From the human T2T-CHM13v2.0 reference genome, Homo sapiens: a stretch of DNA of 64,000 nt. Position 1 is the first letter of the stretch, and each line of letters starts with the position of its first letter. This document shows, one piece after another, positions 1 to 64,000 of this stretch. Location of the stretch: NCBI RefSeq assembly GCF_009914755.1, contig NC_060930.1, one strand, 5' to 3'. A program made the position numbers and the translations under genes. A model generated the notes under the pieces. It did no database searches and was not told where the DNA came from. It saw nothing but the letters and a program-made list of their open reading frames with translations.

Positions 1-2015
1 ACTCTGCTGACCTCCCATTCTCATCCTGCACTGACAGCAGGCCCCAAGAGAAGGCATACTGGGACACGCAAGAACACCTGGGCTCCTTGGTGCCACCAGA
101 GAGCAGGCCACAGGTGGACCACCGCAGCCCCTCTCTCTTGCCCTTGTTGCTTTTCCTGCCCTGGGATCCTGGGCTAGGGACAGTGGTCAGCTGCTTTTGA
201 AGAGGGGAGCTGTCCAAAGATGCTGGGACTTGCTTGAGCAGAGAGGAGACATAGACTTGGGTGGCCTGTCCTGGGTCAGGAAACAGGTTCTTCCTATCAC
301 CTCCCACTGCTACCCCCAGACCTAAAGAACTGAGATCTGTGGGGAGTGGACCTGAACGAACCTTGAAGTTTGTCCCAGAACCATTGCCTTGGTGAGGGCA
401 GACTCCACCTCGGCGGAAACCCCAGATGTGGACAGACATACCTCTCAGCTAAGATGCCAGCACATTTTTCAGCCCCCAGATTATTTTCCAGACGCATCCT
501 CTCCCTGCCCCTGTTCCCCAGCCCAGCTGCTGTCCTGAGCCCCAGGAGACAACCTCCCCCTTCCAAGACACCTTCCCCACAGCGCCCCCAGCCAGGCCTT
601 GGTTTTCCTGGTGCGGCTGGGATCTTTCAGGGGCCAGGGCTGCAGACCCAAGATGTGGTTCTTGCCCATCGTTCCCTCCTCTTACGGACTGGATTGGGAT
701 AGGGGTGGAGGCTCTGCTTCCTGGTTCCATCCTCCTCCAGGCCAGGTTTACAGGTCTGGTTTGAATGAAGGGAAGAAAGCAAAGGGAAGAGGAAAGTTTC
801 TGTGAGCTGTCTTCCCAGAGGCCTTATTCCCAGAAGTGTCAGGCTCCTGAACCCACACTTTCCTCTGATCCGATTTTACTCCTTAGCCCCAGGCCTAAGG
901 CAAAAGCTGGGCATCCTGGGGGCATAACAGGATTGGGGTGGTAGAGAAGGATAGGAGGGGACAGGTCCTAGCAGGGAGGGGAGCTTTGAGGGGGTGCTCT
1001 TGTCATGGGAAACTGAGCTGCCACAGAGATCTGAGTCACAGGAGGTGTTAAGGATAGATTGCAACAATTATGACACAACATCATGCGTGCTTATAAGACT
1101 ACAAAATAGTGTATTTTGCATTTTGTTTTCTGTCTATGAAGTCAAAAGGGTTAGAGTTACTCCCCTCATGTTGCTGATGGGGGAATGAAAGCTCAGAAAA
1201 AGAGGGTCCCCTGTATAAAGTAGCCCAGCAGTTCAGGAGCAGGGAAGAGAAAGGGGTGAAGGGCTGGGCTCTTGACCTAACACCTCCTACTCAGACGGGA
1301 CTGAAGGGAGACCTCTGAGAGTGAGCTGCTCACTGTCAGGTCTCGTGAGGCTGGAAACAGCATCCCTGCAGGTAGGGGGATGGCTGAGTTGACTTCTGAA
1401 GAAGGTGCCCTAGGCTACTCTTTCATTGCTGCTGGGAAGGCTCATTCCCCTACCCTGGTCCTTACCTCTCCAATACCCTGGTGAGGGAGCGGGCCTACTG
1501 AGGAGACAGGCAAGCCTTTGACACTCAAAGTTAAAATCAGACACAACTGGATTCAAATATAGGGTCTGCTATTAGCTGGTGATCTGGAGTTGGACACTTG
1601 GTTATCCCCAATACATGTCCTTATCTGTAAATAAGGATCATAAGCTCTATCACATAGGGTTATGGAGGGGATTGAGACACTGGCCCCTGAAATGGCAACT
1701 TTAGTCACTTTAGTCAAATGGCAGAACTGACCCATTTGTCCTTGGGGATCCAGAAGTGTTTTCCAGGGCTGCAGGATAGTATGAGAGAGGGGCTGTTGGA
1801 GACCCTGGGTCTCTGTACTCTAGTGAATGGCAGGTGGAGTCCAGGGCTGAGCCTTGATCAGTGCGGACATTGTTCTAAGCTGGGTTTCCTCCTGGACAGG
1901 ACCCAGGCTGGGGGCTGGGGCAGGAGCAACCAAGAAACCACATCCTGCCCTCGAATGCCTTGCACCAAGGCAAAACAGGCTTCCTCAGCTGCAGCCTGCC
2001 CCTAGGAAAATTCCT

Positions 2016-2570
2016 ATGTGTGTGTGGTGGTGGTGGTGGTTGGAGGAGGGGACAGAGATACAGACAGGTAGTCTGAGACAGACCAGGGGGAGAAGGGAGT
2101 AGGCTATATGAGCCCCCAGTTCCCAGGTATGTGTGAGTGACCCTGTGTGTAACAGTCTGTGTGGGAATGAGTCCCTGTGTGTGCAACATCTCAGCATGCA
2201 ACTGTACATCTGACAGTGTCTATGTTTTTGTGACCCTGCATATGATACTGTGTCTGTGGGAGGGTCTGTGTGTGTGTGTGGGGGGGCGGGCATCTTGGTG
2301 TGTGAATGGGTGTCAACTAGTGTGTGTCTATATGTGCAGGAGAGATAGTGTGCATGTGAGAGTGTCTGTGTGTTCCTCTGTGTGTGTGTGTTGGGGACAG
2401 TGTCTCAGCATGCGACTGTGTACCTGGCAGTCTGTGAGTGATTGTGTGTGGTGGGAGAGAGTCTGTGTCAGTGTCTCAGTATTGGGAATGTGCTTGGGGG
2501 CGTGTGTGATGATGCGTGTGACAGTGTGTCCACGTGGGGGTTTTTGTGACTGTAAGAACATGTGTGTAGT
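2016..2570. repeat. TG-rich low-complexity region
   Basis: Degenerate (TG)n runs throughout. Confidence 0.8.
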
Positions 2571-5500
2571 ATTCCTTTTCCTGTCCTTTCGTTCAGATAT
2601 CTAAAGCCCTTAGGGAAAAAAAATGGATTGTAAGCTCTGAGCTTTTGAAAAAAAAGAAAGAAAGAAAGAAAAACAAGGGGCGGTCAAAGAGACAGGGGTC
2701 TGTTGATGGAAGGGGTGATTTGACTTCTGGGAGGTGACACAGAGGAAGGAGGTTGGGGTCCTGGGAGGAGATGCCAGGGAACCTGAAGGGCTGGACTTAG
2801 TTGGGGGACTCCAGAAATTTGAGTTGGAATCCCTCCTTCCTCCTTCTGAGAGGCCTTCCTGCATGTCTCCCACCTCTGTGCCACCTCCTTCCCGTCACCA
2901 AAATGGTCCCCAGAGAAAGAAAGAATCTGATACACTTATTCGCACTGAGAAATAGGAGTGCCTTTCAGATTGGCAGCCAGTGTTTGGAGAGGGAGCCCCT
3001 TCCTGGGGTGTTGGAAAGCCCACCACCCCGGGGGCTTCCACTCCACCTGCTTCCTTCTCTGCTGTCCTTCCTTCCAACGCTGCCTGCTTGTACAGGGCTT
3101 GAGAAGTCACAAAGATTTTCACCTGCTTTATCTTGTTGGATCTGTGCAGTTTGAGAAGAATGATATGCCCATTTTATGGACGGCAGAACTGGCAACTGAT
3201 GAGGAAACTGAGGTCCTAAAAGATAAATCGTGTCCCACAGTCCTGCATTAACAGAGCTGGGATTTAGACCAAGAACTTATAAATCGCTGTCCAGTGCTCC
3301 TTCCTGTAGACCACACCACTCCCTCCTGGTGTCCTCTTTCCTGTCTCCTGCTTCCTCCAAAAACTCCTGAATCTGAGGGATGCCCCTTCCTTCTTGTAAC
3401 CTCCAACCCAGGTGTCGTCTCCACGTGCCTTCATCCACCTCAGAGAGATCCCATGAAGCCTGTCAAGTCTTGATTCTAGAAACTGCCATCCTGCCCTTCC
3501 CATGGCCCTTTAGACCCCCTCTGACCGCTGCTTTGCTCTCCTGGTCAGCTCTGCTGCCTTGTGAGGGACAGGGACATCTGGATTGCATCCTTCCCGCTAC
3601 CCAGAACCCACAGCCCCACCTTGTCAGGCTTGCAGCAGGGACTTATGTTGTGGGAGGATGAAATGGAGGAGTGGGGGACACTGGTGGGCAGGGCCTTGCC
3701 CCTCCTCACAGGGCATGGGGTCCAAAGCTTCCTCCCTGCTTCACTTTGCCATTGGCTGTGGTTACTGCTGGAAGATCTCACAAATTAAGCAGAATGATTG
3801 GTCATTGGACATGAACATATATTCATTTCCTCTTTCTGGGAATATGTTGATCCTAGAAGTGAGGAAGGGGTGGGGCCCCAGTCCCCAGGAAGCCTGGTCA
3901 CTCCCTCCCACTCTGCCCTTTCCACTAAACAGTAGAAATCATGGGGATTGCTGCCATTGACTGAGCCTTCTCCATGTGCCCACCATCCTAAGCATTAACT
4001 CAGTCCCCACAGCCATCCCATGGGGGAGGGGCTGCTGTTCCCTTTTGCACAAGTGTAAGCTGAGCCTAAAACATACAACTCTTGCACTCGGTTGCAAACC
4101 TAATATCTGGGTGACCCAGGTCCAGGCCCAGATCTGAGCCCAAGGCCAGGGTTGTTCAGCCTCCACTATGTTACCTGGGCACCCAGGCCCTATGGCACTG
4201 GGTGGCCCTAGCCTCATTTACTCAGTCTTTCCCCAGACCAGAACCTCCCATCTGTCCCAGGGCCCACCACCACTCTCTCCCTGCCCCAAAAAATCCTCCT
4301 GATAACAGTCCACAGCTCTCTTCTGCTCTCCGGAGCACTGATGTCCCCACCTTTGTACCTTTTCCCTGCTGTGCCCTCCTGCTGAAGTGCCCGCCCTCCT
4401 CCTTGCTAGCCCAGTCTGCCTCCAACCCCCTTCACCCCAGCCCCACCTCACAGTCCCCAATCCCTCAGGCCTCTTGAGTCTGCACTGAACCCTGCCCCAA
4501 CCACTCCCTGAACACTTTCACCCACTGCCTTCCCTGTTATGTCACTTGTCCTGTAAAGCATTGACCCCCGAGTAGCCTGAAGACTCTCTCAGGCAGGGCT
4601 CCTGCAGTCACCTTTATACTCCCTGCATTCCCCTCCACCCACGACCACCCAGAACCTGGCACAGTTATGGTTTCTGTAAATACGAGGCGTGGGAGAGGCC
4701 AGAAGTCTGGGTAGTTTGCACTGTGTGTGCCTGCAGGGGTGGGATGAAGGCTCGAAGGTATTTAGAAGCCCTGATCTGGTGTAGGGAGGGGACAAGATAC
4801 TCTTACTGTCAGGAATCCCTCACCTAAGGGGGAGCCACAGCCCCATCCTCAGGAAGCTCCAGTCTGAGGGGAGACACAGCCCCGTCCTCAGGGAGCCCCA
4901 GTCTGAATATAGTTTTATGTCCACAGCTCTGCTCAGAGTAGGTGACAGCGCTGCCCTGGGGTGCAGGAGGCCAGATTGGCCTTCATGGCGCTGTCGTTAA
5001 CCCCTCCCCCCGCCTCTGGGAAGAACTGGCTTCCATACCTCTCTGCCTGCCCCAGACACACCTTCTGCCCCAGTTCCCAGCAGTGACCTTGTGTGTGGTC
5101 TGCTTTCATTCTAGAAACAGAAACCAAGGGGGATTTCTCCGTCTCTCTGCCCTCCACCCCCAGCAGCTGCTGCATTTAGGGGCAGCATGGAAGAGCCCTT
5201 TACCCGGAGAAGAGGGAAGAAGTGAGAAGGGAAACGGGGCGGTGGGGGTTGATCCACCAGGACTTGCTCTGATGAAAACTGTGCCACCTCCTCAGCTGTG
5301 GCTAATGTCATGGACAACACCTTTGCAGCTGTTATGTTTGATTTCTTGTTCTTTTTTTCCCCAAGCAAATACAGTTGACCTTTGCCCTCAGAAGAGCTCT
5401 GTCCTTCAGGGTAGCCCCTGCCGCCTTGGCACACTTATGCCAAGGATGCTGCTGGGGCTTAAAGTGAGCTGGGCCCTTCCATGGGGCCTCCGAGGCAGCA

Positions 5501-6781
5501 AGGGGTGAGCAAGGCAACCCAAGTCTCTCAGGGAGGTGTGTGATAAGCCAGCTAGAACCCGAGACTGGATCCAGCATGTGCCCAGCACGCTACAAGGCAA
5601 GGGGGCAAGCTTCTAAAAAGAAGCTATTTTAATTTCAGCACACGTGGACATTTTTGTGATTTCAAAAAGCAAAATGTTGTTTTAAATTATGTATGGGTCC
5701 TACATTTTATACATGGGGCTCTTGGGTCATTTCAGCATCTGCAGCCTCTGAAGGACGAATATTTATAATTTTTAAGGCTGTTCAGGAAAAAACTAAAAAG
5801 AACGACAACCCCAAGACATAGCTGAAGGAAGTGCACAAAAACACTCAGAAGGAATGGTGGATTCTCAGTGGGATGGGTCTGTTTGGGTCTGTGTGCTGAA
5901 AAGCCATTTCGGTGACCTCACTGGAAGTGGAGGCTCAGCTCTCCCTACTCACAGGTGAGAGGGATCCCTCCCATTGCACGTGTGACTTCAGTGTTCTGGA
6001 ACCTCCCTGACCCCTTCACCTCATGTCCTCAGGACTCTTCCTTTGGGTGGATAGAAGCTGGGTTGAATATTAGATTTGGTTGCTGTGTCAGAGGGGAGCA
6101 CGGGGAGGGGGTGGGGGGGGCTGTGTTGAGTGCATCTGTAAGTGAGTGCGTTTTGGAGGAGGAATGCTAATGGCAGACATCCCAGCTCTTTGTAGCCCTG
6201 AACGCCACTACTCTCCCCGGCCCCCGCACACCTTGCGATATTCTACCATGGTCACTGATCTGAAGGACTCCAGATTCTAGCCTTAACTCTGCTTCCTGGG
6301 GGGGCTGTGCACCCTTGATTCAGTTCCTCTCCCACTCTGGCCTGTGTGTCTTCTTCTAGAATGGTTGAAAGTGCAAGAAGCCCTCAGGCAGGCTGACTAG
6401 GCGCCAGAAGGAGCTTAGAGTCCTGGGCCCTCAGAAAGTCTCTCTCCTAAGTGAGATCAGAGATCACAAATGAGACACACACGCTCCTTTCCTCCTTCAC
6501 CCACCCACCTCCCCAAAAGCATCAATTTAGCAGACATTTGCTGGGTGCTCGTGACACATCAAGCTATGCACCCTGGGAGGAATGAAGATGTCAAACCATC
6601 CACCTGGGGCCCCTGGGTGGCAGTGACTTATTCTCACTCTCTTTCAGAGGTGGCTGATGCCTGGCAGAATTTGGGGCTTTGAGGTTTCATGGAGATTGAG
6701 AAACCAAGTGTGTTAGGGGGTGAGGGGGCAGGAGAGGGGCTGGCTGAACCCACAGGCCTCCCATATATGCCCTCCCCCCAG

Positions 6782-6878
6782 GGTGCCACTGTGTCCCTCT
6801 GGGAGACGGTGCAGAAATGGCGAGAATACCGACGCCAGTGCCAGCGCTCCCTGACTGAGGATCCACCTCCTGCCACAG
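6782..6878 (+). CDS. GLP1R: GLP1R coding exon 2 (extracellular domain N-terminal helix)
   Basis: Translates [32 protein letters not shown]; acceptor cccccag at 6780-81, donor GTGAGT at 6879; 97 nt. Exon 1 (signal peptide) lies upstream of the window. Confidence 0.98.
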
Positions 6879-7856
6879 GTGAGTCCATGTAGGCTCCCCA
6901 CCTTTAGTGCTCCCCACCCAACCAACTTCTGGAGGACTTTGATGAACTCAATGTCCATGGCTGGGAGCCATTTGCCTCTATAGGATGCCACCCCTGCCCT
7001 CTGCCTTCATCTCATTGTCCAAGCTACTCCTTCACCTGGATACCTTCCTTTCTGCCGACCAAAATCTTCCTTTTCTTCAAAGTCCGCGGAAGCACTGCCT
7101 CCTCCAGAAAATCTTCCCCAGGACTTCTGCCATCATTTGGCCCTTACTCGTTTGCTGTAGTCTGCTTTGGGGTTGCTGTCTTATTTCTGTCTTAGCTGTC
7201 TTATCTGTGTGTCCTTCCCTGCACCGCCGGCCAGCCCCCCAGCTAGAGCCTCTCAGAGCAGGCACCCGGCCTTTCCATTTTTGTCCTCAGCACCTCCCAG
7301 CCTGTGCATGGACTGAGGGCTCCACAAACATATTTATAGGAATAAATGTTTCAGGGAGTTCACAAGGTGGTTTAAAGAGCACGGGATTGGAGCCCGCTGG
7401 GCCTAGGTTGAAATCCTGACTGTAATTATAACACGTGACCTAAAGAAGGTTATCTTAAGTGAGATCAGAAGGAAGGTAAGCTAACATTTCCCTCTAATCT
7501 GTGAAGTGCAATTTAAGAATAGGCCCATAGGGATTTTTCATTGAGCACGTACTATGTTCCATTATCTGTGTAGCATATAGTCTTGATCCCACAAAACCCT
7601 ATGGGGCTGGAAATACTCCTGTTTTACAGATCAGGAAACAGACATTAAGTTACTTGCTCAAGGTCCTGCCACTGATAAGTGGCAAGTGCCCCTGCTTGGC
7701 TCTTGCTGGGTGGGGAAAGTGCTTGGCATACAGTAAGCATTCAGCAGAGGTTAGTGGCATGCAGCCTCCGAGGAGGGGAGGGGTCTTGGGGAAGGGAGGG
7801 AAAGGGCCATGGCCAGTCACAAGCAGGGACTCAGAGACTGTTCTTTCTGCTCCCAG

Positions 7857-7964
7857 ACTTGTTCTGCAACCGGACCTTCGATGAATACGCCTGCTGGCCA
7901 GATGGGGAGCCAGGCTCGTTCGTGAATGTCAGCTGCCCCTGGTACCTGCCCTGGGCCAGCAGTG
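7857..7964 (+). CDS. GLP1R: GLP1R coding exon 3 (ECD)
   Basis: (D)[35 protein letters not shown], the class B GPCR hormone-binding motif; tcccag acceptor, GTGAGC donor at 7965; 108 nt. Confidence 0.98.
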
Positions 7965-8333
7965 GTGAGCCCCCTCCCCGACCTGGTACCTGCCCTGGGC
8001 CAGCAGTGGTGAACCCCCTCCCCGACCTGGTATCTGCCCTGGGCCAGCAGTGGTGAGCCCCCTCCCCGACCTGATACCTGCCCTGGGCCAGCAGTGGTGA
8101 GCCCCCTCCCTGACCTGGTACCTGCCCTGGGCCAGCAGTGGTGAGCCCCCTCCCTAACCTGGTACCTGCCGTGGGTCAGCAGTGGTGAGCCCCCTCCCTA
8201 ACCTGGTACCTGCCGTGGGTCAGCAGTGGTGAGCCCCCTCCCTAACCTGGTACCTGCCGTGGGTCAGCAGTGGTGAGCCCCCTCCCTGACCTGGTACCTG
8301 CCCTGGGTCAGCAGTGGTGAGCTCCCTCCCCCA
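7938..8333 (+). repeat. 44-bp minisatellite, 9 copies, spanning the exon 3/intron 3 boundary
   Basis: Unit CCTGGTACCTGCCCTGGGCCAGCAGTGGTGAGCCCCCTCCCCGA; copies start at 7938, 7982, 8026, 8070, 8114, 8158, 8202, 8246, 8290. Confidence 0.97.
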
Positions 8334-9071
8334 CCGTCCCCTGTATCGAGGAGGCTGAGGTCAAGGCGCTGCTTCCTTTCCTCTGAGACACAGCCCTCCC
8401 CACCCAGAATGTCTTTAGGCCTCCTAGTGAGTGGTCCGCCTGCCTTTCCTGGGGTGAGGGGAGCAGTCAGTAGTGATAAGTTTCATGATGGCCTGAGGTA
8501 CCACCTGGGTCTGGGCATGAGGCCAGTGCTGGCCAGTGTGTGGGGAAGGGAAAGTAAGTGTCTGAAGAGAAATGCGACCCCTTCCAATTCAGTAGTCAGG
8601 AAAAGAGCTGGGTGGGGACAGACTCTTGCGGGGAGGGAAGCTACCCAGGGTGTCTGCTGTGTGTATACATGTATGTATGATATGTGTATGCAGGTGGCCC
8701 ATACCTGGCAGTGACATTTAGCTACTTCCTCACTCTTTAGAGGTTCACTGGGAGAAGTGATCAGGGCATTGGTGGGGTGACGAACCCCACCAGACTCAGC
8801 CCTCCTCAGCTCACTCCTGCCTGCAAGGGGGACCTTGTACTGGGGAAGATGTGACTGGGTAGGTGGGAAGGTCATTTCATTGGGGGTACAGAGATTTGCA
8901 GAGGCTGCAAGAGGATCCCTGACTGGAGGGTTAGTTAATGTGCCCCGCTATCTATCCCAGCCTCCCTTGCTGAGCCCAGTTTCACCCAGGCACCGTGGAG
9001 GATAACAGGAGACAAGCACCCTCATGGCAAGGAGCTCCCAGTCTCCATAAGGGGAGAAAAGATATTTCCCT

Positions 9072-9121
9072 ATCATCATCATCATCATCATCATCACCAT
9101 CACCATCATCATCGTCATCAT
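9072..9121. repeat. (ATC)n microsatellite at a MIR end
   Basis: atcatcatcatc...caccatcaccatcatcatcgtcatca. Confidence 0.9.
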
Positions 9122-9310
9122 AGCCAGCATTTATTGAGTACCTACTGTGTGCCAAGTCCTGCCCTAAAAGCAGGGCTTTATAACTATCCTGTGGTTATAC
9201 CTGCTGTACAGATGAGGAAACTGAAGCACAAAAAGTTTAAGTCACTTGTTCCAAATGATGTGGTCAATGGCAGAGCCAGGATTTGAATCCAATTCGTGCT
9301 CCTATCATCA
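9122..9310 (-). mobile_element. MIR (example; similar MIRs near 1530-1670, 7530-7690, 9620-9780, 12100-12290, 13160-13330, 23690-23900, 32140-32310, 34540-34730, 58600-58760)
   Basis: MIR core cagatgaggaaactgaagcaca..ttaagtcacttgttccaa..ggcagagccaggatttgaa. Confidence 0.7.
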
Positions 9311-12300
9311 CACCTTGAAGGGGCTGGAGCCCAAGCAGCAACTGGCCCAGAAGCAAGTGCGGGCATGAGGTTATGCTCTGGGGAAGCCAGGTGTCTTCCT
9401 GGAGGAGGTGGCCTGGTGGGGCCCAATGTAAGCTTCACCTTGGCACGTGGGACTGAAGTCAGATGAGGCCCAGGCTGGTCTCCTAAAAGTACTGTCTCCT
9501 TGTCCACACTCACAGTACACTCACCTCTCCCCAAGGAGCAGGGAGAGCCTGGGCCTAGAAGGAGGCAGGAGCCTGGGCCCATCAGTGGCCTGCCTTCTCC
9601 AATACTGCCTGTTGGAAGCACTTTCCGTGCTACACTCTTTTCATCCTCACAACCCTCTGAGGCAAGTACTCTGATTACCCTCCCATTTTCAGATGGGGAA
9701 ACTAAGGCACAGAGGTGCTCAGTGACTTTTGCAAGCTCACACAGCCATTAGTGGGCGACCCAGAAGCTTGGTTTAGAGTCAGTGTGGCTAATTGCTACAC
9801 CAAAGTCTTCCTTGGGGGTGTGTGTGTGTGCCCTTGCATGTGGCTCTGGCCTGGAGACAGGTGAGTGATCTGGATGCCCTCTGCTGTCTGGGCACACCTC
9901 TAGGGACAGGGATGAGCTGTCTGCCCTCTCCTATGAACTCTGCAATCTGGTGGTTCTGCTGACTAGCCGTGTAAGCAGGAGCAAGTTGCCAGACCTCTCT
10001 GTGCCTTGGTTGACTCATCTGGGAGATGGTATAGAGCCAAGTGACATGGGTGTCGGGAGGACCACAGGGCCTTGAGAAATGGTAGCTGTTAATTTTTCCC
10101 ACCTCCCTACATACCTCCCTGACTTCCTGCAATACACACACTTTCTCTGCCTCCCATAGATTTGAGACTGGCAGCTTGGCCAGCGTCTGCTGGGCCTCTA
10201 GACCCCAGGGAGCCAGGCGTAGGACAGGGCCCATCACTCAGCACTAAGCCACCCCCAGCTCTGCCTGCCGCTTGCAGCTCCATCCATCACCTTTAATTTT
10301 ATTTGAGCAGGAAATAGGTCCTGGTGGTGCCCGTTTATGAGCAAACATGGTTTTATTGCTTTCTCCATGAAGATAACGGCCACTGCACAGGCCCCCTGCC
10401 AGCCTTTCCCCAACCCCGTCCCCCTGCCACTCACCAGGCTAATTTACTCCCTTTTTTGACACTTGGAATCACCGACTCTGCTGCCCTCTCCTCACTCCCT
10501 GAGTTACGGATGCTCAGAGACAACTACCACAGGCTCAAGCTGCGTAATTGCTGCCTCTGGCCTGTCCTGGAGCTTTCCTTGGCAAAGGTTGGCAGCGGAG
10601 GCTTCCCTGACCCCCACCCAGGTGTGTGGGAGCAGTTCTGAAGAAGGGGACAGTTCTGGAGCTTTCTTGGGCTGATCAAGCGAGTAGCCTGTGGAGAAAC
10701 GTCACAGTGTGCCCTGGTGTCAAGGAGAAGGAAGGGAGTTATCTCAGGCAGGGTCCTGGCAGAAAACATGCTCAGTTGGCAATTTGGAGAGAATTTAATG
10801 TTGGGGAGGGGTCATTTTCAGAGGCTGGCAAGGTAAAGGGACCAATGAGGCATATAAAGCACCAGGGACTACAACAATGGAAAGCTTGAGCACCCCTAGA
10901 CCTGAGAAGGAAGGGACAAGAATGGGGCTGGGGGGTCCCCATGACAGCTGGGCTACAATGGAGAAGCCACCCAGCAGGGCTGTGGCCACAGAGGGGACAA
11001 AGTCACAGGCAGACTTCAAATCAAGGCAGGGAGGGAGCAGGGGAGAACACCCAGCCTCTCTCTCCCTCTGCCCTTCCATCTTCTGCCAATGCCTCCCACT
11101 GGCCCAACCCAACAGAGGCCAGGGAAGCCGAGGGGTGCTGTCCCATGGCTCAGGCTTCTAGAGTTCAGAATGGAGCAGAGGAGTGGTGATCTGAGAAACA
11201 GCAAAAGTCAAAACAATCACCAGACCCCTGAGCTGGGTTGTGTTAGGAGCTAGGGTTGCCACTGAGACCTTAGAGGTGTGTGAGTGTGTGCATTGGGGAG
11301 AAGGGGTAACCCCCCTCCATGGAGCTGAAGGTCGGCTCAGCAGCCCAGGCAGTGGTACTGAGGGAGGCCAGAGCCACCCCTTCTGCCAGGAGTGTGGCGG
11401 CATTAGGAAGGCTTCCAGGGACAGGTGACACTGGGGCCAGACGTGAAAGAACAGGCAGATGCAGAAGGGAAAAGGAAGCTCCTCCAAGGAATGAGGGTTC
11501 CAGGCAGCACCCTGGACATGGGGCCAGGCCACGGGCCTCGGAACTACGCAGTGTTCTGGAGAAGCCAGCCAAGCCCTTGAATTCTGACCCCTCTAATTGA
11601 GAACTTGGGTCTCAGGATTGTGCAGAGAGAGCAGGAGCAGATGAGTCAAAGACAGAAGATATTCAAAGGAAATGGCTGGTACAAACGAGACTGGGAGGAG
11701 AAGGCTGAAGTGGCTTCAGAGAGCCTGTTGGCCGCCCGAGGGCCCTTCAGCAGCCTCGTTTACCCACAAACAGCTGATCTGCTTGTTACAAATCATTCCA
11801 GCCTCATTAGCTACACCTCCTCCTGATCCCTACCTGTTTGTTAGCTTAGTTCTAATTATATGAGAGTCATAAAATGCTTTAAAAATAACCTATAACTCAC
11901 AGTTCTTGGAAACTCTGGCGGGTGCCTCCCCTGAGTAATGTGGAGCCTGGGGGTTTTTACGACAGCCTGGGGTTGCCAAGGGGAAACTGAGGCCCAAGCT
12001 TGTCCCCAGAGGAGTTCTGGCTGAAGTGGTGTCACAAGCTCCATCTCCAGCCTCAGTGAAGGAGTGCCCCTTCAAGAAACCGGCATGGGGGAGGATGTTT
12101 CAAAGGTCTACTATGTACCGGGCACTTCACATGCTTTATCTTCTGGGAAGTCATTATGCTTCCCATTTTACAGATAAGGAAACTGAGGCCTGAGGATGTG
12201 AAGGGACATGCTCAACATCCCACAGCTGGTTGAAGGCAGAACCAGGATTTGAACTTGAGTCTGTGTTGTTCAGAACCTGAGCTCCTTCTCCTAAGCCCTG

Positions 12301-14323
12301 ATGCTCTACAGTACCCTTCACCCTGGCCTTGAGCTGATGCCTTCATTTCGAGCCTGGCCTTTGACCCTCACCTCACTCCCTTGGGGAGGCCCTGTGCCTG
12401 GCCTCTCTGAGTCTCAGCTTCTGCATCTGTAAAATGGGGGCCCAGTAGTCCTTGCTGGCCACCTCGTTGCCAGGGTGCAGGAGCTAATGGATTCATGAGC
12501 AGCTCTCCACAGCCCTGAGTGCCAGCATCCACGTGGAAGGGCGGCTGTTAGCTTGATTACAGGCGCCGCAGCAGCTTCCGGGAGGGGAAGTGTTTAATTG
12601 GGGGTTTTATTTCCAGCAGCAGGGTCTGGCTTAATGAAATATCCCTGGGCCTCCTGGCATGTGGCTGCCCTGCTGCCTCCCTGTGTTGACAAGCCTTGAG
12701 CCAAATCCCTGGCTGTGATTTACCAGCTCCTCCCAAGTCAGATAAAGCTGGGTTGATAAGTAGGGCTATGCCCTGACCCACCCCACCTCCAGCCAAGGTG
12801 GGCATCTGGGGATCATGGGCCCAGCCAGGAACCAGCCTGGCTTTTAATATTTGATGTTAATGAAGGGTAATTGACAGATGCACTTGCACAGGCTCACTGA
12901 GCGAGGGACACAGTGATCCTTTGACTCTGTGCTAGTAATGCACACATCTGTGCACACACCACCTCCCCACCCTCCCAACTGGCTCTGAACAGAGGGAGCA
13001 GGAATGGTGCAGCGGCCGGGGGTCCACACTGGCAAGGGGGCCTGCTGGGAGGAGACTGAATGTTGAGAAATCTGAGCCCAGAGGAAGGGCAGAGGAGAAT
13101 GACACATGCCACATTCTTTCCTATTAACAGCAAGTTTGGCTGCTAACTTGGGACCTCCGGAGGCAAAGAGCTGGCGGATTTTAGTCTTGACTCTGCTACT
13201 TTCTAGTTGATGATCTTAGGCAAGTTGTTTGGCTTCTCAGAGGCTCAGTTTCTTCATATGTACAATGGGACTAACTGTTCCTACCTTGAAAGGTGGTTCT
13301 AATGTCCAAAGGTGTCAGGTGTACAGTAGGTGTTCAAAAACTGATTCTGTGAAGGCACAGCCTATGGAAAGAGCAAGTAAGGAGCATGTTGTGAAGGAAT
13401 CTGCAACAAGGCAGTGCCTACTGTATGCCAGGCCCTGTGCCAGCTGTGGGAAGTGCATCTTACTAGCATCACACGGTTGCAGGCTGAGTCCTGGGTATGC
13501 GGGTCTTTAGATGGTTTGTGTGCCTGTGGTTCCATGGCTGTGTCTTCTTTTCTCTGGTCCCTCAACCTTCTTCCTTTCTCCCCATTTCCTCCCATCAAAG
13601 CAGGCTGCTAGTGCAGGCTCTGACACCATCTCATTCCGCATGGAGTCAGCTCAGGTCCCCATCACTGCTTTTGGGGGTATCTACAGGAGAACACTGATTT
13701 TGCCTCACGTCAGAAGACTTGGCCCCAGTGAAGAATCTCAGGCATCCATGCAGCAGATAAGAGAGGCATTTGTGGGCTTGAGAGGGGCCCTTCGCGTTGC
13801 TAAAATCAGACCACGTGCCTCCCCTTCTCTGCCGTTGGGGGTACACCTGATTTTGTTCATAAATGCGTTCGAAGGGTATTGGAACACCATCGTTCCCACT
13901 GCTGTCAGTTTCACCATTAGATTTTCAGGTTTTTGTTTTTCTCCCAGGTGAAGTATCTTTTAAAATGCAGGTTCTTCCAGAAGGAGTCATGCTGCAAGCT
14001 GACTTGCCCCACTGTGTTACCAGATAATTTCTGTGTCTTGAAGGGGGACCTGGTTCAGGGTTTGTTTGGGAAAGGAGCTGGGAAGGAGGAGAAGAAAGAG
14101 CAGGGAGGCTGTCCTGGTGTCTGGGATCAGGGTTAGGGGAGGGCAAGGTCCATTGGCAGGCCTTGCTGACAGTGCTGGAAGAGGCTGTCACCAGACTCTG
14201 CAGTAAAGTTGTCCCTGCCACATTTTTTGCTAGGGTGAAAACTAGAACTCCCAGACTAGATGGTTGCCCCTGTCCTGCACCCCTGAGGGTCAGGCCCTGG
14301 GGCTGCCACAGTCCCCATCGTGT

Positions 14324-14351
14324 ACACACACACACACACACACACAGACAC

Positions 14352-14394
<43 letters not shown>
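14324..14394. repeat. Interrupted (CA)n microsatellite
   Basis: Two CA runs separated by gacacata. Confidence 0.95.
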
Positions 14395-14396
<2 letters not shown>

Positions 14397-14433
14397 CACA
14401 TTAATGAAGCCTCTTCTCAGGAGACTCAGTTCT

Positions 14434-14736
14434 TTTTTTTTTTTTTTTTTTGAGGCAGAGTCTCACTCTGTCGCCTAGGCTGGAGTAGTTAGTGGCTTGA
14501 TCTTAACTCACTACAACCTCCTCCTCCCAAGTTCAAGTGATTTTCGTGCCTCAGCTTCCTGAGTAGCTGGGACTACAGGCGCACGCCACCATGCCTGGCT
14601 AATTTTTTGTATTTTTAGTAGAGATGGGGTTTCACCATGTTGCCCAGGCTGGTCTCGAACTCTTGAGCTCAGGCAATCCACCTGCCTCGGCCTCCCAGAG
14701 TGCTAGGATTACAGGCATGAGCCACCACACCCAGCC
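14434..14736 (-). mobile_element. Alu (older J/S type)
   Basis: Poly-T head, full dimer; TSD gagac(t/c)cagttct at 14421-33 and 14737-49. Confidence 0.95.
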
Positions 14737-16142
14737 GAGACCCAGTTCTGACTGCTGTCTCTCCACATGAACACTGAGCAGCCACTGCCCCCAGTGGGCC
14801 TCTGGTGCCTTCTCCATTCTCTGGCCTTCACTCCCTCCTTCCTCCCACAGCTGGGAAAACTGGTCTTTAAAATCTTCTAGTCTTTTAGAATGTTGAACTC
14901 TTTTAAAGTTTGTCCTGGCTGCAGCTTCTCTCCTTGGTCCCCCTGTTCTTCCTACAGGTCAATATCCCCCCACCCTCTCATTGTGCCCTTTTGTCCCAAG
15001 TTCATTGGCCCTGGTGTCAAACTTAAGTTCCCCTACAGAGAGGCCAGGAATGAACCATTTCCTCCTGGACGCAAGTAAGCAGTGGCCTCTATCAGCCTCA
15101 CATCAAACCTGAGGCCACAGGCCAGCCATCTCCCTGGTAGGTGGACATGGGGCATGGTGGGGGACAGCCTCTGCTGGGATGTGAATGGGCACAGGCAATG
15201 CCCCGCCTTGCCTCTGCAGGGCCTGTGTTTGATCTCTGTTAGTTTCCATCTATGCTCTTCCTTTCTCAGGTCTTTTTTGTTTTTTCTGTGTGAGTCTTGA
15301 TTCTCTGAAGACAGGGACGGTGCCACCATCCTCAGACAGGGGAGCTCCCTGAGGACGGGGGCTGGATCCCTTTCCTCTCTCCAAGGGCTATCTCCATTTC
15401 CAACCTATAATTAGAGTCTATGTGAAGGTAGGAGCTGGGTATTCCCTTTTTCTATGGGGGATCTCCAAAGGCCAAGGCTGCATACGACCATGAGGCCGTG
15501 TACTCCTTTTAGACCAGGGGGTCCTTGCAGGTAGGTCTGTGTCTCCTCCATCAGATTAGAACTTCTTATGGGCAGGGCTGTGTCTCTCTCTCTCTCAGAT
15601 CAGTGCTCTGTCTTCCTTCCCTTCTCTTGGGAACTCAGTGCCAACCTTGTTCCCAGGGTCTGCTCTCCCCAAGGAGTGTGGGAGGGAGGTGGGCACTGAG
15701 TCCTAAAAATCAGAAATAGCGAGTGACTGCGGGGCAGGCACGGCTGCTGCTGGTCGGTGCCAGACCTTGTCAGTAGTGTGATTTGAGGCTGGAGGCAGGG
15801 ACATGGAACTGAGCTAAACTCCTATCATCTCAAAGACATGAATTCATTAAACTGTGTCCTAGGGTTGCCGAGAGGCAGGGCTGAGGGTGGAGCTGAGGAG
15901 CCCCTGCCTTGGTGGCCCCCTGTCTTGTCCCTGGACCAACAGCGTATATGTCAGGGGAGGAAGGTCCAGGTGTGTGTGTGTGTGTTTGTGTGTAAAGAAG
16001 GGAAAAGGATGTCACTAACTCAGAGTAGTCCATTCTGGGGGAGCAGGGATAGCCCTCAGAATGGGGAGGAAGGGGGGCATCTTGCACTGGGCAGGCTGCC
16101 CTATTCTGGGCTGAGGCTCAGGGCCAGGTCTCCCCACCCCAG

Positions 16143-16261
16143 TGCCGCAGGGCCACGTGTACCGGTTCTGCACAGCTGAAGGCCTCTGGCTGCAGAAGGA
16201 CAACTCCAGCCTGCCCTGGAGGGACTTGTCGGAGTGCGAGGAGTCCAAGCGAGGGGAGAGA
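16143..16261 (+). CDS. GLP1R: GLP1R coding exon 4 (ECD C-terminal part)
   Basis: (V)[39 protein letters not shown]; ccccag acceptor, GTGAGT donor; 119 nt. Confidence 0.98.
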
Positions 16262-16628
16262 GTGAGTTGAGGCGGGGTTCTGAGCCAGGGAGCGGGGAGC
16301 CATGTCTTGGAGCACTTCACTGGAGCAAAGACCCTTGGCTTTGATGGGGGCATCTGTGGTCATTTCATCCATCTCCTTGCCTCTGGGGGCTTTGCACACC
16401 ATGCTTTCTGGACAAAGGTGGTGTGTATTCACCACTCTGGCCTTGGAACAGGGCCCAAGATATCCAAGAACCATCGCCGTAGGTTACGGTTATTCTCTTT
16501 CTTGGTCTTGGTATCCCCGGTGAGTCCTGACTTGGGGCCCCAGCTCTGTCTCTGTGCCATGGGAAGGAAGATTGTGGGAAGAGGGCCATGGGCTGCCCAT
16601 GTACACGTATGTCCCCCGTGTGCCACAG

Positions 16629-16735
16629 AGCTCCCCGGAGGAGCAGCTCCTGTTCCTCTACATCATCTACACGGTGGGCTACGCACTCTCCTTCTCTGCT
16701 CTGGTTATCGCCTCTGCGATCCTCCTCGGCTTCAG
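16629..16735 (+). CDS. GLP1R: GLP1R coding exon 5 (stalk, TM1)
   Basis: [35 protein letters not shown](R); cacag acceptor, GTAAGG donor; 107 nt. Confidence 0.98.
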
Positions 16736-18389
16736 GTAAGGTGGCCCGGATCCTGGGAGGGGGCTGCTTCATCCTAACTCCCCCAGATAGAGGAATGAAG
16801 CAGCCCAACACCAAATCAAAGCAACAGTGCAGCACATTCGTCCTTCTCTCCAGAGCTCTCTACAGGGCCCTGACCGTAGAATATGAGGTTGAAAACACAG
16901 GATATGATACTGTGTTCTTGGTCTAGTCTCCACGGTGTAAAAGTGTGCGTATGTACTGCAAAGAAGAAGAAAAATACCACGCAAGCACCACCAACCTCAA
17001 AACCTTAACCGTCGGTGATGGGATTACGGAAAATCCCAGGAGATCTTCTCCAATGAACATGTGTAACTTTAATAATCAAGAATTCAGTATGATTTTAGAA
17101 AAGATCTTGGGGATTAGAGATCTTCCTCCCTTTGGAGCTTTTCAGCCCCAGTGGAAAAGTTCCTCCTTAGATCTAACCTAGATGAGACGTTCCTTCCAAA
17201 CTAGGAGCTGGGAACAGAGTACCAGGTTCTTCCCACTCCTCTGCACTTGGAGAAGGGGGGCCAGGGGGACTGGGTTCAAAGAGGGAAGGGAATCTGAGAG
17301 AATGAGACCTCAGGACACCAGGCAGCAAGAGCAGGAGAGGTGGCATTCCCTCTCCTACCTTCAAAGCACCTGGCACAGTCCTGGGCACATGGTGCTCAAT
17401 AAATGCATTCACTCAATGAATATTCTCCTCTTTTATTATGAATTATTCCAGTGATTCAAAAATGCAATGACTGATACTATGATCACTCATGCACACACCA
17501 TCCAGCCTAAGAAATAACATGTCCCATAGTTACACTTCTCTGGGTAACCCTCTCTGATCCCATCCCTCTCCCTGCCCTACACCCATCAGAGGTAAGCCCT
17601 GAATGTGCCTCTTTTAATTCCGACACATTTCCTTGTACTTTTACCACATTTATGAGTAGCTATAGAAATATATAGCAAGGTTCTGTGTATTTTTAATAGT
17701 GTATTGAACATATTTGTCTTAGTCTTTTCCTGCTGCTATAGCAAAATACCTTAGACTGGGTAATTTCTAAATAACAGAAATATATTCTTCACAATTCTGA
17801 AGGCTGTGAAGTCCAAGATCAAGGCACCAGCAGATTCCATGTCTAGTAAGTTCTTGTCCTCTCTTTCCAAGATGGCACCTTCTCACTGTGTCCTCACATG
17901 GCAGAAGGGCAAATGGGTGAAAAGCTCTCACAAACACCCTCAGGTCTCTTATAAGGTACTAATCCCATTCGTGAGGGCAGAGCCTTCATCAACCTTATCA
18001 CCTAAAGGCTTCACCTTTTCATACTATTGCCTTGGGGACTAAGTTTCAACATGAATTTTGGAGTGACACAACATTCAAACCATAGCATTCTGCCCCTGGC
18101 CCCCCCAAATTCCTGTCCTCCTCACATACAAAATACATTCATTTAATCCCAATGGCTCCAAAGTCTTAATTCATCCTAGCATTAACTTTAAAGTCTAAGT
18201 CCAAAGTCTCATCTAAATATTATTTAAATCAGGTATGTGTGAGACTCAAGGGATGATTCCTCCTGAAGGAAATTTCTCTCTAGCTGTGAACTTATGAAAT
18301 CATTGAAGTTATGTGCTTCCAAAATGAAATGTTGTGGCAGGCATTCTCATTTCATAGGACAGACATTCTCATTTCAAAAGGGAGCAATA

Positions 18390-18510
18390 GGTCTGCATGT
18401 GGTGGCTCATGCCTATAATCCTAGCTAATTGAGAGGCGAAAGTGGGAAGCCTGCTTGAGGCCAGAGATTGGAGACCAGCCTGACCGATGTACGAGACCAT
18501 TAAATAAATA
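18390..18510 (+). mobile_element. FLAM / Alu left monomer inside the MaLR
   Basis: gtggtggctcatgcctataatcc...cttgaggccag...gagaccagcctg, followed by an A-rich tail. Confidence 0.75.
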
Positions 18511-19783
18511 CAATTGTTTATTTTTTTATCTGGAAAAAAATAAAGAATTAAAATTCAAATAAAAAAAGAGAGAAATAGGAAGGAAGAAAGGGGTAACTGG
18601 TCCCAAGTAAATCCAGACTTAATGGGACAAACAACATTAAATCTTAAAGCTTGAGAATAATCTTCTTTGACTCAGTGTCCTGCCTTCCTGATATGGAGGT
18701 GGGAGTTGGGTCCCCAAGTCTCCCCAAAGCCCCACTCGCACAGCTTTGCTGGGTTCAGCTCATGTGGCAGCTCTCACAGGCTGGAGTTGTGTGCTGGTGG
18801 CTCTACCAGTCTGGGGTCTTGGAGGAGAATCTTGCCCCCCGTGACTCTGCTAGTCATTGCCCTAGTCAGGACTCTCTGTAGCGGCCCCGCACCTGTGCCT
18901 TAACTACTATAGATTTATTAGAAACCTCCACTCTGCCTGGGCCCTGAGGCTCTCCAGGATATCCTTTGAAATCTAGGTCTTCCTGGATTTCAAAGAAGTA
19001 GCTATGTTCCCTACAGCTCGTGCACTCTGTGTGTCTGTAGAGTTAGCACCACGTGAACACTGCCGAGGTTTACTGCTACGTCCTCCAGAGGGACGGCCTG
19101 AGTTATACCTGGGCCCACTTGAGCCACAGCTAGGGTAGCCAAGGAGCACTGCACCCAAGTGTAGGGAGCAGAGACAGGAGGTGGCCCTGGGCAGTGACTT
19201 CCAATGCCTCACAGTGTCCTGGGCTCCTCCCCCAAAACTGTTCTGCTCTCAAGACCCTGACATCTGGACCTGAAAGATCTCTGAAGTGCATTCAGGGTCA
19301 TTCTTCCATTTTCTACCCATACTAATTTTATTAAATGTTCACTTGGCCACACCCTTGGTATTGTCTCCTGAACATGCTTTTGCATTCTTTACAATATGGT
19401 CAGACTGAAAATTTTCCAAATCTTTAAGTTCTCCTTCTCTTTTGATTATAAATTTCATCTTTCATTTCTCTCTTCTCATATTTTGCTATTAGCAGTCAAG
19501 GGCAGCCATGCTGTACCCTCAATACTTTGCTTAGAGATTTCTTCCACCAAATATTCTATTTCATTGCTCATAAGTCTTTGCTCCCATGAAACACTTGGAC
19601 ATAGACACAATTCAGCCAAGTTATTTGCCACTTTGTAACAAAAAGATGGCATTTCCTCTGGTCTCCAATGCCATGCTCCTCATTTCTATCTCAGACCTCA
19701 TCAGAATGGCCTTTACTGTTCATATTTCTACCATTATTATGTTCACAACCACTTAGATAATCTCTGTGAAGATTGAAATTTTT

Positions 19784-20220
<437 letters not shown>

Positions 20221-20669
20221 TTACATGACTCCCCACTCTCGGTACCAATTTCTATCTTAGTCTGTGCCTGCTGTTATAACAAAATACCTTAGACTGGGTA
20301 ATTTTTGAAAAATAGAAATTTATTTCTCATAATTTAGAGGGTGGGAAGCCCAAGATCAAGGCACCAGTGGGTTTGATGTCTAGTAAGGGCTTGCTCTCTG
20401 CTTCTGAGATGGTGTCTTCTCACTGTGTCCTCACATGATGGGGAAGGAGTGAACACTATGCCCTCACATCACAGAAGGCAAAAGGGCAAAAAGGGCTCAC
20501 AAACTCACTTAGGCCTCTTTTATAAGGACACTAATCCCATTCTTGAGAGCAGAGCCCTCATGATCTAATCATCTTCTGGAGGCTTCACCTCTTAATACTA
20601 TCATTGCGTTAAGGATTAAGTTTTATCATGAATTTTGGAGGAACACAACATTCAAATCATAGAAATATT

Positions 20670-22880
<2,211 letters not shown>

Positions 22881-23284
22881 ATTCCTACCAAGTGCCTAGT
22901 CCTGCTCTGCCTCTGTGAGGCATTTAGGATGTGGGCCCTGTCAACAAGAAGCAGTGTTCCCACTGGGGAAACTGATCCTCATGCATAAATCTCTTTGGTT
23001 ATGCAAGACTTTGTGTCAAAGAAGATGCTGCAGAGAGAAGGATAGAATGTGGATGGGAGGAGGGGGCAGTGACTACATAGCGGAAGCCTTCATGGAGAGG
23101 CAGGATTTGAGTTGGACAGAAGGATTTTCACGATGATGAGGAAGAAGGGTATTCATAGAAGAAGACACACGCACAGTCCCAGGGCTGGAAACATGCCTAA
23201 TGTGTGTGTTAGCTTGAGAGCCTGGGGTTGTAGAGCAGAACTGTTGGCTGCCTTGCCAGGGAAAGGCCCTGCTTTCTCCCTCAG

Positions 23285-23438
23285 ACACCTGCACTGCACC
23301 CGGAACTACATCCACCTGAACCTGTTTGCATCCTTCATCCTGCGAGCATTGTCCGTCTTCATCAAGGACGCAGCCCTGAAGTGGATGTATAGCACAGCCG
23401 CCCAGCAGCACCAGTGGGATGGGCTCCTCTCCTACCAG
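23285..23438 (+). CDS. GLP1R: GLP1R coding exon 6 (ICL1, TM2, ECL1)
   Basis: [51 protein letters not shown]; ctcag acceptor, GTGTGT donor; 154 nt. Confidence 0.98.
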
Positions 23439-24032
23439 GTGTGTGGTGCATCCAGGACCGCCTCAGGAGGGATGGGCGGTTGGAGGAGGCCTGCCTCTGC
23501 CACCCTAGACAGGCCTGGGACAGGAGAAGACAAGAGCCGAACAGTCCTGGCCCTTCGGGAGCCCCCAGTCTGATGGGAGAGGCAGTTCGCCTTGGGACCC
23601 TCCAGTCTGCTGAGAGAGGCAGTCTACCTTGGGGAGCTCCCAATCTAAGGGAGGAGACACTGCCCTAGGGAATTCTCAGTCTGACACAAAAGAGTAGTCT
23701 TTGGAGACACACTTGAGTTTGAATGTCAGCTCTGTCACTTACTATCTGTACACTTTTAGGCAAGTCACTTACTTCTCTGAGGCTGAGAAATAGGTGAGAA
23801 GTCACTTACTTCTCACCTGCAGGGGGATACATTACTTTCTTCCAATCAGGATAGTGAGGATTCAATGAGCTAAAGCAGATAAAGTCCTTAGCACTAGCCC
23901 TAGCCAGAGATGTGAGCTCTCTCCTCCTGCATTAACCATGGCAGGATAGTGGCTGGAGCAGGACGGGGAGTGGTATCAAGAGAGGCAGAGGGCAGAGCTG
24001 TTGTCCCCATGACACCCTTCCTCTACCCCCAG

Positions 24033-24192
24033 GACTCTCTGAGCTGCCGCCTGGTGTTTCTGCTCATGCAGTACTGTGTGGCGGCCAATTACTACTGGCT
24101 CTTGGTGGAGGGCGTGTACCTGTACACACTGCTGGCCTTCTCGGTCTTCTCTGAGCAATGGATCTTCAGGCTCTACGTGAGCATAGGCTGGG
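24033..24192 (+). CDS. GLP1R: GLP1R coding exon 7 (TM3, ICL2, start of TM4)
   Basis: [53 protein letters not shown](G); ccccag acceptor, GTAAGA donor; 160 nt. Confidence 0.98.
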
Positions 24193-27100
24193 GTAAGAAC
24201 CGCCATCACCCACCCTGGACCTGTGGCACGGGGGTGGGAGACCTTGACCCCTCTTCTAACATGGTACTTGGAACGCACTGCTGAGCAAGGGGCAAGGCCC
24301 ACTGGGTAACCCTCTTCCTGGGCACAGGACCTTCTGCCCCGGTGCTGTTAAGATGCCGTAGGGGGTTATGGTCCTCCCCTCCTCTGCATAACTCTCCTCC
24401 CTTAATGGAAGCCTCCACCGCATGTGGCCAAACACCACCCTCTACCACTATCATGCACACCACTGGAGGTCGTGGCACTGTTCTCTTAAGACCACATGGG
24501 GACATAAGTTCACACCCAGTCCCGGGCAGCCCGAGGGCCTGAGGGAAATGGTGAGTCCTGGGCCTCAAGGTGGGGAGGGGATCAAGAGGGTAGGGGGCTG
24601 GCTGGGGGGAGCCTGCTGGTGCTCTGTCACATGACGATGAAGAGGAGGGCTCAGAGGAGAGCCAAGTACAGTGGGGCAGGGGGGCCAGAGGCCAGCCAAG
24701 GAAAGGGTGGACGGCGGATGTGCCTGGAGCCCAGCTGGAAATGTTCTAGCCAAAAAAGTTTGCCAAGAACCATTGTGTCTTTTTTTTTGCTGGAACATTT
24801 CTGGTTGTGCTTCTGCCTCTCACCACGTGGGATTGTAATGAGGGGCAGCATTGGGGTTGGGAAGGGGGCTGGGATCCCCTTCACCCCTGGGAAAACATGC
24901 AACAGGCCTTTCTGGAGGGACCCACGGTACCCAGAGAATAGGCCCTGCCCTCTGTCCTCCCTAATCTGCCATTGAATCCACGAGTTTTCCTGTTCCACAC
25001 CATCCCCCGCCCTGCTTGCCACTCCTTCATTCACTCCTCCTTCCTTCATGCGCCCACCTCACGCTGCTCTGACCACGGCTGCCCCTGCCACGGACCTCCG
25101 GGGACTTTCCAGCTCAGTCACATCCAGACTCCTCTTCCCTGACAATGGTCCTGTCCCTGAGCCTTTGCAAGGCTGTTCTCCATGCAGGAATGTTCAGGGA
25201 GCATCCTTCCCACACCAGGGTGTCCGCTGCCTCTTCAGGAAGCTGCCTCAGGCCACCAGTCCTCGTGGTTCTGTGCTCTCTGCCCTCTCAAGCTCTCCAT
25301 CCCCTGTCCTTGCACTTCATTTATTTTTACTGGTGTTCCTCAGCCATTTTTCTCTATACAGCTCCCCCCACCCCCCAGGAGAAGAGTAGCCTGAGAGATT
25401 TTAATGTGACCAGTGTCTTGAGGACACCAAGGCCCAGAGCTGGCAGGGCCTTACAGGCAGAGCAGGCCCTGGAACCCAGGCCTCCTGACTCCCAGGCTCT
25501 GGGCCTGCGGCCATCATGCCCTGTTCTCTTGCCTGGGCTGCATCCCTTCAGTCCCCTGCAGCACCCCTGAGCAGGCTCAGGCCTCTGCACAGGTGGGCAG
25601 GTAGGCCTGGCTCCTGCTCACAGATCCCTGCTCCTCACCTGCCTCCTCCACTCCCAGAACCCAGTCCCTTCCTTGGCCTTTTCTCCCCGAGGCTTCTTCC
25701 TCCTGCTAGAGCAGGAGGAGGGAGGCCATCGAGGGCAGCTCAGGGAAGGCTGTCTTCAGGGTGGGGGACGGTGTCTGTCCATTCTAGGAAATAGCATCAG
25801 CGCTGTTAGTGCCTGTCACCATGGTGACCCGAGGGCAGGAACAATCAAGGGACGTGTGTGATGTGTGCAGAGGAGCGGGGGTGGCTGGAGTTTGGTGGGG
25901 ACACACTGCCCTAGAGGTCTCTGAGTGGGAGATGGGGGAGGGAGTGCCAAGTCCTTTTCCTACCACCTCACACCCTAGCTCAGGGCTCGGGGTCTGTGGG
26001 AGCACAAGGGCAAGACCCGGAGGACACCCTGCTCTAATCAGAACACCTTTTTCTTGAGGATTGGGGTGGGGGAGACGGAGAGAGATTCACAGGTTGCTAG
26101 GAGCTCAGACGTGATGCCAGGAGGCCTTGCCCAAGCTGGGATACTTGGGAAACAACTTTCAGCTTCATGTGCAAGTGGAAGAATTAAAATTAGGACTCTG
26201 ACACAGTTGGAGAGGTCCCCCAAAGGGCATGGCAGCTTCTGCTGCAGTCCCCAGGCAGTTGGGGGCCTGTAGAAACCCACATGGAGGCTGTGCAAGAGGG
26301 AGGCAAATGATGGTTGAGGGAATCATTACTTCCTGGAGCCAGTTGTGTGTGTCTTAATTTGAGCTTTTTTCTCCAACCTGTCTTGCTCGTTTTCTAAATG
26401 GGAGAAAGATGAAGCCAGCAGGGAGTGCGTAATGTTTGCATGCAGCAGGGCTTTCGTGACTGTGTTTTTTGAAAAGGCCTTGTTAAGGAAATGCTGACGA
26501 TGAGTGAAACTTGCCAGGTCTGGCTGATAACATGGGTGAGTGCCCTGATCCTGGAAGGAGGTCTCAGAGAGAAGGGACAGCAGGGGGCGAGGGATACCCA
26601 GAAGGAAGCTTCTGCATGTGTACGTGGTTCAGGAAATCGGCATGCTCTTGCCCAGACAATGTTCCTTCCCTTATTGGTGTGTTGACTCACCCATCATTCG
26701 TTCCATTCTCACTGGGCATCTTCTATGTGGCAGGGCCTGTACCATGTGCTGGGGCCTTTGGAGACCATCCCATTCCTTGTCCAGTCTCATAAAGGCCTGT
26801 TACTAAAGCACCGTAGATGCTGAGAGGTCCGATTTGTGTAGAAATCAATGGGCCAGGAGAGAGAGAGCTGATGAAGAATGCTGGTCCGCTGGGGGCTCCT
26901 TTGCCTCCTCCATCTCTCCCTGCATCATCAGGCACAGTAGATCTGGGCACACAACCTGCTTAGTAGCTGCTGTTGAGTGGACACTGATGTGCTAAAGACA
27001 TAGACAATGGTGACAGGAAAGGCTATGAAGTGGTTCTGTCCTGGAAATGTGCTCCAGGCAGAGATTCCCAAAGTCATACGTGCACACTCATGGTCCACCC

Positions 27101-27446
27101 ACCACACCCTCACACACACATGTCTACATACCTTAATATGCACATGCTTACCTATCTCAGACACATCTCCAACACTGAGGGAGGGGCCAACGGAGACGAG
27201 CATGCAGACAGCCAGTGCAGAAGGCCATTGAGGGCGGTGGGAGTGGGTATGGGATTGCAGCCCTGAATTCGAGCCCCACCTGTGCCCTTCTGAGTCCCTG
27301 ATCCATCTCCTCATATGTCATGTGAGGAAGGAAAATCCAATTTTAAATCAACCAACACAGACCCTGAGCTCTCAGGGTGATCTGGGCATTGAGGCTCTGA
27401 AGGTGAGTGAGGCCCAGGCTCTACCCTCAAGGAACTGGGAACCAGT

Positions 27447-28125
27447 TGTATTAATTCTCTATTGCTGCAGAACGATTAACCCTGAAACTTAGCTACTTAA
27501 AACAACGAACCATTGTTATCTCACAGTTCCTGTGGCCTGCAATCTCGGTTCAACTTAGCTGGGTACCTTGTGGCTCAGGATCTCACAGAGAAAACTCTTT
27601 AGGCAAGAGCATGTGGATTTCCTGAATCACATACACATATAGAAACTTCCTTCTTGGGCATCCCCCACCCCCTGCTGTCCCTTCTCTCTGAGACCTCCTT
27701 CTAGGATCAGGGCACTCTCAGAGAAGCAGCCAGCTGTCACCAGGGTTGCTGTCATCTCAAGGCTTAACTGGGGATGGAGAATCTACTTCCAAGCTCATTC
27801 AAGAGGCAGTTGGCAGGAAGCCGCAGTTGCTGGCCAAAGGCTGGAGGCCTCCATTTCTTGCTGCAGAGACCTCCATCTAGGCCTTCTGAGTTCTCTCAGC
27901 ACATGGCAACTGGTTTCCCCCAGAGCAAGTGATCAGAGAAAGAGAAAGAGAATGCAAAACAAGCCACAGTGTCTTTTATAACAATCAGAAGTGACATGCC
28001 ATCACTTCTGCCAGAGGTTCCTGGGTCACATGAAACAATGCTGATACAACGTGGACTAACTACCCAAGGGTATGAGCACAGGAGGTGGGGATCCCTAGGG
28101 GCCATCTTAGAGGCTGTCTACTACA
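27447..28125 (-). mobile_element. MLT1-type solo LTR
   Basis: tgtattaattctctattgctgc..aaacttag..ttaaaacaac..tctcacagttc and a terminal ggggccatcttagaggctgtctactaca. Confidence 0.7.
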
Positions 28126-28744
28126 CAAGTCAAGTCTCAGCCGAGTGGAAAGTAGTATTGTTGTAGCTGTTGTTATTGTAGGCCACTGCGGACAGTTAGT
28201 TGGTCAGCTGGCATCAAGGACTGGGCTCCTGTCTCCATTCCAGGATTCTGCCGAGCCCTCTTGAAGGTGCACAGTGGTAGGGAAGAGATGACTGAAAGGA
28301 CATCCAGTGCCTTTAGGAGTTGACTGGCAACGTGGGCTGAAGCAAGAGAGAAAATGGGCATCAGAGGGTTCGCCTGCTCCTTGCCTCATCCGTCATGCTG
28401 TCCCCACCGCATGGCCCAGTCCCGCTGCTGTTTGTGTGTCTGTGGCCTGGTAACTTAGCCGGGACTCTGAGGGCAAGTCCTGACAGTGTGCCTGGCACAC
28501 AGGAGGTGGGGGACTGATGACTGATGAGGACCTCTCTGTAAGGAAGAGTCTGGGGGTCCGCATGGGGCTCCTGCTGCCTCTGTTCTCCCAGGTGCCCAGA
28601 AAAAAACTAGAAAACATAGTTGGAGGCCAGGCAAGGAGAGGGGCTGGAAGTGTGAGGGGCTTGGGGCAGGGAGAGGCCTCGGCATGTAGACTGTGGCTCT
28701 GGCCTGCCAGCCCCTCTCCCCTTCTGTCTTTCCCTCTCTCTTAG

Positions 28745-28805
28745 GTGTTCCCCTGCTGTTTGTTGTCCCCTGGGGCATTGTCAAGTACCTCTATGAGGAC
28801 GAGGG
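28745..28805 (+). CDS. GLP1R: GLP1R coding exon 8 (TM4, ECL2)
   Basis: (G)[19 protein letters not shown](G); polypyrimidine tract + ttag acceptor, GTGAGT donor; 61 nt. Confidence 0.97.
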
Positions 28806-29379
28806 GTGAGTGTCCTGCTCCAAGGGGGCGGGTGTGCCCAGGTCCCCATCCTCAAGGTCCATGGGATTCCTTGGTACCTGGGGCACCCATCTGTTGAGAG
28901 GATAAAGGGGGGTACCAGGAGCTTAGAAGGTGAATTTAGTTCTCTAATCTCCCCTCCCTGCCCCTGCCCCTGCCCCTGCCCCTGTCCCAGGATTGTTTGA
29001 TGACTAACGGAACTGGGTCTGTGGGGTACATGGTGCCCTCCTGCAGGTTTTTCTGTAATATCTGCAAGTGAAATGTTTGTGTCATTTTGTATATGATGCT
29101 GGGTACACACATGACTGTGTTGGTAGGTCCTTGAAAGCTTGTTTGGGGGCTGTGTGCATCTCTGTGTATGACTGTGTATTTGGACTATGCGTGTGTGTTG
29201 TGTGGCTGTGCACTGGCAGGGCTCTGTGGGTCCATGGGACTGGTTTTTGGGTGGCTCCTGGGAGCTGTGTGTGTGGCACTCAACATGGCCATGTGCATTG
29301 GCGGCCTCTGTGCCTGCACCTGAGCTGGGGGTCCTGTGAGTCCTGCTGGATGCATGTGTGCATCTCTCTCCCTCCCCAG

Positions 29380-29449
29380 CTGCTGGACCAGGAACTCCAA
29401 CATGAACTACTGGCTCATTATCCGGCTGCCCATTCTCTTTGCCATTGGG
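29380..29449 (+). CDS. GLP1R: GLP1R coding exon 9 (ECL2, TM5)
   Basis: [23 protein letters not shown]; ccccag acceptor, GTGAGT donor; 70 nt. Confidence 0.98.
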
Positions 29450-29534
29450 GTGAGTGATGGTGTCAGGGATGGGAGTGGCAGCTATGATAGGGCTGGGCTG
29501 GTGCCCCCTGCCAATCCCCGGCCCCACCCCGCAG

Positions 29535-29623
29535 GTGAACTTCCTCATCTTTGTTCGGGTCATCTGCATCGTGGTATCCAAACTGAAGGCCAATCTCATG
29601 TGCAAGACAGACATCAAATGCAG
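29535..29623 (+). CDS. GLP1R: GLP1R coding exon 10 (TM5, ICL3)
   Basis: [29 protein letters not shown](R); cgcag acceptor, GTGATG donor; 89 nt. Confidence 0.97.
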
Positions 29624-29986
29624 GTGATGTAACTGAGCTGGCTTTACTGAGGACCCTCAGCAAGTGCCCCTTTCCTTCTAGCAGAGAGAGAGAGAGAGAT
29701 CCTGGGATGCTTAGCTTAGAGCCCTACACTACCCTCTCCTTCCACCCAGGCCTGGCCTTGGACCCCAAACCCTTGCTTTTGCCCTGTCTCTGGGCAGCCC
29801 CTGGACTTGTTGGGGTCTTGACCTCTATTCTTTCCCTCCAGGCAGCCTGTCCCAGGGTATTTGGGGTGGGAGAACATCCATGACCCAGATATCAGGACTT
29901 GGTAGGAAGTGGGGAGGGTAGAGAAAGGGAAGAAGAGTCCATGGGAGAGGTCCAGAATGACTCGAGATCTCTGCCCTGCCCCTCAG

Positions 29987-30125
29987 ACTTGCCAAGTCCA
30001 CGCTGACACTCATCCCCCTGCTGGGGACTCATGAGGTCATCTTTGCCTTTGTGATGGACGAGCACGCCCGGGGGACCCTGCGCTTCATCAAGCTGTTTAC
30101 AGAGCTCTCCTTCACCTCCTTCCAG
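29987..30125 (+). CDS. GLP1R: GLP1R coding exon 11 (TM6, ECL3, start of TM7)
   Basis: [46 protein letters not shown] (PxxG motif); ctcag acceptor, GTGACT donor; 139 nt. Confidence 0.98.
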
Positions 30126-30839
30126 GTGACTTCATGCTTGGGGACACTTGCTTGTAAAGTCCTAGAGTGGGGGTGGGACAGACACCAGCCTGCATCATGC
30201 AGATGGAAAAGGTGGGAAGACTGGGACCTGGAGGGGTGATCCCTGCCCAAAGTCACCTAGTTGGAGCAGAGCCAGAACTAGTATCCCCAGGTGTCCCAAT
30301 ACCTGGGCCAGTCTTCTCTGTAAGCACATGGGACAAGAAGCCTTCCTGGATGTAGCTCTGGGTACCAGCCTGGCATTGCAGCTGCCATCTACTTGGTGGC
30401 GAGCACCCTGCCAGGTGCTTTACATGCATTGTGCATTTACTCCTCACAGAACCCAGGAGATGTGCAGGGTTAGCCTCACTTTACAGAGGAGACTCAGAGG
30501 TGTTAAAACCAGAGTTACGGTGTCACAGTTTCAAAGAAAAGAACTGATCCTCTCCACTAGCATTAGATGATGCTAAGGGGGTGTAAAAATACAAAAAAAC
30601 TGGTCCCTGCCTGCCCCTCAAGAGTGTCATGAGATGCCTGCACACATGTGGGCTCATGTGTGTGTATTTACATACATGTGCAGACATACAGAACACAATT
30701 CTGGAGCCCTGGGTCTCCTTCATGAACAGATGGGGCTGGAGTGGGGAATATTCTCCATGATCAGAGTCATTGTACTTCACTGGATCAGGCCTCCTCAAGG
30801 AGAGGTTGGATGTAGGATCTCTACAGCTTCTGGGCAGCT

Positions 30840-30945
30840 TCTGAGCAGGGTCTCCTGGACCCCATGGCACATGCCTGGGAGACCCATGGGGAGAGGCTAG
30901 CTGGGGCCTGTAGCCAGGCCTAGTCGCAGAGGTGCAACCCTGGTG
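30840..30945 (+). repeat. Left arm of a 106-bp inverted repeat (intron 11)
   Basis: Reverse complement of 33529-33634 matches at 95/106 positions, ungapped (aligned by hand). Confidence 0.95.
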
Positions 30946-31120
30946 TTCCTTCAGAAAGGAAATGAGAGGGAAGCCACTGCCCCATTCCTGGATCTGCCTG
31001 GGCCGCTGGATTTGGGGAGGGGGTTGTTGAGGATGGAGTCCCAAAGTGCTTCCGACCAGGGCCAGTCTGCAGGGCACCTCCCTCCTGCTTCCTCCCTCTT
31101 GATGTGACTCTTGTTTCCAG

Positions 31121-31162
31121 GGGCTGATGGTGGCCATATTATACTGCTTTGTCAACAATGAG
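31121..31162 (+). CDS. GLP1R: GLP1R coding exon 12 (TM7, 42 nt, phase 0-0)
   Basis: GLMVAILYCFVNNE; tttccag acceptor, GTAAGC donor. Confidence 0.97.
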
Positions 31163-33528
31163 GTAAGCTCTGAGGAGGGACGGTGGGGACCCTGGTGGGT
31201 GGGTACCATCAGCCCGTCTGGAGTAGTACAATGGGGACTCCCATCAATCTTGCCAGCTGAAACCCCCTACTCACCTCACTGAGGCACTAGGGTTGAGAAG
31301 CCATCTTGTCCACAGATTTGGTTTTCTGTGCATGGTCTCTCTCACACATGAACACACACACACAAGTACATGTACAGGTATACCCTAATGGCATGTGACC
31401 CTAAGGAAGACCCAGACTCATGTTAAGGGGATCCTGAATGACCCTCTTTGCTTGGTGGTAGTGACTGTCACTTACAAAGTGATTCAACACACACATACCC
31501 AAGCCACATGCTTGGGGCTTTAATAATCACTATCTCATTTAATTATGACCCCCACATCCCTCAAAAAAAAACCCTGCTAAAATTCTTATTTCATATTCCC
31601 ATTTTTTATATATACATGAGAACACTGAAGATCAGAAAGAGTCAGGAACCTGCCCTAGGTTTGGAAATAGTGGCACACATCGCTTCTTAGCCTTTTGGCT
31701 AAGGTGAAGTGTGGAAATAGTGGCATGGCAGAGCCAGGATTCAAATTAATTCTGCATTAAAGCAGAAAGTACCCCATTCTTCATACACACAGGCAAGAGC
31801 CCTGGCTCACTGTGGGGAAGGGGGTGGCTTTCTGGTGCTAGGATGGGAGAAGGGGGTTCTCGCTGGCCCCACACACTCTCCTGAAAATGTCTGCAGGACA
31901 GCAGGCCTCCCTCCCATCCCTGAGATGGTCAGCTCCTGGGAGGAGGGCATGGCTGTGTTCATGGGCACCTGGAAAAGGCCCCTTCCACCAAGGTACTCAG
32001 CTTTGGAATCCCAGAGCTCAGGGATGTTGGAGTCAGCACATTAATAGGCTTGTCTTTTTCTATGGGTGTGGGGGATGCAGAAAGGACAGTGGGTGGGGAC
32101 CTGGGTGTTTCAAGGAGCTATGAGATGGCTCAAAGAAGCAATGTGATGTAGCAGAAAAGATGCAAGGATGCAGGCTTTGGCATCTTATTTGGTCTGATCT
32201 GGGCCCCATCACTTAATGAGCTGTGTGACTTTGCCTAAGTTACCTGCCCACTCTGAAACTTAGTTTGCTCATTTACAAAGTGGGGATAATCCTGTGAGGA
32301 TTAAGAAAGTCTGAAAAAGGTGCGAAAGGGGAACAGAGAACAAGTCCTTCCTTCAAGGTGGGATGCTGAAGGCCCATCCTAGCTCCTCACAGGTGCTGCT
32401 TGGCATGGAGAAACACACACCATTATCTCCAGATGCTCAGTAAGCAATCACTATTAGATCAGTATTCAGTGATTCCCAGAGACAGGGGCCTAAGGAATTT
32501 CAGAGGATGCCGTGCAGAGAAAATGAGGCTGGGTGAAAGGGAAGGGAGGGGAATGTTCCCTTGTCCCTGAGGCCTCCCCCTGCTTCTGCTGAACTGGCTA
32601 CCTGTGGGAAGTGTGGCCCTCAGATCTCTAAATGGGAGGGAAACCAAGGTCTCTTAAGGGTTTACTGCATATAAGGTGCTCAGAGTGTCTCATTACATCC
32701 AATGCTGTGCAGCAGATGGTATCCCCAATTCACAGCTAAGAACGTTAAGCCTCAGCAAAATGAAATGAGTAGCCTAATTCAATAGACAGAAGATGGTAGA
32801 GCTAGTGGGCTGTGGCGGGGGCAAGATCCCACTTAATGCCTCAGGGAAGCAGGTGCTGGGGAGGTGAAGGCAGCGCCAGGCAAAGAGTGGCCCATAAATG
32901 GGATTCTGGCTGTTCCTGGGACAGGTCTTAGAGGACCCAGCGGCTCCGTTTGGAGGGTAGGGCAGGGAACAGGCTCGTGACCCACAGGAGGCAGTCCTGG
33001 TCCTCCTCCACTGCCATATCCTCAAAATGAATTTCTTTAAAACTGATGCAAACGAGGAAGTGCAAAAACCTAAGCTCTGTGGGTGGCCTCCCCTCCAGGA
33101 ATGCTCTCAGCCAGCTGGGTGATGCGCTACCCAGCCCTGAGCTCTGCTGCTTTCCATTCCAGCCCAGTGGTGATGGGGGCAAGACAGGGTGGCATGTATC
33201 CTGTGTGGGGATGAGGAGCAGAGGCCTGTAGGGAGAGACTGAGGCTCCCTGCTGCCACCTTGTCATCTAGACCCCCCCACGTCCCCGTTTCTCACTTCTC
33301 TATCCTCTGACACTGTCACTGCAGCCCTACTAGCAGACACGTGTGCTTGGCTTCCCCCCCGCCATTGTGAACAGTCTCCCCTGACCCCTGGCTCAGCTGC
33401 CTCTCCAGATTCCATCCTTCCAAGCCTAGTCATCTCATCACCTCCCTCCTCATGCACCACCTATGGCTGGCCCACCTTTGTAAGGGGATAGTACTTCTTT
33501 GCCCTTGGAAAAAAACTTGATCCTGAAT

Positions 33529-33634
33529 CACCAGGGTTGCACCTCTCTGACCAGGCCTGGCTACAGACCCCAGCTAGCATCTCCCCGTGGATCTTCCAGG
33601 CTAGTGCCACGGGGTCCAGGAGACCCTGCTCAGA
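33529..33634 (-). repeat. Right arm of a 106-bp inverted repeat (intron 12)
   Basis: Partner of 30840-30945. The ORF track echoes it: HQGCTSATRPGYRPQLASP (minus) vs HQGCTSLTRPGYRPQLASP (plus). Confidence 0.95.
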
Positions 33635-36328
33635 GAACGGGAGAACCTGTCTCCCTTCAGAGCACCAGCCAGTTCCTTTAAACCCACCCTGAGACTCCTC
33701 ATGCCCTGGCTGCTCCAGGCACAAGGACAGATACATCATTGTCACTGGGCCACAAAAGACACATGTGGCTCTGGGGCTAAGGCCTCTGTCCACAAGAGCT
33801 GTTCTGCAGACCCAGGGTTGCCATGGCAATGCCAGGTACTTGTGACCTGAGGAGAAAAGATGGCTTGAATATTGGTTCTGTGTGGCTGCCAAGGCCTGCA
33901 CCAGCTGCTGGTGGGCGTGAGTGGGGACAGGGAGGGGGAGGCCTGAAGGTGGTTTTGCTGTAGCTTGTGCCTGAGAGCCACAGTGAGGTGACTCAGAGCC
34001 CTGAGTGCTTGTCCCAGCCCTGCCACTGCCGAGCTGTGTGACCTGGGGCAAGTCATTTTGCCTCCCTTGCCTCTGTCTCCCCAGCTGTAAATGAAGGTGA
34101 ATGAGCTTCCCAATTCACCCCGAATCCTGAGGCTGGCATGGTGCCTGCTGGAGAGGGAGGTCAGGAGGGGTGTGCTGCACTGCAGAGGTCGAGGGCAGGG
34201 ATGAGGATAAAAATCCGATGGTGGAGGAGGAAGTGTGGTGGCCTAAGTCCCAGCCCAGGTGCTCAGAATCTGTGGTGTTGTCTTTGTGGGTTCATTTTCA
34301 TAGCTGAGGAACAGAAGGAACCTGATGTGAGATGCTCATGCATTTATGTGTTCATTCATTTGGTTCATTTAAAACACATGTACTGAGCACCTGCTGTATG
34401 CTGGGCACTGTGCTAGGTTCAGGGATGCTGAGATGAAGAAGATGTGGTCCCAGCCCTCGAGGTGCTCCCAGGTGAGAGGTAGGAGATGGACCAGGGACAA
34501 GCAGGACTGCAAGAGCCACGCAGGCAGGAGGCCAGGGGTTAGGAGCCGGGCATTGGAATCAGGCCAGATCTAGGTTCAAATCCTGGCTGAGCGACCTGAG
34601 GAAATAAACACTCTGCACCTCAGTTTCCTCATCTTTAAATGTGGAGCTACTTTGCAGGGTTGATGTGAAAGTCAGCTAAGATAATTAATGGAAAATTCTG
34701 TGCATACAGTAAGTGCCCAATAAATATGGTGATTTTCAAGGACAATCGTGATTACAGGGGTCACAGCAGAGGTTCAGGAAAAGTGCTGAAGGAGATGGGG
34801 GCAGAAGGAGACACTGTGTGTCAGCACCCTGAGAAGTCCCATAGGTGTCCCTGAAACCTCTCTTTGGTCTCTGGTTTCCCGGAGGTGTGCCTCAGTTTAC
34901 CATCTTTCCCCCCCTCTCCAGCGGAAGGGCTATGAAACAAGCCTGGCCTCCTGGCAGCTGCACAAGTGGGGGCCACCACTGGACTCAGGGCCCCCATCCC
35001 AGCTGTCAGCATGCGCTCCCTTCACAAAGACTCAGCCGGGCAGGGAGCTGGCATACAACAGGGTGGCTGTAGGTGGTGTCTGCTCAGCCTCCTTCCCTCC
35101 CCCACTCAAGCTTGGGTTCATGACGCTGCATGGGACACTGGCGTCATCCTGGCAGGCAGCCTCTGGGCCATCTCAACTCTACTCAGTGCAGAAAATGTTC
35201 TTTTAAGGGATGGCATGCAGCCATACCAGGCGTCTTGCTGGGCATAGCTGGATGGACGACAAAGGAGGAGAGGAGGGTTGTTTGCACAGGGGCTGGTGGG
35301 GAGATTGGCCCCTTATCCACAGCCGCTGGCATCTGGCTGTCTTGGTGACTTGGCCTAAAGGGAAGGGCCCAGACCCCAGACACTCTGGTGTGGGAAGGGT
35401 GGGGACTTCAAAGAAGCTCTGGAAAGCAAATGTGTGGGAACATCACCCAGAAGAGCAGTCCAGACCCCCCAGGACTAGCTTGGCAGGTTCCAGCTAGGCC
35501 TCTCCAGGGACCAGAATCACTGGCCACCACCGGGAGCCACAGCATTGCCACAAACCCTCAAGGGATGGGGGCTCCACAGTGTTACTTGGATTTGTCTCTT
35601 TCTGCCCCAACAATCTGGCCCCCAAGCATCAGCCCTCCTGAGAGGCTTTTCCTGATGGGGAGGCCAGAGCCCAGCACAACAGGGATCCTGGCTGACTGAG
35701 CTCCCCTGGGCTGCACCCCCATGGTCACTGCAGTGTCTCTCTGGATGGCATCAGTTGAGAAGCCCTCACTGGCTGCCCCTTCCTCCCTGCTGTTTCCCGT
35801 CTCAGCCACATTCCTTCCTTCCCTCCCTCCTCCCCTGTGAGGTGCTGGGGCCTGGAGAGAAGCCCTCAGGGAGTTTAGAAGGGTCTGCTGTAGACACCAG
35901 GAAGGCTGGGGGTTGCCGTCCCCCTTCTCAAGCATCCAAGCTGAAACTGGACTGTGCGCTGTAAAGACAGAGTCTCTCTTCTCTCTCCCATCTCCTGTCT
36001 CCCTGTGTTTCACCCTCCCTCTCATTCTCTTCCGTTAAATAATACTGTGATGGATTGTAAAAGGTACTTAGCTGAATCACAGAGTTTAGAGATGGAAAAG
36101 ACCAATTAGGTCATCAAGCTGATCTCTCTCCTGAGGAGCTGCAGAAAATAGGAGACAACAATAAACAATTTTATTGGGATATTAATTTAGGAGCCCGAAG
36201 GCCTTGACTTGTGTCTCTTAATATAATGCAGTGGATTTCTTCCCTTCCCCACTAATGTAATAGTGGGGCCATTTTGTTAGCCATTGGTTTGCATGATGGC
36301 TTTCGTTTCCCTCCTTTTCCCATGGAAG

Positions 36329-36496
36329 GTCCAGCTGGAATTTCGGAAGAGCTGGGAGCGCTGGCGGCTTGAGCACTTGCACATCCAGAGGGACAGCAGC
36401 ATGAAGCCCCTCAAGTGTCCCACCAGCAGCCTGAGCAGTGGAGCCACGGCGGGCAGCAGCATGTACACAGCCACTTGCCAGGCCTCCTGCAGCTGA
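36329..36496 (+). CDS. GLP1R: GLP1R last coding exon 13 (helix 8, C-tail, stop)
   Basis: [55 protein letters not shown] then TGA at 36494-96; acceptor ggaag after a pyrimidine tract. Confidence 0.98.
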
Positions 36497-36585
36497 GACT
36501 CCAGCGCCTGCCCTCCCTGGGGTCCTTGCTGCAGGCCGGGTGGCCAATCCAGGTGGGAGAGACACTCCCAGGGACAAGGGAAGGA

Positions 36586-36588
<3 letters not shown>

Positions 36589-36630
<42 letters not shown>
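36589..36630. repeat. (CA)n microsatellite in the proximal GLP1R 3'UTR
   Basis: ~21 perfect CA units about 90 nt after the stop codon. Confidence 0.95.
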
Positions 36631-36636
<6 letters not shown>

Positions 36637-37010
36637 TCCTGCTTTCCCTCCCCAAACCCATCAGACAGGTAAATGGGCAGTGCCTCCTGGGACCATGGAC
36701 ACATTTTCTCCTAGGAGAAGCAGCCTCCTAATTTGATCACAGTGGCGAGAGGAGAGGAAAAACGATCGCTGTGAAAATGAGGAGGATTGCTTCTTGTGAA
36801 ACCACAGGCCCTTGGGGTTCCCCCAGACAGAGCCGCAAATCAACCCCAGACTCAAACTCAAGGTCAACGGCTTATTAGTGAAACTGGGGCTTGCAAGAGG
36901 AGGTGGTTCTGAAAGTGGCTCTTCTAACCTCAGCCAAACACAGAGCGGGAGTGACGGGAGCCTCCTCTGCTTGCATCACTTGGGGTCACCACCCTCCCCT
37001 GTCTTCTCTC

Positions 37011-37018
37011 AAAGGGAA
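37011..37018 (+). promoter_or_regulatory. miR-204/miR-211 8-mer seed site in GLP1R 3'UTR
   Basis: AAAGGGAA matches seed UCCCUUU plus A1; a 7mer-A1 AAGGGAA is at 36576-36582. miR-204 repression of GLP1R in beta cells has been reported; which site mediates it cannot be told from sequence. Confidence 0.55.
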
Positions 37019-40000
37019 GCTGTTTGTGTGTCTGGGTTGCTTATTTCCCTCATCTTGCCCCCTCATCTCACTGCCCAGTTTCTTTTTGAGGGGCTTTGTT
37101 TGGGCCACTGCCAGCAGCTGTTTCTGGAAATGGCTGTAGGTGGTGTTGAGAAAGAATGAGCATTGAGACGGTGCTCGCTTCTCCTCCAGGTATTTGAGTT
37201 GTTTTGGTGCCTGCCTCTGCCATGCCCAGAGAATCAGGGCAGGCTTGCCACCGGGGAACCCAGCCCTGGGGTATGAGCTGCCAAGTCTATTTTAAAGACG
37301 CTCAAGAATCCTCTGGGGTTCATCTAGGGACACGTTAGGAATGTCCAGACTGTGGGTGTAGATTACCTGCCACTTCCAGGAGCCCAGAGGGCCAAGAGAG
37401 ACATTGCCTCCACCTCTCCTTGGAAATACTTTATCTGTGACCACACGCTGTCTCTTGAGAATTTGGATACACTCTCTAGCTTTAGGGGACCATGAAGAGA
37501 CTCTCTTAGGGAAACCAATAGTCCCCATCAGCACCATGGAGGCAGGCTCCCCCTGCCTTTGAAATTCCCCCACTTGGGAGCTTGTATATACTTCACTCAC
37601 TTTTCTTTATTGCTGTGAATAGTCTGTGTGCACAATGGGCAATTCTGACTTCTCCCATCTAGTGGAAATGAGCGAAATCATGGTTGTAGTGATGTTGTTT
37701 GGGAGAGTGCAGTAGTAATTGATTTGACCCACTCACACTTGGAGCTAATTAAGGTTTGCCCTGCCTGCAGCCTCCCCCACAAATAATGAACAGCAGAAAG
37801 ACTGGACGGGGAAACCTATCAATCCTGCCCCCAGCCATGGTGAGGAAGCCCCAAGCCATGGTGACACACAGCAGCACTGCAGATAGCCAGACACATGGCT
37901 ATCCTAGAGAGGCTGGCAAGGAGTTCGTGGCTGCAAAAGAAGTTTCTGGAGCAAGAGAGAGCTCGCTCTTGGGAGTCAGGACCTCCGGGGAGAGCAGAGG
38001 GTTCCGACGGATTCCTTTATGAGTCAGTCTCTCTCTCCCTTTTAAATGGTGGGAACCCTCCCCAAAACCTTTCCCCAGACACATTCTCCTGTGCCCCTCA
38101 GAGAGGCATGTGATGTGCAAGGAAAATAATAGGATGTAAAACACATCAAGTAGAAAATTTCTTATACTTCAGCTTCAGTGAAGTGTTGTCTATGTTAATA
38201 GGCAAGTTGAACCTCGGGCTAAAGAAAGGAATTGTGTGGATGGCTGCCTTGACTGAGACAATATGGGCAGGGGGGCGTTCCTGCTTCCCCAGAACAAGGG
38301 CAGGCTTCCCAAAGGCACCCCTTATTTGCTGTCTCTTCGTGAGCGTGGGCACCAGTGGGTTGATGTGGGAAACAGTGCTGGTGCAAGTGTTTAAGTTTTG
38401 GATAAACTGAGGATTTTGAGAATCATTATTACATTACATAGCAACAAAGAAACAGATTGATATAATCTGTGTGAAATAAATTGCTGAGGAGAGGGATTGT
38501 AGGGAAGAAGTTGCTTAGTTAGGCACCTGGGAAGCTCAAATCATTTAGTTTAAACTGTAAGTAGAGTTGTCTTCCCAACGAGAACTGGTGATTCCTGATT
38601 TCAGAAGGCTCATCAGACCCCTACACCCAAGTCTTTTAACACGGAGGAAGTTTTTCCTTCATGAATACATACAAGATACCGAACTGAAGAAATCTTTTCT
38701 TTGCTCCAACCCCCGCTCCCCCGGCCCCCCGAAGCTATTAATAGTCATTCAAATGGCACTGCACTCTTTCCAAGCTTTCCTAAGCTAAATATGGCTCCAA
38801 CAGGTCTGGGAACTATTGAATGCAATGTACTCTGAAATTCCAGCAGCTGTTTACATGCCTGATGCCTAATGCCATACGCCTGGAACTTGCTGAGAACTCT
38901 CGGCTGCCTCTGTCCTGGGGTACTATTGCTGACCAGCAGGGTGTAGGCGCTGCTTTTGTTTGAGCTTTGTAGCCACAAGGTCTGATGTCTGTTGTGAACA
39001 GCAGCTGACTTCAGCACTCTGGCCAGCTTCCTCAAACTTGTTAGTGGCTTGCATTTTGTCAATTTTTCTTTGCCATTTCAGTCTTTCAAGCAGCTGAATC
39101 GCAGAACTGAAACAAAACACTTATATTGCAAAGTTCCTTCCCTTTAAAATGAGCTTCTGGATTGCAGAGATGATTTTTTATGGTCTTAGCGTGCCTCATG
39201 CTGTAGACCACATCGTTGGAGCTCTGGGAGAGCTCTGAGCAGAGAAAGACCTTGGTGATCCCCCCTGGCCCGATCTATAGGATTGAGGAATGAGGCTTGT
39301 AGAGGTGGCTTGCCCAAGGTCACAACACTAGAGGGTGGTTGAGCTGGGCCAGGACCCAGACAAGCCCTTTTCTCTCAGTCTAGTGAGGCCTCTGGGAAGG
39401 ATAGGTGAAAACTATAAATAGCTGTTCAAGATACTCTGAGTAAAAGTCAGTGGTGTTATCTGGAATTTCTACTGAAGAGGAAATACAGCAGCAAAGGTAG
39501 ACTCATCAGATGGTGAAAGTGTCATCTCCTTTGTAATTTATACTGGTGAGAGGAGGGGAAGGATGTGCTTTCCTATTTTTACACTGGTACTTCATTCATC
39601 CTTGTCTTAAACTTAAGAAATGAAATGCATCAGGGCACACATATACATAGAAACAGCACATAAGCCATTTTGGATGGCAATTCCAGCACTCTTTTAATGG
39701 ATTGGCTTAATTTTTTTTTCTGATGCCTCTCTATGTGTTTGAAAAGTTGTATTGATAGTCACACAGAGTGTACTAAAATAACCTAAAAGGTCTTGAACCT
39801 CCCCTTTACCTCTTTAGAACCTCTGAATTTGGAGACAGCTAGCAAACGGCAACTGTAGCCTAGCAAAGATGGCACAGCACCACAAAGGGCAAATGGAGTC
39901 AACTCCCTTCCATGCTCTGAAGGTCTTGGCCACTCTCATCAGGGTTGGCTGTGTACTATCCAGCAGCTCACAGTCAGGAGACCTCCCCTCCTCAGTCCCT

Positions 40001-41707
40001 CCCATTTCTTTCTTCCGCAAGGAAAGAACATTGCATGTGGGCGTGTGTGTGTGTATGTGTGTGCATGTGTGTGTGCATGTTTCTTCTGTGCATAGCAGCA
40101 TAAAGTTAGGAGATGATGACTCCAGAATCATCACACCCGCTGTGCAGGTCATAGGACCGCACACCCGAGGCTGGGAGTCTAAGTGGTAGATGCTTCCTCT
40201 CCATGCGCAGACAGGGCTCCCATTATTTGCTAATGCCTGCGACGTGCTCAGGGAAGGCAAAATCTATTCCAAAGGTTTATTTTCCCTCTGTTGAATTGAT
40301 TCTAATCTACAGTGCTTACCCTGCTTTTGGCTCCTACGAGGCAAACTATAAAAATTCTCAAATAAAATACAGAGGCTTACTCTGCAAAGACACCTGTGTG
40401 AATGACGTGCTAAACATTCAGCAGAAACCAAATTAGGATCAACTCTTAACATTTTTTCCCTCTTTTGTGGCTGGAATGAGTTCCCCTGGGAAAGAAAATC
40501 GCCCAAGTGAGAAACTTATGCCAACCACATTCCCATGCCCCTACAGTTACCTGCTGGCCCAGATCAGCTCTCTGGGTCTGCAGAGGGCCGAGACAGGAAG
40601 CATTATTAAGCAGTATAATTTCAAACACTTTACTTAGTGCCACAGTGTGTCTGCAGTATCTATAAGTACTTCCGCTCTGTCAAGGAATACAGACTGGCAG
40701 GAAGCAGATAAGCATAATTGTTTTCCAATAACTCCCCAAGTCTCTTGGAATATATATGTATCTGAATCTCTCAGAGGAGAGAGTTTTCTCTCTTCTTTGG
40801 CCATTTTAGCCTATTTTCCAGGACCTTGTCTAGCAGTGGCTCCATTTTTCCCCGATGCATCCAACTTCCCTCCCTGCACTCCTCCTCCCCGACAGCTGCC
40901 TCAGGAATAGGTGACCCTGCTGGCCATACTGTGAATGCTGTTCTTTCAGCTGTGACCAATTTGGGGGTGCAGCTGAGAGTGAGGTGCTGTCAGGGCTGAA
41001 AAGGACGCACCTCATTCTACATTTGGATGTGATGAGGAGCAGGGCAGCCACCAGCTTGGATCCTAACTTACATTGGGTGGTGCAACCTTTCTGACGGGGC
41101 CTGCCAAACTATCAGTAATTAGCCAGCCTAGACAATGTAGCATGACTAATTATTGCTGTGTCAAAGCAATTCAGGACAAGAAAAACATATCTAAATGAGA
41201 ATGTTTAGATGTGGTGAGAAAAGAGCTCTCACCACAATTTGAAACATATAAAAAGTTGAGTTCTTTGCAGGGGAGCCAACGGGGGCATTGAGGGAAGGGC
41301 AAAATTCACCCCAGACAGCCAGTGCTTGATCTTGCCAAACAGTTTACACTTTACCTCCAAACCTGCAGTTCTAAGCTACTCCACTAAAATAATCATCCCA
41401 TCCTCAAAGCAGACCAACTCCAGCATCCCATCGGTTCTGGAGGGATTTGATGCAAACCTTTAAATGCACCAACAGAGAGGTAAGCCAAGCTCTCAGGAGG
41501 GACAAAGATAGATTTCTATCTTCAGTGCTCTTGGGGGATGTTTGCTCCTCATGAGTGTTTAAACAAGATCATTTCCAGGTGATTTCTTAACATATAAATT
41601 CCTGCAAAATAGGACCAGCTTCTATAGGTAGCGAATGTGTAGGTCATATAATTCCTTGTACAGATGTGAATGGATGCAGACTCTTTCCTAATTTGCCTTG
41701 TAAGCCA

Positions 41708-41713
41708 AATAAA
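41708..41713 (+). terminator. GLP1R: Candidate distal polyadenylation signal of GLP1R
   Basis: AATAAA followed by gtctgtctctactgtctctcttgctcttcc. Confidence 0.65.
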
Positions 41714-44357
41714 AGTCTGTCTCTACTGTCTCTCTTGCTCTTCCTTTGCGAAAGGAGGCTTTCTGCAATGTCAATCCAGGTGACTCACAGTGCAGTGGGA
41801 AAACACAAAAGATGCCGTTTCCAGCCAAGGAAAAAAAACCTTGCTCATTACTCACACCGTGATTTTCATCTTCAAAGCACTCACCAAGTACTAATTTATC
41901 CATCGCAGCCTTTATGCAGGGACTGCAATGTCATTTAATTAGAGAAGTTGGGTGGTCGAGTGGCTTAAACAATAACTGATGGCCAAATGGATGTGTATTT
42001 TAATTCCGCTCATTCATTCGATCTCTCCTGTCTAAATGAACTCAGTCCATTAAATCCATTAAAAAAAAAGTCATAAAAGCATAAGCTTTGTTTGCAAAGC
42101 AGCCACAGAATTTGAATGGAACTGCTGTTTAGAAATTCATCTTCAGAAAAAATGAACTTTTCTCCAATTTAAATAATCACTCACTCTCCAGATTTGCAAC
42201 TCACTCTTATAGAAGGGCAGAGGAATTGCAGATTCTCCTAATTCCCCCATCATTTCAGCTACACCTATTTGAAGGTCGGTGTACTTACCTGAAAGTATCT
42301 TTAAACATCCGCTTTTTAGACAAGCTGTGGCAATTGTCCCTTTCAAACATAAGAATAATTCTTACCCTGAGAGCAAGTTATACCTACAGCCAACTCCTGA
42401 TAGCAGCAGGTGGAACATCTGCATTTGTTTCTCTGCACCAATCTTGCTTTTGAGTTAATTCCCTCCCCTATGGATATTCTTACCTTTCTGTGCCCTTCCC
42501 CTTCCACTTAACAGGACCAAAATAGAGGTTTTTATCCCCTCCCTACCTTCCAGGAAAACATCCACCCAAACCAATTAATGACCACCACATTTCTAGGTAG
42601 CTATTACAAATAATAGAAATCAGGTAGAAGTGCACCTTCTTTCTCTGAGGTTGCACTGTGGCTTAATAAGGGCTTGACCTCAGCCTAAAGAAAGGGGGTT
42701 GGGGAGCTGCCCTGCTGTTCCGAGGCCTAGCCACTGGGGAGACAAATGAGAATTCTTGGCTTCCAGACTCATTCACATCCTCACATGCAATATAAAGCCA
42801 TATTCTAGTGACTGCTGCCCCCAGATGGGGAAGACTGTGTTCCACATAGAGTTTGTGAAGGATCTCACTCACATGCCATGCATATCAGCATTTTCAAGGT
42901 TTGAGAACTCCTGTCCCCTTCCCTTATTATCCTCTCAAAACCCTGTGCCATGAACATATGGCAGTTCAGTCTCTTTCAATCTCTGTCTCTGTCTCTTCCT
43001 CTGTCCTTCCTTTTTCCCTCCTTCCCTACCCACCCTCCCAACACATACACACAAAGAGAAAGACTGGAAACAGTGAGGTTTTCCCCATCAGAAGTAGAGA
43101 AATAGTTGGTGGGGCAGAGAGGGAGGGCTGGGAACTAGCAGCACAAGCTGGACTACATGACAAATGCAGCCAGATGGTTGGAGAAGATGGGAACAGAGAT
43201 CCAATATTGTGTGACTACAAGGAAGGAGTCGAACTGAGTGTCCCCAAGGTGGGAAGGGTAGGTGAGGAAGAGAAGATGAAGAGGCCAGAACATAAGTAGA
43301 TAAAGAAAAAAGAAAAATAGCAGACTGTTTAACTGTGAAAAAGGGCTGTAGTGAAAGAGGGGAGGAAATTGCAGAGGAGGAAAAAAGAATGAGAATTACA
43401 AGTGGCATGCGACAAGGAACTAGGTTAGGAACCCTATCTCCAGTCAGTGTTATTAACTCCATCTTCCATAAATCTGAGCTCTTTCCCTGTAGCGTTCTCT
43501 AATCCTAAGCGGTGATAGAATATTTTCTTTTGTACAAAAGCTCATTTTAACTAACACAATGATTTTGGAAAGAGAAAAAGACCCGCGGCCCAGAGTGAAT
43601 CCAACAAGACTTTTATTTTTTTCACACTGACACTGGGCACCAATGTGAGAATGAATTACTATGGCTCCCCCTCATGTAGGACAAATAGACCTTAGAATTT
43701 ATTTGTGGTACAACCTCCAACTACAAACAAAATCAATAGCTGAGAATTACAAACACTGGGGAGTCCCATGCTGAGGGATGGATTGCCTTAGAGCTAATGC
43801 AGGCTGGTAACACCCAGAGGCGATTAGCAGGCTTTTTTTTTTTTTTAACTTTCCAAATCTTTAGGGTGAAAGAGCAAGGACTTGAGGCAGTAAATGATAT
43901 TTACACAAAACTTTTTTAATGCCGATGACCTAAGGTTGCATTAGAAACACACTTGGCAACTACACAAACTAAATAGTGACAACAAAAAGGCCATGGTTAC
44001 TTTACCCTTTAGCTCCAGTCTTTGACAATCTGTAACCATTATGTACATTTCTGGCTGAAAAAAAAGCAGTGTTTTACCATATTTTTGCCCTCCAGAACCC
44101 TTCTGAACCTTCAAAATTCCTAGGAAATTGAATTTACAGCTTTAATAAACCCCTCTGCTACCCATCGATTAGATGCTACTTGACAATAAAACCACCCTCA
44201 AGCTCTTTCATCTTTCAAATCCTGGTGTTAAAAGTAGAGACTAGAGAAGCCAAACCAGAGACACACACCAAAGCAAAGACATTTCCCCCTAGTTAAGTTA
44301 AATCAATGTCCTTCCAATGGCATCCTTTGGAAAGGTACAGTTAAAAATACAGATGAA

Positions 44358-44651
44358 GTCTGGGCGCAGTGGCTCATTCCTGTAATCCCAGCACTTTGGG
44401 AGGCCGAGGCAGGTGGATCATGAGGTCAAGAGATCGAGACCATCCTGGCCAACATAGTGAAAACCAATCTCTGCTAAAAATACAAAAATTAGCTGGGTGT
44501 GGTGGCGTGCACCTGTAGTCCCAGCTACTTGGGAGGCTGAGGCAGGAGAATCACTTGAACCCGGAGGCAGAGGTTGCAGTGAGCTGAGATTGCGCCACTG
44601 CACTCCAGCCTGGAGACACAGTGAGACTCCGTCTCAAAAAAAAAAAAAAAA
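44358..44651 (+). mobile_element. AluS (Sc-like)
   Basis: Full dimer, poly-A; TSD aaaaatacagatgaa. Confidence 0.95.
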
Positions 44652-46064
44652 AAAATACAGATGAAAAGATTTCTCATGTACACTCATTATATGAAAGAAC
44701 CATGTTACATTAAGAATTATACTGTGTTGAAATATTCTCAGCTGTCAAGAAAAACATCTATAACATCCCAGCTACATAAAGCATTTACAAAAACACCTTC
44801 TAGAAATTGGTAAAGATTGTGAAGCCTGCCAAACAAGGCATGGTGGTGCCACAAGTCCAGAAAGAATGCCACCCGTGGGGTCTCAGAATCAGCTGTAACG
44901 GCAGTGCTCTCACTCACTCTCCTAGCCTTGAACAACATCTGCTTCTCAAATACAGACCTTCCTTCTGGCAGGAAGGGGCCCTTACCTCTCAGGCTCCATG
45001 ACTGAGTTAGTCTTGCTGTCACTTGTTACATGAGAAATGCAATAGCTCTTGAGACATTCTGTATCCATGGTGCATATCTCCTGGGAGCATGCCAAGCCAC
45101 CCAAATCCCAGTAATACCCCCAAGTTAGAGTCATCTCCATAATGAAGTGTGGGGCTCATGCACCCTCTGCATTGGCCACCCACATGAAGAACAGCTTTCT
45201 TCAGCCGCACTAAAAATGATGCATAGATGTAGATTTCCAAAGGCTATAGCAGCAAGATCACAGAAACCTTACATGAACTTCAGAATCTGACTTCTCTCTC
45301 TTCCTTGGGGCTGGATCCTCCAAAGCGATCAGATTCTAACATGAATTTCCAAAATGATCATGTTTCTTCAGGAAATGTCTCTTACAGGGCCCCTACTCAC
45401 CCTGCATTGCCCAGCCTTTTATTAGGCCATGAGGATTCTGGGAAAAATGCAAATTGTCTAGGAAATGCTCCTCTTTGCAGAAATAGTTTTTTGAAAATTA
45501 TATATGGGACAGAACCTGATAATAATCTATGAGAAGAGCCAGAATAGCCAAAGACATTTTTTTTTATTGATGAGGATCTAGAACAAGGCGATTGTTTCAT
45601 ACCAATCTGGTGCCATTTCACAATATGTTTGGCACTGCCAAACTCAGTCTAAATCTCAGAGGAAAAGTCATTAGAAGAAAAATGATTAAAACAAGCTCTG
45701 CAAAACAAAGCTATTTCTGTCCCTAGAGATGGTCCACTGTAAATGAACTGCCATGTATATAAAGAATACTCTGCCTGTCAGCACATATGCTTTTCTCTAA
45801 GAGTTATTAAAATAAGATCAATATTATTAGTGAAGCAATCAATGAAATATTTACCGAGAGAGAAAGGCAGTAAAGGACATGGAGATATGGGGGTAGGGTG
45901 CTATTTTAGGCTGGATGGTCAGGGAAGGCCTCTCTGATGAAGTGACATCTGAGAGACCCCAGTGGAGTAAGGGAGCAAGACCTAGGATCATCTAGGGGAG
46001 TGAGTTCCCAGAAAAGGCAACAGTGAAAACCCTAAAGCAGAAAGAAGCATATTTAGTTTGTTAG

Positions 46065-46250
46065 ATCAGTAAACTATGGTTCACCACCTGATTTTATCAA
46101 TAAAGTTTTATTGGCTCATTCATTTACTTATATATTGTCTATGGATGCTTTTGCTCTACAATGGCAAAGTTGAGTAATTGCAACAGAGACAGTTTGGTCA
46201 ACAAAGCCTATTTACCAACTGGCCCTTTACAGAAAGTCTGCCAAACCAAG
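46065..46250. mobile_element. MER58A-like DNA transposon
   Basis: aataaagttttattgg..tatattgtctatgg.tgctttt..caatggcaaagttgagta.ttgcaacagagac..ctggccctttacagaaa. Confidence 0.7.
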
Positions 46251-46719
46251 GAGGTGAATGTAACCTGGAAAGAGAGGCAGGGGCCAGATCACTTTGGGCC
46301 TGGTAGGATAAAACCACCTAAACAACCACCTACCTACTGAACAACATCCCCAAGAGATTAAGAGTGCAGATATTATTTACAAATTGAGGTCCAAAGGTTT
46401 CTTTTCACTGCCTCATTCTAAGGTACCCGTCTGACCTCTGCTTTATTTCTGGTCTCAGCCTTTTTTTCCATGTGACAGGGATGTACACATCTGAGAGGGT
46501 TCCAGGGACATATCCACAATAAGCCCAAACAAATGAGATTTAAGAAAATTGTAAAATGAATGTTCACAAATAATAATTATATGCTACAAGTTATTATGAT
46601 ACAAATGTGATATTTTAAACTGTATCATAAGACACAGTGAAACTACTGCTATAGACTATGTTTTCCAGCATTTTGTTTATTCAAGTAGAATTCCCTAGAA
46701 ATGAAATGTATTCAAAGAC

Positions 46720-46875
46720 CTTGCTATGCAAAGTGTGGTCCAAAGACCAGTGGCATCAGCATCACCTACGAGGTGGTTAGAAATGCAGAATCTCAGGCCT
46801 TGACCCAGACCTATTTAATCAGAATCCACATTTTCACGAGATCACCAGGGGATTTGGTGATTAAAGTGTGAGATC
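46720..46875. mobile_element. MER5A-like DNA transposon
   Basis: caaagtgtggtcc..gaccag..gcatcagcatcacct..gttagaaatgcagaatctcaggcc..cccagaccta..aatcagaatc. Confidence 0.75.
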
Positions 46876-48284
46876 CGGTTTTAATAGGGATTGGCTTCTA
46901 ATTACTCTTTTCTAAGAGATGGAAATATAGAATTTTAAATTTCAAAGAGGTTAGCCTGGTTTGTACTATTCATGCTAGTGACAACTGAATACAACTGAAA
47001 TGTTTAATAATAGGGGATTGGCTAAATAAAGGCTGGCACATTTATCCATACAGAAATATTATGCAGCTGTCAAAATCAATACTATAGGACAATAACATGA
47101 GAATATATTCAGAGTTAATCACTAAGTGAAAAAAATCAATTGTAGATAGGACTAAGACTAAAACAAATGTAGAGATAGGACTAAAGAACAGAATATAAAT
47201 GTTATAAACCTTAACAATAGGGTATAACTAATAAAATGAGGGAAGGAAGAGAGGAGGCATAAAAGGTAGTGGTGGTATGTTGATTTCATTATCTATCAGG
47301 TCAAAATATATCATTTAAGGCTGATAACTCAAGTAGTAGGTTGTAATTATATTTAAAGATACAAAGTCAATCAATTAGTCAATAAATCAGTAGAGCTGGG
47401 GGTTGGAAGATGGAGAAAAGTAGGAAGAAGGTGGAAATATAAATTTATTACACTTATTTTTTACAGATGTTAATAAACATTGCCTAAAAATATCAATTTT
47501 TAAGTAATCAATATAAAGTTAAAAATATAAACTTGAAACAGAAATGTAAACTTTCTAGATTATTGAAAGAAACACACATACACAGAAACAAAACAAGCAA
47601 ACACAAAAAACCCAGAGACCATATGGTAAAAGAAGCTACCTAAACAGAATAATATAAAATGTGATGAGATAAGCAAGACTTTCATAAACATAAATAAGTT
47701 AAACTCACCTATTAAAAGAAAATATTCTCACAATAGATTATAAAAGAAAGCCCAACTAGTCTTTATATACGAGCAGCATACCTAATAAAAATAATTCAAG
47801 CTGAAAACAAAACTATGGGCAGAGGCACATGAGGCAAATGCAAACAAAAAGTAAGCAGGGCTTCCAGCCTTAATATCAGATAAGAATAAATTCAGGGCAA
47901 AATGCAATAAAGAAAACAAAGAGGGCTTTGCATAATGATAAAGGGAGCAATCTATAATGAAGACCTTAAAAATATGCTTTTTATACATTTCAAAATCTAA
48001 AGTGCTAAAAAATACTACAATCTCATGAAAATCACTGATAAAAACCATAAATAAAACTATTAACAAACAGAATCTATCAGCACATCAAAAAATAGTACAT
48101 CACAATCAAGGGTGGTTTATTCCAGGAATAAAAGGATGGTTCAATATATAAATCTGTAATATTAATTGATTATATTAAATGATCAAAAAGAAAAACCATA
48201 AGATTAATTTCCACTACATTGAAAGGAGATTTTGTGAAATTCTACATCCATTCTTAATTTAAGAAAAACTTTTAAATAACGTAA

Positions 48285-48606
<322 letters not shown>

Positions 48607-48826
48607 CAGATGAGTAATTTCTTAAGATATCTGTTTGTCTGTCTATCTATTCACTACCCCAAAGCCAGGATCATGCTTAGTGGGAAATACTGGCACATGC
48701 TCATTAAAGTCAAGAGCAAAACAAAGATATCATTGATTACTATTCTGATTTAATATTTTTCTGGGTGCTTTAGCCAACGTAATGGACAAAGAGAAAAAAA
48801 TAAGAGGCATAAAAATTGGGAAAAGA

Positions 48827-49146
<320 letters not shown>

Positions 49147-51255
49147 CCCACAGGTAAAATAAGAACTAAATTTTACATTATTTGAAAAGGAAATAATTAC
49201 CTATGTGGCAAATCCAGGCAAATCAACTGAAAAATCATTATAATTAGTAAGAGAATTTGGTAAAGGACTGGTACAAAATTAATATACCAAAATCAATAGT
49301 TTTCATACACACATACACAACAACAAGTTGGAGGAAATAATAGAAGAAAAGATCTACTGAACTTAATAGCAAAAGATAAAATAACCAGGAATAACAGGGA
49401 ATAGTAAGATCAATATAAAGCAAACTTGAAAATGCAACTGAGGGACAGTAAAAGAGGCTTAAACAAATGGTAGCATACCGTATTCTTGAACAGTAAAACA
49501 ATAACTTATAGGTGCTTCTTCTCCTTAAGTTATCTGTAAATTTAATGTGAAACTAATAAAAATATCAAGAGAAATTTTGGGGACCTGGTCAAGTTAATTC
49601 TAAAGAACTCAGGGAGAAAATAAACATGTTAAGTGTAAGTTTTAAAAAAGAAAGCAAAAATAAGAGTAATAAAGAGGTGTCTAGCCCATTCAGATTTTAA
49701 AACACCCTAAAGAGCTACAATAATAAAAAGTGAAAAAGCTGTCAGATCAAAAGAACAGACCAGAAAGCCCAAAATAGATACAAATACACAAGAAATGTGG
49801 TATATGATACAGAAGGGTTTTAAATTAGCAGGAAAGAGATGGGTTATTTAATAAATAAACCTGAGGGAACTAGATACCTGAACAAATAGATGCCTGAATA
49901 AATAAAGCTGGATCCCTATCTGTAACCCCACTCCAAACTAAATACTATAGATAAAAAACTTAAATATAGAAAATGAAAGCAATGGGTAAACATGGAAATT
50001 TTTTTGCCGTATGACAAAAACCCAGGTCATAAAATACATAAATTTGACAACAAAAAATTTCCACACAGAAACAAAAACGGCAACAAGTTTGAACAAATTG
50101 AGCAAAAATATTTGAAATGCATAATTCAAAGAGCCAATTTTCTTCATTTATGAAGAGTTCCTAAATGAAATTTTAAAATTCCCAAGAACTCAACAGAAAT
50201 CACGCAAAAGCTAAAAGAGTTCACAGATAAATACAAATGGCTCACAAATTTATAGAAAGATGTTCTCCCATAATAAGAAATTTAAATTAAAACTATGAGG
50301 TGTCATTTCACTTCTCAGATATTGGCAAAGTACAGAAAGTTGGGAAAACACCCTGTGTTGGTGAGGATATGAGGAAATTGGCATTTTCATACATTGCTGG
50401 TAGGAATGTAAATAAGAATCACTTCTACGCAGGGCAACATCTATCAACATTTTCAGTCAAATATCCTTTTGCCAGCAAATCTAATTCTAAGACATTATCC
50501 CAGAGAAGTATTCCCATATGTCGAAATGACATATGTGCAAGGATATTTGTTGTACATTGTTTGCAACAACAAAAGATTAGAAACTACCTAAATATACATT
50601 AATGGAGACTTGTTGAGTTATAATCTATCCATACAATGGTACACTCTGTAGCTGTGAAAAAGCAGGAAGCAGCTCTATTTGTGCTGATGTAATTATTAAG
50701 AAATATTGTTTGCTCAAAAAGCAAGAGGCACTCAATATTCCTTTCTGGAATTGCCTCTCATCAATTCCTTTTATTTGTTCCTAAACATCCAAGTCTTCAG
50801 AATGCATCCAAGCTTGTTATTCTCCTTCATGATTATCACCTTTCTCCCAGGTGGTTTTCTCTGACCAAAATGCTACTTTTTGCCCCCACCTTCTTTTTTG
50901 GGGGAGTACCTAGTCCTCCTTTAAACTCAGCACAGTGTCATTGCCTCCAGGAAGCCTTTCCTGACCTGTGATTTAAGATCCTCTTTTGATGCTGTGGTCC
51001 TCGTTCAGACGACATACTCAGTGTGGCTTACCACACTGCACTGTAACTGTCTGGTTATTGGCTACCTCCCCCATTTGCTGTGAGCTCCTTGAGAAAAGGA
51101 ACCTTGTCTGCCTTATGTCTGTATGAGCTACGCCCAGCACCAGGACTGGCAAAGTTTAGATGCTCTGTAAATGGATAGATGGATGGATGAATGAATGACA
51201 TAGATAATCTACTCCCCACCATAGCGTGGATGATCTTTTAGAAATGAAAATTGGG

Positions 51256-51523
51256 GGCCGGCTGCAGTGGCTTATGCCTGTAATCCCAACACTTTGAGAA
51301 GCCGAGGTGGGCAGATCACCTGAAGCCAGGAGTTTGAGACCAGGCAGGCCAGCATATAGTGAAACCCCATCTCTACTAAAAATACGAAAATTAGCTGGGT
51401 GTTGTGGCACATGCCTGTAGTCCCAGCTACTTGGGAAGCTGAGGCAGGAGAATTGCTTGAACCTGGGAGGCAGATCATGCTACTGCACTCCAGCCTGGGT
51501 GACAGAGTGAGACTCTGTCTCTC

Positions 51524-51548
<25 letters not shown>
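51256..51548 (+). mobile_element. AluS with a short right-arm deletion
   Basis: Dimer lacks the ggttgcagtgagccga segment (reads gggaggcagatcatg); long poly-A. Confidence 0.93.
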
Positions 51549-51554
<6 letters not shown>

Positions 51555-52064
51555 TGGATCATATCACTCCCTTACATAAAAACTTCAAATGCACATAAAT
51601 AAAACTCAAACTCCTAAGAAAGAAAAAGAAAGCAAGGGAAAGAATAGCGTGTTTAGAATGGTGTCATTTGCAGGCTTGAGAAAGAACAAACATGGCAGGG
51701 TGGAGGGAGATGTTCTCACTATACACCCCATGTACCTCTTGGCTTCTAAAATATATGCATAGAAGTACAACAATATTTTATTCCTTCCTGTATTTCCAAA
51801 ATGTTCTAAAATGAGCATGTACTTCTTGTTGTAATCATTTAGAGAAAACCTCAAAAATAAAGGACTTAATTTCCACGTAGTCTTTGGAGTTAGCTCCTCA
51901 TTGTTTTAAAGCTATGTTTCTTCTTCTCTCGCTTTGGTGTTCCAAACGAACAGTTTGAAAAATAGCAAGCCTCATTGCTCCCTTTAAAAATGCACACCAA
52001 TTTTCTTTGCTTGGATCTAATAATCACTAAATTTTCTTCCTATTTTAACATTTATTGTTTACGT

Positions 52065-52240
52065 CAGCGGCTCTTAATCTTTATTGTGCCAGAGATCACA
52101 CCTGGGAGGCTGTTAAAATGCAGATTCTCAGGATTCTACCCTCAGACATTCTGAGTCAGTGGGGGCCCTGGAATCTGCATTTTAACATTACTACAGGAGA
52201 TTCCTATGCAGGTGCGTGGTCTGTAGACCATACTTTTCAA
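52065..52240. mobile_element. MER5-like DNA transposon
   Basis: atcacacctgggag.ctgttaaaatgcagattctc..ggaatctgcattttaaca..gcaggt..ggtctgtagaccatacttt. Confidence 0.7.
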
Positions 52241-52888
52241 AACGTTCATCCATGACTTGTTAAGGAAAGAGTATTTTTCACATAGAAGTGAAAATCCTAT
52301 ATAGTATAGAATTTAGGACTGCAAGTGATCTCTCCCTTGAACACACACACACACACCTTACACCTTTATAAACATTCACATTATGTCCTGTACTTTATAA
52401 TACAGTTTGTGTGCACTCATCTTGTCTTCTCTCTCAGATTTTTGAGAATGGGATCCAAGTCTTTATGTAGCCTAGTGCTCCAAAGTTGTGAAATAAAATT
52501 ATGTGTGATAGAAACCAAAGCATATGGTTCAAAAGTTACTTTCTTTGGCTTAGGGAGTTGGTTTTCTCTGCCAACTATGTAAATTCTTAGTCATTCCACC
52601 TCCCCTTCCCGCAAAGCTTAGCTATGTGCAAGCAACTGTAACACTGCCTGCTAAGTCTAGAGAGGGGCTGCTGTTTTATTTTAAAATACATATATAAATC
52701 ACTTCTGGTAGCTTTCTATGCCTTTCCCAGGACCTCTGATGGGCCCTTTCCTCTGTGAGTTTTAAACTGAAAAAAACATCTGAAAAAGCAGCACAAGCGG
52801 TTGAGATAAACATCCCAGAGGGTTTTCCACATTACGTAAATTTTCAAGTGTGATGTGAAGGGACCCGTGAGGTATAGTGGCAGCTCTA

Positions 52889-52907
52889 CGCCACCGCCTG
52901 GCGGCAA
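52889..52907 (-). promoter_or_regulatory. Candidate CTCF site between the convergent genes
   Basis: Minus strand TTGCCGCCAGGCGGTGGCG resembles the CTCF core CCACCAGGGGGCGC; locally retained CpGs. Confidence 0.45.
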
Positions 52908-54504
52908 CATGCTTCATGACATCCCAACCCCACCCCTGCATCCCCGGGCTCTTAGGGACGCTCATCCTATGCAGGAGCTCATATGTGTGTGTCCCCAGCA
53001 GCGCCAAATCCAGGGCATCTACAAATATTTGCTGGTATGAGTGGCAGGAACTAAAAACACACAGCTCGAATTTTGATGTCTTCTGCCCAACTGAGGGTCA
53101 CTGGTTCTTTCAATTCTGTAACTTTCTAAGATTTTGCAGCACAGAGCTTTTTGATTGACGCACAGATCAGTCAAAAGGCAAATGTGAAAGACAGCCTATA
53201 CTCAAAGCATAACTCTAATAGCACAAAATACACATGCCTAAGTCATCACTGGCAAAGCTCCAAAGCTTTTGAGAAAGATCATTATACCCATCCACAGGGC
53301 CACTCACCCCCACCCAAACCTGAAACACTTAGAATAGGTCAGGGCTAGCATGAAAGTGATTGAGTCCCAGAGGTATAGCTCAATGACTTGGCCTAAAGAG
53401 CAGAGAGAAAAGAGAACTGAGTAAAGGTTTACCAGTGTGAAGGATGCTCACATAGGCCTCCAGGGACTCCACATCCACTGAGATTAGGAGACAAAATAAC
53501 CCCAGATGGCGGGGATGGGGGTGGCAAAAGTTCTTTCAGTAAACATAAAGAACTTCCTAGGAAGTACCTGGAATCTTCTTTAGGGGTTCACTAGAAACAA
53601 ATTATCTTTAGTTGGGAATAAATGATGGCCCTGCCCAAGGTTGGGGGTGGGGAACACACTTGATGGTATTTTGGGGTCCCTTCCAACTTTAGATGTAGAG
53701 TCTTGTTGAACAGTCCCTATCAATAGGCAAGATGGGATAATGTGAATAAAAGCAAAAACCAAGTTACTTGTTAGACTTGGACACAAACGACTTCACTCGT
53801 GTATAAAGCTATCACAGTGACTGCATCTACCTCTGGGATTTCAAGTTCCCTGATGACAGAAGAATCCTTTAATGGAAGCTGCATGCTGGGTTAATGGTCA
53901 GGCTGTGAGTGGAAATTCTGAGATCAATAGGCCTAAATTCGGAAAATCAAGGCTGCACCTAAAACCTAATGGTCTGATCAGAGCACCAAATACTTATTGT
54001 TCTTTCTTCTTCTCCCTGCCAGGCCATTAATTGATTCACACACTATTTTTCCTAGAAGTTAATGCCATCATTACATGCACCTTTGGTAAGAGGTTAGAAG
54101 TGACAAATTGTTCACAGAAAATCTCATGCAAGATGGGTTTGAGGCAATCTAGACTCCACCTCAAAAACAGCTGCATTTCAAAAATCACTACTGAGGTCCA
54201 CCCATAGGTCAAGTCTCATGCGTGCTTAAGTCTTTACCCCACTGGGATTACTAATTGGATCAAACCTAATTCAGAGTTACAGGCATTTTGTTTTAGGGGA
54301 AAGTCTGAATTATATGTTTTTAAAATACAAATTAGTTCTTTCCTACAGCAATGCTTACTGCCCTGAGCACTGCAGTAAAACTTAAGATTAGGGAATTACT
54401 CCCTTGTATGGGGCTTTTATGAAACAGAAAAGCCCAAGGAAAGTATCAAGAAAATTAAGAAAGCCCTAAGAAAATAAATCAGTCAACAAAATTGTATCTT
54501 AAAT

Positions 54505-55863
54505 ACAATCAAAACTTCATGTTTAATAGGGATTCATCTGTTTCCCATACTTTTTACATGTTCAGTTCAGACAGAACTCATGGAAGAAAAGACTTTTCTG
54601 TGAGATAGAACAGACCATCTGCTTGACCGGATGGCTCTGAGGGACAGCCAAACTCCCAATGGCCAAAGGGCTGTGAGGAAGGGCAACACGTATCAGAAGA
54701 ATTTTCAGCAAGGGCTGAAACACAGTAAGGTTAGCCACAAAATGGAATGAGAGAAGCCCTAACCCAATGGGAGTTTGCCTAATTTTAATGAACCCAAACT
54801 CTAACATTGTACTGGAAAAGCAGCATTAAAATCCAGCCTGATTATCACAATTTACAGAATTTCTCACCAGAGGCCCACAGGTGAAAAAGCTGCTTACTCT
54901 AAAGCCCTTAGAACCGTATTGTGAACTGCGCATGCGAGGGATCTAGGTTGCGTGCTCCTTATGAGACTCTAATGCCTGATGATCTGAGGTGGAAGTTTCA
55001 TCCTCCACCACCACCCCGTCCATGGAAAAACTGTGTTCCACAAAACTGGTCCCTGGTGCCAAAAAGGTTAGGGACTGCTGCTTTAGAATATAAGAAACAA
55101 CTCAAGCAGCCAACGGGTCTGGAGTTAACACTTCCAGCCCTCCCCTTTGTACACACTCAACACTTCTTGCTGAACTGGCCGTTAATAACCACTTGTGAAA
55201 TCCCTCCCCACACCTGCACTTAGGCGTTTGTCTCTTCCTACCTTCCTTTACTGAGTAGTGGCAAAATAATAGGAGAGTGGAAGATGGTGATGGGCAATGA
55301 AGAGGGACCTATTTCTGAAGAGGAGATGTTTTAAAGGTATTTTATTTTTCAATACCAGTAATGACTGAAAATTAAAGAATTAAAGCAGGAAGCAAAACAA
55401 AAACAAACAAGAAACCCAAAACTTGCAACCTAAACTCTCCGGGAAAAAAAAAATTGCTATAAATGTTAAAAGACTTAAAGAGAACATTGACAATGCAGCC
55501 CTGATGTACCTAATCATACTTCAAACTGCTGGATGTTTTAAGCTGAGAATCTCCCCAGTGCCTTTCTAGTGCTCTAAAATCATCTCCCAAACAGATGAGA
55601 AATGAAACAAACAGGTCTCCCTTCTTGAGTACATAATTTTTATAAATTGCGTCGGACCCACAGTGAATGTATTTTAGAGAGTTTCACCAAAACTATCAAA
55701 GATCAAATGGCAGCAAAAGATCAGGGAAAGAAGGTAGAAAAACTATGCAGTCACAGAGCTAACCCGCAAGCTGCCCTTAGTCCTATACACCTGAAATCAA
55801 ATCCATAGCCAATGGTGAGGAAGACCACATCAGAGGTTAGCTGCATGACAGCACAGCTGGGTC
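54505..55863 (-). other. SAYSD1: SAYSD1 3'UTR (end approximate)
   Basis: Downstream of TAG; candidate ATTAAA on the minus strand at 54527-54522, followed by a T-rich element. Confidence 0.6.
54910..55082. mobile_element. MER1B-like fragment in the SAYSD1 3'UTR
   Basis: attgtgaactgcgcatgcgagggatctaggttgcgtgctccttatgag..ctaatgcctgatgatctgagg..ggtccctggtgccaaaaaggtt. Confidence 0.8.
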
Positions 55864-56208
55864 CTATCTCCCTGCCAGGGGTCTCAACTGTAACTCGCGC
55901 TCCAACTGCTCTGCAGTCAGGGTGCCCTGGATGGCTTCACAGCCTGGATTGAACACAGAGTAGGCGCTCTTCTCTCCCTCTTTCTTCTCTTCAGGGCCTC
56001 GTGTCCCGACGTACATCCAATAGAACAAGGACAGGACAAAATATGCCAGGCCAAATTCCAGTTCCACAAACAGTCCCAGCAGGACCAACCAGAGAAGAAC
56101 CTTCAAGAAGGTGATATTGGTCAGGAAAGACTGGTCCCAGCACGACGGCAGAGGAATGGCTGTGTTCCATGGTGTCTCTGATGTGCTGCCCTGGGGCTGA
56201 GCCGCTTC
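55864..56208 (-). CDS. SAYSD1: SAYSD1 last coding exon (SAYSvFN-motif membrane protein)
   Basis: Minus strand reads EAAQPQGSTSETPWNTAIPLPSCWDQSFLTNITFLKVLLWLVLLGLFVELEFGLAYFVLSLFYWMYVGTRGPEEKKEGEKSAYSVFNPGCEAIQGTLTAEQLERELQLRPLAGR*; acceptor cctag at 56210-09 after a T-rich tract; 345 nt; exon 1 lies beyond the window end. Confidence 0.96.
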   Translation of the reverse strand, partial: EAAQPQGSTSETPWNTAIPLPSCWDQSFLTNITFLKVLLWLVLLGLFVELEFGLAYFVLSLFYWMYVGTRGPEEKKEGEKSAYSVFNPGCEAIQGTLTAEQLERELQLRPLAGR

Positions 56209-56685
56209 CTAGGATACACAAACAAACAAAAGAAAGAATAAAGGGTAATGGAGCTGAGATGATCAAAACTAATCTGAAAAGGCAGTTTTCATTGCTCTGA
56301 GAAGGCTGCTGGCTCATTGATTTCTATTCTTTCATGCAACTCTCTAAAACAATCATCTCCAAAGAACCTATGTGCTCTACTCCAACTGAATCAAAACTGA
56401 TCAGCACTTAGTGAGATGTGACCTAATAAAAGCCCTACGTATTCAGACAGATTCTTATTCGTGGGAGTCATTTCTTCAGATTAGTCTGCTGCTAAGAAGA
56501 GCTAATTTGTGCCCCATACAGAAACTCCTGAATAACTGATAATGCAACAGTCATGACAAATGCTTCAAATACAGAGTCAATATACCTTTGTTGATTGGAT
56601 TAGATGACCTAAAATATTACAAGTGACATGATTCTAAAATAGAGACAGGAAACAAAAATCCTTTTTATGTTTAAAAAAAAAAATC

Positions 56686-56973
56686 AGCCAGGTGCACACC
56701 TGTAATCCCAGCACTTTGGGAGGCTGAGGCAGACAGATCACTTGAGCTCAGGAGTTTGAGACCAGCCTGGCCAACATGGTGGAACCTCATCTCTACTAAA
56801 AATACGAAAATTAGCCAGCATGGTGGCACACGACTGTAATCCCAGCTACTCAGGAGGCCAAGGCATGAGAATCGCTCAAACCTGGGAGGCGGAGGCTGCA
56901 GTGAGCTGAGATTGCACCACCACACTCTAGCTTGGGCAACAGACCAAGACACTGTCTCAAAAACAAACAAAAA
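56686..56973 (+). mobile_element. Alu (J/S) in the SAYSD1 intron
   Basis: Dimer with a small 5' deletion and AAAC tail. Confidence 0.93.
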
Positions 56974-58999
56974 CCACTGTTACAGCCATTACTGGGCCCC
57001 CTTACCTTCCCATCCCGTGATTAACCTACACAGGTCATTGTCACTCACCCAAGGCCCAGCCAATGTCTCCTAACTAGACTCCCTGCCTCCTATCTCTTCC
57101 CTCCCCAAGCCATCCTATGTACAACTGCTAAATGAATTTTCTTAAAGACCTATTACCCTCCTGTTCACAAACCTTCAAAAACTTTCACTGCCTACAGGAT
57201 AAAATCCAAACTCCTTGGGCTGGAACCCAAGACCCTCAATTTGTTCAACAGATTGAAATGCCAGTAGACAGGCCCCTGTGCCAGATGCTAATGGCAGACA
57301 CAGGTATTTAGACAGCTCTGTGTCCAGTCCACTGTTTTCGGAACTCTTTTGAACATGACCTACAATAAGGAATACATTTTAGACTGTAATCCAGAATACA
57401 TATATGCAACAAAGTTTCACAAGTCAACACTTACCCTCCCTGAGACATTCTCTTGTATTTCCTATTCTACTTTAAAAACATTTTTAATAGGGAACAAGAT
57501 CTTCTATATTAATTTCACCATCCACTAATGGGTCACAGTGGTCTAGGAAATTCCATGACAACACGATCCACAATCTTTTGTTCCATAAATGACCCTTCTT
57601 CTCCAGCTTAACTGGTCTTATTACCCAAAGATATTCTCAGTCCTCATCTCAAGCCTAGAATTCCGTCCACTTCCTCTTTCTTCCTTAACTCTTTGCCTTC
57701 CTTCCAGGCAAGCACCGTTCATGAACTGTCAGCCCTGACCTCCCTGGGCATCAGGGAGGGTGCCCCCTCTGCCTCCCCCAGAACTAGCTCTCCCGTTCAT
57801 TAAGCACCAAACTATTCAGCACTACAGTGTCTCTCTTTTACTATAGGTCATGTCATGTATGATGCCAGATTGTTTAAGTACCAGGAAGCCACGTGTCTCC
57901 AGATCCAAACATGGCATCCCATACTTAGGTTCTCAATTCATAGCAGAACTTTCAGTTCATCTCTTCAGTTACATCCCCTATTCTTCTTCACGTGCATATT
58001 TAAAAGGGGATCACAAATACTGGTCATCTGATTTATGATGTTTCAGAAGTTCTATTTTGTCAGAACCTTCTTTTTTAGCATCAACATTGTAATTATTATC
58101 TTTTCAGTTAGATTAGAAAGTCTGATTGGAGAGGCCCTTATATTATCAGCCACATCCCTGACCCCTGATACTCATTAAAGAAAGAAATGTCTGTTTCAGA
58201 TTTGACATGCATGCACAGTATGCGTTCTGGCCCAAGAAGAATGCATCTGGGCAGTGTTCTGGGCAAAGGGGAGAGTAGCATGAGATGACAGGGCTAAGGA
58301 GGGAGGGCATGAGGGTGGGAGCCAGATAAAGTAGGGCCAGGCAGGTTGCAGTGAAGATTCTGGAAATGGGAAACAGCTGAAGGTCTAAGCAGGGAACTAA
58401 CCAAAAGCATGAAATCCCTGGTGCTAAAAAGGTTGGGGAGGAGGCCTAGCAAGAGAGAGCCAGACATTGACCAGGGTGGTGACAGCAGTCAGATGGAAAT
58501 AGTGGACTGATGGACACAAAATACATTCTGAATATACATGTTGAGATTCACAATAAACTAAATTTATCATTTAGGGAGTATAAAAAGAAGAATGTTCCTA
58601 TGTCACCATTTACTGAGAGCCTTCCAATGTATGAACTCTGGTAATCCAGGAAGCAGGCATTATTATTCCCAACTTACTGATAAGAAAACACTGAGAGGTT
58701 AAGTAATTTCCCTAAAGCCATAAAACTAGTGATAGGCAGAGATGAGGTCAGTCTCGGATCCTAGGATGGTCTCCTCCAAAATATATTTTATTTAATTAGG
58801 GGCCTTTATGGGGGGTGGCAGGAGAAAGGTTAGGGAGCTAGAGGTAGATGGGTGTGGGGGTGGGGGGGTAAACAAACTGACGAAGGGAACAAACAAGAGG
58901 AGAGATACGGACATTCTTCTGCCTCATTTGGAACTTGTCGGAGTACCAGTTCCCTTCTGCTGTAAAACCTGGGTGAAGAAGTGTTTGTGACTGTTACAT

Positions 59000-59495
59000 C
59001 ACACACAGGCATGGTCCAAGGAAGGCACTGCCATTCCTCAAATATCAAGCTGCTTCTTACCTTAGGGCCTCTGCACTTGTGGTTCCCTCTGAGAGGAATG
59101 CTCCCTTCCCCTCATATCACTTGGTTGACCCCTCCTACTACAAACGGCAAAAATGTCACCGTATGTGCCCTTGGCTTAGTCCCCGTTTTTGCCAGGGTGG
59201 TTCCTTCTTGTTAAATGTCTCCTCCTTAGTGAGTTCTCCCTGCTCAGCTGATTTAAAATAGTACTCTGCTCCCCTCACCCCTAATTCACTATCACAGTCT
59301 ACTGGTTTTATCTTTTTTCTTTCATAGCATTTATCTGGTTTTGTTTATTGTCCTCCTTTCCCTGCTGCCCCAAGCTCAAATGCAAGTTGTACAAGAGTAG
59401 GACTTGTGTGTCTTAATTACACTGTCTCCCAGGATTTAGAACAAAAGCTGGAACACAGCGGGCACATGACAAGATTTTTGTTGAATGAATGAATG
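59000..59495 (-). mobile_element. L2 3' fragment
   Basis: agggcct.tgcacttgtggttccctctg..ggaatgctc..tcatagcatttatc..ttgtttattgtc.. ending ttgttgaatgaatgaatga. Confidence 0.65.
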
Positions 59496-59959
59496 ATAGT
59501 GAGGGAAAGGAAGAAATTCAAGATGACTACTAGATTTTGCGGGGGTGAGGCACAGCTGTGCTTAGCCAGGCGACTCCAAAGGAGAGCCTTTGAGCAGAAG
59601 GCCAGCCTGAGCCAAGGCCTGGAGGTCAGGAGTGGTGGATGGGTATGGGAAATGGGTTCTGGGGCAGGGTGGTGTGCTGGGGGCTTGCCTGGGATATGGC
59701 TGGAGAGGGAAGCAGGAGGTTTCTGTAGGAATTTTTAAAAGTTACCAGCATTTTTGTCCTAATGTGGAAGAAGCTCGTCACAGAATTATTTCAGGAAACT
59801 GCTTTTCTCCAAGCAAAATCTGGTAGTGGGAAGGAGGATGTAGATACTTCCTCATCAATGACTGCTGAAAAGATGCAGCGGCATTGTCAGTCACAGCGAG
59901 GCCCGGGTCGGGGCAGAGGCATCATTGCAGTCAGAGCTTGGCCCAAATGGAGGCCGCAG

Positions 59960-60760
59960 TGGCTTTGTTGCTCCAAATGACATGGTTTAGTTATTTTGAT
60001 GGCCAAAGAGTATTCTTTGTGCATATACATTACAGTTTCTTGATCCCTTCATCTGTAGATGGACAGGAGATAAAGTTTTTGGAATCTCCATGCCTGAGAT
60101 TAAAAGGTGTGGGACTTCCTCTACCAGGCTCATTTCCTTGGACCTAATATCCTCTGGGTTTCTTGGGTTTCTCCACATGGCTGTGGATGACAGGATTTCC
60201 CAAAGCTTTATGGCTGAAGCATATTCCATAGTGTATCTGTATGGTGGTTTCTTTATCCCTTCAGCTGTGGGTGGACAGGACAGGTCATTTACCATGATGT
60301 CCTCTAGGTTCAACAGTGTGGCTGCAAATGATGTAATTTCATTACATTTTTCTGGATGAAGAGTATTCCATTTGTGTATATATACTACAGTTTCTTTATC
60401 CCTTCATCTGCGGATGAACAGGTTTCTCCACATGGCTGCCAATGACAGGATTTCATCCACTTCTGTCGTGGAAGGGTATTCCATTCTGGATATATATTTC
60501 AGTTTTGTCATCCCTTCATCAAGGGATGAACAGGTTCAACTGTGTGGCTCCAGGTGATATGATTTCAGTATATGTGCACAGCTGAAGGGTATTCCATTGT
60601 GAATGAATACTACAGTTTCTGTATCCCTTCATCTGTGGATGAACAGGTCTCTCTCCACGTTGCTGGAAGTGGGGTGATGTCCTAAAGTTTGATGGCTGAA
60701 GAGTATTCCATTGTGCAAATATCCTGGAGTTTCTGTATTCCTTCATCTGTGGATGAACAC
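59960..60760 (-). repeat. Six degenerate ~112-114-nt units resembling an antisense L1 3' segment
   Basis: Recurring ...GTATTCCATTGTG...CAGTTTCT.TATCCCTTCATCTGTGGATG(A/G)ACAG; units end at 60066, 60278, 60421, 60533, 60646, 60760. Confidence 0.85.
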
Positions 60761-63390
<2,630 letters not shown>

Positions 63391-63454
63391 AATATTTGGC
63401 TACGGCTACATGTTGAACCTAGTTGAATATAAAAATTAATAGACAAAAAATGTG

Positions 63455-63720
63455 TTTACCATACTGTATAATTCCATTTACATGAAACATCCGGAAAAGA
63501 CAAATGTATAGATAGAAAGCAGACTGACATTTGTGCGGGGCTGGGGTTGGAAATGGGTAGTAACTGCTAATGTGCAAGAGGGGTCTTCTTGGAGTGATAG
63601 AGACGTTCTAAAGTTGCAGTGATGGTTGCATGACTCAATAAATTTACTAAAAATCTTTGAACTGTATGTTAAAAGAGATAAATTCTGTAGTATGTAAACC
63701 TTATTTCAATAAAGCTGTTT
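63455..63720 (+). mobile_element. L1M 3'-end fragment with AATAAA, inside the retrocopy 3'UTR
   Basis: catactgtataattccatttacatgaaa..gttctaaa.ttg..gtgatggttgca..aaatttactaaaa..ttgaactgta..tcaataaagctgtt; AATAAA at 63708-13, A-rich 63726-63770. Confidence 0.75.
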
Positions 63721-64000
63721 CAATTAAAAAAACAAAAATTAAAAATAATTTAAAAAAATAGAATGCTAAAGAAATCTCTGACAGGCCACAGTGTGCCATC
63801 AAAATTGTCTGACATGAATTGTAAATTAGACTTTTTCTTTTCTAAACTAGAGGCAGAATCTGAAGAAAAAAAATTAAATGAGAATTTTCACACCAGAGCA
63901 AACCCAGAAATGATAAGTCAATGAAAATGAGCTTAAGGCAGAGTCCCTTATGGAAAAACAGAGCAATTAACAAGAAACTGGAGGTCCAGCATTTCCTCTC

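What the first reader, a model, noticed from the sequence alone, without database searches (positions are those of the whole stretch)
7938..8333. Minisatellite that amplifies the exon 3 splice donor nine times
Seen: the 44-bp unit is the last 27 coding nt of exon 3 (PWYLPWASS) plus the first 17 intronic nt. The donor AGTG|GTGAGC therefore recurs every 44 nt (7964, 8008, 8052 ... 8316). Eight copies keep GTGAG; only copy 2, the nearest competitor, is weakened to GTGAA at +5. Donors 2 and 3 add 44 or 88 nt (frameshift). Any later donor includes the in-frame TGA at 8054-56, giving ...[35 protein letters not shown]. Every alternative donor thus yields an NMD target or a truncated ectodomain lacking C104 and C126 (established disulfides C62-C104, C85-C126). 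Variant blocks (copies 6-8 share GTGGGTC; 5-7 end CCTAA) show recent stepwise expansion. Inference: copy number or unit order could tune productive GLP1R splicing, and unequal exchange with GGGTC copies could move a GCC>GTC (Ala>Val) change into the exon. Short reads here will also mis-map and produce false exon 3 variants.
Basis: partly seen in the sequence, partly recalled or inferred. Interest (0 to 1): 0.8.

Follow-up and report, generated by a model that had tools for sequence, protein, structure and literature searches.

The report
GLP1R exon 3 splice-donor minisatellite
A 44-base repeat that starts inside exon 3 of the human GLP-1 receptor gene copies that exon's splice signal eight more times into the following intron; this layout is already known from a handful of other human genes, where the extra signals are mostly or wholly ignored, so here it is probably harmless but worth genotyping.

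Summary
A 44-bp x 8.9 tandem array lies at 7938-8330, and its first unit is the last 27 nt of GLP1R exon 3 plus the first 17 nt of intron 3. The exon 3 donor GTG|GTGAGC therefore recurs every 44 nt. Seven of the eight intronic copies are identical to it; copy 2 reads GTGAAC. Every alternative donor gives a premature stop far upstream of the last junction.

This is not a new kind of element. It belongs to a described class: minisatellites whose first monomer spans an exon-intron boundary. Members are F7 IVS7, CBS IVS13, IFI6 intron 2, LMNB2, PDGFA and ABCA7 intron 18. In F7, LMNB2 and PDGFA only the first donor is used. In IFI6, CBS and ABCA7 the next one or two are used as well.

The most likely reading (about 0.6) is an F7-like array of silent pseudo-sites. 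About 0.25 goes to low-level use of a downstream donor, which would give NMD transcripts that vary with repeat length.

No RNA, population or primate data could be reached, so polymorphism and donor use are untested. I found no paper describing this GLP1R array. Verdict: new member of a known kind, moderate interest.

The parts
7857..7964 (+). GLP1R exon 3 (108 nt, residues about 59-95). It ends in phase 1 with ...CCC TGG TAC CTG CCC TGG GCC AGC AGT G.
   Evidence: Annotation table supplied with the finding; acceptor ...ctcccag|ACT, donor GTG|gtgagccc, and an open frame across exons 2-13.
7938..8333 (+). Minisatellite of nine in-register 44-bp units (TRF: 7938-8330, 8.9 copies). Unit 1 is 27 exonic nt plus 17 intronic nt.
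7962..7970 (+). Authentic exon 3 donor 9-mer GTG|GTGAGC.
   Evidence: 5 Watson-Crick pairs plus 1 G-U pair in register with the U1 5' end, duplex -8.1 kcal/mol.
8006..8014 (+). Pseudo-donor of copy 2, GTG|GTGAAC (A at +5), weakened. Its use would add 44 nt and put a stop in exon 6.
   Evidence: duplex -5.4 kcal/mol.
8050..8058 (+). Pseudo-donor of copy 3, identical to the authentic 9-mer. Its use would add 88 nt and put a stop in exon 4. Its own G|GTGA supplies the in-frame TGA at 8054-8056 for all later donors.
8094..8322 (+). Pseudo-donors of copies 4-9, with last exonic bases at 8096, 8140, 8184, 8228, 8272 and 8316. All six have the identical 9-mer GTG|GTGAGC. Use of any one includes the TGA at 8054-8056.
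8054..8056 (+). In-frame TGA reached by read-through from exon 3.
8072..8074 (+). The copy 4 variant (unit position 5, G>A) reads TGA in the exon frame. It corresponds to c.261G>A, W87*, if transferred to or mis-mapped onto unit 1.
8175..8309 (+). The unit position 19 C>T variant in copies 6-9 (GCC>GTC). It corresponds to c.275C>T, A92V, if projected on the exon.
16143..16261 (+). Exon 4, the single acceptor that all nine donors would join. It encodes C104 and C126.
   Evidence: Annotation table.

Best explanation
What it is. This is a real minisatellite made by tandem duplication (slippage or unequal exchange) of a 44-bp segment straddling the GLP1R exon 3 / intron 3 junction. Unit 1 is held in place by selection on the coding sequence PWYLPWASS and on the donor. 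Units 2-9 are intronic copies drifting from it.

How it most likely works. The pre-mRNA carries nine tandem 5' splice sites, eight of them identical. The splicing machinery most likely takes only the most upstream one. That site closes a 108-nt exon, and 5' splice site choice among closely spaced identical sites is upstream-first, as shown for the F7 IVS7 minisatellite. On this reading the eight downstream sites are functional but silent pseudo-sites, and the array is close to neutral. They would become active only if the first donor is damaged. Copy 3, or the weakened copy 2, would then take over, or exon 3 would be skipped, and each outcome inactivates the receptor.

Shown versus inferred. 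Shown: the anatomy, the identity of the sites, the coding consequences, and the lack of a structural explanation. Inferred by analogy: that the downstream sites are silent.
For: Anatomy and significance.

The array is found at only one locus in the window's own genome: 1 candidate locus, with 4 overlapping matches all within it. The tool warns that such counts are lower bounds.

Seven of the 8 intronic donor 9-mers are identical to the authentic one, so site strength cannot explain the choice.

Predicted RNA structure does not favour the first site. The probability that the 9-mer is unpaired is 0.0003-0.0005 for 7964 and 0.0000-0.0035 for the others. The exon-plus-array RNA folds worse than shuffles: -172.4 against -193.7 +/- 6.3 kcal/mol, z = +3.41, with 100 of 100 shuffles folding at least as well.

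The supplied RefSeq table has only 7964 as the exon 3 donor in its 3 transcripts.

Precedent (PMC1557585: abstract, introduction, results section 6 and discussion read). In F7 the first 37-bp unit spans exon 7/IVS7 and five to nine identical sites are present. Only the most upstream is used. Pseudo-sites are activated one after another when upstream ones are inactivated, and no structure or intronic element explains this. The same paper states that LMNB2 (100-bp unit) and PDGF intron 4 (81-bp unit) also use only the authentic site.

Extended exons would be 152-460 nt, which moves away from the short exon favoured by exon definition (established knowledge).
Against: No RNA data were available, so silence of the pseudo-sites is inferred only by analogy.

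Three members of the same class are leaky. IFI6 and CBS use the two next pseudo-sites. ABCA7 shows retention of one 25-bp unit, and its splicing depends on repeat length.

The exon 3 donor is weak by U1 complementarity: 6 in-register pairs at -8.1 kcal/mol. Of the 11 annotated donors, only exon 4's is weaker (-6.5) and exon 11's ties. A weak first site could be skipped more easily.

NMD would hide such products from transcript catalogues, so their absence from RefSeq is weak evidence.

Classical duplicated-site experiments gave conflicting outcomes, as the F7 paper itself states.
Confidence: 0.6

Rival explanations
1. Leaky array. A minority of transcripts use a downstream donor, most likely copy 3, since copy 2 is weakened. 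This gives frameshifted, NMD-targeted mRNAs. The number, order or sequence of units, including the A at +5 of copy 2, then sets the unproductive fraction. The VNTR would be a cis modifier of GLP1R expression.
For: IFI6 and CBS use the first two pseudo-sites as well as the authentic one.

The title of Yang et al. [quoted passage not shown] The title of Lievers et al. 2001 links the 31-bp VNTR to reduced CBS activity. I saw titles only, in the reference list.

In ABCA7 a 25-bp VNTR that includes the exon 18 donor shows one-unit retention giving a PTC, and splicing depends on its length (passages).

The GLP1R exon 3 donor is among the weakest of the gene's 11 donors.

All alternative products are predicted NMD targets, so they would be under-represented in annotation.
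Against: The units of the leaky cases I could document are short: CBS 31 bp (title), ABCA7 25 bp, and IFI6 12 nt (recalled, from no call). The silent cases have 37, 81 and 100 bp, and GLP1R's 44 bp sits with the silent group. This rests on only six genes.

The donor sites show neither excess decay nor excess conservation: 1 event observed against 1.84 expected. That gives no sign of selection on them.

Heterozygous loss-of-signalling GLP1R variants showed no cardiometabolic association in 8642 Danes (passages). A small leak would therefore be hard to see as a phenotype.
Confidence: 0.25
2. Positive element. The repeated U1-binding sites, or the DNA itself (C-rich sense strand, G-rich template strand), act as an intronic enhancer of exon 3 definition or of transcription. 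More units would then give more productive mRNA.
For: The array offers eight extra U1-complementary sites within 352 nt of a weak authentic donor. It is 69% G+C and 40% C on the sense strand. I recall that F7 alleles with more IVS7 repeats were reported to give higher factor VII expression.
Against: In F7 no autonomous regulating element was found in the neighbouring intronic sequence (section heading; discussion). The RefSeq functional elements in the supplied table do not cover 7938-8333. No data here bear on protein binding. A recalled recombination-hotspot 13-mer has 8 matches in the window and none in the array.
Confidence: 0.1
3. Artefact or chance: an assembly error or a fortuitous similarity.
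For: None found.
Against: TRF score 667 with no indels. Nine in-register matches against 0.00 expected. Sharp edges, with structured variants shared between neighbouring copies. The array is found once, at the window's own place in the genome.
Confidence: 0.01

Closest known systems
F7 intron 7 (IVS7) 37-bp minisatellite (Borensztajn et al. 2006, PMC1557585)
   Same: The first monomer spans the exon-intron boundary. The authentic, rather weak donor is followed by identical pseudo-donors at a fixed spacing of a few tens of bases: five to nine sites in all in F7, nine in GLP1R. Predicted RNA structure does not single out the first site in either case (for F7; here).
   Different: The F7 unit holds only 4 exonic nt, while the GLP1R unit holds 27 nt encoding ligand-binding residues. 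In F7 some pseudo-sites would keep the frame; in GLP1R none does. F7 is known to be polymorphic and was tested with 50 minigenes. GLP1R has no such data here.
CBS exon 13/intron 13 31-bp VNTR (Yang et al. 2000; Lievers et al. 2001; cited in PMC1557585)
   Same: The VNTR lies on the exon/intron border and reiterates the donor. In both genes the second repeat carries a single-base change; in GLP1R it is G>A at +5 of the copy-2 donor.
   Different: CBS uses two pseudo-sites as well as the authentic donor, and its repeat length has been linked to enzyme activity (title only). Neither is known for GLP1R. I did not read the CBS papers.
ABCA7 intron 18 25-bp VNTR (De Roeck et al. 2018, PMC5954066)
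   Same: The VNTR includes the splice donor of the upstream exon. Use of the next donor retains one unit and gives a PTC. Short reads map poorly there.
   Different: The ABCA7 array is much larger: 592 bp in the reference, with alleles of 837 to 9711 bp named in the passages. It starts at the GT rather than inside the exon, and it has shown effects on splicing and disease risk.
IFI6 (6-16) intron 2, LMNB2 and PDGFA intron 4 minisatellites (as listed in PMC1557585)
   Same: The exon-intron junction is reiterated by a minisatellite.
   Different: IFI6 has 25 pseudo-sites, and use of the first two is constitutive. LMNB2 (100 bp) and PDGFA (81 bp) use only the authentic site. The primary papers were not available.

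Membership tests
Minisatellites whose first monomer spans an exon-intron boundary and reiterates the 5' splice site (F7, CBS, IFI6, LMNB2, PDGFA, ABCA7) | Head-to-tail array of a unit of roughly 10-100 bp in several copies | tested here: met
   44 bp x 8.9 copies, 96% matches, score 667. Nine in-register copies.
Minisatellites whose first monomer spans an exon-intron boundary and reiterates the 5' splice site (F7, CBS, IFI6, LMNB2, PDGFA, ABCA7) | The first unit contains the annotated exon-intron junction | tested here: met
   Unit 1 is 7938-7981, and exon 3 ends at 7964 (annotation table). The reading frame and GT-AG sites were checked.
Minisatellites whose first monomer spans an exon-intron boundary and reiterates the 5' splice site (F7, CBS, IFI6, LMNB2, PDGFA, ABCA7) | The donor sequence is repeated unchanged in the downstream units | tested here: met
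   Seven of 8 intronic copies carry the identical 9-mer GTGGTGAGC. Copy 2 differs at +5.
Minisatellites whose first monomer spans an exon-intron boundary and reiterates the 5' splice site (F7, CBS, IFI6, LMNB2, PDGFA, ABCA7) | Copy number varies between individuals (a VNTR in the strict sense) | not testable with these tools
   Only one human assembly is held. Four VNTR or tandem-repeat catalogue supplements do not list this array.
Minisatellites whose first monomer spans an exon-intron boundary and reiterates the 5' splice site (F7, CBS, IFI6, LMNB2, PDGFA, ABCA7) | Splicing uses the first donor only, or the first two or three | not testable with these tools
   No RNA data are available. The supplied RefSeq table lists only 7964.
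Unproductive splicing coupled to nonsense-mediated decay | The alternative isoform carries a stop more than 50-55 nt upstream of the last exon junction | tested here: met
   For all 8 alternative donors the stop lies 680-1201 nt upstream of the last junction.
Unproductive splicing coupled to nonsense-mediated decay | The alternative isoform is actually made and is stabilised when NMD is blocked | not testable with these tools
   No transcript data. Literature searches for GLP1R splice variants found none at exon 3 (listings only).

The most novel reading that the evidence does not exclude
The GLP1R exon 3 minisatellite varies in length and sequence between people, and a measurable share of pre-mRNA is spliced from a downstream copy of the donor into NMD. 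The allele would then act as an unrecognised cis determinant of receptor abundance, invisible to SNP arrays and short reads. What matters would be the number of units, whether copy 2 keeps its weakening A at +5, and exchanges that carry W87* or A92V units into the exon. It could contribute to differences in incretin physiology or in response to GLP-1 receptor agonists, as the ABCA7 donor-containing VNTR does for Alzheimer risk.
Probability: 0.12. Interest if true: 0.7.

Novelty: new member of a known kind. Interest (0 to 1): 0.4.

Why it matters
GLP1R is the target of the most widely used incretin drugs, and its pharmacogenetics has been studied almost entirely through SNPs.

A repeat that abuts and copies the exon 3 donor has three practical consequences, whatever its function:

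- Variant interpretation. A variant in the authentic donor cannot be rescued in frame by any of the eight spare donors. Such variants should be read as loss of function.
- False calls. Reads lying within the array have near-equal alternative placements. The units carry differences that would read as W87*, A92V and two synonymous changes if projected on the exon. Calls at c.261, c.264, c.270 and c.275 deserve scrutiny.
- A natural test case. It is a further natural test of how the spliceosome picks one among identical tandem 5' splice sites, the question the F7 array was used to study.

If the array is polymorphic and leaky, it would be a candidate hidden expression modifier. However, heterozygous loss-of-signalling carriers show no clear phenotype, which limits the expected effect size.

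Tried and rejected
1. RNA or DNA structure as the reason for first-donor choice, or as a driver of instability. All nine donors are predicted mostly paired, with no advantage for the first. The RNA array is less structured than shuffles (z = +3.41). Three DNA units are unremarkable (z = 0.96; 167 of 200 shuffles fold at least as well).

2. A recalled recombination-hotspot 13-mer (CCNCCNTNNCCNC). It has 8 matches in the window (2.58 expected), none in the array.

3. Other copies in the genome. None was found outside the locus. The tool's counts are lower bounds.

4. Selection on the copy-2 donor. It cannot be told from chance (P = 0.21).

5. Literature on this array.
   - GLP1R + VNTR: 10 papers.
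   - GLP1R + tandem repeat + intron: 16 papers.
   - GLP1R + minisatellite: 1 paper.
   - GLP1R + exon 3 + splice: 16 papers.
   - GLP1R + alternative splicing + isoform + truncated: 22 papers.
   - GLP1R / 44-bp / 44 bp / intron 3, at least two terms: 84 papers, 20 listed.
   From the listings none concerns this repeat. The three I opened deal with other things: a GA dinucleotide repeat between exons 10 and 11, a deletion downstream of pig GLP1R, and tag SNPs.

6. VNTR and tandem-repeat catalogue supplements.
   - Bakhtiari 2021 lists one GLP1R repeat, in the 3' UTR.
   - Eslami Rasekh 2021, Lu 2021 and Hamanaka 2023 have no GLP1R entry in the files held.
   - A coordinate search of Lu 2021 with recalled GRCh38 positions found nothing.
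   Some files were unreadable or may have been cut when stored, so these blanks are weak.

7. A92V or W87* in print. 'A92V', 'Ala92Val' and 'A92T' did not co-occur with GLP1R. The Danish study reports W87R, not W87*, and has no 'A92' in its main text. Its supplements could not be read.

8. Sources that were closed or not held: earlier findings of this scan, Turri 1995, Garg 2021 and Gao 2023.

9. Primate or other human assemblies. No tool holds them, so the age of the array and its polymorphism stay open.

Full report
**The observation**

The window sequence from 7938 to 8333 is nine in-register 44-bp units. Tandem Repeats Finder reports one array at 7938-8330: period 44, 8.9 copies, 96% matches, no indels, score 667. 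It is the strongest of the 12 rows found in the whole 64-kb window; the next scores 327. A 32-nt core of the unit occurs nine times with at most three mismatches, always 44 nt apart, against 0.00 expected in 100 dinucleotide-preserving shuffles.

The edges are sharp. In-register 44-mers inside the array share 40-43 of 44 bases with the consensus, and the two on each side share 7-12 of 44. In the window's own genome the array was found only at this locus: one candidate locus, with four overlapping matches all inside it. The tool warns that counts of repeats are lower bounds.

**Relation to the gene**

Exon 3 of GLP1R (7857-7964 in the supplied annotation) has a normal acceptor and the donor GTG|gtgagccc. 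Exons 2-13 translate without a stop.

The exonic part encodes (P)WYLPWASS, residues 86-94. A review states that Y88A, L89A and W91A abolish detectable binding, and that the ectodomain disulfides are 46-71, 62-104 and 85-126 (passages). Cysteines fall at exactly those numbers in the translation.

**The donors**

The 9-mer GTGGTGAGC recurs with its last exonic base at 7964, 8052, 8096, 8140, 8184, 8228, 8272 and 8316. Copy 2 (8008) reads GTGGTGAAC.

I measured complementarity to the 5' end of U1 snRNA, a short motif that I recalled. The exon 3 donor forms 5 Watson-Crick pairs and 1 G-U pair in register, with a duplex energy of -8.1 kcal/mol. Of the gene's 11 annotated donors (range -6.5 to -12.3), only exon 4's is weaker and exon 11's ties. 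Copy 2 drops to -5.4.

**Coding consequences**

| Donor used | Added nt | Stop codon |
|---|---|---|
| 8008 | 44 | exon 6 |
| 8052 | 88 | exon 4 |
| 8096 to 8316 (six donors) | 132-352 | TGA at 8054-8056 |

- That TGA is the G|GTGA of the third donor itself. Because 44 leaves a remainder of 2 on division by 3, the frame rotates from unit to unit.
- In all eight cases the stop lies 680-1201 nt upstream of the last exon junction. By the usual 50-55 nt rule (established knowledge), these would be NMD substrates.
- No spare donor can rescue the frame.

**History of the array**

Nineteen of 396 cells differ from the consensus, at eight variable unit positions. Neighbouring units are more alike than distant ones, and copies 6 and 7 are identical. 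Copies 6-8 share G14 and T19, and copies 5-7 share the ending CCTAA.

I count about nine separate mutational events. One falls in a donor 9-mer, where 1.84 would be expected. The chance that at least one hits the copy-2 donor is 0.21. The sequence therefore gives no sign that the spare donors are either protected or selected against. The weakened nearest competitor may be an accident.

**What explains the choice of the first donor?**

- Site strength does not, since seven competitors are identical.
- Predicted structure does not. The probability that the 9-mer is unpaired is 0.0003-0.0005 for the authentic site and 0.0000-0.0035 for the others.
- The exon-plus-array RNA is less structured than its shuffles (z = +3.41; 100 of 100 shuffles fold at least as well).
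- Three DNA units are unremarkable (z = 0.96).
- What remains is position: the first site closes a 108-nt exon, and the others would give exons of 152-460 nt.

**What is known**

A search for VNTRs with cryptic splice donors led to Borensztajn et al. 2006 (PMC1557585). I read its abstract, introduction, results section 6 and discussion. [quoted passage not shown]

| Gene and site | Unit | Donor use | Source |
|---|---|---|---|
| F7 IVS7 | 37 bp, five to nine repeats | only the first | |
| LMNB2 | 100 bp | only the authentic site | |
| PDGF intron 4 | 81 bp | only the authentic site | |
| IFI6 intron 2 | 25 pseudo-sites | the two nearest used as well | |
| CBS IVS13 | 31 bp (title), 15-20 repeats | two pseudo-sites used as well | |
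| ABCA7 intron 18 | 25 bp | one-unit retention; splicing depends on length | |

[quoted passage not shown] Inactivating upstream sites activates the next one and increases exon skipping. The authors exclude structure and intronic elements and propose 5'-to-3' scanning.

[quoted passage not shown] It also carries one linking the 31-bp VNTR to reduced CBS activity (titles only).

De Roeck et al. 2018 (PMC5954066, passages) describe a 25-bp VNTR that includes the ABCA7 exon 18 donor. They report retention of one unit giving a PTC, and effects of repeat length on splicing.

**Reading**

GLP1R joins this class on all three sequence-level criteria tested. The two behavioural criteria, polymorphism and donor use, could not be tested.

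- Upstream-first choice with silent pseudo-sites: about 0.6. The 44-bp spacing lies with the silent cases (37, 81, 100 bp) rather than the leaky ones (25 and 31 bp; IFI6's 12 nt is recalled). This is a comparison of six genes only.
- A leaky array that feeds NMD and depends on repeat length or on the copy-2 substitution: about 0.25. The precedents are real, the first donor is weak, and NMD would hide the products.
- An enhancing role for the repeated U1 sites or for the DNA: about 0.1.
- An artefact: excluded.

Exchange between unit 1 and a later unit would replace the 3' part of the exonic segment. Projected on the exon, the unit differences are:

| Source copies | Change | Effect |
|---|---|---|
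| copy 3 | c.264C>T | synonymous |
| copies 6-8 | c.270C>G | synonymous |
| copies 6-9 | c.275C>T | A92V |

I found no report of A92V or W87*. The Danish resequencing study reports W87R, a different change, and its supplements could not be read.

Reads lying wholly inside the array have off-register placements at about 4% mismatch or less for lengths of 50-250 nt. Mis-mapping is therefore plausible where a person's array differs from the reference, but I did not test it on real reads.

**Is this array in print?**

I found no paper describing it in the six GLP1R searches, judging from the listings and the three papers I opened. The repeat polymorphism studied so far in GLP1R pharmacogenetics is a GA dinucleotide between exons 10 and 11.

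Four VNTR or tandem-repeat catalogues do not list the array in the supplement files held. One of them lists only a 3' UTR repeat for GLP1R. These blanks are weak, because some files were unreadable or may have been cut when stored. Any genome browser's simple-repeat track would show the array.

**Weight**

[quoted passage not shown] A modest splicing leak would therefore be expected to have a small effect.

A 48-man pilot found nominal associations of three intron 3 tag SNPs with gastric emptying and called the region worth further study. This is a lead only.

Verdict: a real, well-described observation and a new member of a known kind. Interest is moderate because of the gene, and the functional claims remain open.

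Noticed in passing
window 8072-8074 (copy 4): Copy 4 carries G>A at unit position 5. In the exon 3 frame this turns TGG (W87) into TGA.
   Followed up: partly
window 8054-8056 and every third donor: The in-frame stop is the donor's own G|GTGA. Because 44 leaves a remainder of 2 on division by 3, the frame rotates by unit, so the donor motif itself closes the read-through frame at the third copy.
   Followed up: yes
window 8170-8176, 8214-8220, 8258-8264 (copies 6-8): The C>G and C>T variants of copies 6-8 create extra GT sites, GCC|GTGGGT and TGG|GTCAGC. Each has six or more in-register pairs to the U1 5' end. They are probably weak.
   Followed up: no
window 4809-4906: A 39-bp unit is repeated about 2.4 times (TRF scores 112-128). 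It lies inside the RefSeq enhancer element 4486-4987 in intron 1.
   Followed up: no
window 23552-23633: A 37-bp unit is repeated about 2.2 times, starting 114 nt downstream of the exon 6 donor at 23438. It does not include the splice site.
   Followed up: no
window 14324-14394 and 36590-36636: Two long AC dinucleotide runs: 36 copies in intron 3 and 23.5 copies in the 3' UTR, about 94 nt after the stop codon. Either could be one of the simple-sequence polymorphisms used in early GLP1R linkage papers, which appear in a reference list. I did not check this.
   Followed up: no
window 60306-60648: A 113-bp unit is repeated 3.0 times (72% matches, score 327). It ends about 100 nt upstream of the ANKRD18EP pseudogene span, which starts at 60756.
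   Followed up: no
window 24033-24192 (exon 7): The window's coding sequence reads ...AFSVFSEQW, with Phe at residue 260. I recall this as the site of a common Leu/Phe polymorphism. That recollection comes from no call.
   Followed up: no
intron 3 (7965-16142), literature: A pilot study of 48 men reported nominal associations of three neighbouring intron 3 tag SNPs (rs9283907, rs742764, rs2254336) with gastric emptying, and found no functional variant there. Whether these SNPs tag alleles of the array is unknown.
   Followed up: no

What the first reader, a model, noticed from the sequence alone, without database searches (positions are those of the whole stretch)
30840..33634. Non-Alu 106-bp inverted repeat brackets the in-frame TM7 exon 12: candidate RNA-duplex switch for a delta-TM7 GLP1R
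Seen: 30840-30945 and 33529-33634 are reverse complements, ungapped, at 95/106 positions. The left arm ends 175 nt before exon 12 and the right arm starts 2366 nt after it, so the 2583-nt loop contains exon 12 and no other exon. In the pre-mRNA, 3 of the 11 mismatches would be G-U wobbles and 4 would be A-C mismatches. The GC-rich arms do not resemble Alu, L1 or MIR to my eye. Exon 12 is 42 nt, phase 0-0, so skipping removes only GLMVAILYCFVNNE (G395-E408). Established: skipping of the homologous 14-aa TM7 exon gives signalling-impaired isoforms in other class B GPCRs (CRHR1d, calcitonin receptor delta-e13, PTH1R delta-e14). Long intronic duplexes promote exon loop-out and back-splicing, and ADAR favours A-C mismatches. 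Inference: this duplex may control exon 12 skipping or be edited, in a major drug target. The mismatch spectrum could also just reflect neutral transitions after a local inverted duplication.
Basis: partly seen in the sequence, partly recalled or inferred. Interest (0 to 1): 0.85.

Follow-up and report, generated by a model that had tools for sequence, protein, structure and literature searches.

The report
Unique inverted duplication around GLP1R exon 12
Two 106-base stretches that are reverse complements of each other really do flank the small exon for the last membrane helix of the GLP-1 receptor, but they look like an old local copying accident rather than a proven splicing switch.

Summary
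Window 30840-30945 and 33529-33634 are reverse complements at 95 of 106 positions, ungapped. They enclose only exon 12, a 42-nt in-frame exon.

The arms are not a common interspersed repeat. Each arm, with about 300 nt of flank, matches only its partner in the whole T2T genome. The same tool did find 71-88% identical old repeats in a control query.

As RNA the arms would pair at -212.9 kcal/mol, against -94.4 ± 4.0 for shuffles. They pair in the minimum-energy fold of a 4-kb stretch of pre-mRNA.

No result here shows a function.
- An unrelated 116-nt inverted pair lies in intron 7 (26538-26652 / 27602-27717). It has the same divergence and no exon in its loop, and one arm is an insertion into an old repeat.
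- The mismatches show no excess of pair-saving changes.
- Exon 12 has near-consensus splice sites.
- One paper states that GLP-1R has no splice variants.

Best reading: a local inverted duplication about 40-56 million years old. It is able to form a duplex, is probably edited, and is probably neutral for exon 12. RNA-seq and primate alignments were not available.

The parts
30840..30945 (.). Left arm of the inverted repeat (IR1), in GLP1R intron 11. It starts 714 nt after the exon 11 donor and ends 175 nt before exon 12. GC 65%.
   Evidence: 95 of 106 to the reverse complement of the right arm. (no other genomic match). (ordinary local fold, z 0.14). (GC).
31121..31162 (+). GLP1R exon 12: 42 nt, phase 0-0, GLMVAILYCFVNNE (lower TM7 and start of helix 8). 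It is the only exon inside the 2583-nt loop. Acceptor ...cttgtttccag|G, donor GAG|gtaagc.
   Evidence: (translation, phases, splice-site contexts) and the hub annotation for exon coordinates.
33529..33634 (.). Right arm of IR1, in intron 12. It starts 2366 nt after exon 12 and ends 2694 nt before exon 13. GC 63%.
   Evidence: (no other genomic match). (z -0.18). (98 of 106 left-arm positions pair with it in register in the minimum-energy fold of 29987-34000).
26538..26652 (.). Left arm of a second, sequence-unrelated inverted repeat (IR2) in intron 7. Probably the source copy.
   Evidence: 116-column alignment, 89.7%, 1 gap. (unique in the genome apart from its partner). (no similarity to IR1: local scores 14-17).
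27602..27717 (.). Right arm of IR2, the derived copy. It lies inside a ~128-nt insertion that splits an old interspersed repeat. The insertion is flanked on both sides by CAGAGAA. The loop is 949 nt by the coordinates (26653-27601) and holds no exon.
   Evidence: alignment A1: three other genomic copies of the old repeat lack the insert. (flanking repeat hits at about 27441-27591 and 27732-27800). (junction contexts).

Best explanation
IR1 is a two-copy local inverted duplication. One arm was copied in reverse orientation from the other, about 2.7 kb away, by a replication or repair template-switch type of event. This happened roughly 40-56 million years ago, which would make it primate-specific.

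It is one of two such events within 7.1 kb of GLP1R. The other is IR2 in intron 7.

Both arms are intronic and lie on the same pre-mRNA, so they can anneal into a 106-position duplex with 95 Watson-Crick pairs, 3 G.U and 8 mismatches. That duplex encloses exon 12 in a 2.6-kb loop.

I judge that the duplex, when it forms, is mainly a substrate for double-strand RNA binding proteins, and that ADAR editing is likely. The best-context target is A30922, a UAG triplet opposite C. At most it nudges exon 12 inclusion slightly. It is not a selected switch.

Shown here:
- the repeat and its uniqueness in the genome;
- its pairing energy;
- the exon geometry;
- the insertion nature of IR2;
- the equal divergence of IR1 and IR2.

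Inferred:
- the mechanism of origin for IR1;
- the date;
- that the duplex forms in vivo;
- editing;
- neutrality.
For: Origin
- There are only two copies in the 3.1-Gb genome, in cis and inverted, and homology ends sharply at 106 nt even with 300-nt flanks and E<=10.
- The tool's sensitivity is shown by 45 matches at 71-88% identity to old repeats for a control query from intron 7.
- IR2 has the same design. Its right arm is an insertion absent from 3 of 3 other copies of the old repeat it interrupts.
- Template switching is documented to create new inverted repeats in primate genomes (PMC5453318, passages).

Same age and no extra constraint
- K2P distance is 0.113 ± 0.035 for IR1 and 0.105 ± 0.033 for IR2. 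Mismatches are 11 of 106 against 11 of 115, Fisher p = 1.0.
- G.U against A.C is 3:4 in IR1 and 4:6 in IR2. Pooled, 7 of 17, binomial p = 0.63.
- 3 of the 7 IR1 transitions are at CpG.

Rarity and clustering
- In 264 kb (the window plus 200 kb upstream), 104 local pairs of >=60 nt and >=80% identity lie within 10 kb. Only 3 have arms that match nothing else: 1 direct pair, and the 2 inverted pairs in GLP1R.

Duplex potential
- Cofold is -212.9 kcal/mol against -94.4 ± 4.0 for 100 shuffles. Self-folds are -45.2 and -37.9.
- 98 of 106 positions pair in register in a 4014-nt minimum-energy fold.

Against a strong splicing effect
- Exon 12 has a long pyrimidine tract ending in cag|G and a GAG|gtaagc donor. 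The exon 13 acceptor is the weaker aag|G.
- The stem sits 714 nt from the exon 11 donor and 2694 nt from the exon 13 acceptor.
- With this geometry placed at random in the gene, an exon falls in the loop in 40% of placements, and exon 12 alone in 3.9%.
- GLP-1R is stated to possess no splice variants (PMC10576055), and RefSeq lists none that skip exon 12 (hub annotation).
- The homologous exon is skipped in paralogues without a long repeat. For PTH1R the authors point to only 8 complementary bases of 11. Mouse Vipr2 intron 11 is 68 bp.
Against: - Very stable complementary pairs that loop out exons are depleted genome-wide, and exons so looped have lower inclusion, more so for stabler structures (PMC8052449). 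A -213 kcal/mol stem around a 42-nt exon could therefore well have some effect.
- Exon 12 is small, and small exons are known to be fragile in exon definition (recalled).
- Bracketing exactly the one exon whose loss is known to give dominant-negative receptors in paralogues is a 3.9% coincidence by geometry.
- GLP1R is reported as an islet splicing-QTL gene (PMC9479353). I could not see which junction, so alternative splicing of some kind does occur.
- IR2 is assumed to be neutral. That is not shown.
- No outgroup genome was available. The derived arm of IR1, its date and any compensatory change are untested.
- The equal divergence has wide errors (SE about 0.035).
Confidence: 0.65

Rival explanations
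1. Functional exon loop-out switch. The duplex forms on a fraction of pre-mRNAs, sequesters exon 12 in a loop and brings exon 11 and exon 13 closer together. This yields a primate-specific delta-TM7 GLP1R (loss of 14 residues) that signals poorly or traps the full-length receptor. Pol II speed, helicases or ADAR would tune the fraction.
For: - The duplex is extremely stable and forms in the minimum-energy fold.
- Looped-out exons have lower inclusion, increasingly so with stability (PMC8052449).
- Exon 12 is 42 nt and in frame.
- The homologous deletions in PTH1R and VPAC2 impair trafficking or cAMP coupling. The PTH1R authors themselves invoked intronic base-pairing.
- GLP1R has an islet splicing QTL at an unknown junction.
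Against: - No exon-12-skipped transcript is in RefSeq (hub annotation), and one paper states that GLP-1R has no splice variants.
- Six literature searches turned up no report of one.
- The twin IR2 has the same divergence and no exon in its loop.
- There is no excess of pair-saving substitutions.
- Exon 12 has strong splice sites and exon 13 a weaker acceptor.
- The stem is far from the splice sites. The 995-nt intron 11 can be spliced before the right arm, 2.4 kb further on, is even transcribed (inference).
Confidence: 0.08
2. The arms are two independent insertions of a rare or very old transposable element, or of an element with long terminal inverted repeats. The similarity would then reflect a repeat family rather than a local duplication.
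For: - The genome search scores only the best candidates and skips very common words (tool text).
- No Dfam or RepeatMasker run was possible.
Against: - 0 further matches for the arms or their flanks at E<=10. The same tool found 71-88% identical old repeats in a control.
- 90% identity between two copies of a family that has left no other copy is implausible.
- A single element spanning both arms would have to contain the ancient exon 12.
- IR2 shows directly that local inverted copying happened here.
Confidence: 0.04
3. The repeat matters at the DNA level. Recombination between the inverted arms could invert the 2.6-kb segment that carries exon 12, giving rare null alleles, or the repeat could form secondary structures that stall replication.
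For: - Inverted orientation in cis with exon 12 between the arms.
- Two such repeats cluster within 7.1 kb.
Against: - The arms are only 106 nt and 10% diverged. By my reading of the alignment, the longest uninterrupted identical blocks are about 24 and 18 nt, far below what efficient homologous recombination needs in mammals (recalled).
- The 2.6-kb spacer makes cruciform extrusion unlikely (recalled).
- No population data were available.
Confidence: 0.03

Closest known systems
Exon loop-out by long-range intronic base-pairing (pairs of conserved complementary regions; Kalmykova et al. 2021, PMC8052449, passages seen)
   Same: Complementary intronic segments on either side of an exon, on one pre-mRNA. 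Stability is far above that catalogue's classes. The predicted consequence is lower exon inclusion.
   Different: That catalogue requires evolutionary conservation, and its structures are short. IR1 is a long, young duplication of untested conservation. Its stems lie 175 and 2366 nt from the exon. No inclusion data exist for it.
Inverted Alu pairs flanking exons (exon skipping, circular RNA, ADAR editing; recalled knowledge, not from a call)
   Same: Long imperfect intronic duplex around exons, and the canonical ADAR substrate. GLP1R itself has ~300-nt multi-copy inverted pairs (14435-14736 with 19784-20081 and with 21489-21790) around exons 4-5.
   Different: IR1 is not Alu and has no other copy in the genome. 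It is a third of the length. The enclosed 42-nt exon is very small for a single-exon circle.
Delta-e14 PTH1R and the class B 'TM7 exon' variants (PMC3179322, abstract and passages; VPAC2 delta exon 12, PMC1804204; CRH-R1d and the calcitonin receptor seen only as titles in reference lists)
   Same: Homologous 42-nt in-frame exon coding 14 residues of TM7. Skipping gives poorly signalling or dominant-negative receptors. For PTH1R the authors proposed intronic complementarity as the cause.
   Different: For GLP1R no skipped transcript is documented. The PTH1R complementarity is 8 of 11 bases, against 95 of 106 here. The paralogues skip without any long repeat.
Template-switch mutations that create inverted repeats (Loytynoja and Goldman 2017, PMC5453318, passages; de novo miRNA hairpins, 10.1101/2023.04.19.537475, listing only)
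   Same: A nearby sequence copied in reverse complement creates a new inverted repeat able to fold as RNA. IR2 is demonstrably an insertion of such a copy.
   Different: The examples in the passages I saw span tens of bases. Here the copies are 106-116 nt and lie 1-2.7 kb from their source. IR2 carries a 7-nt flanking duplication (CAGAGAA). Two events sit side by side.

Membership tests
Interspersed repeat pair (Alu, L1, MIR or other transposable element) | Multiple dispersed copies elsewhere in the genome | tested here: not met
   The arm (126 nt) and both arms with ~300-nt flanks match only self and partner in the 3.1-Gb assembly, the flanked queries at E<=10. A control query returned 45 matches at 71-88% identity. 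No Dfam or RepeatMasker was available.
Interspersed repeat pair (Alu, L1, MIR or other transposable element) | Similarity to the Alu-sized repeats present in the same window | tested here: not met
   blastn of the left arm with 100-nt flanks against the whole 64-kb window gave only the partner, and otherwise noise at E>=0.66.
Local inverted duplication by template switching or templated insertion | Exactly two copies, in cis, inverted, with sharp homology edges | tested here: met
   Homology stops at 106 nt on both sides.
Local inverted duplication by template switching or templated insertion | One copy is an insertion relative to the ancestral sequence | tested here: inconclusive
   Met for the twin IR2: its right arm is absent from 3 of 3 other copies of the old repeat it splits. 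For IR1 neither arm interrupts a recognisable element and no outgroup genome was available.
Exon loop-out RNA structure | Stable complementary intronic segments on both sides of an exon in one transcript | tested here: met
   -212.9 kcal/mol against -94.4 ± 4.0 for shuffles. 98 of 106 positions paired in a 4-kb minimum-energy fold. Exon 12 is the only exon in the loop (and annotation).
Exon loop-out RNA structure | Conservation or compensatory substitutions across species | not testable with these tools
   No other mammalian genome is held. Within the human pair, G.U against A.C is 3:4, with no excess of pair-saving changes.
Exon loop-out RNA structure | Reduced inclusion of the looped exon that depends on the pairing | not testable with these tools
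   No RNA-seq was available. GLP-1R is said to have no splice variants (PMC10576055).
ADAR substrate (long intramolecular dsRNA) | Near-perfect duplex of tens of base pairs within one nuclear transcript | tested here: met
   There are four A.C mismatches. A30922 lies in a UAG context, while 33567 and 33591 have a 5' G. The ADAR context preferences are recalled.
ADAR substrate (long intramolecular dsRNA) | Observed A-to-I (A-to-G) changes in RNA | not testable with these tools
   No editing database or reads were available.
Class B GPCR delta-TM7 splice isoform | Homologous 42-nt, phase 0-0 exon coding 14 residues of TM7 | tested here: met
   Compare the 42-bp exon 14 of PTH1R.
Class B GPCR delta-TM7 splice isoform | A transcript lacking that exon is actually made | not testable with these tools
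   None is in RefSeq (hub annotation). None was reported in the papers found.

The most novel reading that the evidence does not exclude
A primate-specific accident of replication placed a -213 kcal/mol RNA clamp around the one GLP1R exon whose loss makes dominant-negative receptors in sister genes. In cells where intron 11 is removed slowly, the clamp diverts a measurable share of transcripts to a delta-TM7 GLP1R that dampens incretin signalling. This isoform would be absent from rodent models and tunable by antisense oligonucleotides against either arm.

A weaker novel reading is that IR1 and IR2 are the two scars of one complex template-switching event in an early anthropoid. I put that at about 0.35, with low interest.
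Probability: 0.07. Interest if true: 0.7.

Novelty: new member of a known kind. Interest (0 to 1): 0.3.

Why it matters
GLP1R is the target of the most widely used incretin drugs, and one paper says it has no splice variants.

If the duplex did cause exon 12 skipping, there would be a human and primate-only, signalling-dead or dominant-negative receptor form that rodent models lack. It could vary between tissues or people. The hypothesis is cheap to test with junction counts and a minigene.

If, as I think more likely, it is a neutral relic, the value is modest. It is a clean pair of examples showing that local inverted copying of about 110 nt over kilobase distances creates strong long-range RNA structures in introns. 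It is also a caution that 'an inverted repeat brackets an interesting exon' has a 40% geometric expectation in this gene.

Tried and rejected
- Interspersed-repeat origin: rejected (control).
- Known RNA family in 30000-34500: nothing reached a gathering score. The best hit was a U2-like match of 28 bits against 46 at 31679-31777.
- Special local hairpins in the arms, such as a miRNA-like fold: rejected. Fold z-scores are 0.14 and -0.18.
- Sequence relationship between IR1 and IR2: none. Local alignment scores are 14-17.
- Further inverted or direct duplicates in 24000-37000: none beyond a 23-nt match.
- Retroposition as the origin: I saw no poly-A next to either IR1 arm in the contexts printed. 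This is my reading, not a formal test.
- Target-site duplication or microhomology at the IR1 junctions: nothing convincing by eye. IR2 does have CAGAGAA on both sides.
- Single-exon circular RNA from exon 12: judged unlikely because the exon is 42 nt (recalled size preferences, not tested).
- Literature: the searches gave no paper on GLP1R exon 12 skipping, a GLP1R circular RNA, or this repeat, judging from listings and the passages I read.
- Furness et al. 2012 (PMC3415641) and Markovic and Grammatopoulos 2009 (PubMed 19733082) are not held.
That covers the catalogue of non-conserved long-range structures in PMC10691357 and the islet splicing-QTL tables of PMC9479353. Either could bear directly on the claim.
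Full report
**1. The observation**

The repeat finder on 30000-34500 reports one long inverted pair: 30840-30945 and 33529-33634, 106 nt, 90% complementary, 2583 nt apart. Reading both arms and comparing them base by base gives 95 of 106 identical positions without a gap.

The 11 differences are 7 transitions and 4 transversions. Three of the 7 transitions lie in a CpG context in one arm.

From the given exon coordinates, the left arm ends 175 nt before exon 12 and the right arm starts 2366 nt after it. Exon 12 (31121-31162) is 42 nt, begins and ends in phase 0, and reads GLMVAILYCFVNNE. The exon 11-13 junction would be TTCCAG|GTCCAG. The numbering G395-E408 needs the 26 codons of exon 1, which lies outside the window; that figure is recalled.

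The match is far beyond chance: E = 3.4e-36 in the window and 7.0e-32 against the whole assembly.

**2. It is not an interspersed repeat**

- blastn of the left arm with 100-nt flanks against the 64-kb window found only its partner.
- The window's own 3.1-Gb assembly can be searched. The 126-nt arm gave 2 of 2 scored candidates, itself and the partner.
- Queries 30500-31120 and 33250-33950 at E<=10 again gave only self and the 106-nt partner.
- The tool warns that it scores only the best candidates and skips very common words, so I needed a positive control. A 1351-nt query from intron 7 returned 45 matches at 71-88% identity to old dispersed repeats.

The blank for IR1 is therefore informative. 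No Dfam or RepeatMasker run was possible.

**3. A twin in intron 7 shows how such repeats arise here**

A self-comparison of the gene (1-41730, minus strand) gave 11 inverted matches at E<=1e-3. The four strongest were:
- two pairs of ~300-nt multi-copy repeats (14435-14736 with 19784-20081 and with 21489-21790);
- IR1;
- a second unique pair, IR2: 26538-26652 against 27602-27717, 116 columns, 89.7%, one gap, with no exon in its 949-nt loop (coordinates 26653-27601).

IR2 is unrelated in sequence to IR1 and is unique in the genome apart from its partner.

The sequence on each side of its right arm matches an old dispersed repeat. In three other genomic copies that I fetched and aligned, the two sides are contiguous. 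The window copy carries a ~128-nt insert containing the arm, with CAGAGAA on both sides. So IR2's right arm is a derived, inverted copy of sequence about 1 kb upstream, inserted into a pre-existing repeat.

This is the outcome expected from template switching, which is documented to create new inverted repeats in primate genomes (PMC5453318, passages). The examples I saw there are much shorter.

For IR1 neither arm interrupts anything recognisable, and I found no clear junction signature. Its origin by the same route is an inference.

**4. Age, and absence of visible constraint**

K2P distance between the arms is 0.113 ± 0.035 for IR1 and 0.105 ± 0.033 for IR2. Mismatch counts are 11 of 106 and 11 of 115, Fisher p = 1.0. 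At recalled long-term primate rates of 1.0-1.3e-9 per site per year, this is about 40-56 million years.

Pair-saving (G.U) against pair-breaking (A.C) transitions are 3:4 in IR1 and 4:6 in IR2. Pooled, 7 of 17, binomial p = 0.63. The exon-flanking repeat has thus decayed exactly like the repeat that flanks nothing.

The errors are wide, and IR2's neutrality is assumed.

**5. Rarity**

I searched 264 kb: the window plus 200 kb upstream (fetched).
- 104 local pairs of >=60 nt and >=80% identity lie within 10 kb of each other.
- Only 3 have arms that match nothing else in the sample.
- These are one direct pair in the 200 kb and the two inverted pairs in GLP1R, which lie within 7.1 kb of each other.
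- Between 24000 and 37000 there is nothing else above a 23-nt match.

The clustering and equal age suggest, but do not show, one complex event.

**6. What the RNA could do**

- The arms cofold at -212.9 kcal/mol, against -94.4 ± 4.0 (minimum -106.7) for 100 dinucleotide shuffles of one arm.
- Each arm alone folds at -45.2 and -37.9. These are ordinary values: z = 0.14 and -0.18.
- In the minimum-energy fold of 29987-34000 (4014 nt), 98 of 106 left-arm positions pair in register with the right arm.

Thermodynamically the stem will form if both arms coexist on one transcript. Whether they do is a matter of kinetics and was not tested.

- Intron 11 is 995 nt, and the right arm is made 2.4 kb after exon 12.
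- Exon 12 has a long pyrimidine tract ending in cag|G and a GAG|gtaagc donor. Exon 13's acceptor is aag|G.
- The stem would shorten the exon 11 to exon 13 path only from 6.2 to about 3.4 kb, and it leaves the exon 12 sites and branch region free.

Genome-wide, exons looped out by complementary regions are included less, and more so for stabler structures (PMC8052449). Some effect is therefore possible. I expect it to be small.

Editing by ADAR is the most likely molecular consequence. Of the four A.C sites, A30922 sits in UAG, while 33567 and 33591 have a 5' G. The context preferences are recalled.

**7. Chance of the geometry**

I placed this arm-loop-arm layout at every position in the windowed gene where both arms stay intronic (28,972 of 33,534 placements).
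- The loop holds at least one exon in 40%.
- It holds exactly one exon in 16%.
- It holds exactly one in-frame exon in 6%.
- It holds exon 12 alone in 3.9%.

**8. What is known**

- Skipping of the homologous 42-bp exon 14 of PTH1R gives a poorly expressed, dominant-negative receptor. Its authors already proposed base-pairing between the flanking introns, 8 of 11 bases (PMC3179322, abstract and passages).
- I saw the CRH-R1d and calcitonin receptor cases only as titles in reference lists.
- For GLP1R, PMC10576055 says the receptor possesses no splice variants, and RefSeq's other transcripts differ only in the last exon (hub annotation).
- GLP1R is listed among islet splicing-QTL genes (PMC9479353), but the junction was not in the passages I saw.
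- Searches found no report of exon 12 skipping, a GLP1R circular RNA, or this repeat.

**9. Verdict**

The feature is real, unique and structurally striking. Its most likely nature is a local inverted duplication tens of millions of years old, one of two in this gene, that is neutral or nearly so for splicing.

The switch hypothesis is not excluded; I give it about 0.07-0.08. It is directly testable with junction counts, primate alignments and a minigene.

Noticed in passing
window 26538-26652 and 27602-27717: A second unique, non-Alu inverted repeat (116 columns, 89.7%, 949-nt loop by the coordinates) lies in GLP1R intron 7 with no exon inside. It has the same size and divergence as the exon-12 repeat. 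Its duplex energy is -211.5 kcal/mol.
   Followed up: yes
window about 27441-27591 and 27732-27800; L003, L004, L005: An old dispersed repeat, with 40 or more genomic matches at 71-88% identity and no family name from any tool, is split in the window by a ~128-nt insert carrying the IR2 right arm. The insert is flanked on both sides by CAGAGAA.
   Followed up: yes
window 14435-14736 with 19784-20081 and 21489-21790: Inverted pairs of ~300-nt multi-copy repeats (84% and 81% identity) bracket exons 4 and 5 (16143-16261, 16629-16735). This is the usual layout for circular RNA or exon skipping, so IR1 is not the only exon-flanking inverted repeat in GLP1R.
   Followed up: no
window 31679-31777 (+): A weak U2 snRNA-like match lies inside the IR1 loop: 28 bits against a gathering score of 46, E = 0.0076. 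It is probably chance or a decayed pseudogene fragment.
   Followed up: no
L010:6566-6649 and L010:8514-8597 (200-kb upstream sample, positions 46566-46649 and 48514-48597): This is the only other unique local duplicate in the 264-kb sample: a direct pair of 84 nt at 95%, 1865 nt apart.
   Followed up: no
GLP1R gene as a whole (literature): GLP1R is reported as a splicing-QTL gene in human islets, colocalising with glycaemic traits (PMC9479353). Another paper says the receptor has no splice variants (PMC10576055). I could not see which junction varies.
   Followed up: partly

What the first reader, a model, noticed from the sequence alone, without database searches (positions are those of the whole stretch)
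59960..60780. Retro-pseudogene leader looks like a fossil chain of spliced L1-derived mini-exons joined to ANKRD exon 2
Seen: six diverged units precede the ankyrin sequence. Cores 60167-60278, 60308-60421, 60422-60533, 60534-60646 and 60647-60760 are 112-114 nt, start GT(T/C) and end GGATGAACAG/GGACAG (last unit ...AACAC). Units 2 and 3 carry extra upstream sequence ending in an acceptor-like tcctct(a/g)g, while units 4-6 abut without it. The last unit joins directly to G ACT GCT TTA CAT (TALH). Established (recall): the unit matches the antisense L1 segment tcctccag|gttcatccatg...tattccattgtg...ttcatctgttgatggaca, and exon 2 of ANKRD26/POTE-family genes starts at G ACT GCT. Inference: the parental transcript skipped the normal coding exon 1 and spliced through a tandemly amplified L1 array, using the same cryptic acceptor and donor in each repeat, before retrotransposition. 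It would be a fossil record of serial exonisation of an L1-derived macrosatellite.
Basis: partly seen in the sequence, partly recalled or inferred. Interest (0 to 1): 0.7.

Follow-up and report, generated by a model that had tools for sequence, protein, structure and literature searches.

The report
Fossil mRNA of spliced LINE-1 exons
This dead gene copy begins with six short pieces of jumping-gene (LINE-1) DNA whose relatives lie scattered kilobases apart between splice signals on other chromosomes, so it likely preserves an old RNA that spliced these pieces, one per repeat, onto an ankyrin gene from a parent locus that was not found intact in today's genome.

Summary
Six 104-114 nt units (65-81% alike) precede ankyrin exon 2 of ANKRD18EP. 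They are antisense LINE-1 ORF2 3' sequence. Five of six group with a different spaced genomic unit, bounded by AG and GT exactly where the leader joins; similarity stops at those points. Genomic order matches: u1-u2-u3 classes follow a CpG first exon on chr22/14/2, and u5-u6 classes precede POTE exon 1. One clade for the six units is rejected (AU p 6e-29), and abutting units occur only here and in a chr10 pair.

The ankyrin exons are ANKRD18/20-like (81-84%), not POTE-like (65-67%), and no ANKRD18/20 locus with the array was found. Exon-1 skipping is unproven, because a chr7 locus lacks exon 1 outright. The chr13 copy is a DNA duplicate of this insertion, not independent support. This is a new variant of known phenomena, with no function shown.

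The parts
59871..59962 (+). Possible remnant of the GC-rich first exon of the parent transcript (weak)
   Evidence: Best two hits of a 4-row first-exon profile in 10.9 kb, but only E 0.12-0.13; not significant. The chr13 duplicate and the chr10 pair keep a clearer first-exon end directly before their first unit.
59963..60066 (+). u1: antisense-L1 mini-exon, class A, 5' end eroded
   Evidence: Best non-duplicate genomic matches are chr14:13,377,741 (79%) and chr22:16,361,084 (78%) among 40 of 103 candidates scored. Tree support is weak, 82/56.
60067..60278 (+). u2: long form (203 nt plus a 9-nt duplication within 60155-60172), class B, upstream acceptor used
   Evidence: Genomic paralogues match from AG|GAGATAAAG to CAG|GTAGGT, 75-79%; clade support 100/95.
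60279..60283 (+). 5-nt duplication of the u2 end
   Evidence: Direct reading of the sequence; probably arose after insertion (inference).
60284..60421 (+). u3: 138-nt form, class C, acceptor 24 nt upstream of the core
   Evidence: 85% to chr22:16,364,567-16,364,704, bounded by AG and GTAAGT; clade support 96/82.
60422..60533 (+). u4: unit with no identified genomic source; 5' half u2-like, 3' half u3/u5-like
   Evidence: Best genomic match 76% among all 10 candidates; halves 83% and 82-84%; long unresolved branch.
60534..60646 (+). u5: mini-exon of the second-last class upstream of POTE
   Evidence: 84% to chr5:179,364,452; clade 99/97 with chr5, chr8 and two chr22 POTE-upstream units.
60647..60760 (+). 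u6: mini-exon of the last class before POTE exon 1; carries an ATG at 60753 in frame with ankyrin exon 2
   Evidence: 85% to chr8:47,520,514; clade 98/98 with chr8 and chr22 16,238,794 / 16,255,839; reading frame.
60761..63724 (+). Intronless, disabled ANKRD18/20-type body from exon 2 through the large coiled-coil exon and 3' end (ANKRD18EP)
   Evidence: Exons contiguous here but separate in genomic paralogues; exon 2/3 identity 84%/81% to chr13:23.148 Mb against 67%/66% to POTE on chr22; stops.
63725..63768 (+). Decayed poly(A) tail; 3' end of the retrocopy
   Evidence: 14 of 17 ANKRD loci tested align up to here, then share a different flank (scores 526 or more among themselves, 36 or less to the window); 3 did not align.
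55555..64000 (+). Block, with the retrocopy and its flanks, duplicated with chr13:23.956-23.969 Mb
   Evidence: 84-92% matches at 55555-55812, 57475-58401, the retrocopy, and past the window end to 64895.

Best explanation
The leader is made of antisense LINE-1 ORF2-end fragments whose genomic relatives sit kilobases apart between AG and GT, and it is most likely the spliced 5' end of an old mRNA that was reverse-transcribed into the SAYSD1 intron. Step 1 (shown): one L1 fragment has a donor (CAG|GTAGGT) where dispersed L1 copies read CAC|TTAGGT. Step 2 (shown): this fragment exists as a decayed tandem family, so each repeat holds an AG/GT-bounded 111-114 nt cassette. Step 3 (inferred): a CpG promoter upstream drove a transcript that took one cassette per repeat, using a further-upstream acceptor in repeats 2 and 3, then spliced to exon 2 of an ANKRD18/20-type gene. 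Exon 1 was either skipped (about 55%) or already deleted. Step 4 (shown for intron loss and the tail; inferred for the L1 machinery): the mRNA was retrotransposed. Step 5 (duplication shown; direction and date inferred): the insertion with its flanks was later duplicated to chr13, and the parent locus was broken up, leaving u1-u3 classes behind one promoter and u5-u6 classes upstream of POTE. The copy is now a non-coding fossil.
For: Identity is 75-85% inside each of 7 segment/paralogue pairs and 3-12 of 30 in the flanks, with the drop at AG and GT. 23 of 23 array units have AG before and 22 of 23 have GT after; 0 of 6 dispersed L1 copies have GT there. The u2 and u3 extensions start at genomic AG sites. 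Five of six units group with different genomic classes in genomic order. One clade for the six is rejected, AU p 5.9e-29. Abutting unit-unit junctions: 6 matches genome-wide, 3 here and 3 in the chr10 pair, control 0. The chr10 pair joins the same first-exon end directly to three abutting units and then different sequence, probably a second processed product. Two array units match L1 ORF2p residues 1158-1234 (E 2e-7, 2e-6). The last join falls at both the unit donor and the ANKRD exon 2 acceptor.
Against: No single locus holds all six classes plus an ANKRD18/20-type exon 2. The array was seen upstream of POTE-type exon 2 only (chr22 read directly, chr14/chr2 by coordinates, chr7), which is 65-67% like this copy. 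No array unit was seen near ANKRD18/20 loci (the DNA searches scored only 40 of thousands of candidates, and only one such locus was read, 9.4 kb upstream of exon 2). u4 has no source and u1's placement is weak. No target-site duplication was found. No RNA data were available. The 23 array units include near-identical duplicates, and two were located with a donor-containing pattern. The chr13 copy is not independent.
Confidence: 0.88

Rival explanations
1. Same spliced chain, but the parent had lost ankyrin exon 1 by a genomic deletion that put the L1 array directly in front of exon 2, so nothing was skipped.
For: At chr7:39,972,721 a u6-class unit lies 1.38 kb before exon 2; chr22-like sequence jumps from 1 kb after the unit to 0.4 kb before exon 2, removing exon 1. 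A large ANKRD exon lies 53 kb downstream on the same strand.
Against: The chr7 exons are POTE-like and only 64-67% like this copy, so chr7 is not the parent. On chr22 exon 1 is intact between the last unit and exon 2.
Confidence: 0.4
2. The leader and the ankyrin body came from two different RNAs joined by template switching during reverse transcription or by trans-splicing.
For: Best matches of leader and body lie at different loci, and no ANKRD18/20 locus with the array was found.
Against: The join is exact at both the unit donor and the exon 2 acceptor, which template switching does not predict. The array is linked in cis to ANKRD26-family exon 2 on chr22 and chr7. All best matches are about 80-86%, as expected for scattered descendants of one parent.
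Confidence: 0.06
3. One L1 piece was amplified head-to-tail here after insertion.
For: u3-u6 abut with a period of 113. u4 looks chimeric, and small duplications exist.
Against: One clade is rejected. Units are closer to distinct genomic classes than to each other. The u2 and u3 extensions match genomic flanks.
Confidence: 0.02
4. The parent held the units as a contiguous 113-bp genomic tandem array that was transcribed unspliced.
For: The chr10 pair holds three abutting units in genomic DNA.
Against: The chr10 units start exactly at the first-exon donor position and are not next to an ankyrin gene in the held loci. No other abutting junction exists among the 6 matches. All other counterparts are spaced and AG/GT-bounded.
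Confidence: 0.03

Closest known systems
Processed pseudogenes as fossils of ancient or chimeric transcripts
   Same: Intronless body, decayed poly(A) tail, dispersed site, exon junctions preserved. The concept is established (recalled; listings only).
   Different: It records a chain of six repeat-derived exons from a locus not found intact; the RefSeq pseudogene span starts at 60756 and leaves out the leader.
Antisense L1 exonisation at the ORF2/3'UTR boundary (Attig et al. 2018, PMC6108849; passages read)
   Same: Antisense L1; splice sites near the ORF2 end, which the paper calls the hotspot for LINE-derived exons.
   Different: One exonised fragment was tandemly multiplied and used serially, with a donor shared across the family.
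DUXAP8/DUXAP9/DUXAP10 and FAM230C 5' region
   Same: The chr22:16.36 Mb units (111, 112 and 138 nt; ends 1649 and 1867 bp apart) agree with my recollection of GENCODE DUXAP8 exons. That is recalled: it comes from no call, and one search did not corroborate it. Delihas 2018 (PMC5906017, passages) lists DUXAP9/10 as carrying the 5' half of FAM230C.
   Different: Those are living lncRNA loci with other downstream exons; here the chain continues through u4-u6 into ankyrin exon 2.
POTE / ANKRD26 / ANKRD18-20 family (PMC7073761, passages)
   Same: Shared exon 2 start; the paper derives POTE from ANKRD26 more than 35 Myr ago. The array lies upstream of the chr22 POTE gene.
   Different: The passages seen treat LINEs inside POTE genes only ('upstream' occurs 0 times). 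This copy is ANKRD18/20-like, not POTE-like.

Membership tests
Processed pseudogene | Introns absent, exon junctions exact | tested here: met
   exons 2-4 contiguous here, separate in paralogues.
Processed pseudogene | 3' poly(A) remnant where parent homology ends | tested here: met
   14 of 17 loci diverge at 63725-63768; 3 did not align.
Processed pseudogene | Target-site duplication | tested here: inconclusive
   None found; the 5' boundary is uncertain and the insertion is old.
Antisense L1-derived exon | Homology to L1 on the opposite strand | tested here: met
   Paralogous units with flanks match ORF2p 1158-1234 and a dispersed copy matches at E 1e-39. The window's own 34-37 aa translations gave no hit (0 of 6 in Pfam, 0 of 2 in PDB).
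Antisense L1-derived exon | Genomic counterpart bounded by AG and GT | tested here: met
   23 of 23 AG, 22 of 23 GT; no source for u4.
Antisense L1-derived exon | Seen in spliced RNA | not testable with these tools
   Only fossil junctions; the DUXAP8 exon match is recalled.
Antisense L1-derived exon | L1 subfamily assignment (Dfam) | not testable with these tools
Macrosatellite | Many near-identical kilobase units at a regular period | tested here: not met
   2-6 units per stretch read, spacing 0.9-12.4 kb, neighbours about 67-70% alike.
ANKRD18/20 clade as parent | Exons 2-3 closer to ANKRD18/20 loci than to POTE | tested here: met
   84%/81% against 67%/66%; clade names are recalled from chromosome positions.
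ANKRD18/20 clade as parent | Array present upstream of such a locus | tested here: inconclusive
   Not seen; searches were capped and only one locus was read.

The most novel reading that the evidence does not exclude
The 5' exons of the DUXAP8/9/10-FAM230-type lncRNAs and the units upstream of POTE are shards of one lost primate transcription unit. In it a CpG promoter and a chain of L1 exons replaced ankyrin exon 1 and supplied a new in-frame start codon (ATG at the end of the last L1 exon). Surviving POTE loci may still make exon-1-less isoforms the same way in testis or tumours.
Probability: 0.2. Interest if true: 0.65.

Novelty: new variant of a known kind. Interest (0 to 1): 0.46.

Why it matters
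It shows how one splice-site change in an L1 fragment, multiplied by tandem duplication, can give a whole run of new exons. It also links the region upstream of POTE, and (by recall) the 5' exons of cancer-associated lncRNAs, to one ancestral unit. It gives exact junctions to look for in long-read RNA. It does not show a function, and the retrocopy itself is dead.

Tried and rejected
1. The chr13 copy, which joins u2 straight to exon 2, first looked like an independent splice form. Rejected: it shares both flanks with chr6, so a deletion between the near-identical unit ends is simpler.
2. POTE as parent: rejected on exon identity.
3. chr13:23.148 Mb as an intact parent: no unit in 9.4 kb upstream of exon 2.
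4. chr7:39.97 Mb as parent: exons only 64-67% alike.
5. Target-site duplication searches found nothing convincing.
6. Short unit translations gave no Pfam or PDB hit.
7. Window 59500-59975 has no second match in the genome; the first-exon profile match there is not significant.
8. The upstream query hit a dispersed repeat (MER1-like, recalled) and was uninformative.
9. Literature: ANKRD18EP appears in 4 papers, listings only, none on its structure by title or abstract start. Searches showed no description of this leader or array in their listings. Subscription papers are missing from the library, and no supplements were opened.

Full report
OBSERVATION. Six related units precede the ankyrin sequence, as described. 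They are 65-81% alike and well above chance (TRF score 327; periodic identity 0.416 against a maximum of 0.365 in 1000 shuffles). u6 joins ankyrin exon 2 at 60761.

L1 ORIGIN. The window's own short translations found nothing (0 of 6 in Pfam, 0 of 2 in PDB). Two paralogous genomic units, read with their flanks on the opposite strand, match human L1 ORF2p residues 1158-1230 and 1165-1234 (E 2e-7, 2e-6). A dispersed copy that resembles the units matches residues 1146-1269 (E 1e-39). Attig et al. 2018 (PMC6108849; passages read) place most splice sites of LINE-derived exons at the ORF2/3'UTR boundary, so the site is a known hotspot.

GENOMIC COUNTERPARTS. The leader search returned 41 matches from 40 of 1004 candidates scored. 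For the tree I used 27 of the 70 loci then held, leaving out near-identical duplicates and ankyrin-body loci, and kept only units covering nearly the whole profile, which dropped the chr7 unit. That gave 37 units outside the window: 23 spaced array units, 6 dispersed L1 copies and 8 units in abutting chains. AG precedes 23 of 23 array units and GT follows 22 of 23. GT follows 0 of 6 dispersed copies, which read CAC|TTAGG or CAT|TT there. Two caveats: some array units are near-duplicates, and two were located with a donor-containing pattern. In 7 segment/paralogue pairs, identity is 75-85% inside and 3-12 of 30 in the flanks. The u2 and u3 extensions begin at genomic AG sites 91 and 24 nt upstream of the core acceptor. 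The core acceptor of u2 reads GG in both chr6 and chr13, which may explain the switch (inference).

ORDER. On chr22, a CpG first exon ends at 16,358,951 with a GT donor, followed by classes A, B and C ending at 16,361,188, 16,362,837 and 16,364,704. u1, u2 and u3 group with these (82/56, 100/95, 96/82). About 100 kb upstream lie two triplets of units, the last ending at 16,255,839, then POTE exon 1 at 16,264,005 and exon 2 at 16,269,277 (the name POTE is recalled from the translated motif). u5 and u6 group with the second and third members of these triplets (99/97, 98/98). The same triplet is on chr8. u4 has no source (best 76%) and looks half u2-like, half u3/u5-like. The sizes and spacing of the A-B-C units agree with my recollection of GENCODE DUXAP8 exons; this comes from no call, and one search did not corroborate it.

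REFUTATION TESTS. Holding the six units in one clade costs 128.5 log-likelihood units (AU p 5.9e-29), against local amplification. A pattern for abutting units found 6 matches genome-wide, control 0: 3 here and 3 in a chr10 pair. The chr10 pair joins a related first-exon end directly to three units and then to other sequence. It is probably a second processed product, but I saw no tail or target-site duplication there.

RETROCOPY. Exons 2-4 are contiguous here and separate in paralogues. Of 17 ANKRD loci tested, 14 align up to the A-rich stretch at 63725-63768 and then continue with a shared flank unlike the window's; 3 did not align. That marks the tail. No target-site duplication was found.

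RESULTS AGAINST MY FIRST READING. The chr13:23.96 Mb copy joins u2 directly to exon 2, and I first took it for a second splice form. It shares 5' flank (57475-58401, 84%; 55555-55812, 87%) and 3' flank (to 64895) with chr6. It is therefore a DNA duplicate, 87.6-89.3% identical, and its missing u3-u6 is most simply a deletion. That divergence suggests roughly 35-45 Myr for the duplication (inference from recalled neutral rates), with the insertion older. The ankyrin exons are 84%/81% like the chr13:23.148 Mb locus but 67%/66% like chr22 POTE, so POTE is not the parent. No array unit appeared near ANKRD18/20-type loci, though the DNA searches scored only 40 of 2444, 8667 and 6679 candidates. At chr7:39.97 Mb a u6-class unit lies 1.38 kb before a POTE-like exon 2 with exon 1 deleted, so exon 1 need not have been skipped. 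The array is irregular (0.9-12.4 kb spacing) and about 67% alike between neighbours, so it is not a macrosatellite.

MECHANISM. Shown: an antisense L1 fragment with a family-wide donor, its decayed tandem family, class-by-class colinearity with the leader, an intronless body and a tail. Inferred: transcription from the CpG promoter, serial splicing, L1-mediated insertion and break-up of the parent. u6 ends with an ATG (60753) in frame with exon 2, but 23 other ATGs precede it within 59900-60760, so protein output from the parent is doubtful.

KNOWN AND NEW. Retrocopies as transcript fossils, antisense L1 exons and tandem exon duplication are all known. The papers read, in passages only, were PMC7073761 (LINEs inside POTE genes), PMC5906017 (DUXAP9/10 share the 5' half of FAM230C), PMC11846448 (nothing on this locus in the passages shown) and PMC6108849. 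Listings showed no account of this leader or array. The library lacks most subscription papers, and I opened no supplements.

VERDICT. The feature is real and the spliced-chain reading is well supported (0.88). The parent locus was not found and no function is shown. It is a new variant of a known kind; interest 0.46.

Noticed in passing
window 55555-64000 and chr13:23.956-23.969 Mb: An old DNA duplication (about 12-16% diverged) copied part of SAYSD1's last exon and intron plus the retrocopy. The chr13 copy has deletions (58402-~59900, u3-u6, ~62048-62946), a ~100-bp inversion and Alu-like insertions.
   Followed up: partly
L010:1400-1975 and L021 (chr10:32.14 and 29.45 Mb): A duplicated pair holding a first-exon end plus three abutting L1 units and further short segments. 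A third paralogue at chr10:27.44 Mb has both flanks but no match to the chain.
   Followed up: partly
L070:4584-6741 (chr7:39.97 Mb): A POTE-like locus with exon 1 deleted and the last array unit 1.4 kb before exon 2. The unit has lost its acceptor region, and a large ANKRD exon lies 53 kb downstream.
   Followed up: partly
chr22:16,228,200-16,255,839 (L062, L064-L066): The array upstream of POTE is a duplicated triplet of unit classes, also seen by coordinates on chr14 and chr2.
   Followed up: partly
chr12:107.757-107.765 Mb; chr22:22.507, 24.147-24.157 and 25.913 Mb; chr5:179.364-179.368 Mb; chr8:47.520-47.526 Mb: Further fragments of the donor-bearing L1 array, not near any ankyrin hit listed.
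   Followed up: partly
L003:2873-3196 on the minus strand (chr13:13.71 Mb and five acrocentric paralogues): Downstream of the class B unit the sequence matches five 22q11 sites at 94%, consistent with the FAM230 family (name recalled).
   Followed up: no
window 59746-64152, minus strand: The annotated alternative SAYSD1 exon runs antisense across the whole leader and pseudogene.
   Followed up: no
window 61030-61073: An exact 21-nt tandem duplication inside the ankyrin body.
   Followed up: no
L069, chr8 about 47,513,500-47,514,500: A CpG-rich stretch with short GC-rich repeats, SVA-like by recall, 6 kb downstream of the u6-class unit.
   Followed up: no
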